Source of the DNA: a virus
Length of the DNA stretch: 35,336 nucleotides
Virus record (IMG/VR): IMGVR_UViG_3300040771_000227
Direction: 5' to 3' (one strand)
Shown here one piece after another: positions 1 to 35,336 of this stretch. Position numbers and translations under genes: made by a program. The notes beneath the pieces are model-generated. The model was given only the letters and a program-made list of their open reading frames with translations. It was not told the origin of the DNA and ran no database searches. Each line of letters starts with the position of its first letter. Within the stretch, counting starts at the first letter, position 1.

Positions 1-54
1 TTTCAAACGATAACGCTTGGCGTAAAAATAAGCGCGAAATAATGGAACTAAAAG
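1..54. repeat. Terminal direct repeat copy 1 (identical to 35283..35336); circular-assembly overlap
   Basis: Read directly: nt 1..54 (tttcaaacgataacgcttgg...aatggaactaaaag) are identical to the last 54 nt of the window. Confidence 0.95.
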
Positions 55-827
55 ATATATTAAAAAAGCTAAACGAGAACCAAGACGAAATTTATTCTGT
101 CTTATGTTCTGTCGTTGAAGTTGACGAAAATCAAAGGACTATTCACGCCAAGCCGCTGAACGGGTCCGCCGAAATTTTTGACGTTAGGCTTCAAACCATG
201 CTTTCGGGCGTCATTGGCGTGGTTACGTTTCCAAAAATAGGTTCTGACGTAATAGTTAACTTTATTTCAAAAGAAGTCGCTTATATCGCTTTAAATAGCG
301 AAATTGAAAAAATTCAATTAAATATCGGTGCAATGTCTTTTTTTGTCGATGCTACGAACGCGAACTTGGACGTCGAAAACGTTCACGCGACCGTAACGAA
401 TACAATATTAGACAGCGAAAACGTCGAAGTTAACGCCAGCGCGACGAAATTCGTTTCGACTTCGTTCGAAATTGAAGGCCAAACTTTTAAAATTACCGGA
501 ACCGCCGCCGACATTATAGCGACAGCGATAAACATGAACGGGGCCGTTATAATAACAGGGGCCACAACGATAACGGGCGCCGTTTCTGTCGCTGGTTCTA
601 TGGCCTTGAACGGCGGTGCAAACGGCGGCGTTCCAAAAGGCGCTTCTTTAGCTAATGAATTCAATAAAATAAAAGAGGATTTAAAAGAATTAAAAGCTAA
701 ATTTACCGGCTGGACGCCTGTTAATAATGACGGCGGCGCGGCCTTAAAAACGAGGCTTTCGGCTTGGTCGCCGGACGTTACGCCAATAGTCGCCGAAAAT
801 ATAACGAATTCACAAAACACGCACTAA
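42..827 (+). CDS. Baseplate central spike protein (P2 gpV / Mu gp45-like)
   Basis: N-terminal OB-like segment (SVLCSVVEVDENQRTIHAKPLNG..DVRLQ). It is followed by Ala/Thr/Gly/Val/Asn-rich strands (NVHATVTNTILDSENVEVNASAT, ITGATTITGAVSVAG) typical of a beta-helical needle. Follows the hub-like gene across the circular junction, and the ATG overlaps the upstream stop (TAATG). Confidence 0.6.
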   Translation: MELKDILKKLNENQDEIYSVLCSVVEVDENQRTIHAKPLNGSAEIFDVRLQTMLSGVIGVVTFPKIGSDVIVNFISKEVAYIALNSEIEKIQLNIGAMSFFVDATNANLDVENVHATVTNTILDSENVEVNASATKFVSTSFEIEGQTFKITGTAADIIATAINMNGAVIITGATTITGAVSVAGSMALNGGANGGVPKGASLANEFNKIKEDLKELKAKFTGWTPVNNDGGAALKTRLSAWSPDVTPIVAENITNSQNTH

Positions 828-1121
828 ATGGACCCCGTAAAAGACATAAAATTTATTGAAGACCTCGTTATTTTGAACGGTGACTTTCAGCTTTTCGAAA
901 GCGACGAAACTCACATTGAAAACATATTAAAAGCGAATAAAGGCTTCTTTTTTGAAACGCCTTTAATTGGTTTAGGAATAGTAAACGAATTAAAAGGCTC
1001 GAAAAATGTTCAGGAGTTAAAACAGGACGTAAGACGTCAGTTAATAATGGACAATTTTAACGTTCAGTTAATCCAAATAAGCGAAGGCAGTATTGACATA
1101 AAGGCTAAAAGGTTAAGATAA
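828..1121 (+). CDS. Small baseplate wedge protein, gp25/gpW-like (putative)
   Basis: 97 aa, immediately after the spike gene as in P2 (V-W) and Mu (gp45-gp46). The pattern DLVILNGDFQL..D..HIENILKANKGFFFETPLIGLGI resembles the gp25/W family. Recognised by eye only. Confidence 0.4.
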   Translation: MDPVKDIKFIEDLVILNGDFQLFESDETHIENILKANKGFFFETPLIGLGIVNELKGSKNVQELKQDVRRQLIMDNFNVQLIQISEGSIDIKAKRLR

Positions 1122-1411
1122 TGGCAAAAATAATAATAGTTGAAAATCAAAGCGTTTTAGACGTTGTCACGCAATACCTTGGAACGCTTGAAGCCTCTTT
1201 TGCATTTTGTATTGAAAATAATATTTCACTAACGGACGACTTAACTTCAAACGAAAAAGTCGAAATTACAAAAACAAAAGAAAATGTTTCTTTAGTTTCC
1301 GATTATTTCGCCGAAAAGAAAAAGGACTTGGCCACCGGATACCCTTTAATTTTTCCTGATCAATTAGGTATTGGAACAATGACGCTCGAACAAACATTTA
1401 TAGTTGATTAA
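1121..1411 (+). CDS. Hypothetical tail-module protein, possibly LysM-like (P2 gpX-like)
   Basis: 96 aa; the ATG overlaps the upstream stop (TAATG). IIVENQSVLDVVTQYLGTLEASFAFCIENNISLTDDL has LysM-like spacing. Weak call. Confidence 0.3.
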   Translation: MAKIIIVENQSVLDVVTQYLGTLEASFAFCIENNISLTDDLTSNEKVEITKTKENVSLVSDYFAEKKKDLATGYPLIFPDQLGIGTMTLEQTFIVD

Positions 1412-1422
1412 AATAAAATAAA

Positions 1423-3900
1423 ATGGCAAAAAAACCTATTGATATATTAAAAACGTATTTTGAAACCGGCGACGTACCAACACAAGTACAATTTTCGGAC
1501 CTTATAGACAGTTTTTTCCATAAAGACAGCGGAATAAACATCGAAAACGTTGCTGGACTTTCTGAAGCTTTGCAAGAACTTGAAAACCTTCAAATAGGCG
1601 ACATTGAAGGTCTTCAGCTAGCGCTTAGTAATTTAGCGAATATTGAAATAACCGACGTTTCAGGTTTACAATACGCTTTAAATCAACTAACTACTAGACA
1701 AATTTCCGACATTACAGGGCTTACCGAAGCTTTACAGGATTTTAATAATAGGATTTCAGACATACAAAATAACTTCGTACAAAAAGACGGTGCAAAAGTG
1801 CTTTCTGAAATTAATTATAGCGTTTCAGAAAAAGAAAAAGTTGACGGCGCTTTACAAAAAGACGGCTTTATAGGTTCCGCAAGAACCTTAGACGACAAAA
1901 TTAACGCCTTGGTTATCGCTGATTATGCCAAAATTGTTTACTTCAATACCTTAGAACCTGAAGACGCGACGATTTTCGACATAGTGAACCCGCCGTTATT
2001 AAATGACAACGAATTGACTTTTGACGACGGGAATTTATATATAAGCGCTGTCGATTTGTTAACGTGGGTATTTAATTCGAATACAGGAAACTATGAAACA
2101 AAAACTGTTATAAACGGCGGTTCAAATTTCGTTTTTGAAGGCAGTACGACCGACGCGACAAACGATAAGGCGGCCGATATTTCAAGGACGGGACGAATAG
2201 CGGCGGGACTTGCTACGTTAGGCGGTCACTTGGTCAATATGACTTGGATTTTATCAAACTTTTTTTCTTACGTTCCGGCGAAAGCAACGGCGCTTGTCGA
2301 TACTGACGTTTTGGTTATAGGCGACAGCGCCGACGCTCTAAAGACAAAGACTAGAACTTTCGCGCAAATAAAAGCGACTTTAAAGACTTATTTTGATACG
2401 CTTTATATAACTGCAAATATAAACTCAAGCAATTTTACTAAAAACTTGTCAGTAACCGACAACACTTTGCAAAAAGTAGCTAACAAGGTCGACGCGCTTA
2501 ATTTAGGGGCGGAATCGACAGCACCAACAGTTTCGGCAATTTATGCAGATATTGCTTCAATGATAGCGGCGCGAAGTTCTCAGTCGCCGAACGCTTTTTA
2601 CAAAGTAGACGACGCCAGCGCCGACCCTACGATCACAAGCGGAAAAGCCGTTTATCAATATTTAGGAACAACGTCCGGCACGCTAAATGACTATGACCTT
2701 ATTTGGAAATTAGATGGAAATGTAGTTTCCGGTGAAAACTTACCAACTGAAGGACTTGATTCCGGATTATATTTTAGAGTAGACAAAAACAACAGGCGCT
2801 TGCTAATGCAGTACAACGGCGCCGAATGGGACCCGATAAGGTCTTTTGGTGAAATGAAAATATGGGTTAGTACTTTAGGACAAGATAATATAAATTTTGG
2901 TGATGGTTCTGGTATTAAAGCATTTAGAACAATAGTCTTTGCGGTTAAACAAATTCCGCCGCAATATTACGGTGATGTTACTGTAATAGTGCAAGCGGGT
3001 ACTTATAATGAATCAGTTTATGTAAACGGGAAAAACCCCGTTGGTGATTTTAAAATAAAATTTAAAGGCGAATATTCTTCAATAACCGGAACCATAACAG
3101 CAATTACAAGGGACACGACAACCGGAAGAATTACAATTACAGACAGTTCAAAATCTTTTGCAGGTAGCGCGCAAAAAAATAATTTTTTACACATTACAAA
3201 CGGAATAAATAACGGGTGTATAATGCCAATTATTCAAAACACGACGAATCAAATGACATGCCCGTTTGAAGAATGGTCTTACAGAAAAGATTCTTTTTCT
3301 AGTACTCAAAATATTTTGTTTGGCGTTTGTTCAGTAGGAAATACTTATGAAATAATGACGCCAACTACACTTATAAACGGGTTTATTTTTTCAAAAGGAA
3401 CTTTAATAAGTATTGAAACAATGAGGTTTACAAGTTCTTCAATTGCGGCAAATTATGGGGCTTTCATAGGGAATGCAATGCAGTTTAATGTATTAGGAAA
3501 CGCAGATTCGAGATTTCAAGCTCAAAATGGGGCCTCGATGGCTTTAAATAGCTGCTCGTTGTGGAGTGATTCGCCCCTTACTTCTTGGGTATTATTTCAA
3601 GTTAATGCCTCTAATTTTGATATGGTTTCATGTAGTTTGACGCCGAACACAAATTTTTCAAACGGTGCGCTTTTATATTGGTTAGGATCTACGGGCGTAA
3701 TTCAAGGAACTACATTATTGGGAAAAATAGAGATTGCGACTAATTCAAGTGTTGGTTTTGGATGGAGTCCGTCGACGACTTCAACAATCACAACGACGGT
3801 TGTTAGGTCTTCAGCGGTGGCACAGAGATTAATGACTGTGCAAACAATAGGAACAAAAACAATTGAATCTTCGTCTTTTGGGGTAGGAACAACTGAATAA
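1423..3900 (+). CDS. Tail fibre / tailspike with N-terminal tandem repeats and a C-terminal right-handed beta-helix (depolymerase-like) domain
   Basis: 825 aa. The N-terminus has FETGDVPTQVQFSDLIDS followed by four I-x-[DN]-[IV]-x-G-L-x-x-A-L repeats (aa 38-117). The C-terminal half starts with WVSTLGQDNINFGDGSGIKAFRTIVFAVKQIPP..DVTVIVQAGTYNESVYV, the usual entry motif of pectin-lyase-fold domains, followed by Asn/Ser/Thr/Gly-rich strands. Confidence 0.7.
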   Translation: MAKKPIDILKTYFETGDVPTQVQFSDLIDSFFHKDSGINIENVAGLSEALQELENLQIGDIEGLQLALSNLANIEITDVSGLQYALNQLTTRQISDITGLTEALQDFNNRISDIQNNFVQKDGAKVLSEINYSVSEKEKVDGALQKDGFIGSARTLDDKINALVIADYAKIVYFNTLEPEDATIFDIVNPPLLNDNELTFDDGNLYISAVDLLTWVFNSNTGNYETKTVINGGSNFVFEGSTTDATNDKAADISRTGRIAAGLATLGGHLVNMTWILSNFFSYVPAKATALVDTDVLVIGDSADALKTKTRTFAQIKATLKTYFDTLYITANINSSNFTKNLSVTDNTLQKVANKVDALNLGAESTAPTVSAIYADIASMIAARSSQSPNAFYKVDDASADPTITSGKAVYQYLGTTSGTLNDYDLIWKLDGNVVSGENLPTEGLDSGLYFRVDKNNRRLLMQYNGAEWDPIRSFGEMKIWVSTLGQDNINFGDGSGIKAFRTIVFAVKQIPPQYYGDVTVIVQAGTYNESVYVNGKNPVGDFKIKFKGEYSSITGTITAITRDTTTGRITITDSSKSFAGSAQKNNFLHITNGINNGCIMPIIQNTTNQMTCPFEEWSYRKDSFSSTQNILFGVCSVGNTYEIMTPTTLINGFIFSKGTLISIETMRFTSSSIAANYGAFIGNAMQFNVLGNADSRFQAQNGASMALNSCSLWSDSPLTSWVLFQVNASNFDMVSCSLTPNTNFSNGALLYWLGSTGVIQGTTLLGKIEIATNSSVGFGWSPSTTSTITTTVVRSSAVAQRLMTVQTIGTKTIESSSFGVGTTE

Positions 3901-3911
3901 AAAATAAAATA

Positions 3912-4433
3912 ATGAGATACGCAAAAAAACAAATTGAAGGTATAGTAGTATATAATGAATTACCGGAACCTTATAAGAATTATTATGATTTTAAAAATGA
4001 AAAGCCTGAAATTATAGAGGCGGAAGGATTTTTGGAATTAATTGAAAATGATTTGATTGAAGGGGAAAAATACGGCGAAATATACCAAAAAGAGAATAAA
4101 TATTACAAATCAGTAATTAACATTGATCAAGAATCTTTTGAAAAGTCATTGGAAGAAGAAAAGCAATGGTATTTAAAAAGAAAATCAGATGGAGAAAATG
4201 CATATTTAAAACTAAGCGCTGAATTTCGTTTAGCTAAGTTATCGGGGCAAATAAGTGAGGCAATACATTCTTATTTAGAGGAATTACTAACGCCTGTCAG
4301 AAATGAGGTTATGTTTGGACAGTGGAAAAAAGGACTTTCTATTTTGGAAGATCTTGGTTTTTCTCAGATAGGAGAAGATTTATATAATAAGCTTCACTTG
4401 CAAATAACTATATACATAAATGAAAACTATTAG
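3912..4433 (+). CDS. Hypothetical protein (possible fibre assembly/chaperone by position)
   Basis: 173-aa acidic ORF directly downstream of the large fibre gene. No recognisable motif. Confidence 0.5.
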   Translation: MRYAKKQIEGIVVYNELPEPYKNYYDFKNEKPEIIEAEGFLELIENDLIEGEKYGEIYQKENKYYKSVINIDQESFEKSLEEEKQWYLKRKSDGENAYLKLSAEFRLAKLSGQISEAIHSYLEELLTPVRNEVMFGQWKKGLSILEDLGFSQIGEDLYNKLHLQITIYINENY

Positions 4434-4460
4434 TAATTAAAATATACATATCTTTACCAA

Positions 4461-5330
4461 ATGGCACGAACAATAAACGAAATACAAGAAACAATTTTAA
4501 ACAGAAAAGCGGTGACGCCTTCGCTGTCGCCTTTAGAAGTTTTAACCTTAAGCGAACAAAATTCATTAACAAATTTAACAAGTACTTCAAAAGTATCTAT
4601 TTGGCGCCTTTGGGTCTATATTGTGGCTTTTACAGTTTGGACCTTAGAAAAAATTTATGATACATTTAAGATTGAAATTGAAGAAACTATTGCTTTGAAC
4701 CAAATCGGAACGCCGTCTTGGTATCGAACAAAAATGCTTCAGTTTCAGTTAGGTTTTGAGTTAACCAATATGGGAACTTATGACAATACAAACGAATTGC
4801 AGTCAGTTGTTTTAGCTAGCAAAATTATAAAGCAATCAGTAGTCGAAGAACTAGGCGGCCGCCTTCGGATAAAAGTCGCTACGGTCATAAACGGTGAACT
4901 TTCGCCGCTGTCTTGGCCTCAAATAACGGCTTTTATTGAATACGCCGAAAAAATAAAATACGCCGGAACGCGTTTAATTTTCGTTTCAAGGAACGCCGAC
5001 GACTTTAAAACAAATTATACAATTTACTATGACCCTTTAATTTTGGACGCTTACGGTCAAAGATTAGACGGAACCAACAACGAACCCGTTCAGGACGCAA
5101 TAAAGGAATATTTAAAAAATTTAGAATTCAACGGCGAATTTATAAATACAAAATTGACCGACTTTTTGCAAGGCGTTGAAGGCGTAAAGGAACCCGTAAA
5201 AAACGCCTCTTTTGCTAAATACGGCGCTTTTCCTTATGTAGAAATTAACGAATTTTATATTGCTGACGCTGGTTATATGAAGTTAGACATGATTAACACA
5301 ACTATTCAATTTTTAGCACGTGGATTATAA
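4461..5330 (+). CDS. Baseplate wedge protein, gpJ / Mu gp47-like (putative)
   Basis: 289 aa. The N-terminal pattern (TINEIQETIL...LTSTSKVSIWRLWVYIVAFTVWTLEKIYDTFKIEIEETIA) resembles baseplate-J family proteins. Followed by a gpI-like ORF and a collar-domain fibre, as in P2/Mu. Confidence 0.45.
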   Translation: MARTINEIQETILNRKAVTPSLSPLEVLTLSEQNSLTNLTSTSKVSIWRLWVYIVAFTVWTLEKIYDTFKIEIEETIALNQIGTPSWYRTKMLQFQLGFELTNMGTYDNTNELQSVVLASKIIKQSVVEELGGRLRIKVATVINGELSPLSWPQITAFIEYAEKIKYAGTRLIFVSRNADDFKTNYTIYYDPLILDAYGQRLDGTNNEPVQDAIKEYLKNLEFNGEFINTKLTDFLQGVEGVKEPVKNASFAKYGAFPYVEINEFYIADAGYMKLDMINTTIQFLARGL

Positions 5331-5817
5331 GAAACCTTTAACCGTGGATATACAAAAATTGGCGTTATTATTAACGCCTGTTTTTTGGCGAAGAACAACT
5401 TTCATTGAATTTATTTATTGTTTAGTCGACCCCATAAAAAAACTTAATTCTGAATTCATAAGTTTTAGAGAAAAGTCTATTTACAAAATAGTGCATAACG
5501 GTCAAGTAATTCTTTTAGAGAAGGTTTTAAACGATGCTTTTGACAAGTTCGACCGAAGGATTTACATTACAGACAGCGTCCAAAACGAGCCTCTGTACTT
5601 GCATTCCACACAAGAGCAAAGGCCCGTTTATATAGGCGAAAAAACACTTTTTAATTTCGGTTCGTTCGACGCGGCAAATTATGAGTTTATTGTAATAATG
5701 CCTGTCGAATTAAAACCGGTTTTTTTATTTGATTTGCTTAACTTTGAAAACAGAATTAAAACTTCGGTTAATTATTATAAATTAGCCTCTAAACGATACG
5801 TAATACAATGGATTTAA
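5320..5817 (+). CDS. Baseplate protein, gpI / Mu gp48-like (putative)
   Basis: 165 aa; GTG start overlapping the upstream gene end. Lies between the J-like gene and a fibre gene. Functional call rests on position. Confidence 0.4.
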   Translation: MDYKKPLTVDIQKLALLLTPVFWRRTTFIEFIYCLVDPIKKLNSEFISFREKSIYKIVHNGQVILLEKVLNDAFDKFDRRIYITDSVQNEPLYLHSTQEQRPVYIGEKTLFNFGSFDAANYEFIVIMPVELKPVFLFDLLNFENRIKTSVNYYKLASKRYVIQWI

Positions 5818-6677
5818 TTAAACTTTTTTCGGGCGGGTTCCCTATGACAATAGAGACGCTTAGTTTTTTACAAGATGCTTACAGTAAGCCAATAAAAGCG
5901 CTTTCAAAATTGGCCGGCGAAAACACAATTTTAGAAGGGATTAAAGAGGTCGGTGGCGTTGCCCCGCAAGGCTGGTTTATTCGAAACGGCGAACCGGTAT
6001 TTTTTAAAGCTTCGGCTTTAGCCGGCGGAACGGTCCGCATAATCGATAAAACTTCAAAGGTCCCTTATAATGAAGACTTAAACGCTGACGGAAATTTAGA
6101 CCTTAAAGACGCTTACGTTTCAAGGTATGCGACAACAGACGCGGGCGTTTTGCAAGCCGACGAAGTCGAAGTTGTTAGTTTTCCTTTTACTGATCTAAAG
6201 CCAATAAATAGCTTTAAGGATTTATTGCCAATAGGTTCGGCGATACTTTGGTTCGATCCTTTAAGCGTTCCGGCTGGTTACAGAATAATGGACGGAACCG
6301 GCGGCGACATCGTTAGGCTTTCAGGAACTGCAAAAGCATACGACTTAAGGGACAAGTTTGTAAAAATGGCCGGTATTGAGGGCGTGGCCAACACAACGGC
6401 CGGCGCTAGAACAAAAACATTAGTTCCGGCAAACTTACCGCCTCATAATCACAGCATAGCCGAGCAAATTATATATAGACTCTTTGGAACCGGAGGCGCA
6501 AGGTCCGACGGCGGTAACGATTACCTTAAAACGACAGACACAGACGGAAATAGGTCCAATAAAGGCTATATTATTCCAGCAACAACGACTAGCAGCGGAA
6601 CCGGATTAACTTCGACGCCTTTAAATATAGAGCCTTCGCACTATATAGCTATTTGGATTCAATATATAGGCCTTTAA
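5808..6677 (+). CDS. Tail fibre protein with phage tail-collar domain
   Basis: The C-terminal half has the tail-collar signature: LLPIGSAILWFDPLSVPAGYRIMDGTGG ... YDLRDKFVKMAG ... LVPANLPPHNHS. Confidence 0.7.
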   Translation: MDLIKLFSGGFPMTIETLSFLQDAYSKPIKALSKLAGENTILEGIKEVGGVAPQGWFIRNGEPVFFKASALAGGTVRIIDKTSKVPYNEDLNADGNLDLKDAYVSRYATTDAGVLQADEVEVVSFPFTDLKPINSFKDLLPIGSAILWFDPLSVPAGYRIMDGTGGDIVRLSGTAKAYDLRDKFVKMAGIEGVANTTAGARTKTLVPANLPPHNHSIAEQIIYRLFGTGGARSDGGNDYLKTTDTDGNRSNKGYIIPATTTSSGTGLTSTPLNIEPSHYIAIWIQYIGL

Positions 6678-6679
6678 TT

Positions 6680-6952
6680 ATGAATACCTTTATCGCAAAA
6701 AATTGGGAATTTATAGTTGGCGTTATCGGTTCGCTTGGTATCTTCTTCAGTGGTTTAAAGCTGAAATTTCACAACGAAAAGACGACAGAACTCGAAAACC
6801 TAAAGACCGTCAGAATTATAGAAAAAGACCTTCTAAACGACATGAAAATTCAAATTGAAGAACTTGTTAAACTAAACAATTATTTAAAAGACATCGTTGA
6901 AGTTCAGACAAAACAGCTTTCGAAATATCAAAAGCAATACGGCGAAATATAA
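6680..6952 (+). CDS. Holin-like single-pass membrane protein
   Basis: 90 aa from the ATG at 6680 (3 nt after the upstream stop). One TM segment (WEFIVGVIGSLGIFFSGL), then a charged coiled-coil tail. Immediately upstream of the endolysin. Confidence 0.5.
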   Translation: MNTFIAKNWEFIVGVIGSLGIFFSGLKLKFHNEKTTELENLKTVRIIEKDLLNDMKIQIEELVKLNNYLKDIVEVQTKQLSKYQKQYGEI

Positions 6953-6970
6953 ATAAACAAATAAATAAAA

Positions 6971-7561
6971 ATGAAGAACAAAACAATTGTTATCGATGCT
7001 GGTCACGGCGGCGTAATTAACGGAATACCACAAACAGCCGGAAAAAGGTCGCCGGACTTCGGAAAAGGTATTTTATATGAAGGCGTAACAAACCGACAAA
7101 TCGCAAAAAAATTAATTGCTTTACTTGTTAAAGCTGGAATTCCTGTTGTTGAATTGGTTCCGGAAATTATAGACGTTTCGCTGGGTGAACGCGTTCGACG
7201 AACCAATAAGATAAAAGACGCCGTTTTAATTAGCTTACATTCGAACGCCGGCGACCCGAAGGCGTCCGGCTTCGAAATATTCACGACAAAAGGCCAAAAT
7301 AATTCCGACCCTATCGCTGAAGCTATTTTTCAAGAAATGAAGAAAGCGTTTCCAAACTCTAAATTCAGGAGCGACAACGCCGACGGCGACAACGACAAAG
7401 AAGAAGATTTTTTTATAATTAAAAACGTCAATTGTCCAGCCGTTTTAGTTGAAAATTTTTTTATGACAAATAAAGAAGACTATCTTATTTTAATGTCCGA
7501 AGACGGTCAAAACAAAATAGCGAAAGCGACCTTTGAAGCAATAAAAAAAATACTTTTATGA
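6971..7561 (+). CDS. N-acetylmuramoyl-L-alanine amidase (Amidase_3 family) endolysin
   Basis: Amidase_3 motifs: IVIDAGHGG (Zn His), GERVRR, LISLHSNAG (Zn His), GFEIFT, PAVLVENFFMTN. Confidence 0.9.
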   Translation: MKNKTIVIDAGHGGVINGIPQTAGKRSPDFGKGILYEGVTNRQIAKKLIALLVKAGIPVVELVPEIIDVSLGERVRRTNKIKDAVLISLHSNAGDPKASGFEIFTTKGQNNSDPIAEAIFQEMKKAFPNSKFRSDNADGDNDKEEDFFIIKNVNCPAVLVENFFMTNKEDYLILMSEDGQNKIAKATFEAIKKILL

Positions 7562-7926
7562 TTAGTTACATTAAATCATTTTTAAAGACATACAGGGTTT
7601 ATATTTTTCTTTTCGTCTTGCTTTGGGCCGTTCTTATAGTCATGCAGTTTTACGTTATTTCACCATTAAAACAAGACAATAAAAGACAGAAAACCGAAGT
7701 TAAAAAGCTGGAAAAAGAAAATACAGACTTATATAAAACGATCCTTGAAAACGACGCTTTAATTATAATTAAAGAAAAGAGAATTTTAAAACTTGAAGCT
7801 TTGGAAAAATACTATAAAAATAAAGCTTCAGAAACACATGTAATTTATGAAAAAGAAAAAACTTCTTATGTTGGCCGTTCTGTTAGTGAGCGCCGTCTCG
7901 CTTTCGCAAAACTCGCAAACGAATAG
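7558..7926 (+). CDS. i-spanin-like type II membrane protein
   Basis: ATGA overlap with the amidase stop. N-terminal TM (VYIFLFVLLWAVLIVMQFYVI) followed by a charged coiled-coil region (KRQKTEVKKLEKENTDLYK...). Confidence 0.45.
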   Translation: MISYIKSFLKTYRVYIFLFVLLWAVLIVMQFYVISPLKQDNKRQKTEVKKLEKENTDLYKTILENDALIIIKEKRILKLEALEKYYKNKASETHVIYEKEKTSYVGRSVSERRLAFAKLANE

Positions 7927-8266
7927 AAAAGCGAATGACAGCGTAAAAGTATCTATTAAGGACTTGGACCGCGCCAGCTTCAAAATGATTGAAGGAAAAC
8001 AAGCGAAGGAAAAATTATATTATATTACTGGCGCGCTTTCGGCTTGTGATTCAATAGTAAAGCAGCAAAAAGAAAAATATAGCCTTCAAGAAATGAATTC
8101 GGCCGCTTTAAGACAACAAAACGAAAACTTGACCAAGATAGTCGAAGACGTTAAAATAATCGCTAAAAACGAAAAAAGCGCCGGATTAAGGCGCGGGTTT
8201 TTCGGATTTTTAAAAGGCGTCGGCGTTGGCGTTCTATTAACGAGCGCTTTTTTCCTGATCAATTAA
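7847..8266 (+). CDS. Secreted/membrane protein overlapping the i-spanin-like gene (non-canonical o- or u-spanin candidate)
   Basis: Starts in another frame inside the last 80 nt of the upstream gene. Has an N-terminal signal peptide (MKKKKLLMLAVLLVSAVSLSQ), a coiled-coil middle and a C-terminal TM (GVGVGVLLTSAFFLI). There is no Cys lipobox at the signal-peptide end. Confidence 0.4.
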   Translation: MKKKKLLMLAVLLVSAVSLSQNSQTNRKANDSVKVSIKDLDRASFKMIEGKQAKEKLYYITGALSACDSIVKQQKEKYSLQEMNSAALRQQNENLTKIVEDVKIIAKNEKSAGLRRGFFGFLKGVGVGVLLTSAFFLIN

Positions 8267-8280
8267 AGTTCTAATTCAAG

Positions 8281-8304
8281 GCCGAAGGCTTCGGCTAATT
8301 TTTT
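8281..8304 (+). terminator. Candidate terminator hairpin after the lysis cassette
   Basis: gccgaa-ggc-ttcggc (8281..8295) followed by taatttttt, in the convergent junction with the minus-strand block. It could instead lie inside a 44-aa minus-strand ORF (8263..8397). Confidence 0.35.
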
Positions 8305-8365
8305 AAGGTTCGGATTTTTTTTATTTAAACGATCAAATTTTTCTTTTACTGTTACAGGTTTTTTG

Positions 8366-8551
8366 TCATGAAGTTTTACTTCTTTTATATTTTGCATGTC
8401 TTATTAAAATTTTAAGTCTTTCGATTTCTTTTGATAATTTATAGTAACTTTCGACGCAAGCGACAAAAGGCAAAAGGTCCAAATATAAACGGCGCTGAAT
8501 AATTATTTCTTCAAGCGCCGTTTCTTGTTTTTTAGTCAACACTTTCTTCAA
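8366..8551 (-). CDS. Hypothetical protein
   Basis: 61-aa ORF whose start overlaps the 3' end of the upstream ATPase gene by 20 nt. No motif. Confidence 0.4.
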   Translation of the reverse strand: MKKVLTKKQETALEEIIIQRRLYLDLLPFVACVESYYKLSKEIERLKILIRHAKYKRSKTS

Positions 8552-9797
8552 TTTCTATTTTTAGGGCGCCAGCTTCGCGGTCCACAAGTTCAACAAATAG
8601 TTCGATTCCTTCAGCGCCGGACCATTTTTGGACTTTTTCGAAATTTTCTTTATCAATCAGTGAAGCGTCTATTTTTAGAATTTTAACTTCGTTAAGCAAA
8701 GAAGCGCCAATTTTTAAACCGGCTATTAATTGCGAAGCCGTATTTATTTGCGTTTTATCAAAAGGCAATCCATTAAAAAGGAAACATTCGTTTTCGACGT
8801 CATAAGATAATCCTTCAATTACGATCTTTTCAGAAATAATAAGCGCTTTTGCGTCCTTTTGCGCCTCAATTCCTTCGCTTGCTTCTTGAATACTGTTTTG
8901 TAGCTTTTCAATCGCTTCGTCGGCCTGTTTGAAAGCCTTAGCTTCATTTATACGCTTGTTAATTGATTCACTATTAACAAAAGCCGTTTCTTTTTCCTGA
9001 AGGCTAACGTTTGGAATTGGCTTGTTTTTTTCGTCGTCAAGCCAAGTATAACCGTCTTTAACTTCGGCTTCAATTGTCGCGACCTGAAGAAGCTTCGCTT
9101 CTATTTCGGATTTTAGCGTTTTAACAGTGATTTCACGCGTAGCGATTCCGTCCGTCACTTGTTGCCAAGAAGCCGACTTAATTCGTTCCGCTTCGGTTAG
9201 AACTGCGATTTCTTTGGCCAGCGCTACAACGTCGACAAGTTCTTTTTCGGCGTCTTCAGAATTAAAAAAACCGGTCAAGGTTTGAAATTCGACAAGCTTT
9301 TTCTTGTCAAATTTTCGGCTGTCAGTAAGTTCTTCAATTTGTTGGTTTTGTTCGCAAACATCGACGCCGGTAATTTTACAAAAATACTCAACTTGCTTCG
9401 CGTCCGACATTTTAAAAAAGTCGTTAACGTCAAAGTCAATAACGCCGATACGTTCGTTTAACCATGTTCTGGGCGCCTTTACAAACTTGTCTTTTTCGTC
9501 GACAGCGTTTAAGTTTTCGATTTCGAATTGTATCGGAGTTTTACCGACAGCCAATTTCGTTCGTACTATATAACCGTCAGAAAGTTCGACTTCAATAAGA
9601 CCTTTTTTGGCGCCTGTTGTCACCGGTTTCGGCGGTACGTTCTTACCGGTCAAAGCAAGCCAAACGGCGTCGATAAAAGACGTTTTTCCGCTAGCGTTTC
9701 GGCCTGTCAAATAGACGTCGTTTCCAAGAACTTCGCCTTCGTAAGATTTTAAACCTTTGAAATTCTGTATTTTAATTCTTTTAATTTGGGTTTCCAT
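8532..9797 (-). CDS. SMC/SbcC/RecF-like P-loop ATPase (AAA_23-type)
   Basis: The N-terminus IKIQNFKGLKS...LTGRNASGKTSFIDAVWLALTG is the SMC-type Walker A. It has a long central coiled-coil and a C-terminal hydrophobic-D Walker B-like ILKIDAS. Confidence 0.65.
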   Translation of the reverse strand: METQIKRIKIQNFKGLKSYEGEVLGNDVYLTGRNASGKTSFIDAVWLALTGKNVPPKPVTTGAKKGLIEVELSDGYIVRTKLAVGKTPIQFEIENLNAVDEKDKFVKAPRTWLNERIGVIDFDVNDFFKMSDAKQVEYFCKITGVDVCEQNQQIEELTDSRKFDKKKLVEFQTLTGFFNSEDAEKELVDVVALAKEIAVLTEAERIKSASWQQVTDGIATREITVKTLKSEIEAKLLQVATIEAEVKDGYTWLDDEKNKPIPNVSLQEKETAFVNSESINKRINEAKAFKQADEAIEKLQNSIQEASEGIEAQKDAKALIISEKIVIEGLSYDVENECFLFNGLPFDKTQINTASQLIAGLKIGASLLNEVKILKIDASLIDKENFEKVQKWSGAEGIELFVELVDREAGALKIEIEESVD

Positions 9798-9828
9798 GTT
9801 TTTTTTTTATTATTTACTTTTAATATAA

Positions 9829-9853
9829 AAGGCGCGCTTTAAAAACGCGCCTT
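9829..9853 (-). terminator. Hairpin terminator/attenuator between the SSB-like and ATPase genes
   Basis: 8-bp stem aaggcgcg/cgcgcctt with a 9-nt loop. On the minus strand it is followed by ttttatatt. Confidence 0.45.
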
Positions 9854-9871
9854 GGTTAAAAAATTAACTGA

Positions 9872-10537
9872 CTAAAACGGTAATTGCTTTTTAACGATTC
9901 CAACGCCGTCGATAGGATTGATTATAAAACCGGCCGGAATTGCGTCGCCAGCAACCCAATTTTCAGGCGTTACGATTTTGGCGTTCGTTTGCGCTGGCGC
10001 CGCGTTCGGATTTTCAGGGTTTCCGGCCAAGGCTTTTCCGATAAATGGATTTCCGCCGTTTACGAACAATTGCGTTAAGTCAACAGGATTTTCAGTATAG
10101 GCTTCAACAATTGCGTCAGAAACAGCGCTTGGAGGTTCCGGAGCCGTTATGTATTCCGTTTCCATTCCGGAACCTTTTCTTGTAATTACGACATCGTAGT
10201 TTTTAGGGTGGCCCCATGCTGGTTTTAAGGCTAAAGACATAAGCATAGCAATAACGCCGGCTTTATCTAGTTCGAAAACTTCGATTTTTTCGGTCTTGTA
10301 GTTCCAAACGATAAGGCCCCACGCATGCTTGACGCTGTCTTTTTGGCCTTCGCCTTTTTTCGGCGCTGGTTGGCCTTGGGTGAACGGGTGGCGCGTTGGT
10401 TTTCCGTCTAACCATTCCAGCCACATTAATACAGGCGAAGACAGAATTCTAAGCTTGTTGTCGCCCATCTCTAATTTAGTGAAACCGCCGGCGCTAGTTG
10501 GTTGTGAATAACCTTCAGGAATAAATGAATTTGACAT
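9872..10537 (-). CDS. Putative single-stranded DNA-binding protein
   Basis: 221 aa. The N-terminal ~150 aa has a pattern seen in phage SSBs (KLRILSSPV..W.., WGHPKNYDVVITRKGSGMETEYITAP). This is followed by a Pro/Asn/Ala/Gly-rich low-complexity linker and a terminal ...LPF, reminiscent of the bacterial SSB tip (DIPF). Recognised by eye only. Confidence 0.4.
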   Translation of the reverse strand: MSNSFIPEGYSQPTSAGGFTKLEMGDNKLRILSSPVLMWLEWLDGKPTRHPFTQGQPAPKKGEGQKDSVKHAWGLIVWNYKTEKIEVFELDKAGVIAMLMSLALKPAWGHPKNYDVVITRKGSGMETEYITAPEPPSAVSDAIVEAYTENPVDLTQLFVNGGNPFIGKALAGNPENPNAAPAQTNAKIVTPENWVAGDAIPAGFIINPIDGVGIVKKQLPF

Positions 10538-10569
10538 AATTTTAATATTTATTGATTAATTGTTAATTT

Positions 10570-10824
10570 TTAATTTGTTTCGTTTAATTGTTTTGCAAGG
10601 TCTTCAAGCTTTTCGGTCAAGTCTTTATCGGTCGATCTTAATTGCAATACATTAGCAATTAAGGACCTTTTTTTAACGGTATCGAGGGCCGGAAAAAGGT
10701 AAACTAAAAGCGAAGTAATTCCGCTTTTAGGAAGTGAAGCCTTGGCGTTAATAACGCGAATTTTAAGGCTGTCGTCGGCTGGAAGTCTTTTTTTTTCACT
10801 AGCCGTTTGTTTTTTTGGTCTCAT
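10570..10824 (-). CDS. Hypothetical early protein
   Basis: 84-aa ORF in the minus-strand early block. Basic N-terminus; no motif. Confidence 0.55.
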   Translation of the reverse strand: MRPKKQTASEKKRLPADDSLKIRVINAKASLPKSGITSLLVYLFPALDTVKKRSLIANVLQLRSTDKDLTEKLEDLAKQLNETN

Positions 10825-10849
10825 TTAGTTCATTTAAAATTTAGTGTTT

Positions 10850-11101
10850 TTATTTTGCGCAAAAGTTAACAGTAAGACCGCCGCGAAGTCTAATTATAGT
10901 TTTTATTTCGCCGGAATTAAAAGCGCGTTCGAAGTGACGGTTCGCCAATTCAGTAGGTTTTTTTGAATTTTCCAAAAGTACGGAATATTTTCCGGCGCCA
11001 ATTAAAGACGTTTTTTTATCGCCGTCAAATTTATAACGAATAACGAAATTTTTGTTCACTTCTTTTATTGTACTTTGGTCCATTATACTTGTATTGATCA
11101 T
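10850..11101 (-). CDS. Hypothetical early protein (start moved to Met35 of the track ORF)
   Basis: The ATG at 11101 (MINTSIMDQ...) lies about 30 nt downstream of a minus-strand TATCTTTG -7 box. The longer track ORF would run through both divergent promoters. Confidence 0.55.
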   Translation of the reverse strand: MINTSIMDQSTIKEVNKNFVIRYKFDGDKKTSLIGAGKYSVLLENSKKPTELANRHFERAFNSGEIKTIIRLRGGLTVNFCAK

Positions 11102-11131
11102 CTTAATAAACTTGTTTGTTGTTGTTGAGTG

Positions 11132-11139
11132 CAAAGATA
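11132..11139 (-). promoter_or_regulatory. Bacteroidota-type -7 promoter box (TATCTTTG, minus strand) for the leftward early block
   Basis: The reverse complement of caaagata matches TAnnTTTG. It sits in the divergent intergenic region, 30 nt upstream of the ATG at 11101. Confidence 0.5.
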
Positions 11140-11185
11140 TAAATATATTTGACATTTTAAAGTTTTTTTGCAATTTTTTTTTACA

Positions 11186-11193
11186 TATATTTG
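11186..11193 (+). promoter_or_regulatory. Bacteroidota-type -7 promoter box (TATATTTG) for the rightward replication block
   Basis: TATATTTG is 29 nt upstream of the ATG at 11223, with a TTTG at 11167..11170 upstream. The same octamer recurs at 14751, 21159 and 21621 in intergenic positions. Confidence 0.55.
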
Positions 11194-11222
11194 CAGTCAA
11201 CAAAACAAAACATTTATATAAT

Positions 11223-11420
11223 ATGGAAAATTTACTTTATTTCGGTCTATTTTGGATTTTGACCGGCGCCGGAAATTACTTGGTTTTTTTAATAGAATTA
11301 AAAGTAAAAGGCTTGAATTGTTCTAAAAAATTTAAAAGAAAATATTTTAAACTGTCTTTAGCGCTTGGATTTTCAGGCCTTATTTTGTCGGCTTACCTTT
11401 TAATTTTCCCTAAAAAATGA
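11223..11420 (+). CDS. Small two-pass membrane protein (hypothetical)
   Basis: 65 aa from the internal Met58 of track ORF 11052..11420. Two hydrophobic helices (LLYFGLFWILTGAGNYLVFLI; LSLALGFSGLILSAYLLIF). The stop overlaps the helicase start (ATGA). Confidence 0.5.
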   Translation: MENLLYFGLFWILTGAGNYLVFLIELKVKGLNCSKKFKRKYFKLSLALGFSGLILSAYLLIFPKK

Positions 11421-12901
11421 ATTTAAGACCGTACCAAAACGAAGCCAAAACGCAAATTCGCGCCAGCTTCACAAGTGGGAGTTTATCCGTTGTTCTTTGT
11501 TCGCCGACCGGTTCCGGTAAAACAGTGACTTTCGCCGATATAGCACGCGAAAGCGTCGATAATGGTTTTGTCGTAATGATTGCAGTCGACAGAACCGAAC
11601 TATTGGACCAAGCCAAGAAAAAGCTTATTGAATACGGCCTTAATCCGGCGGTTATTACGGCCGGTAAAACAATGAAACGAAACGCGTCTTGTTATGTCGC
11701 TACGGTACAAACATTGAAAAGGCGCGTTTTTCCTGAAATAAACCTTCTTATTATTGATGAATGTCACAAGCAAATATTCGATCCTGTAATAAAGATTTAC
11801 AAGGAAGCTGGCGTTTTTGTAATTGGCGCGACCGCGACACCGATCAGAACCGGAAAAATGACGCAATTAAGCGATATTTATGACGAAATAGTAGAAACGA
11901 TCACAATAGGCGACTTAATTCAAAAAGCTTTTTTAGTTCCAGCGGTGACATATTCCGTCAAAATGGACGCTTCGAAATTAGCTATAAAAGGGAACGAATA
12001 CGACAACAAGCAAATGTTCGACATGTTCGACAAAAAGAACCTTTATGACGGCGTAATTGAAAAATACAATCAATTCACACCGAATACTAAAGCGATTTGT
12101 TTCAATGTAAACGTCGAGCATTCCAAGAACGTAACGCGCGCCTTCAATGAAGCCGGAATTTCAGCGATTCATGTTGACGGGACAACACCGAAGAAGAACC
12201 GCGAAGACATTTTTAAGGCTTTTAAGGCTGGGCAATTTACAGTACTTTGTAATGTCGATATTGCGACGACAGGCTTCGACGAATGGACAATTGAAACGGT
12301 AATAGTTAACCGCGTGACGCTTTCGCTGTCTCTTTGGCTTCAAATGGGCGGACGAGGTTCGCGAATTACGCCTTCGGAACTTGTCGGCGTTTCCGGTTAT
12401 TTACAAAAGGAACATTTTAACCTTTTAGACATGGGCGGGAATGTTTACAAACTTGGCTTTTGGGAACAAGAACGAGTTTGGAATTTGTCGCACAAGACAA
12501 ACGATAAGGCCGGCGTTGCACCGGTCAAAGAATGTCCTGAAGAACGTTTTGACGAAAATCTAAAAAACGGCTGCGGCTGCATTATTCCAGCGCCGGCGCC
12601 AACTTGTAAATATTGCGGTTTTGTTTTTCCAAAAGAAGAAAAAAAATTTGCTGAAGGCGAATTTATAGAGGTTCAAAATTACAACCTTTTGCCGCCGGAA
12701 ATTGTCGGCCAAGCTTGGGGCGCGTTGTCCTTGGAACAGCTGGAACAAGTCAGAACTATAAAAGGTTATAAACTAGGCTGGATTATAAAACAAATTGCAA
12801 TTAATAAAGACTTAACGCTTTTGGAATACGCTAAGTTTAGAGACTTTAAGGCGCCGGCTATGTGGGTCGAAAGAATGGAAAAAATGTATAATTTAAACTA
12901 A
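11417..12901 (+). CDS. Superfamily 2 DNA helicase (DEAD/DEAH-box type) with C-terminal zinc ribbon
   Basis: LRPYQ (Q motif), CSPTGSGKT (motif I), LLIIDECH (motif II), GATATP (motif III), QMGGRGSR (motif VI). C-terminal Cys cluster CPEE...GCGC...CKYCG. Confidence 0.85.
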   Translation: MNLRPYQNEAKTQIRASFTSGSLSVVLCSPTGSGKTVTFADIARESVDNGFVVMIAVDRTELLDQAKKKLIEYGLNPAVITAGKTMKRNASCYVATVQTLKRRVFPEINLLIIDECHKQIFDPVIKIYKEAGVFVIGATATPIRTGKMTQLSDIYDEIVETITIGDLIQKAFLVPAVTYSVKMDASKLAIKGNEYDNKQMFDMFDKKNLYDGVIEKYNQFTPNTKAICFNVNVEHSKNVTRAFNEAGISAIHVDGTTPKKNREDIFKAFKAGQFTVLCNVDIATTGFDEWTIETVIVNRVTLSLSLWLQMGGRGSRITPSELVGVSGYLQKEHFNLLDMGGNVYKLGFWEQERVWNLSHKTNDKAGVAPVKECPEERFDENLKNGCGCIIPAPAPTCKYCGFVFPKEEKKFAEGEFIEVQNYNLLPPEIVGQAWGALSLEQLEQVRTIKGYKLGWIIKQIAINKDLTLLEYAKFRDFKAPAMWVERMEKMYNLN

Positions 12902-12908
12902 AATAAAA

Positions 12909-13223
12909 ATGAATAATATCGAAGTAGTTGACGCAATAGTTTGCGCCGGAACATGTGAAGCTTGCATTTGCCAGCCAGCCACAAAAGGAAAAAACGAAAT
13001 AATTGAGTTTTACGCTTCTTTTTATGCCACAAGTAAAGCAACTCAAACTTTTTGCTGTCTTGTTATAAAAGGAGTTGAAGAAGGTTCTTGGAACCGTCGC
13101 GAATGGTTCGCACTAAAGAACGCCAGCTTTGAAGAAGCGGGCCAAGGCAATAAAATAAAAGTTTCAGCGCCTTTGTGGTTATTGGAGCGAAAAGGAATTT
13201 TAAACTTAATAACTAAAATATAA
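12909..13223 (+). CDS. Hypothetical Cys-rich protein
   Basis: 104-aa ORF with CAGTCEACIC near the N-terminus. No recognised family. Confidence 0.5.
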   Translation: MNNIEVVDAIVCAGTCEACICQPATKGKNEIIEFYASFYATSKATQTFCCLVIKGVEEGSWNRREWFALKNASFEEAGQGNKIKVSAPLWLLERKGILNLITKI

Positions 13224-13227
13224 AAAC

Positions 13228-13968
13228 ATGAAAATATTAAACAATATAAAAATCGAAACCGTTCTTTTCTTGGATATTGAAACGGCCCCAAATTGGTTAA
13301 ATTTAGAAGACGCGCCGGCGTCAATTGCAAGCGAATGGATTTATAAATTCAAGTTCAGAAACGACGCGCCAGCGGAACCAAAAACCGGCGAAGCTATTCC
13401 GGTTTATTATTCTGAACTTTGGCAAAAAGAAGCCGGCCTTTTTCCTGAATTTTCGCGAATAGTTTGTATTTCGGCTGGATTCATGTACAAAGGTGATTTT
13501 TTACTACGATCTTACTTTGATCAAAACGAAGGCGCTCTTTTAACCAAATTTAAAGCGGACCTTGAAAGTTTTTGTATTGCGATTCCTTTGGCGAAGCTTT
13601 GCGCGCACTTTGGTAAAGGTTTTGATTTTCCGGTTATAGCTAAAAGAATGCTAATAAATAGAATAGTAATACCGAACATTTTAGACACGGCCGGCCTTAA
13701 ACCTTGGGAAAACTCAAACCTTGACACTCACGAAATTTGGAAACTTGGCGGAACAACTTCGGCCGGACTGCCAGCGATTTGCATGGCTTTTGGAATTGAT
13801 ACGCCAAAAAGCGACTTAAACGGTTCTTTAGTATCTAAAGCATTTGCTGAAGGTGAACTTCGCCGAATTGCTGACTATTGTGAAGAAGACGTTTTTGCTT
13901 TGCTGAATGTATTCAAAGCGTTCAGAATGGAAGAACCGGTAAGGCGTGAAAAATTAATTCAACACTAA
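13228..13968 (+). CDS. 3'-5' exonuclease, RNase H-like fold (PolB-exonuclease-related, DNA_pol_B_exo2-like)
   Basis: Exo I FLDIETAP, Exo II-like HFGKGFDFPVI, Exo III DYCEEDVFAL. Size and motif order fit stand-alone PolB-exo-like proteins. Confidence 0.65.
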   Translation: MKILNNIKIETVLFLDIETAPNWLNLEDAPASIASEWIYKFKFRNDAPAEPKTGEAIPVYYSELWQKEAGLFPEFSRIVCISAGFMYKGDFLLRSYFDQNEGALLTKFKADLESFCIAIPLAKLCAHFGKGFDFPVIAKRMLINRIVIPNILDTAGLKPWENSNLDTHEIWKLGGTTSAGLPAICMAFGIDTPKSDLNGSLVSKAFAEGELRRIADYCEEDVFALLNVFKAFRMEEPVRREKLIQH

Positions 13969-13973
13969 AAAAA

Positions 13974-14330
13974 ATGGAACCATTAAAACAAGCCGAAAAA
14001 AAGCCAATAAGCGTTTCGGATTTTATTTACCTTCAAGCTTTGGAATTCCAAGGCGAAAAAGGCGAACCGATATTTTTCGGCGAAATAAGCTTTTTTAAGG
14101 CAATAAAAAAAGGTAATTCGATAAAGGTATTCAAAACGCACCATAAAGCGCGCAAAATGGTTTTTTCTGGTAAATTAGAGACCGTAAAAGCTGACAAGAC
14201 AGTTTTACTTTCTTGTTTAAATTCTATTTTCGACAAGAAAAAGGCTTTTGAAGAACGAAAAACAGGCGCTTATTTTATTGAATCGTTTATTGTAGAAAAA
14301 TTTCTTGGTTATGGTTTTAAGTCAGAATAA
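13974..14330 (+). CDS. Hypothetical protein
   Basis: 118-aa ORF tightly packed in the operon. No motif. Confidence 0.55.
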   Translation: MEPLKQAEKKPISVSDFIYLQALEFQGEKGEPIFFGEISFFKAIKKGNSIKVFKTHHKARKMVFSGKLETVKADKTVLLSCLNSIFDKKKAFEERKTGAYFIESFIVEKFLGYGFKSE

Positions 14331-14703
14331 AAAGGACGCCGGCCGTTCCTGTTGTGCTATCGCTTGCAAAAATAAACCGGTCGCAAAATTGGCCGGTTTA
14401 TGTTATAAACATTATGAACGCAAAAGAAAAAAAACGGACCCGATAGGCGCACGGTTCCAACAGTTCAAAACGAACGCCAAAAAACGAAATATTGACTTTT
14501 CAGTTACAAGAAAAGAATTTCAAATGTTTTGCGAAAAGAACGGTTATTTGATCATAAAAGGCCGGCGCGGTCAAAACGCTACAATCGACCGGCTTTGCAA
14601 TATTCACGGATATCACATTTGGAACATGGGAATTAAAACCAACAGGCAAAACGCCAGCAAAGGGAACCGTTTCAGCGGCGAAAACTTCGACTGTCCTTTT
14701 TAG
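14305..14703 (+). CDS. HNH-family endonuclease-like / zinc-knuckle DNA-binding protein (putative)
   Basis: The N-terminal CCAIACKNKPVAKLAGLCYKHYERKRK resembles the Cys knuckle (C..C...A..GLC..HY.R) of phage HNH proteins. The C-terminal ATIDRLCNIHGYHIWNMGIKTNRQNASKG resembles the IDRI..GY..N......N..K core. Confidence 0.45.
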   Translation: MVMVLSQNKKDAGRSCCAIACKNKPVAKLAGLCYKHYERKRKKTDPIGARFQQFKTNAKKRNIDFSVTRKEFQMFCEKNGYLIIKGRRGQNATIDRLCNIHGYHIWNMGIKTNRQNASKGNRFSGENFDCPF

Positions 14704-14750
14704 TTTTTAAAAAAAAATTGCAAATTTATTTTAAAAGTCAAAAACTTTTA

Positions 14751-14758
14751 TATATTTG
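14751..14758 (+). promoter_or_regulatory. Bacteroidota-type -7 promoter box (TATATTTG)
   Basis: An exact TATATTTG in the 87-nt intergenic gap, 32 nt upstream of the ATG at 14791. TTGCAA lies upstream, as at the 11186 promoter. Confidence 0.5.
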
Positions 14759-14790
14759 CATAAGTATTAACAACAAAAAACAAGGAAAAA

Positions 14791-15042
14791 ATGGAAAATT
14801 CAAAAGAAATAAAAGAAATACTTTTAAAAGAAGCGACTGTAATTCAAGACTTTAAGCACGAAAAAACGTCAATAAACTACAAATTAATTCATCATATTGA
14901 CGCAAAAAACAACTTCGAACGTTACGAAATTCAAGCTTGGATTAACGGCGAATTTTATCAGCAGTCAGAAAGAAAGCTTCTTTCTTCAGCGACAGAAAAC
15001 TTCGAAAAAATAATTGTTTCAAGCGTTACGCCTTTTATATAA
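14791..15042 (+). CDS. Hypothetical protein
   Basis: 83-aa ORF bracketed by a promoter box and a hairpin. Confidence 0.55.
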   Translation: MENSKEIKEILLKEATVIQDFKHEKTSINYKLIHHIDAKNNFERYEIQAWINGEFYQQSERKLLSSATENFEKIIVSSVTPFI

Positions 15043-15054
15043 ATAATTTAATCC

Positions 15055-15070
15055 AGCGCCTTCGGGCGCT
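15055..15070 (+). terminator. Hairpin with UUCG tetraloop (weak terminator or RNA stability element)
   Basis: agcgcc-ttcg-ggcgct: a 6-bp GC-rich stem and only a short T tract (tt) downstream. Confidence 0.35.
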
Positions 15071-15172
15071 TTAAACCCTTAACAACATGAAAAAATTATT
15101 CTCAAAAATTTACGATTCTATTTCAAAATTTATTTTCGGCGGTACTAATTGCAATCCTAAAGGCTAAAAAAA

Positions 15173-15484
15173 ATGAAGAAATTTAGTTACGAAGATATTG
15201 ACGTAATCCTTCAGGACATCGTTAATGCAATAAAAGCAATTCAAAAAGAAAATAACGGCTTCGCCGAAACGCTAACTGTTTACATGCCGAATTATTTCAG
15301 AACGGTTTTAAACCTTTATTATCAGTCAAAAGCTAGTCCGCCAATTAGAAGATATATCGAATTTGGCGACGGGTCTAGCTTTTACGGCGTTAAAAACTTT
15401 TACCCTTCACCATTTAACCAAATCATAATTTCGGACCTAAAAGCGCCTCAATTTAATGAACTTACTAAAATAATTGAACTTTGA
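15173..15484 (+). CDS. Hypothetical protein
   Basis: 103-aa ORF. No motif. Confidence 0.55.
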   Translation: MKKFSYEDIDVILQDIVNAIKAIQKENNGFAETLTVYMPNYFRTVLNLYYQSKASPPIRRYIEFGDGSSFYGVKNFYPSPFNQIIISDLKAPQFNELTKIIEL

Positions 15485-15639
15485 AAAATAATAAAAGAAC
15501 CTACATTTTTAACGGCGTTAATTATCAATTGAAAGCAAAACTTACATTTTACGATAAAATAATGATCTTAACAGGCTTTATTTTTCTTTTTGGCCTGTGG
15601 GTTTCCGGCTTCTTGTTATTGGCTTTTGCGTTATGGTAA
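15481..15639 (+). CDS. Small membrane protein (52 aa, TTG start), not in the ORF track
   Basis: The TTG overlaps the upstream TGA (cTTGAaa). It translates to LKNNKRTYIFNGVNYQLKAKLTFYDKIMILTGFIFLFGLWVSGFLLLAFALW with one TM. Its TAA overlaps the next ATG (ATGGTAA). An internal ATG (MILTGF..., 25 aa) is an alternative start. Confidence 0.35.
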   Translation: MKNNKRTYIFNGVNYQLKAKLTFYDKIMILTGFIFLFGLWVSGFLLLAFALW

Positions 15640-16520
15640 AATTTCAATTTTATCCAGCGCGCGTAAATTCTAAAAAACCAATTGGCGAAGTAACTCTTTT
15701 AGAATTCCTTAAAGCAAACCAAGACCCAAACGACGAAATAAAGGCCGTATTCGCACAAATAGCACAAGCTGAAGCCAACGGCGACCAAAAACAAAAAGCC
15801 TTCTTAAAACAGTCTTTTCTTTACTATTTTACGCCGTGCGTATGGACCGACGGCCAAGGGCGTTCGTATGATAACATTTTAAGTTTTACCGGCTTGGCAG
15901 TTCTTGACTTTGATCATATCGAAAACGCGAATGAATTCAAATATTTTATATTTAACTCTTTTCCGTCCGTTGTCGCTGGCTGGCTGTCACCTTCTAAAAA
16001 AGGCTGTAAATTTCTTGTAAAAATTCCGGTCGTTAAAACTGTCGACGAATTCAAGTCTTATTTTTACGGCCTTGGCTTGGAAATGGAAAACTTCAAAGGC
16101 TTCGACGGAACCGGCCAAAACGCAATTTTACCTTTATTCCTGTCGTACGACCCCGATTTATTATATAGGGAAAACGCCGAAACGTGGACCAAGCGCGGAA
16201 AAATGCTAAACGCCTTTGTCGCGTCTTCGGCGCCTTTGGTTCCGGTCCAAGTTGGTGAAGGCGACCAAGCGCGCGTTCAGCGAATTATAATTAAATTATT
16301 TGAAGCTATCGTTTCCGACGGACACCCGCAAGTTAGAAGCGCCGGCGTAACTTTGGGCGGCTATGTCGCCAGCGGTTACATGGACCAAGCCAGCGCCGAA
16401 AATTTTATTAATTCATTAATACAAAATAATTCATACCTTCGAAAAGGAATTTCAGGCTACCAAATCACCGCAAAAACAGCGATTCAAAAAGGAATGTTAT
16501 CGCAATTAACCCTTCAATAA
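15633..16520 (+). CDS. Primase-like protein, VirE N-terminal / BT4734-like domain
   Basis: The pattern FLKQSFLYYFTPCVWTDGQGRSYDNILSFTGLAVLDFDHIEN ... GWLSPSKKGCKFLVKIP fits the Bacteroidota VirE_N (BT4734-like) primase-polymerase-type domain. It directly precedes a VirE NTPase gene. The ATG at 15633 is preferred over the track's GTG at 15597. Confidence 0.55.
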   Translation: MVKFQFYPARVNSKKPIGEVTLLEFLKANQDPNDEIKAVFAQIAQAEANGDQKQKAFLKQSFLYYFTPCVWTDGQGRSYDNILSFTGLAVLDFDHIENANEFKYFIFNSFPSVVAGWLSPSKKGCKFLVKIPVVKTVDEFKSYFYGLGLEMENFKGFDGTGQNAILPLFLSYDPDLLYRENAETWTKRGKMLNAFVASSAPLVPVQVGEGDQARVQRIIIKLFEAIVSDGHPQVRSAGVTLGGYVASGYMDQASAENFINSLIQNNSYLRKGISGYQITAKTAIQKGMLSQLTLQ

Positions 16521-18020
16521 ATGAACAACAACAAAGAAGTAACAGCTGACGACTTTATAAAAGAAAATTTTATACATGACAAAAAATATGTTGAATTCGA
16601 CGAAACGCCTGAAGTACAACAGGCCCGAAATGACCAAGAAAAAGCAAGCTGGCGCGAAGTTTATAGTTTTGCACACGCTATAAATAAAGCCGGCCGTTCG
16701 TTCACCGAAACGGACGTAAAAAACCAATGCGAACGTTTTTATTTGTCATTCGAAAAAGTGCAATTAGTTTTTCAAAAAGTAGCGGAAAACAATCAGGACG
16801 AATTCGGAATTGAAGACAAGCCGGAAATTTTCAAAGTCGAAAATTTTCTTCGAAAAAATTGGGATTTTGTTCGAAACGAAGTAACGCAAAGAAGCGAATA
16901 CAGACTAAAGAATTCGACCAACGAATTCGAAAAATTAAACGTCGATAGCCTATACAGGAAACTGCAACATGTTCGTTTTACTTTTTCAATCGACAAAGTT
17001 AAGTCTTTGCTTCGGTCCGATTTTGTGAAGACTTACAACCCTTTTTTCGAGTATTTCGAAGCCTTGGAGCCGTGGAACCGCGAAGTTGATCATATAGGTA
17101 ATTTGGCCAATTATGTGACAACAACCGACCAAAATTTTCACGTTACGCAATTTCGGAAAATGCTCGTTCGTTGTATAGGGTGCGCGCTTTACGGCGTAGA
17201 AAATCGTTTCGTCTATGTTTTTGTAGGCGAAAAGCAAGAAAAAGGAAAAAGTACTTTTATTCGTTTTTTAAACCCGTTCGGCCGTAACTATTACACCGAA
17301 GCACCAATTAGAGACAATAAAGACACTTATTTTTCTTTTTCTGAAAACTTCATCTACAACCTTGAAGAACTTGCTTCGCTGTCTAATTTAGAGGTTAATC
17401 AATTGAAGTCTATTATTTCTATGACTACGATCAAAGAACGTAAGGCTTACGCCGTGGACGCCGAGGAACAACCAAGACGGACGAATTTTTTCGGTTCCAC
17501 TAATAAGAACGAATTTTTGACCGATACGGAAAACACGCGCTGGCTATGCGTTAACGTTGAAGACATAAATTGGAACTATAAAAAAGACGTTGACATTCAC
17601 GCCGTTTGGTCGCAAGCCTTCGCTTTATACCATGACGAGGAATATAACCAATTTTTAACCGCTGGCGAAATGAGCGTTCGCGACTTGCTGAATAAAAACT
17701 TCGAAGTTTCCGACCTTGAAAAAGATTTAATTAAGCAATGCTTTGAAATTGGCGACGAAAAAGGTTCTTTTTACTCTTTGCCTGACATTATTTCGACGCT
17801 AAGCGATAAATTTAACGGTAAGCCGCTTAATTCGCGCTTTATTGGCAAATCTATGGCCCAGCTTGGTTTTTTGGCTGGAATCCAGCGCGTAAATGGACAC
17901 AAGACGCGCGGCTATTGGGTGAACCTAAGAACGACGGCTTTATACGAAAACGGCGACGAAAAGACGCCTTTCGTCAAACCTGAAGTAAAAGAGGCGGAAC
18001 AAAAAGAATTTAAGTTTTAA
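16521..18020 (+). CDS. VirE-family P-loop NTPase (D5/primase-associated helicase-like)
   Basis: Walker A in VFVGEKQEKGKSTFIRFL, Walker B-like IYNLEEL, and an Arg-containing segment ERKAYAVDAEEQPRRTNFFGSTN. The layout is typical of virulence-associated E proteins. Confidence 0.75.
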   Translation: MNNNKEVTADDFIKENFIHDKKYVEFDETPEVQQARNDQEKASWREVYSFAHAINKAGRSFTETDVKNQCERFYLSFEKVQLVFQKVAENNQDEFGIEDKPEIFKVENFLRKNWDFVRNEVTQRSEYRLKNSTNEFEKLNVDSLYRKLQHVRFTFSIDKVKSLLRSDFVKTYNPFFEYFEALEPWNREVDHIGNLANYVTTTDQNFHVTQFRKMLVRCIGCALYGVENRFVYVFVGEKQEKGKSTFIRFLNPFGRNYYTEAPIRDNKDTYFSFSENFIYNLEELASLSNLEVNQLKSIISMTTIKERKAYAVDAEEQPRRTNFFGSTNKNEFLTDTENTRWLCVNVEDINWNYKKDVDIHAVWSQAFALYHDEEYNQFLTAGEMSVRDLLNKNFEVSDLEKDLIKQCFEIGDEKGSFYSLPDIISTLSDKFNGKPLNSRFIGKSMAQLGFLAGIQRVNGHKTRGYWVNLRTTALYENGDEKTPFVKPEVKEAEQKEFKF

Positions 18021-18025
18021 CCATG

Positions 18026-18295
18026 CGGAACAACAGAAACGCGTTTTGGAACATCACAAAAAAAGCTATTGTTCCAGCTGAAGCCAACGCTGGCGCTGGC
18101 TGGAACATGTGGAACATTAGGAACATCACTTTTCAAACATTTTCCAAGGACATGAAAACAACCATATTTAAATATACAAAAGTTTTAAGGAATTTGATGT
18201 TCCTATTGTTCCACCGGTCCGCAAGCCTTACCATTAAAGGGCTAAGGGTGGAACATCAAAAAAAATCCTGTTGTTCCATGATGTTCCACATGTTC
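18026..18295. repeat. Iteron array: 12 copies of GGAACA(T) in two opposed groups around an AT-rich palindrome (candidate origin of replication or pac site)
   Basis: GGAACA starts at 18026, 18047, 18101, 18110, 18119 and 18249. TGTTCC starts at 18069, 18197, 18206, 18271, 18281 and 18290. The palindrome ATATTTAAATAT is at 18163..18174. Confidence 0.75.
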
Positions 18296-18342
18296 CACTT
18301 TTGAAATGCCAAATTAAATAATAAAAAAAAAATAAAAACAAG

Positions 18343-19038
18343 ATGACAAATCCATTTATTGACAGTTCGGCCGTGGCCGGTGAATGCGAAAAAATAATTG
18401 AAAACCAAAAACAAACCGAAGGCCGTATTCAGTCCGAATGCTTCATTTGGTTTAATAATGAATTTCCAGCTTTGCGCGGTTTAATGTATCATGTACCAAA
18501 CGGCGGCTTAATGACAGGAGCAAAAGGAAACCAATTAAAAGCAATGGGCGTCGTTGCTGGCGTTCCTGATCTTGAATTTCATTTTTGGAAAAGAACCTTC
18601 TTTTTGGAATGTAAGACCCCGACAGGAACCGTTTCAAAAGACCAAATAAAAATTCATAATATTTTAGACGAACACGGTTTTAGGGTTTTTGTATTCAGGT
18701 CAAAAAAAGAGTTTCAAGACATTATTTATGCGATTATTGAAGACAAGTCGCCAATGTTTAAAAGAGGCTTAAAACGGGCCGAATTCGAATACAGAAACGG
18801 CGTTTTTAATTATCTTTACAACTTAGAAGAAGGAAACGTTCAAATGCTAGATGATTTAGTTACGCCGGAAAATTACGAACGTTTCAAAGGCTTGGTTATT
18901 GAATTTATAAACGAAGGTTTTGACAGTCTCGAAGGCTTCGAAATACTTTTTACGCCGGACTATTTAGGTTTCTATAAAAAAAGCCTTGAAAAAGAAACTG
19001 AAGTATTTTACAAAGGTTCAACAACAACAGAAATATAA
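18343..19038 (+). CDS. VRR-NUC domain nuclease with C-terminal extension
   Basis: ECFIWFNNEFP...HVPNGG...GVPDLEFHFWKRTFFLECKTPTGTVSKDQIKIHNILDEHGFRVFVFRS matches the VRR-NUC core (PD..E.K, Q). About 100 further residues have no recognised domain. Confidence 0.7.
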   Translation: MTNPFIDSSAVAGECEKIIENQKQTEGRIQSECFIWFNNEFPALRGLMYHVPNGGLMTGAKGNQLKAMGVVAGVPDLEFHFWKRTFFLECKTPTGTVSKDQIKIHNILDEHGFRVFVFRSKKEFQDIIYAIIEDKSPMFKRGLKRAEFEYRNGVFNYLYNLEEGNVQMLDDLVTPENYERFKGLVIEFINEGFDSLEGFEILFTPDYLGFYKKSLEKETEVFYKGSTTTEI

Positions 19039-19044
19039 ATAAAA

Positions 19045-19608
19045 ATGAAACAACCGAAACCCCGAAAAACAGACGAAAAGAAGGCCGAACGCTTGGCAGT
19101 TCGTGACGCTTCTTTGATTCCTTTTTCGATAATTGTTGAAGACAAAAAAGAAAACAAACCGACTGTTAAAAAGTCGGCTATTGAAAAGCAAAAAGATTTT
19201 ATTGAATTAATATTTTCAAAGAACCCCGTCGGCCGTCCAAGGCTTTATTCAACAGCCGAAGAACTTGAAGCCGAAATAACGAATTATTTTATTTATTGTT
19301 ATAGCAATTCTATAAAGCTGACTATTAGCGGTTTAGTTTTGTACTGCGGCTTTTCAGATAGAAAAAGTTTTTACGCTTATGAAGAAAACCGCGAATTTAG
19401 TCACATTATCAAGAAGGCGCGCGGGATAATAACGCTACATTACGAAAACCTTTTGACTGAAGCGTTCCCGCAAGGGGCGGTTTTTGCGCTCAAAAATTTA
19501 GGCTGGAACGCTGAAGAAAAAATTGAAAACACCGTAAAAACCAAAACGTCGTTTTATATTGGCGGCGACGAAATTGAAGACATAGATTATTATGGCGAAA
19601 ACGAATAA
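19045..19608 (+). CDS. terS: Terminase small subunit (GP3_package-like)
   Basis: GRPRLYSTAEELEAEITNYFIYC...KLTISGLVLYCGFSDRKSFYAYEENREFSHIIKKARGIITLHYENLL fits the DNA-packaging gp3-type small terminase. It overlaps the terL start. Confidence 0.65.
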   Translation: MKQPKPRKTDEKKAERLAVRDASLIPFSIIVEDKKENKPTVKKSAIEKQKDFIELIFSKNPVGRPRLYSTAEELEAEITNYFIYCYSNSIKLTISGLVLYCGFSDRKSFYAYEENREFSHIIKKARGIITLHYENLLTEAFPQGAVFALKNLGWNAEEKIENTVKTKTSFYIGGDEIEDIDYYGENE

Positions 19609-21148
19609 CGACGTTAACCGCGTCGCACTTAAATTTAATTGGAAACTTTTCAATCCAAACTTTCACCATATAGAACGCGAATTTAGAGACACGACGCGCC
19701 GTTTTATATGGTGCTACGGCGGCTCGTCTTCAGCAAAAACATATTCAGTCAGTCAGGCGGTTTTGATTATTGGCGCGCTCGTCGAAGGTAGTGACACGCT
19801 TGTTTTTCGTAAAGTTTCGGCGACCCTTGAAAGCACCATTTTCAAAGATTTCGTCGGAATTATTGCGAAGCTGAAGCTGGACGCCTTTTTTAAAATTAAT
19901 TACAGAAAAATAACTTGTATTAACGGCGCCGTTATTGACTTTAAAGGTCTTGACGACAATCAAAAAATAAAAGGAATTTCCGGATATAAGCGCGTAGTCA
20001 TGGACGAAATAAGCGAAATGGAATTTGGCGATTTCAAGCAAATTCGTAAACGTTTAAGGGGCCAAATTGGTCAGCAAATTATTTGCATGTTCAATCCAAT
20101 TGACGAAGAACATTGGATAAAAAAAGAAGTTTTTGACAAGCAAGACAAGCGCGTTTTGTCGAATTCATTAATCGACAGGAACGGCGTCTTGAAATTGGAC
20201 GTTAATCCGGTTTATACTGAAGTCACCGAAAAATGGGAAGGCGGCCCGTTATTCATTAAAGGAGTGCAAAGGCCGTCGAATATCGTTGTAATGAAGTCGA
20301 CTTATTTGAATAACTTTTGGGTCGTTGGTTCGCCGTGCGAAACGTTCGGCTTTACCGATGAGCAAACTATAATGGACTTTGATCAGGATAAAGCAAACGA
20401 TTGGGATTTTTACGCGGTTTACGGCCTTGGAAATTGGGGTAAATTGAATAAAGGCGGCGAAATGTATAAAAACTTTGACGTTAAAAGGCACGTTAAACCG
20501 TGGCTTTATGACCCTGAACGCTCGCTTCACCTGACTTTTGACGAAAACGTAAATCCTTTTATGACGCTGGACATTTTTCAAGCTGAAGGAATGAAGGCTT
20601 GGCAAATTGACGAAATTTGTCTTGAAGACCCAAGGAACACTTTAACGCATACGATCAAAGAATTTGCGGACCGGTACGCGCCGAACGGGATGACCATTTT
20701 TATTTACGGCGACGCGACAAGTAAAAAGCAAGACGTCAAGCTAGAAAAGGGCGTTAATTTTTTTGTACTTATTGAAAACCAATTAATTGCTAAGGGTTTT
20801 AACGTGGTTCGTCGAGTTCCGTCCAAAAACCCAAACGTCGAACTTCGCTGCAATTGGTTTAACGCGGTTCTGAACGGTCTCGACGGAATTGAAGTAAGTT
20901 TTGGCGACAATTGCGCGAAAACCATTGGCGACTACAAATATTTAAAACAAGCTTCGGACGGCGGAAAACATAAGGAAAAAGTTAAGAATTCAACAACAGG
21001 CGTTGTTTTCGAAAAATACGGCCACAACACCGACGCGAATGACTACTTTTTTACTTATTTCTTTTCGTCTAGCTTCGATAATTTCGGTTCGTCAAAGGCG
21101 GTTCAAAAAACGATAATTAGAAACCGTTCATTAAAAGGCGCTTATTGA
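19592..21148 (+). CDS. terL: Terminase large subunit
   Basis: Walker A-like CYGGSSSAKTYS, Walker B RVVMDEISE, and a C-terminal nuclease region (YGDATSKKQD..., HNTDANDY). Size and position are typical. Confidence 0.85.
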   Translation: MAKTNNDVNRVALKFNWKLFNPNFHHIEREFRDTTRRFIWCYGGSSSAKTYSVSQAVLIIGALVEGSDTLVFRKVSATLESTIFKDFVGIIAKLKLDAFFKINYRKITCINGAVIDFKGLDDNQKIKGISGYKRVVMDEISEMEFGDFKQIRKRLRGQIGQQIICMFNPIDEEHWIKKEVFDKQDKRVLSNSLIDRNGVLKLDVNPVYTEVTEKWEGGPLFIKGVQRPSNIVVMKSTYLNNFWVVGSPCETFGFTDEQTIMDFDQDKANDWDFYAVYGLGNWGKLNKGGEMYKNFDVKRHVKPWLYDPERSLHLTFDENVNPFMTLDIFQAEGMKAWQIDEICLEDPRNTLTHTIKEFADRYAPNGMTIFIYGDATSKKQDVKLEKGVNFFVLIENQLIAKGFNVVRRVPSKNPNVELRCNWFNAVLNGLDGIEVSFGDNCAKTIGDYKYLKQASDGGKHKEKVKNSTTGVVFEKYGHNTDANDYFFTYFFSSSFDNFGSSKAVQKTIIRNRSLKGAY

Positions 21149-21158
21149 TAAAAAATAG

Positions 21159-21166
21159 TATATTTG
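21159..21166 (+). promoter_or_regulatory. Bacteroidota-type -7 promoter box (TATATTTG)
   Basis: An exact octamer 34 nt upstream of the ATG at 21201, just after the terL stop. Confidence 0.5.
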
Positions 21167-21200
21167 AGGTCGATATAATTTAACACAAAATAACATAACT

Positions 21201-21569
21201 ATGAGTAAATTAAAATTTAACGTCGTTTGCACGAACATCGATCACACCGAAGCCGGCGCTTATATTGCCTCGTTTGTTCCAGCTGACGAAAAAACAAAGG
21301 ACAAATTGAAGGACGGCTTTCGCGTTGCTGTCGGTTCCGAAGACTTTGAAGAAGGCGAAGAACCTGAAGCGTTTGAAGAAGCTTTTAAGGTCGGCGAATT
21401 GTACGAAATGACAATAGACGAACCGAAGGCGGTCGAAGAAAAAAGCGACGAAGAAAAAGCAAAAACAGCTGAAGCCAAGGCGAAGAAAGCTGAAGCTGAC
21501 AAAGCTTATAAGGCCAAGAAAAAAGCCGAAGAAGCTGAAGCGATAAACCAAGCTACAAAAAACGCTTAA
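21201..21569 (+). CDS. Highly charged hypothetical protein with Lys/Ala/Glu-rich tail
   Basis: 122 aa. Acidic middle (EDFEEGEEPEAFEEAF) and C-terminal KAKTAEAKAKKAEADKAYKAKKKAEEAEA. Has its own promoter box and terminator. Confidence 0.6.
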   Translation: MSKLKFNVVCTNIDHTEAGAYIASFVPADEKTKDKLKDGFRVAVGSEDFEEGEEPEAFEEAFKVGELYEMTIDEPKAVEEKSDEEKAKTAEAKAKKAEADKAYKAKKKAEEAEAINQATKNA

Positions 21570-21586
21570 TACTTAATTTTTAAATT

Positions 21587-21619
21587 GAAACGCCTTATTA
21601 ATTAGGGCGTTTTTTTTTG
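21587..21619 (+). terminator. Rho-independent terminator
   Basis: Stem aaacgcc/ggcgttt with an AT-rich loop, followed by a run of 9 T. Confidence 0.65.
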
Positions 21620-21620
21620 T

Positions 21621-21628
21621 TATATTTG
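21621..21628 (+). promoter_or_regulatory. Bacteroidota-type -7 promoter box (TATATTTG) for the head module
   Basis: An exact octamer immediately after the terminator T-run and 16 nt upstream of the ATG at 21645. Confidence 0.5.
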
Positions 21629-21644
21629 GCAAAACATTTTTATT

Positions 21645-22343
21645 ATGGCTTTTTTGATCAAACGAGACTATTTTATTTTAATCGACGAAGAAAACCTTGA
21701 CGTCGTTAGTTATTCCGGCGACGAAGGTACAAGCGCCGAAAGTATTATTGAAGAAACCGAAGCGAACGTTCTTTTCGAAATTTCGTCTTATTTATCGGGG
21801 CGTTATGACGTTTCGAAAGTATTTTTTCCGGTCCTTGAATATTTGAACGGCGAAACGTTCAAAGCTGGCGACTTTATTTATTTAAACGCGCCAAAATACG
21901 ACGTTTTAAGCGCTTATTTAGTCGGCGCCTTAATTGTCAAGCTTGACGGTTTTGTTTATCGTTGTTCAACAGCTGGAGCCGGACCCGAAGCCGATTTTGA
22001 AGTTATCGGAAAAGCTGGAAATTATTACACGGCTATAATTGACACGAACGCTGGCGACTTGTTTAGCGATTCGACGAAGTTCGAGACAGGCGAAAAAAGG
22101 AACGCCTTAATAAAACGTTATGTTATCGATATTACTTTGTATGAATTGCATTCGCGAATAAATCCGAGGAATATACCAGAATTCAGAATTCAAAGGCGCG
22201 ACGACGCTATAAAATGGCTTGGAATGGTCCAGAACCCAAGGAACAACGTCGACGCTGACTTTCTACCGAAGCGCGACTTGGGGCCGCAAAAAGGAAACGA
22301 TATTTCTTGGAGTTCAAAGAAAAAATTAAGTCACGACTATTAA
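21645..22343 (+). CDS. DUF1320-like (Mu gp36-like) head-tail connector protein with a central insertion
   Basis: The N-terminus IDEENLDVVSYSGD....IIEETEANVLFEISSYLSGRYDV and C-terminus RNALIKRYVIDITLYELHSRINPRN...RRDDAIKWL match the two conserved blocks of DUF1320. About 70 extra residues lie between them. Confidence 0.5.
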   Translation: MAFLIKRDYFILIDEENLDVVSYSGDEGTSAESIIEETEANVLFEISSYLSGRYDVSKVFFPVLEYLNGETFKAGDFIYLNAPKYDVLSAYLVGALIVKLDGFVYRCSTAGAGPEADFEVIGKAGNYYTAIIDTNAGDLFSDSTKFETGEKRNALIKRYVIDITLYELHSRINPRNIPEFRIQRRDDAIKWLGMVQNPRNNVDADFLPKRDLGPQKGNDISWSSKKKLSHDY

Positions 22344-22353
22344 AACCAAATAA

Positions 22354-23640
22354 ATGAGAATTTTAAACTACGAAATAAGCAAAAAAGGCGTCGTTAACCT
22401 GATCAAAGAAGACAAAAGAAACGCGTTAAAGCAAATAAAAAGAACCAATAACATTCGCGAAAAAATATATAGAACCGCTTTGGCCCGTTCGCGCGCTGGC
22501 GTTCAGGAATGGAAAAACGCGACAACTTCGGCCGAAAGCTTAATATTACCAAATAACACGGAATTAATTCGAATATATAGAGACGTTGAAGTTGACCTTC
22601 ATCTATTTGCTTTAATGCAAACGATCCGTTTAAAAGTTATAGCGAACAATTTTTTTATTTATAATCAAGACGGGGCCGTTAATGACGAAGCGACAGCTTT
22701 ATTCAAGAAGAAGTGGTTCCGAAAAACGGCGAAATATATAGTCGATTCTGAATTTTACGGATTTAGTTTAATTCAATTTTTGGACGTTAAAGACGGAATT
22801 TTCTCGGACGCCGAAATAGTGCCTCGCGAATACGTTATTCAACAGAAAAGAGGCGTTAAAAAGTCGCTTGCTAATTCGACGGACTTGGTTCCGTTTGACG
22901 CGCCGGAATTCTTAAACTGGGTCGTTGCTGTCGGTGAAATTGACAATTTGGGTCTTTTGCACAAGGCGACGCCGCTAGTCATTAAGAAAAAAGAAGTTAT
23001 TTCCGCATGGAGCGAAGGCGCCGAAATTTTTGGTATGCCTTTGCGCGTAGGACGCACCAACATAGGCGACCCTGTTAAGCGCGCAAACATGGAAGACATG
23101 CTTGAAAATATTGGTTCCGCTGGCTGGGCCGTAATTCACGAAGACGACGTTGTAGAGTTCGTCGAAACGTCCAAGACCGACTTTTTTAAGATATACAAAG
23201 AATTTATTGACACGGTTAATTCTGAACTTTCAAAAGGCTTTTTGCTTCAAACCGGAACGACAGACGAAAAGGCCTTCAGCGGTTCCGCTGGCGTACATGA
23301 AAACCTTTTGAAGTCACTTATTGAAGCTTATATTGTTTTGGTCGAAGAAACGACAAATGAAGCAATAATTCCGGCTTGCGTTCGCTTGGGCCTTTTGCCT
23401 GTTGGTTGCTATTTTAAAAGTGATAACGAACAAAAGATTTCGCTTGAAGACATGGTTAAAATTGTGACTGAATTATTGAAATACAAAGATATTCCAAGCG
23501 GGTTTATATTTGACACGTTCGGCGTTCCTGTCGAAGATAAAGAACTTGAAGAAATTGCGGACCCGAAGGCGTCGCCGTCTTCAGTAATGCAGTCGGTCAA
23601 AAATATGTACTCGAATGTCCTTAAAACTTGTGAACATTGA
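22354..23640 (+). CDS. Portal protein (Mu gp29 / DUF935-like)
   Basis: 428 aa between the terminase region and the MuF gene. The segment AWSEGAEIFGMPLRVGRT resembles the conserved portal block of DUF935 proteins. Confidence 0.7.
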   Translation: MRILNYEISKKGVVNLIKEDKRNALKQIKRTNNIREKIYRTALARSRAGVQEWKNATTSAESLILPNNTELIRIYRDVEVDLHLFALMQTIRLKVIANNFFIYNQDGAVNDEATALFKKKWFRKTAKYIVDSEFYGFSLIQFLDVKDGIFSDAEIVPREYVIQQKRGVKKSLANSTDLVPFDAPEFLNWVVAVGEIDNLGLLHKATPLVIKKKEVISAWSEGAEIFGMPLRVGRTNIGDPVKRANMEDMLENIGSAGWAVIHEDDVVEFVETSKTDFFKIYKEFIDTVNSELSKGFLLQTGTTDEKAFSGSAGVHENLLKSLIEAYIVLVEETTNEAIIPACVRLGLLPVGCYFKSDNEQKISLEDMVKIVTELLKYKDIPSGFIFDTFGVPVEDKELEEIADPKASPSSVMQSVKNMYSNVLKTCEH

Positions 23641-25316
23641 ACGGCCTTAACTACACCGACGCCGAACTTGAAAAAATAATTAACGATGTTTACGGCGGCT
23701 CTATTTCGCGCGACGTTTTGCCTGTTGGTTTATACAACGACATTCGCGCGCGCTTAAATAAAGCCGTTTTTGAAGGTTTCGGCGGAACTTACGCGCAATT
23801 TGACACCTCAACAACTGAAGGCCTTATTATGGCTGGTTTTGAAAAGAATATAGCCGTTTTTTCGGGCGCGAAAACGTTCCAGCAAGTGAACGACATGAGT
23901 AATTTTTTATTTTCAGGAAAAGACAAAATTCCGTTCGGCGAATTTAAAAAGCATGCAAACGAAATACTTGAAACGTATAATAAAAATTGGCTTAATACAG
24001 AATATAACACGGCGTTAAGTCAGGCGATGGCCGGCCGCCAATGGTCCGAAGTTGAAGCACAAAAAGACCTTTTTCCGCTTTTAAAATATTTGACAATAGG
24101 CGACGAACGCGTTCGAAAAAGTCATAAAGACCTTGACGAAGTTGTTTTTGAAGTGGGCGACAATTTTTGGAACAATTATTTTCCGCCTAACGATTGGAAC
24201 TGTCGTTGCACGACTGAACAACTCGAAGAAGGCGAAGAACCGACAACGGACCCGAAGCGAACCTTCGACCCGAACCCCGATTTATTCAAAATGAACGCCG
24301 GAAAAGATAAAATAATATTTCGCGAAGACGTTCACCCTTATTTAAAAGTTGACAAGCGTTATGAAGTCGCGCTTGGTCGGAATTTCGACTTGCCTTTTGT
24401 TCCGCAAGTCAAGACGGTCGCGCCGAAAGTTCCAAGAAAACCAAGGGCGCCGAAAGTTCCGGTTCCGGCGGTTCCTGAAGTGGTTCCAGCTGTCAAAGTA
24501 GAACAAACCGCAAAAGAAGCCGGCGAACGCCTGAAAAACATTCCTGAAATAAAAGAAGCTTTTGAACTTGATCTTAAAATTAAAGCTTCAGGCGAAGTTA
24601 TTAACGAACAAGTTCGCGAACTTAACAAAATGGTTCGTTCAGCAAATAAAACGGAATATTCCGCCAAGCTTGACGCCTATAACGCTGACTTCAAAAAGCG
24701 CGCTGGAATGATTTCAAAAAGAAAGTCGTTACTGAAAAAAGCTGAAGCCGGAATTATTGACGTTCTAAAAGTCGAAGACCATTTTGACGACTTAAATTTT
24801 GTATCTTTAAACGGTTCGCTTGAAGGCCGTCCGAAGCTTGAAGAAACGCTTCAGAAATTCAAAACTTTCTTTTCTAAAAAATGGCAGCCGAAAAACACAA
24901 GCGTTAATATTTATGTCAAGCCAAGAGTTCGCGCCAATTACGTCGGCGGTCGATATAATCGCGTGACGCTTTCGCCTTCAGACGGAACCGAAACAATACT
25001 TCACGAACTTGGACATTTTTTGGAAGGAGACAGCGACGAACTTCATTTTAAAATAATGGATTTTTATAACAGGCGAACCGCAAACGATAAAATTGAAGCA
25101 CTTCGAAACGTTACAGGAAACAAGGCCTACGAATGGCGCGAAGTCACGAAAAAAGACGACTTTTTGAACCCTTATATTGGCAAATATTACAACGAAAAAG
25201 GCGCTTCGGAAATTTTAACTATGTGGTTTACTGAAGTATTCACGAACCCGACGCGCTTGGTCGACAAAGATTTTGATTATTTCGAAACGATTTATAAACT
25301 AATTAGAGAAAAGTAA
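23637..25316 (+). CDS. MuF / SPP1 gp7-family minor head protein with Pro-rich linker and C-terminal HExxH domain
   Basis: TTG start overlapping the portal stop (aTTGA). MuF core: LKYLTIGDERVRKSHKDLDEVVF...PPNDWNCRCT. Linker: PKVPRKPRAPKVPVPAVPEVVPAVK (24421..24500). HELGH at 25002..25016. Confidence 0.8.
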   Translation: MNGLNYTDAELEKIINDVYGGSISRDVLPVGLYNDIRARLNKAVFEGFGGTYAQFDTSTTEGLIMAGFEKNIAVFSGAKTFQQVNDMSNFLFSGKDKIPFGEFKKHANEILETYNKNWLNTEYNTALSQAMAGRQWSEVEAQKDLFPLLKYLTIGDERVRKSHKDLDEVVFEVGDNFWNNYFPPNDWNCRCTTEQLEEGEEPTTDPKRTFDPNPDLFKMNAGKDKIIFREDVHPYLKVDKRYEVALGRNFDLPFVPQVKTVAPKVPRKPRAPKVPVPAVPEVVPAVKVEQTAKEAGERLKNIPEIKEAFELDLKIKASGEVINEQVRELNKMVRSANKTEYSAKLDAYNADFKKRAGMISKRKSLLKKAEAGIIDVLKVEDHFDDLNFVSLNGSLEGRPKLEETLQKFKTFFSKKWQPKNTSVNIYVKPRVRANYVGGRYNRVTLSPSDGTETILHELGHFLEGDSDELHFKIMDFYNRRTANDKIEALRNVTGNKAYEWREVTKKDDFLNPYIGKYYNEKGASEILTMWFTEVFTNPTRLVDKDFDYFETIYKLIREK

Positions 25317-25541
25317 ATGTTAACAGCTGAAACACTTGACGGCCTTAAATTTAAAATTGACGGCGAAAATTTGGAATATCCTGAAGGTTTCGACTTTGTA
25401 AAAACCGCTTTCGATAGCTTCGCGCCAATGCCAAGCGAAGGCGAACCTGAAGCGCTTTTTTATTATACATTTATTGAACCTTTTGGATTTATTTTGAAAG
25501 ATTACAAGCCGGCCGACGAAGAACCAAACGCAATATATTAA
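25317..25541 (+). CDS. Small acidic hypothetical protein (immunity-like position)
   Basis: 74-aa ORF starting on the nucleotide after the MuF stop. Rich in Glu/Asp/Phe/Pro. Confidence 0.55.
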   Translation: MLTAETLDGLKFKIDGENLEYPEGFDFVKTAFDSFAPMPSEGEPEALFYYTFIEPFGFILKDYKPADEEPNAIY

Positions 25542-25543
25542 AA

Positions 25544-25957
25544 ATGGCTTTCAACTTTGAACAAAAAATTCGCGAATTCCAGCTGTCGAAGCGCACTTTG
25601 CCGGCTATAATCGGAAACATGGCCAAGCGTCATTTTGTTGAAGGTTTTCGAAAGGGAGGCTTTACAGATATAACCTTTGACCCTTGGGCCGAACGCAAAA
25701 AGAAGGACAGGGTCGACGGTAACGGAACGAATACGCGCGCTATTTTAGTAAAAAACGGTCATTTGCGGCGAAGTATTCGCGTTCGCGTTGCTACATTCAG
25801 TTTAATTGAAATAGGCGCTTACAACATACCTTATGCAGTTTTTCACAATACCGGCGCCGGAAAAATGCCAAAACGTCAATTTATCGGCGAAAGCGCGACT
25901 TTAAACAGAAAAATTAAAGCGCGAATTAATAAAGAATTTAAAGACATATTAAGATGA
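25544..25957 (+). CDS. Virion morphogenesis protein (Mu gpG-like / HK97 gp10-like)
   Basis: IIGNMAKRHFVEGFRKGGF....PWAERKK....ILVKNGHLRRSI fits the gpG/gp10-type pattern. Position after MuF, as in Mu. Confidence 0.55.
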   Translation: MAFNFEQKIREFQLSKRTLPAIIGNMAKRHFVEGFRKGGFTDITFDPWAERKKKDRVDGNGTNTRAILVKNGHLRRSIRVRVATFSLIEIGAYNIPYAVFHNTGAGKMPKRQFIGESATLNRKIKARINKEFKDILR

Positions 25958-26457
25958 ACCCAAAATTGCAAATATTCGACGCCTTGGCGTTAATGCTGGC
26001 CGAAAAAGTTCCTGAAATAAAAACCTTCAGGCTTTACAATAATCAATTCGTCAAAGAAGGCGTTGAAAAGGCTTTTGCTTTTCCGGCGTTGTTCTTAGAA
26101 TTTTCCGCGCTGGAATATTCCAGCAAAGGCGAAAGCTTGCAAGTCGGCGAAGCTGTCGTTCGCTTTCATTTAGGTTTTGTTTCGTTGAAGACTGAAGACA
26201 GGGCCGTTTTTGAACTTGAAAGTAAATTATACTTTCACCTTCAAGGCTTTAATGTCGCCGGAGTTTCGACGCCTTTGGACCGTAAGCGCGAAGTTCAAGA
26301 CGTAGACCATGGCGCGCTGAATGTATGGCAAATTGAATATAGTACTTTAATCGCTGACAACACGGCGAACCGTAAAAACAAAATGAATTTACTTGTTGGA
26401 ATTCCTTCGCTTGAAGTGAATAAAGAAGTCGAAAGTTATTTCCTGAAACATTCATAA
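25954..26457 (+). CDS. Hypothetical head-tail joining / completion protein
   Basis: 167 aa; ATGA overlap with the upstream gene. Functional call by position only. Confidence 0.4.
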   Translation: MNPKLQIFDALALMLAEKVPEIKTFRLYNNQFVKEGVEKAFAFPALFLEFSALEYSSKGESLQVGEAVVRFHLGFVSLKTEDRAVFELESKLYFHLQGFNVAGVSTPLDRKREVQDVDHGALNVWQIEYSTLIADNTANRKNKMNLLVGIPSLEVNKEVESYFLKHS

Positions 26458-26466
26458 ATTAAGCAT

Positions 26467-26499
26467 AAAAAAAAGGCCTTCAATTACGAAGGCCTTTTT
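26467..26499. terminator. Bidirectional rho-independent terminator
   Basis: A8-ggccttc-aattac-gaaggcc-T5, lying between convergent genes (25954..26457 + and 26565..27074 -). Confidence 0.7.
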
Positions 26500-26564
26500 C
26501 CAATAAATAAAAAAAAATGTTAACAACAAATCAACAGTTTAATAAGGAGTTCCCAAATATACGT

Positions 26565-27074
26565 TTATTTAACTGCTTTTAAAGTTTTGTTTTCGATTAT
26601 TTTTTTATTTGTTAAAGCGTCTAAATTAACGTCATATTTTTCTTTGCGTTCAAGCGCCTTCACGTCATAACTATTTTCTATATTTTGCTTTAGCTTTTCT
26701 TTGTTGATTCTTACAACGTCCATTGTGTTCGTCTCTAAGGTGAAGCCATTCGGTTTCCAATTTACGCGCAAAATAACGAACCCGTTAATCATGTAAATTT
26801 GACGTTTAAAGCGATCATCTATTTTTGAAGTGACAGCTGAAGACTTTAGAAATACTTTTCCGCTTAAAACGTCTTCGGGGTTATAGCCGTTACGCTTTAA
26901 TTCGCTACGAATAGCGTTATTAATTAATTCAAGCGAATTCTGAACAAAAGCTATTGCTTGTTGTTCGACCGAAATAAGATCAGCGTAATTTTTTTTGGCT
27001 TTTTTAAAGTTTGCTAATTGGAACAACGGCGCGAACCCAAAACGCGCAAAAATAGAGTTAATAATATTTTTCAT
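26565..27074 (-). CDS. Hypothetical protein of the reverse-strand cassette (169 aa)
   Basis: The ATG at 27074 (MKNIINSIFARF...) overlaps the stop of the upstream 55-aa ORF (TAATG). No recognisable family. Confidence 0.6.
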   Translation of the reverse strand: MKNIINSIFARFGFAPLFQLANFKKAKKNYADLISVEQQAIAFVQNSLELINNAIRSELKRNGYNPEDVLSGKVFLKSSAVTSKIDDRFKRQIYMINGFVILRVNWKPNGFTLETNTMDVVRINKEKLKQNIENSYDVKALERKEKYDVNLDALTNKKIIENKTLKAVK

Positions 27075-27241
27075 TAGTTTTTTTGTTTTGCGAAGTCTTT
27101 CCAAATCGTTTCTTCAGACAGGAAAAGTTTTTTAGCTAGTTGACGAACTACGTCGGTAGTGTTCAGGCTTTTATGTCGGCCGTTAACTTGGTCTTTTATG
27201 TACTTTTCGCGGTCTTTTACTGTGTTTTGGTTCTTCTTCAT
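27074..27241 (-). CDS. Small helix-turn-helix-like protein (55 aa), not in the ORF track
   Basis: Hand translation: MKKNQNTVKDREKYIKDQVNGRHKSLNTTDVVRQLAKKLFLSEETIWKDFAKQKN. The segment TTDVVRQLAKKLFLSEETIWKDF looks like an HTH. Translationally coupled to the downstream ORF. Confidence 0.5.
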   Translation of the reverse strand: MKKNQNTVKDREKYIKDQVNGRHKSLNTTDVVRQLAKKLFLSEETIWKDFAKQKN

Positions 27242-27317
27242 TAGTTTATTACTGTAAAGACAAATTAAAAGCTTTAAAACGAATAAAACAAGCCTTTTTT
27301 TCTGTTAATATTGTGAC

Positions 27318-28499
27318 ATGAAACACAAGTATATAAACGAATTCGACCAAGACGCGCAAAAAGCGGAAATGTTCATATATAAGGAAATTTCTGAAGTTGG
27401 CGTAAACGGCGCGCTTTTCGCCGAAGAAATGCGGTGGCTTGTGGCGAACGGCGTCAAGACTATCGAAATAAAATTTAATTCCGTAGGCGGCGACGTAATT
27501 CACGCACAAAGCATAATTTCCGAAATAATTGACGCGCCGAAAAAAGGCGTTACTGTGAAGGGTTATTTAAATGGCCTTGGCGCTTCGTCGGCTGGCGTTA
27601 TTTGGCTGGCTATTGAGGCCGAAAATCGTTTTGCGAAAGATTACGCGCGTTTAATGATTCACGGCGTTTCTTTAAGAGACGAAAAAAACGTTTCCGAAAA
27701 CGACCTTAACAGCTTGAACCAATTTAAAGCGACCTCAATTCAAATTTTAAGCAACAGGACCGGAAAAAAAGAAGCTTTTTTCGAAACGTTGTTTTCGAAC
27801 GGCTTGGATAATTGGTACAACACAAAAGAAATGATTAAGAATGGCCTTTTATTAGCTTCTAACGTGGAAAATACAAACGTTAAAGTAAATATAACCGATA
27901 AAGAACAAACGGCCGGCGTCGCGGTGGTTTACAATATTTTAAATTCGACGCTAAACGAAAACATTAACAAAAACACTATTAAAATGAAAAACGTTATCGC
28001 ACGTTTAAAGCTTCAAGAAGGCGTTTCTGAAGAAGTGATTGACAAAGCAATTGAAGGAATTCAAAACAGCTTAACAACCGCTTCAGAATTGGCCGGAAAC
28101 CAAGCTTTAGAAATTGCTAAACTTAAAAATAAGTTAGCGGAACAACAAACGACAATCGACGCGACCAATAAGACGGCGACTGTCGCGTTCGTTGAAAATT
28201 GCATCAAAGAAGGAAAAATTGACCCTTCGAAAAAAGAAGCCGTTATTGCTTCAGCTGAAAAAGACCTTCAGGGATTCATCAATTTAATGACAGCGGTTCA
28301 AAGCAAGCCGGCCGACATTAGAAACGCCTTTAGAAACGACAACGGCCAAGCGCCAGCGAACGAAGAAAAAAGAACCTTTAGACAATTAGAACGCGAAGCG
28401 CCGCAAGTGCTAAACGCTTTAAAAGTAAATAACAAAAGCGCTTACGTTGCTTTATATAATGCGGAATACAAAACTAACAAGACTGAAGCGGACCTTTAG
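27318..28499 (+). CDS. Prohead protease (ClpP/S14-like) fused to a scaffold-like coiled-coil C-terminus
   Basis: IKFNSVGGDVIHAQSIISEI, GLGASSAGVIWLA (Ser nucleophile context), ARLMIHGVS (His). The C-terminal ~180 aa are Ala/Glu/Lys/Asn-rich coiled-coil, as in Mu gpI-type protease-scaffold proteins. Confidence 0.8.
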   Translation: MKHKYINEFDQDAQKAEMFIYKEISEVGVNGALFAEEMRWLVANGVKTIEIKFNSVGGDVIHAQSIISEIIDAPKKGVTVKGYLNGLGASSAGVIWLAIEAENRFAKDYARLMIHGVSLRDEKNVSENDLNSLNQFKATSIQILSNRTGKKEAFFETLFSNGLDNWYNTKEMIKNGLLLASNVENTNVKVNITDKEQTAGVAVVYNILNSTLNENINKNTIKMKNVIARLKLQEGVSEEVIDKAIEGIQNSLTTASELAGNQALEIAKLKNKLAEQQTTIDATNKTATVAFVENCIKEGKIDPSKKEAVIASAEKDLQGFINLMTAVQSKPADIRNAFRNDNGQAPANEEKRTFRQLEREAPQVLNALKVNNKSAYVALYNAEYKTNKTEADL

Positions 28500-28536
28500 A
28501 AGTTCGCCGAAGTACAAACTTTAAAATTTAAACAAA

Positions 28537-29616
28537 ATGAAAAACAGAATTTCACTTAAACGCGTAGCGATTAACGTCTTTTTAGCTTTGGCTATTGGCG
28601 TAATGCTTAACAGCGTTATTATTGGCGCCGGCGTCTTCTTAATTGGAACCGGAACACAATTATTATTTAAAAAATCCTTCACGGCTGGAAGTTTTGCTTT
28701 TGCGCTTCAAACTGAAGTTTGGATTGCGGACATTCAAGAAAAACTTTTTTACGGAAACGAATTTTTGTTTTTGGCGCAAGATCATTCCGAATTTATTAAT
28801 AACAAAACGGTCCACGTTCCGCAAGCTGGCGCGTCGCCGAATGTAGTTAAAAATAGAACTGTCGTTAATACGGACCCGATTCAAAGAGTTGATACAGAAA
28901 TAACATACGATTTGGATAACTATACAACAGATCCGATTTTAGTTAAAAGTATTGACGACTTACAAGTTAGTTATGCAAAACGTCAGTCGGTTTTGTCTTC
29001 ACATATTGCGACGTTAAGCGACGTTATAGCGACCTCAACACTTCAAAAATGGGCGGTTTCTGTTTCAGCTACGCATGTAATTAGAACGACAGGAGCGAAC
29101 ACCGGAACTTTACCGAACGCGACAGCGACCGGAACACGCTTAAAGACAACAAAAGAAGACGTCGCACGCGCCGCGGCTAGAATGGATTTGGACAAAATTC
29201 CAGCAAAAGAAAGATACTTAGTAATGCCGGCGGTTATGTTTTACGACTTGTTTACTGATAGCGATTTAGTACGCACACGCGCCCAAATCGGCGCTGACAT
29301 GCTCGCAAAAGGGGTTATTGCTGAATTATACGGCTTTAATATTATTAAGCGCGGCGAAGTAGTGAAATACACTTCAGCTGGCACGAATACGCTTATCGCT
29401 TCAGAAACGGCCGACGCTGTAACTGATTGCGCCGGAGCCGTAGGATTTAGCCGTTATATGACGTCGCAAGCTTTGGGCGCTATTCAGGTTTACACGCTAG
29501 AAGGCGACCCGACAAAATACGGAGACGTTTTTAGCGCTGAAGTTAACCACGGCGCACACTTTTTAAGACCGAACAACATCGGACGTATTTCGATAGCGCA
29601 AGGAGTTGGCGTTTAA
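28537..29616 (+). CDS. Major capsid protein (putative)
   Basis: 359 aa directly after the protease/scaffold gene and followed by a strong terminator. The block ALQTEVWIADIQEKLF...VHVPQAG is reminiscent of phage major capsid proteins. Has an unusual hydrophobic N-terminal ~45 aa. Confidence 0.65.
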   Translation: MKNRISLKRVAINVFLALAIGVMLNSVIIGAGVFLIGTGTQLLFKKSFTAGSFAFALQTEVWIADIQEKLFYGNEFLFLAQDHSEFINNKTVHVPQAGASPNVVKNRTVVNTDPIQRVDTEITYDLDNYTTDPILVKSIDDLQVSYAKRQSVLSSHIATLSDVIATSTLQKWAVSVSATHVIRTTGANTGTLPNATATGTRLKTTKEDVARAAARMDLDKIPAKERYLVMPAVMFYDLFTDSDLVRTRAQIGADMLAKGVIAELYGFNIIKRGEVVKYTSAGTNTLIASETADAVTDCAGAVGFSRYMTSQALGAIQVYTLEGDPTKYGDVFSAEVNHGAHFLRPNNIGRISIAQGVGV

Positions 29617-29640
29617 TTCCTAAAATAAATAAATATTAAA

Positions 29641-29673
29641 AAGGCGACGCGTTATTTCGTCGCCTTTTTTTTT
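29641..29673 (+). terminator. Rho-independent terminator after the capsid gene
   Basis: 9-bp stem aaggcgacg/cgtcgcctt with an 8-nt loop, followed by a 9-T run. Confidence 0.75.
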
Positions 29674-29693
29674 AACTTTTAAAAAATAAAATT

Positions 29694-30869
29694 ATGAATG
29701 ATGTTATTTTTAACCGTGGCGAAGGCGGTCTTGGACGCGCTTTGGCTGGTGAAGATCATATTTCGGGCCTTTTGGCTTTTTTATTAGCGGCGGACTTGCC
29801 AGCGGCTTTTTCCACTAATAAAATACAAGTTATTTATTCTATCGAAGAAGCTGAAGCGCTTGGAATCACAAAATTAGCGGCTTCACCTGAAGCTGTAAAA
29901 AAACTTCATTATCAAATAAATTCGATATTTGAAGTGAATAAAAAGGCGGTTATTTATTTGGGAATTTATACGCGCGTAGCTTTAACGGCGCCGGATTACG
30001 CGAAAGTGCTAGATATTCAGCGTTTCGCCGAAGGTAAAGTTCGACAAATCGGAGTTTTAAACGAAGAAATTGCTTTCGCCGGTTCTGTCGTTACTGCTTT
30101 GCAAGCGCAAGCCGACATACTAGAAGCGGAGCATAAACCATTAAGTATTGTTTACGCTGGGAATATGTCAACTTTTGCCGTTCTTGCTACTTTGCCGGAT
30201 TTACGCGTTTTAGACGCAAAAAACGTTTCTGTTGTTGTTGGTCGAGACGGCGCCGGACTTGGTTCGTCTATAAATACTTCAATTTTAGGTTTAACAATTG
30301 GAGCGCTTTCGCTCGCAAAAGTTAACGAAAACATAGCTTGGGTTTCTCGTTTCAATATAGCCAAAAACGCGACAAACGAATTCGACGTTCCGGCCCTTAC
30401 GACAGACGGAACACTTTTAAAAATGTTAAGCGCTGGCGCGGTCCAATCATTAACCGATAAAGGTTATATTTTCTTAAAAAAACACGTTGGAGCCGCCGGA
30501 ACTTATTTTGACGATACACCAACAGCGACAGCCGTAACGTCCGACTATGCTTTTATAGAAAATAACCGAACAATCGATAAAGCCGTTAGAATTTGTCGGA
30601 ATTTTCTTTTGCCTTCGTTAAACGCGCCGCTTTACGTTTTTGATAACGGACTGCTAGCCGAAGACACTATTGCAAGCTTTAGAAACGACGCGCGCCGCGG
30701 TCTTGAAGGAATGCAAAAAGACGGCGAAATTTCGACGTTTGAAGTAATAATAGACCCGTCTCAAAACGTTTTAAGTTCTTCAAAAATCGTTTTGACTTTA
30801 AAAATTGTTCCTGTTGGAGTTGCGCGAAAAATAGAAGTAAACATTGGCTTTGCCGTTAAAATATCTTAA
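29694..30869 (+). CDS. Tail sheath protein (putative)
   Basis: 391 aa followed by a tube-sized ORF, a chaperone with a frameshift site and the tape measure. This is the canonical contractile-tail order. No catalytic motif to verify. Confidence 0.55.
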   Translation: MNDVIFNRGEGGLGRALAGEDHISGLLAFLLAADLPAAFSTNKIQVIYSIEEAEALGITKLAASPEAVKKLHYQINSIFEVNKKAVIYLGIYTRVALTAPDYAKVLDIQRFAEGKVRQIGVLNEEIAFAGSVVTALQAQADILEAEHKPLSIVYAGNMSTFAVLATLPDLRVLDAKNVSVVVGRDGAGLGSSINTSILGLTIGALSLAKVNENIAWVSRFNIAKNATNEFDVPALTTDGTLLKMLSAGAVQSLTDKGYIFLKKHVGAAGTYFDDTPTATAVTSDYAFIENNRTIDKAVRICRNFLLPSLNAPLYVFDNGLLAEDTIASFRNDARRGLEGMQKDGEISTFEVIIDPSQNVLSSSKIVLTLKIVPVGVARKIEVNIGFAVKIS

Positions 30870-30871
30870 AA

Positions 30872-31291
30872 ATGGAAAACATACCTTTAATTAACGGGCG
30901 CGCGTATTCTTACGTCGACGTTATTGTAAAAATTGCCGGAGTTCCGGCGCCTTCTTGTATGAAAATTAATTATACCGAAGAACAGGAAAAAACGAACAAT
31001 TATGGAACCGGTTCGCGTCCGACATCGAGGGGCGCCGGAAAAATTGAAGCAAAGGCTTCTATTGAGCTTTCAATGAACGACGTCGAAGCAATTCGAGACG
31101 TCGCGCCTTTGGGTTCGTTGCTAGCTTTGCCAGCCTTCGACATTGAAGTTCATTTTTTAAACCTTCAAAAAGTCGTTACGCACGTAATAAAAAATTGTGA
31201 GTTCACAAGTGACGGAAACGAAGCCGGAGTTGGTGACACGGATATAAAATTTAGTTTTGATTTAATTCCGTCGCATATTCTTTACAGATAA
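30872..31291 (+). CDS. Tail tube protein (putative)
   Basis: 139 aa immediately after the sheath-like gene. Call by position and size. Confidence 0.5.
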   Translation: MENIPLINGRAYSYVDVIVKIAGVPAPSCMKINYTEEQEKTNNYGTGSRPTSRGAGKIEAKASIELSMNDVEAIRDVAPLGSLLALPAFDIEVHFLNLQKVVTHVIKNCEFTSDGNEAGVGDTDIKFSFDLIPSHILYR

Positions 31292-31330
31292 GAAAAAAGT
31301 CGTATTTTTAGCAAAAATTAAACAAGAAAA

Positions 31331-31882
31331 ATGAGCGCTAAAAATTCACAAATTGAAAAAAAAATTCGTTACGAAATAGAAGTTGAAGGCGCGGTTGGAA
31401 AACTCGCGCCTTTGTCGTTTCATGTAGCCGAAGCCTGTCTTGGCTTTACTTTTACGCAATTTCCAAAAATGATACAAGCCGGCGAAATACTTTTAAATTC
31501 GCTTTTCGTTTCCGGTGACAAAAAATACACAACAGAAAAAAACAGCGCCTTTTTTACGCGCGCATGTCTCGAAGCTTATAAAATAATTGAATTACTTTCT
31601 TACGAAGTTGACGGCGACAAAATAACCGTCGAAACTGAAGGGAAAAAATATAGTTGTACGCTTAAAAAAGACATCGACAGGGGCGTTTTAGAAAACGCGC
31701 TTGGTTTAATACGTCCAAACTTCGGCGCGCCGTTTCCGTTAACGGCCGGAAAAATGATTTTAGAAAATTGTTGGCTTGAAGGCGACGAAGAAATAAAAAC
31801 GAACCATGAACTTTTAGTTCCGGCCTGTCTTGCGGCTTATTATAGAATCGAAGCAAAAGAAACAAGCTTAAAAAAGCTATAA
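31331..31882 (+). CDS. Tail assembly chaperone (gpG/gpE analogue), zero-frame product
   Basis: 183 aa between the tube and tape-measure genes. Ends 6 nt after an A_AAA_AAG slippery heptamer. Confidence 0.65.
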   Translation: MSAKNSQIEKKIRYEIEVEGAVGKLAPLSFHVAEACLGFTFTQFPKMIQAGEILLNSLFVSGDKKYTTEKNSAFFTRACLEAYKIIELLSYEVDGDKITVETEGKKYSCTLKKDIDRGVLENALGLIRPNFGAPFPLTAGKMILENCWLEGDEEIKTNHELLVPACLAAYYRIEAKETSLKKL

Positions 31883-32064
31883 GTCAGCACGCAATAATTG
31901 ACCCTGACAACGACGAAGTTTTTGAAGTTAGGAAAATGAGCGCTTTAATTCGGTTCTACTTTAAAGAAGACCCGAACGCGTTGACTGACTTGGAATTTGC
32001 AAAGCGCTGGAACGACTTAAAATTTGCGTTGCATTTTGAAAGTAAACGAAAATCAATTTTTTAA
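31331..32064 (+). CDS. Tail assembly chaperone, -1 frameshift fusion product (gpGT/gpE+E' analogue)
   Basis: After slippage at 31870..31876 the -1 frame gives AISQHAIIDPDNDEVFEVRKMSALIRFYFKEDPNALTDLEFAKRWNDLKFALHFESKRKSIF. It stops 3 nt before the tape-measure ATG. Confidence 0.5.
31870..31876 (+). promoter_or_regulatory. -1 programmed ribosomal frameshift slippery heptamer A_AAA_AAG
   Basis: The zero frame reads tta aaa aag cta taa. The heptamer is correctly phased (X_XXY_YYZ) and the -1 frame is open for 62 further codons up to 32064. Confidence 0.6.
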
Positions 32065-32067
32065 ATT

Positions 32068-33684
32068 ATGAGTAACAATACCGAAGTTTACACAATACGA
32101 CTAAACGACGTCAATTTTTTGGCTGGAATGAGACGCGCACAAGACGAAGCCGAAAACACTTCGCGACGCGTCGGCGGAATTGGTTCGGCTATGAAGTTAG
32201 TCGGCGGAATTATGGCCGGCGTTTCTGTCGGGGCGTTGGGCGTTTCTGTTGTTGAGACCTTGGCAAAATTCGAAAAATTTGAAGCCGTTTTAACGAATAC
32301 TTTTGGCGACAGTTCGACAGCAAAAAAAGCGCTGTCGGATATAACCAAATTTGCAAAGGAAACGCCTTTTGAGGTCGACGAATTAACGGGCGCTTATGTT
32401 AAACTAGCGAACCGCGGCGTCGCGCCAACCATGGAACAAATGGCTAAAATGGGCGACGTAGCAAGTTCAACAGGAAAAGGCTTCGACCAATTAGCTGAAG
32501 CGGTTCTAGACGCTTCGACCGGCGAATTTGAACGTTTGAAGGAATTCGGTATTACAGCCAAAAAACACGGCGATCAAGTTCGTTTTTCCTTTAAAGGAAT
32601 TTCAACCGAAGTTGGTTTTTCAGATAAAGCGATTACGGAATACATTCAAGGCCTTGGCGACATGAACGGCGTTCTTGGTGCGTCCGACGCTATAATGAAA
32701 ACGACAGGCGGCGGAATTTCAAACATGAAAGACACTATTACGGCTTTATACTTGAATATTGGCGAAAATTTAAAGCCAGCGATTACAGCCGTAATTTCAG
32801 GACTAACTTCAGCTATTACGGCTATTAGTTCTTTTGTTTCTTTTCTTGGTTCCGGTTCAACGGGCGCGAAGGCTTTCGGCGTTGTTATGGGCGTTATCGG
32901 CGGCGCTTTGCTAACTTACGGAATTATTACGACAGGATTAGCAATAAAAACGGGCGTTTTAACCGTCGCGCAATTGCTTTTAAATACTGCTATGACTGCG
33001 AACCCTATTGGAATAGTAATTGTCGCTGTCGGGGCGTTAATAGGGGCGCTTGTCATGGCTTATAATACTTTTGACACGTTTCGCGCTGTCGTTAACGGTG
33101 CGTGGTCCGTATTAAAAACAATAGGTTCAAATATCGCTTCAACTTTTACCAATATACCTGATTTAATAATTAAGGCTTTTATGCAAGTTCCGGCGGCGAT
33201 TATGTCGGCCTTTTCAGGCGTTGGAAAATTATTTTCAGCGATTTTTTCCGGTGATTTTAAGGCGGTTCCGGCTATTATGGCCAATCTTGGAAAAGACATT
33301 TTAAAGACGAACCCGCTGACCGGCTTCGGCGTGAATGTAGCTGAAAGTTTAACCAAGGGCGCCGGCGAAGCTTATGGTAAAGCTTACGACGAAACGATGG
33401 CGAAAGCGGAAAAAGACAAAGCAAGTTTAAAGACAGGCAAAAGCAAGGCCGCCGGCGCGAAATTAAACGTTCCTGTTGTCGGTAAAGCTGGAAAAGGCTT
33501 GGACGCTGGGATTTCAGAAGTTCGTTCTTCAGCGCCGAAAAATTTTTATATTTCTATTGGAAATTTAGTAAAAGACTTAAATATTAATACTACAAATTTA
33601 ACTGAAGGTTCGGCGAAACTAAAAGAGGAAATTACAAAGCTTTTATTAACAGCTGTAAACGACATGCAGATAATTTCAGGATAA
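32068..33684 (+). CDS. Tail tape measure protein
   Basis: The core block FEAVLTNTFGDSSTAKKALSDITKFAKETPFEVDELTGAYVKLANRGV is typical of TP901-type tape-measure cores. It has Gly/Ala-rich hydrophobic helices in the middle and sits after the chaperone pair. Confidence 0.85.
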   Translation: MSNNTEVYTIRLNDVNFLAGMRRAQDEAENTSRRVGGIGSAMKLVGGIMAGVSVGALGVSVVETLAKFEKFEAVLTNTFGDSSTAKKALSDITKFAKETPFEVDELTGAYVKLANRGVAPTMEQMAKMGDVASSTGKGFDQLAEAVLDASTGEFERLKEFGITAKKHGDQVRFSFKGISTEVGFSDKAITEYIQGLGDMNGVLGASDAIMKTTGGGISNMKDTITALYLNIGENLKPAITAVISGLTSAITAISSFVSFLGSGSTGAKAFGVVMGVIGGALLTYGIITTGLAIKTGVLTVAQLLLNTAMTANPIGIVIVAVGALIGALVMAYNTFDTFRAVVNGAWSVLKTIGSNIASTFTNIPDLIIKAFMQVPAAIMSAFSGVGKLFSAIFSGDFKAVPAIMANLGKDILKTNPLTGFGVNVAESLTKGAGEAYGKAYDETMAKAEKDKASLKTGKSKAAGAKLNVPVVGKAGKGLDAGISEVRSSAPKNFYISIGNLVKDLNINTTNLTEGSAKLKEEITKLLLTAVNDMQIISG

Positions 33685-33686
33685 AA

Positions 33687-34319
33687 ATGAAAACGAATAT
33701 AATAAGAATTGATAACCCTATTAAATATTTTTCATTTAATAGTCTTATAATTGGCGCTAAAGGTCGCGCGTCTTCAGAATTGAAGTCATCCGTTTATCGC
33801 GAAAATTTAATTTCCGAAGAAGAAGACTTTGACAAGCGTTCGTTATTCGGTACGCCTGTTTATTCAAATTTAGAAATTCCGGCCGGCCAATATACGGACC
33901 TTAACGGAAATGTTATAAATTACGAAGGCGTCCGAATTGACACAATACTTTTCGACATATCACAGGAACGCAATATTATAAGAACCGCCGTGGCTGGAAA
34001 AAATGGAACTATTAAGCAATTTATTGCGGACGGCGACTATATTATAAATTGTTCGGGAATTATTACAGGCGAAAGCTTTGAAACGAATTCGGGTTTTGGA
34101 GTTGAGTCGGTAGTTGGAGTTCCTGAAGCTGAACTTCGAAAACTAAAAGCTATTTGTTCAGTTCCTAAAGAAATTGAAGTTATTTCTGAATTTTTGGACT
34201 TTTTCGACATTACGACCGTCGTTATTACGTCGCCAACTTTTTCGGAAAAAGAAGGTTCTAGGAATGAAATATTTTTTGCATGTTCCATGATTTCAGACGA
34301 ACCTATTGAACTAAAATAA
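33687..34319 (+). CDS. Tail/baseplate hub-associated protein (Mu gp43 position; hypothetical)
   Basis: 210 aa directly after the tape measure. Call by position only. Confidence 0.4.
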   Translation: MKTNIIRIDNPIKYFSFNSLIIGAKGRASSELKSSVYRENLISEEEDFDKRSLFGTPVYSNLEIPAGQYTDLNGNVINYEGVRIDTILFDISQERNIIRTAVAGKNGTIKQFIADGDYIINCSGIITGESFETNSGFGVESVVGVPEAELRKLKAICSVPKEIEVISEFLDFFDITTVVITSPTFSEKEGSRNEIFFACSMISDEPIELK

Positions 34320-34325
34320 GCCGAC

Positions 34326-35324
34326 ATGTTAAGACCTTGGATAAAAATTAAAATAGGAAACGAAGCGCTATCTTATGTGACGACCGGCGAAGTTTCTTCA
34401 ACTTGGAAAAAGTTCACCGATACGGCCGTTTTAACGATTCCTAAAAAAGTCGTTAAAGACGGTAAAACTATTTATATAGGAAACGAAAACGTATTTAAAA
34501 AAGGCGACTTTGTGACTATTTCAGTCGGTTATTTTCCAAAAATTGAACAAATTTTTGAGGGGTATTTAACTAAAATAACGCCAGCCGAAAACGTGACGCT
34601 TGAATTCGAAGACCCTTCTTGGATTTTAAAACAAACTAATTTAACAGTATCTTTTAAAAAAATAACACTCGAGGAACTGTTAGTAAAATGCATTGAAGAA
34701 GCGATTTCGAAGGCTTCGCCAGATATAAAAAAAGCGCTAAAATTAATCAAAATAGAAGCAATTAAAGCCGAATTTTTCGCCTTCAGGTTAACAAATGTTA
34801 ATATAGTTCAAGTCCTTGACGAACTAAAAAAGACCTATTCGCTGACCTCTTTTTTTAGGAATCAAACGCTTTTTGTTGGACTTGCTTATAATACAGGCGG
34901 AAAAAAGCACAAGTTCGAATTCGAAGAAAATATTATTTCGAACGACTTGGAATATAAAAAAGAAACTGACGTTCGAATGAAAGTTAAAGTTATTTCAATG
35001 CTGGAAAATAACAAAAAAATAGAAATTGAAGTAGGCGACAGCGACGGCGAACAAAGGACTATATTTGCTTATAACGTGACAGACTTAAAAGAGTTAAAAA
35101 GAATAGGCGAACGCGAAAAAGAGCGTCTAAAATACGAAGGTTATTTTGGAAGCTTTGACACGTTTATTCATTCGCTCGTTTCACACGGCGACGAAATCGA
35201 AATTGTAAATAAAAGACAGCCGGAACAAAACGGCCTTTATTACGCTGAAGAAGTGAAACCAAGGTTCGGAATTGACGGATTTTTTCAAACGATAACGCTT
35301 GGCGTAAAAATAAGCGCGAAATAA
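34326..35324 (+). CDS. Baseplate hub protein (P2 gpD / Mu gp44-like, putative)
   Basis: 332 aa between the tape-measure-proximal gene and the spike gene. Its stop overlaps the spike ATG across the circular junction. Confidence 0.45.
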   Translation: MLRPWIKIKIGNEALSYVTTGEVSSTWKKFTDTAVLTIPKKVVKDGKTIYIGNENVFKKGDFVTISVGYFPKIEQIFEGYLTKITPAENVTLEFEDPSWILKQTNLTVSFKKITLEELLVKCIEEAISKASPDIKKALKLIKIEAIKAEFFAFRLTNVNIVQVLDELKKTYSLTSFFRNQTLFVGLAYNTGGKKHKFEFEENIISNDLEYKKETDVRMKVKVISMLENNKKIEIEVGDSDGEQRTIFAYNVTDLKELKRIGEREKERLKYEGYFGSFDTFIHSLVSHGDEIEIVNKRQPEQNGLYYAEEVKPRFGIDGFFQTITLGVKISAK

Positions 35325-35336
35325 TGGAACTAAAAG
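35283..35336. repeat. Terminal direct repeat copy 2 (identical to 1..54)
   Basis: Read directly; 54/54 identical. Confidence 0.95.

Follow-up and report, generated by a model that had tools for sequence, protein, structure and literature searches.

The window analyzed here, a stretch of DNA of 35,336 nucleotides, is a complete circular phage assembly in which the first 55 nt are repeated at 35282-35336. Its DNA is about 71% identical to that of the Flavobacterium phages lotta8-1 and pippi8-1 (Winoviridae, Pippivirus), and about 68% identical to that of the Flavobacterium psychrophilum phage FPSV-S1. We focused on the gap at 18021-18342, which lies between the stop codon of a VapE-type helicase gene (18020) and the start of a VRR-NUC gene (18343), the same flanks as given in the original prediction for this locus. 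The genes around the gap and the domains of the helicase are as follows:

15597..16520, + strand: primase candidate with a BT4734-like N-terminal domain (Pfam PF08800, E 3e-9; PHROG primase/helicase matches)
16521..18020, + strand: VapE-type SF3 helicase of 499 aa (Pfam VapE-like_dom, E 1e-30)
17715..17927, + strand: codons for a predicted winged-helix domain, aa 399-469 of the helicase, placed by the secondary structure of AlphaFold2 (AF2) models
aa 438-447, helicase C-terminal domain: candidate recognition helix
aa 451-469, helicase C-terminal domain: predicted wing hairpin, which includes R456 and G459
18343: start of the VRR-NUC gene
19045: start of terS, 0.75 kb downstream of the repeat array described below

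The BT4734-like domain of the primase candidate is one that we take to represent an archaeo-eukaryotic primase clade. In more distant relatives, primase and helicase are fused into single proteins of 737-768 aa (loci L014-L019). For the helicase, the only sequence match among all PDB chains was 7PDS, with an E-value of 1e-7 for the single sequence and 6e-13 for a profile. The entry is described as "similar to D. nodosus vapE" and contains Rep1 of SaPI1, a Staphylococcus aureus pathogenicity island, bound to DNA. The sequence homology between the helicase and Rep1 covers the ATPase core only, at about 15% identity. The AF2 model of the helicase (pLDDT 84) was compared to known structures with Foldseek, and the top matches were again chains of 7PDS (E 6e-16, about 420 aligned columns, target-normalized TM 0.62), with Rep1 aligned along almost all of its chain, followed by the NrS-1, ASFV, and poxvirus D5-type primase-helicases and by PriRep5 of SaPI5. 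Homology of the C-terminal domains of the helicase and Rep1 is suggested by their predicted folds. In the AF2 models, residues 399-469 form a helix-strand-helix-helix-hairpin arrangement (pLDDT 83-87), which points to a winged-helix domain at the C-terminus of the helicase. When this domain was modeled on its own, RFX DNA-binding domains were its best matches (TM 0.62-0.74), and other winged-helix proteins were also listed. The origin-binding domain of P4 (1KA8) was found among these matches as well, as a weak one (TM 0.43).

The gap is filled with short repeats in both orientations, and can be divided into the following parts:

17996..18076: left iteron group, consisting of three forward copies (17996, which is within the helicase gene, 18027, and 18048) and one reverse copy (18070)
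18047-18076: 30-nt inverted pair formed by copies 18048 and 18070, with A7 as spacer
18083..18100: G+C-rich block that separates the left group from the forward tandem copies
18102..18125, + strand: three forward iterons at 9-bp spacing
18127..18196: central spacer of 70 bp, 74% A+T, containing the palindrome ATATTTAAATAT at 18164-18175
18198..18212, - strand: pair of reverse iterons spaced at 9 bp, oriented toward the forward tandem copies
18224..18243: conserved non-iteron block AAGCCTTACCATTAAAGGGC, about 70-80% conserved in five phages
18250..18296: right iteron group, in which copy 18250 is forward and copies 18272, 18282, and 18291 are reverse
18249-18278: second 30-nt inverted pair, formed by copies 18250 and 18272
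18023..18304, + strand: 93-aa open reading frame, judged spurious, in which the repeats are read as codons

The hexamer GGAACA starts at six positions on the + strand (18027, 18048, 18102, 18111, 18120, and 18250), while its - strand copies, seen as TGTTCC, start at another six (18070, 18198, 18207, 18272, 18282, and 18291). A cluster of 12 copies had been predicted, and our recount agrees; each of the starts given at that time was one base too low, however, the first copy being at 18027 rather than 18026. The predicted spacing of the tandem triplets also held: the forward triplet at 18102/18111/18120 is spaced at 9 bp, and the reverse triplet at 18272/18282/18291 at 10 and 9 bp. An additional reverse pair, 18198/18207, has its copies 9 bp apart, and in each of the two inverted pairs the copies are separated by an A-run. 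The first iteron at 18027 lies 7 bp past the helicase stop codon, and the 3′ end of the helicase gene contains a 13th copy of GGAACA, at 17996. The copies in the window yield the consensus gTGGAACAt(c)a, an iteron of 8-9 bp with a GGAACA core, present in both orientations and without a GATC sequence.

By chance, about 0.1 copies of GGAACA/TGTTCC would be expected in the interval 18027-18296, in which the 12 copies occur. The whole 35-kb window contains 39 copies, compared to 13.2 +/- 3.7 in dinucleotide shuffles, and the genome has only one cluster of them, located at the gap. Here, 13 copies fall within 300 bp, while random placement of 39 sites never resulted in a cluster larger than 6 in 20,000 trials. 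An unbiased scan for clusters of any hexamer likewise ranked the gap first among the non-homopolymer clusters in the window.

The central spacer is bordered by the forward copies at 18102-18125 and the reverse copies at 18198-18212. The arms of these two groups are 20 nt long, 95% complementary, and 66 nt apart. The 12-bp palindrome ATATTTAAATAT is perfect, as had been reported, and is located at 18164-18175 rather than at 18163..18174; in the alignment with relatives, it is not conserved. The AT-rich core of the original prediction is only moderately so, with an A+T content of 74% against 61% for the genome, and the most AT-rich windows of the genome lie elsewhere. In relatives, AT-rich or (TA)n cores are found in place of the spacer, without conservation of its sequence, and the AT-richness of the center, which is modest in the window, is strong among them. 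Scans for sigma-70 promoters and intrinsic terminators gave no hits in the gap, and no sequence resembling a DnaA box was found in 17900-18400. The cumulative GC skew of the genome rises monotonically, with no turning point at the gap, and therefore contains no origin signal.

The ATG-initiated open reading frame of 93 aa spans the gap, and could thus be taken for a gene. The predicted protein had no match to any Pfam or PHROG family, however, and its frame was not retained in any of eight close relatives, in which open frames on the + strand of the gap did not exceed 59 aa. We aligned the gap of the window with those of four phages whose helicases are 80-84% identical to that of the window. 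In this alignment of five phages, 10 of the 12 iteron positions were kept in the four relatives. Invariant columns made up 56 of 72 iteron positions (78%) and 61 of 208 other positions (29%; Fisher p = 7e-13), while the indels relative to the four relatives were nearly all 1-2 nt long and mostly not multiples of three. Conservation in the gap is concentrated on the hexamers, in both orientations. As the spacers drift and carry frame-breaking indels, the 93-aa frame is, judging from these alignments, an artefact that arises from translation of the repeats, as had been proposed. The iterons are conserved as DNA, whereas the reading frame is not. The inverted repeats could also fold as RNA, and the region from 17500 to 18800 was scanned against Rfam; the scan gave only weak matches to miRNA-like hairpins (E 0.03-0.8), which are caused by the inverted repeats and fall far below the gathering scores. 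We consider it extremely unlikely that 18023-18304 encodes either a real protein of 93 aa or a structured RNA.

Within the array, conservation differs between copies. The positions 18027, 18048, and 18070 of the left group are kept in the four relatives. Among the forward tandem copies, 18111 and 18120 are conserved in relatives and 18102 was found in the window phage only, while the reverse pair at 18198..18212 is invariant in all five phages. Copy 18282 in the right group varies among the relatives. Outside the iterons, the G+C-rich block at 18083..18100 is conserved in part (GGCGCGG), and no covarying hairpin was detected among the five phages in the block at 18224..18243.

To place the array in a wider context, we gathered loci with related helicases from IMG/VR, metagenomes, GenBank phages, and assemblies. 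The survey covers loci of 2-10 kb with helicases that are 30-84% identical, in 57 rows, of which 50 remained after removal of duplicates. In 34 of the 57 rows, or 29 of the 50 distinct loci, the most clustered hexamer of the locus started no more than 45 bp from the helicase stop codon, where fewer than one such case was expected by chance. Most of the remaining loci carry an array further downstream. In the complete genomes of lotta8-1 and FPSV-S1, the top non-homopolymer hexamer cluster is at the syntenic gap, and the motif in the gap of FPSV-S1 (GGTTACAC) is GTGTAAC/GGTTACA instead of GGAACA. A scan of genome contigs for prophage or island relatives gave one short contig.

At least nine motif types were found, which differ by helicase clade. 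These include TGGAACA, TAGAACA, GGGACAT, GGTTACA, GGTAACAGG, GTCAACA, TAGACA, AGGTAA, TAGTAA, and ACTACA; a GGTAACA type is also present, and the clade with the motif TGACCA includes the Cellulophaga phages phi12:1 and phi18:1. Several of the motifs have a 3′ ACA in common. The architecture is constant across the clades, in that an AT-rich or (TA)n core is surrounded by copies of both orientations. What follows the helicase gene and the array varies. It can be terS directly or a VRR-NUC gene, and relaxase genes, a Toprim primase gene, or a gene for a DnaA_C-like protein were seen as well. At least eight loci (L014, L015, L023, L024, L036, L105, L107, and L114) carry genes between the helicase gene and the array, and in these the array keeps its place immediately upstream of the gene or operon that comes next. 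In every case, the array is preceded by the replication genes and followed by another module, so that its position alone cannot separate an origin of replication from a packaging site or an operator.

The packaging module offers one such alternative, which had also been raised in the original prediction: the small terminase would bind the repeats and the first packaging cut would be made here, as in the pac site of phage P1, where clustered short repeats flank the cut site. The terS gene starts 0.75 kb downstream in the window, and it follows directly after the array in loci L016, L018, and L019. However, locus L011 carries GGAACA iterons and a primase, helicase, and VRR-NUC protein that are 63-66% identical to those of the window, while its terS and terL are unrelated to the window's (BLASTP E 0.58 and 0.12). 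Similarly, locus L110 has GGAACA iterons and a helicase that is 64% identical, next to an unrelated terminase with a terS of the Sf6 type. Equivalent arrays are also present, right behind the helicase gene, at distant loci that contain no terminase at all, both in a group with a Toprim primase and a relaxase (L046 and L037-L042) and in one with Mob relaxases (L058, L064, and L067). In the Cellulophaga phages, the array lies more than 2 kb upstream of terS. Together with the lack of GATC in the motif and its co-variation with the C-terminal domain of the helicase (see below), these findings disfavor a pac site, which we consider very improbable.

Which protein recognizes the repeats can be narrowed down in the same manner. 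The primase of FPSV-S1 is 63% identical to that of the window, like those of phages with the same motif, yet its iteron is another one, so that the primase was rejected as the determinant of specificity. The VRR-NUC protein was rejected as a binder as well, since its gene is absent from L016, L018, and L019, where arrays are still present. The small early proteins, which we also considered as iteron binders, had no matches to DNA-binding families. Given the exchange of terminases, the loci without a terminase, the distance to terS in the Cellulophaga phages, and the exclusion of primase and VRR-NUC protein, the repeats travel with the helicase.

The motif and the helicase can be compared at the level of single residues. 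All phages with TGGAACA iterons have R456 and G459 in the predicted wing (..QR-V/I-NG-HKTRGY..). The helicase of locus L109, which is 61% identical to that of the window, has Y456 and K459 at these positions, and its locus contains 12 copies of TAGAACA. On this basis, an A at base 2 of the iteron was predicted for two further proteins with Y456 before their DNA was inspected. For one of these (P0016, locus L114), which combines Y456 and K459 with exactly the recognition helix found in the lotta8-1 clade, the iterons were indeed TAGAACA. For the other (P0013, locus L113), with Y456 and G459, the prediction was partly borne out, as its array mixes GGAAC and AGAAC copies. Wing residues 456 and 459 thus appear to track base 2 of the iteron, in a comparison of a small number of lineages in which common descent is a partial confounder. 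A simple recognition code based on the helix was rejected, as the helicases of L032 and L034 have nearly the same recognition helix and different repeats. RFX1 is a winged-helix protein whose wing reads the major groove, and the RFX-like fold predicted for the domain would fit a determinant located in the wing. In this comparative form of a test for the cognate Rep, the motif changes with the helicase clade and is unchanged when the terminase is exchanged.

The second alternative is an operator array, through which a phage regulator or the helicase itself would control the late operon of VRR-NUC, terS, and terL, either in place of an origin or in addition to one. The array is placed precisely where the replication module ends and the packaging module begins, and where genes have been inserted after the helicase, it remains directly upstream of the next operon, as a regulatory element of that operon would also do. 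In addition, the Bacteroidetes -33/-7 consensus, with TAnnTTTG as its -7 box, was not found in the gap of ten relatives, leaving the expression of the downstream operon unexplained. However, arrays follow VapE-type helicase genes whatever lies downstream, for which an operator does not account, and a search of the early proteins yielded no helix-turn-helix regulator. Moreover, 10-13 sites in both orientations around an AT-rich core are the layout of an origin rather than that of an operator, and the motif tracks residues in the wing of the helicase. A role as operator instead of origin therefore seems improbable to us. Given that no host-type promoter could be recognized and that the array stays at the start of the operon, we also considered that it may be dual-purpose, being both an origin and a switch for the VRR-NUC-terS-terL operon. 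We regard this as unlikely, though worth keeping in mind: if true, the phage would make the expression of late genes and packaging dependent on the loading of the helicase or the firing of the origin.

Taken together, the gap at 18021-18342 is likely to be a replication origin of the SaPI Rep/ori type, based on comparison of sequences and on analogy with that system. An origin with iterons beside the primase and helicase genes was also the main proposal of the original prediction, which is strengthened by the match of both the layout and the helicase to SaPI Rep/ori, a system defined by experiment, and by the conservation of the iterons as DNA. In the mechanism we propose, the helicase encoded by 16521-18020 would be initiator and replicative helicase in one. 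Its C-terminal winged helix would recognize the 8-9-bp iteron gTGGAACAt, probably mainly via the β-hairpin wing. As the iterons on either side of the 70-bp A+T-rich spacer face each other, hexamers could assemble on both sides. The spacer at 18127-18196 would then be the site of duplex opening, onto which the helicase may load itself without a separate loader. Finally, the primase encoded by 15597-16520 would prime synthesis by a host polymerase, and replication would start here.

These results name a candidate origin and initiator for these Flavobacterium and Cellulophaga phages, and remove one spurious gene call. In a literature search, no origin was found for Winoviridae/Pippivirus-like Flavobacterium phages or for Cellulophaga phages of the genus Helsingorvirus. 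The system is of a known kind, for which the search found no prior description in flavobacterial phages, and an iteron origin as a general property of VapE-type helicase loci likewise appears not to have been described before. The SaPI Rep/ori architecture appears to reach lytic phages and mobilizable elements, in Bacteroidota and beyond. For annotation, this suggests a simple rule: to seek the top cluster of short repeats just after a VapE-type helicase gene. The diversity of motifs, with matching changes in the wing, provides a data set for the evolution of initiator specificity. In particular, the pairing of R456/G459 with G and of Y456/K459 with A may represent a series of natural variants, with the identity of one iteron base altered by changes at just one or two positions of the wing. 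Such a series could give a readable recognition code and mutually orthogonal origins, and the set of motifs and wings could serve in the construction of compatible replicons for flavobacterial genetics.

Several known systems share parts of this arrangement. The α protein of phage P4 combines a primase, an SF3 helicase, and a C-terminal winged-helix origin-binding domain, and its octamer iterons occur as direct and inverted copies. Replication of P4 also depends on crr, a second region of iterons located several kb away, whereas the window has one cluster only and no second site of this kind. A tandem pair of GGAACA at 12733/12742 was considered as a crr-like site and rejected, since it codes for LEQLEQ and relatives lack it. 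Other SF3 initiator-helicases are the large T antigen of SV40 and E1 of papillomaviruses, which form two hexamers at short repeats arranged as inverted pairs beside an AT-rich element. Their origin-binding domain is N-terminal and has another fold, however, and homology to the helicase of the window is found in the ATPase core only. Like the array, the pac site of P1 is found near packaging genes and has clusters of hexamers to either side of its center. The P1 hexamers carry GATC methylation sites and are located inside the small-terminase gene, whereas the array of the window contains no GATC, lies outside terS, and is independent of the type of terminase. The origins of plasmids with RepA, π, or TrfA and that of phage λ have direct repeats of 17-22 bp, a Rep protein that is not a helicase, and usually DnaA boxes. 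This type was rejected for the gap, which has iterons of 8-9 bp in both orientations and no DnaA box, and no such Rep was found among the window proteins that were scanned.

A cis-acting sequence next to the gene of an SF3 helicase is also known from the archaeal plasmid pRN1. According to part of the published account, its protein ORF904 combines a prim-pol with an SF3 helicase, and an essential cis sequence is located directly downstream of its gene (PMC4234260). The primase is of another family than in the window, and that part of the account describes no iteron array comparable to the one found here.

The closest likeness is to the SaPIs, whose Rep proteins are self-loading initiator-helicases with a C-terminal winged helix that binds penta- or hexanucleotide iterons (PMC9371898). 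In SaPI5, pri and rep are fused, and the resulting PriRep5 binds its cognate iterons (PMC9371898). PriRep5 (7OLA) and Cch2 of SCCmec, in which primase and SF3 helicase are joined, resemble the fused proteins of the more distant relatives (L014-L019), while the two are separate in the window, and PriRep5 is a weaker fold match to its helicase (E 4e-5). In the SaPIs, 6-12 iterons lie immediately downstream of the rep open reading frame (PMC9371898); the window has 12, right after the gene of an SF3 helicase that is homologous to Rep1. The SaPI ori has an AT-rich center with at least two iterons on each side, in opposite directions (PMC9371898), and in the window, the copies at 18102, 18111, and 18120 face those at 18198 and 18207 across 70 bp. 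With SaPI1 in particular, the locus shares a VapE-type SF3 helicase with a predicted C-terminal winged helix, a separate upstream primase gene, iterons right after the rep stop codon that face each other around an AT-rich center, and an iteron sequence that varies between related elements. It differs from SaPI1 in belonging to the genome of a lytic myovirus of a Bacteroidota host rather than to a satellite island, and in having iterons of 8-9 bp with a GGAACA core, part of which are arranged in two 30-nt inverted pairs.

A single base of the iteron was found to change together with the wing of the C-terminal winged helix of the VapE-type SF3 helicase. In 2 of the loci encoding related helicases, L109 (4013-4289) and L114 (3372-3664), TGGAACA is replaced by TAGAACA, alongside the wing changes R456Y and G459K. 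In a third, L113 (1685-1960), the helicase carries Y456 and G459, and GGAAC and AGAAC copies are mixed, as if this locus were an intermediate between the two states.

The iterons are also shared across a change of terminase module. L011 (5605-7416) and L110 (5054-6485) carry the same iterons as the window, along with replication genes that are 63-66% identical to those of the window. Their terminase module, which consists of a divergent or Sf6-type terS and a 439-aa terL, is unrelated to that of the window, and its boundary lies immediately after the VRR-NUC gene.

In several loci, inserted genes separate the helicase stop from the iteron array: a DNA methylase gene in Cellulophaga phage phi12:1 (L107, 2938-3621) and small ORFs in L023, L024, L036, and L105. 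The interval seems to be an insertion hot spot. Directly 3' of the helicase stop of L114, 2 inverted iterons form a hairpin (TAGAACGATACTATCGTTCTA), followed by a run of 9 T residues (3005-3040), which looks like an intrinsic terminator made from iteron sequence. The main array of this locus lies 375 bp further downstream, beyond an inserted 91-aa ORF.

Apart from the iterons, the gap contains 2 blocks that are common to the window and 4 relatives whose helicases are 80-84% identical: a conserved block at 18224-18243 (AAGCCTTACCATTAAAGGGC) and a G+C-rich block at 18083-18100. No covarying hairpin was found in either block among these 5 phages, and each could be the binding site of a host factor or a site of priming. 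A search for the Bacteroidetes-type -7 box (TAnnTTTG) ahead of the VRR-NUC-terS-terL operon found none in the gap of the window (18021-18342) or in the homologous gaps of 9 relatives, and the only match to the full -33/-7 consensus in the whole window is at 26798.

Repeats also occur outside the array. A tandem of TGGAACAGCTGGAACAA at 9-bp spacing (12732-12748), within the ResIII/DEAD helicase gene, was considered as a second iteron site and rejected as a coincidence, since it codes for LEQLEQ and is missing in relatives. In L016, a gene for a DUF7666 and pentapeptide-repeat protein (6317-7252) holds 16 tandem DNA repeats, which outranked the iterons when this locus was scanned for clusters.

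Positions 1-55 of the window recur at its end (35282-35336), and the assembly is therefore complete and circularly closed, at approximately 35,281 bp. Its replication and recombination set comprises:

8532-9797, AAA/SMC-like ATPase
11417-12901, ResIII helicase
13228-13968, PolB-exo-like 3'-5' exonuclease
14305-14703, endonuclease VII/HNH-like protein

As no DNA polymerase was found among the window proteins scanned, the phage probably depends on the polymerase of its host.

In a clade with a fused primase-helicase (46-48% identity), the gene for a small protein with the helix-turn-helix domain of the DnaA C-terminus lies 3' of the helicase gene, in the following loci and regions:

L014, 6569-7535, assigned by Pfam
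L015, 5664-6610, assigned by Pfam
L025, 5918-6358, assigned by similarity to the L014 protein
L028, 5712-6176, assigned by similarity to the L014 protein

TAGACA iterons and an AT-rich core directly precede the gene for this DnaA-type domain in both L014 and L015, and an HNH endonuclease gene comes after it.
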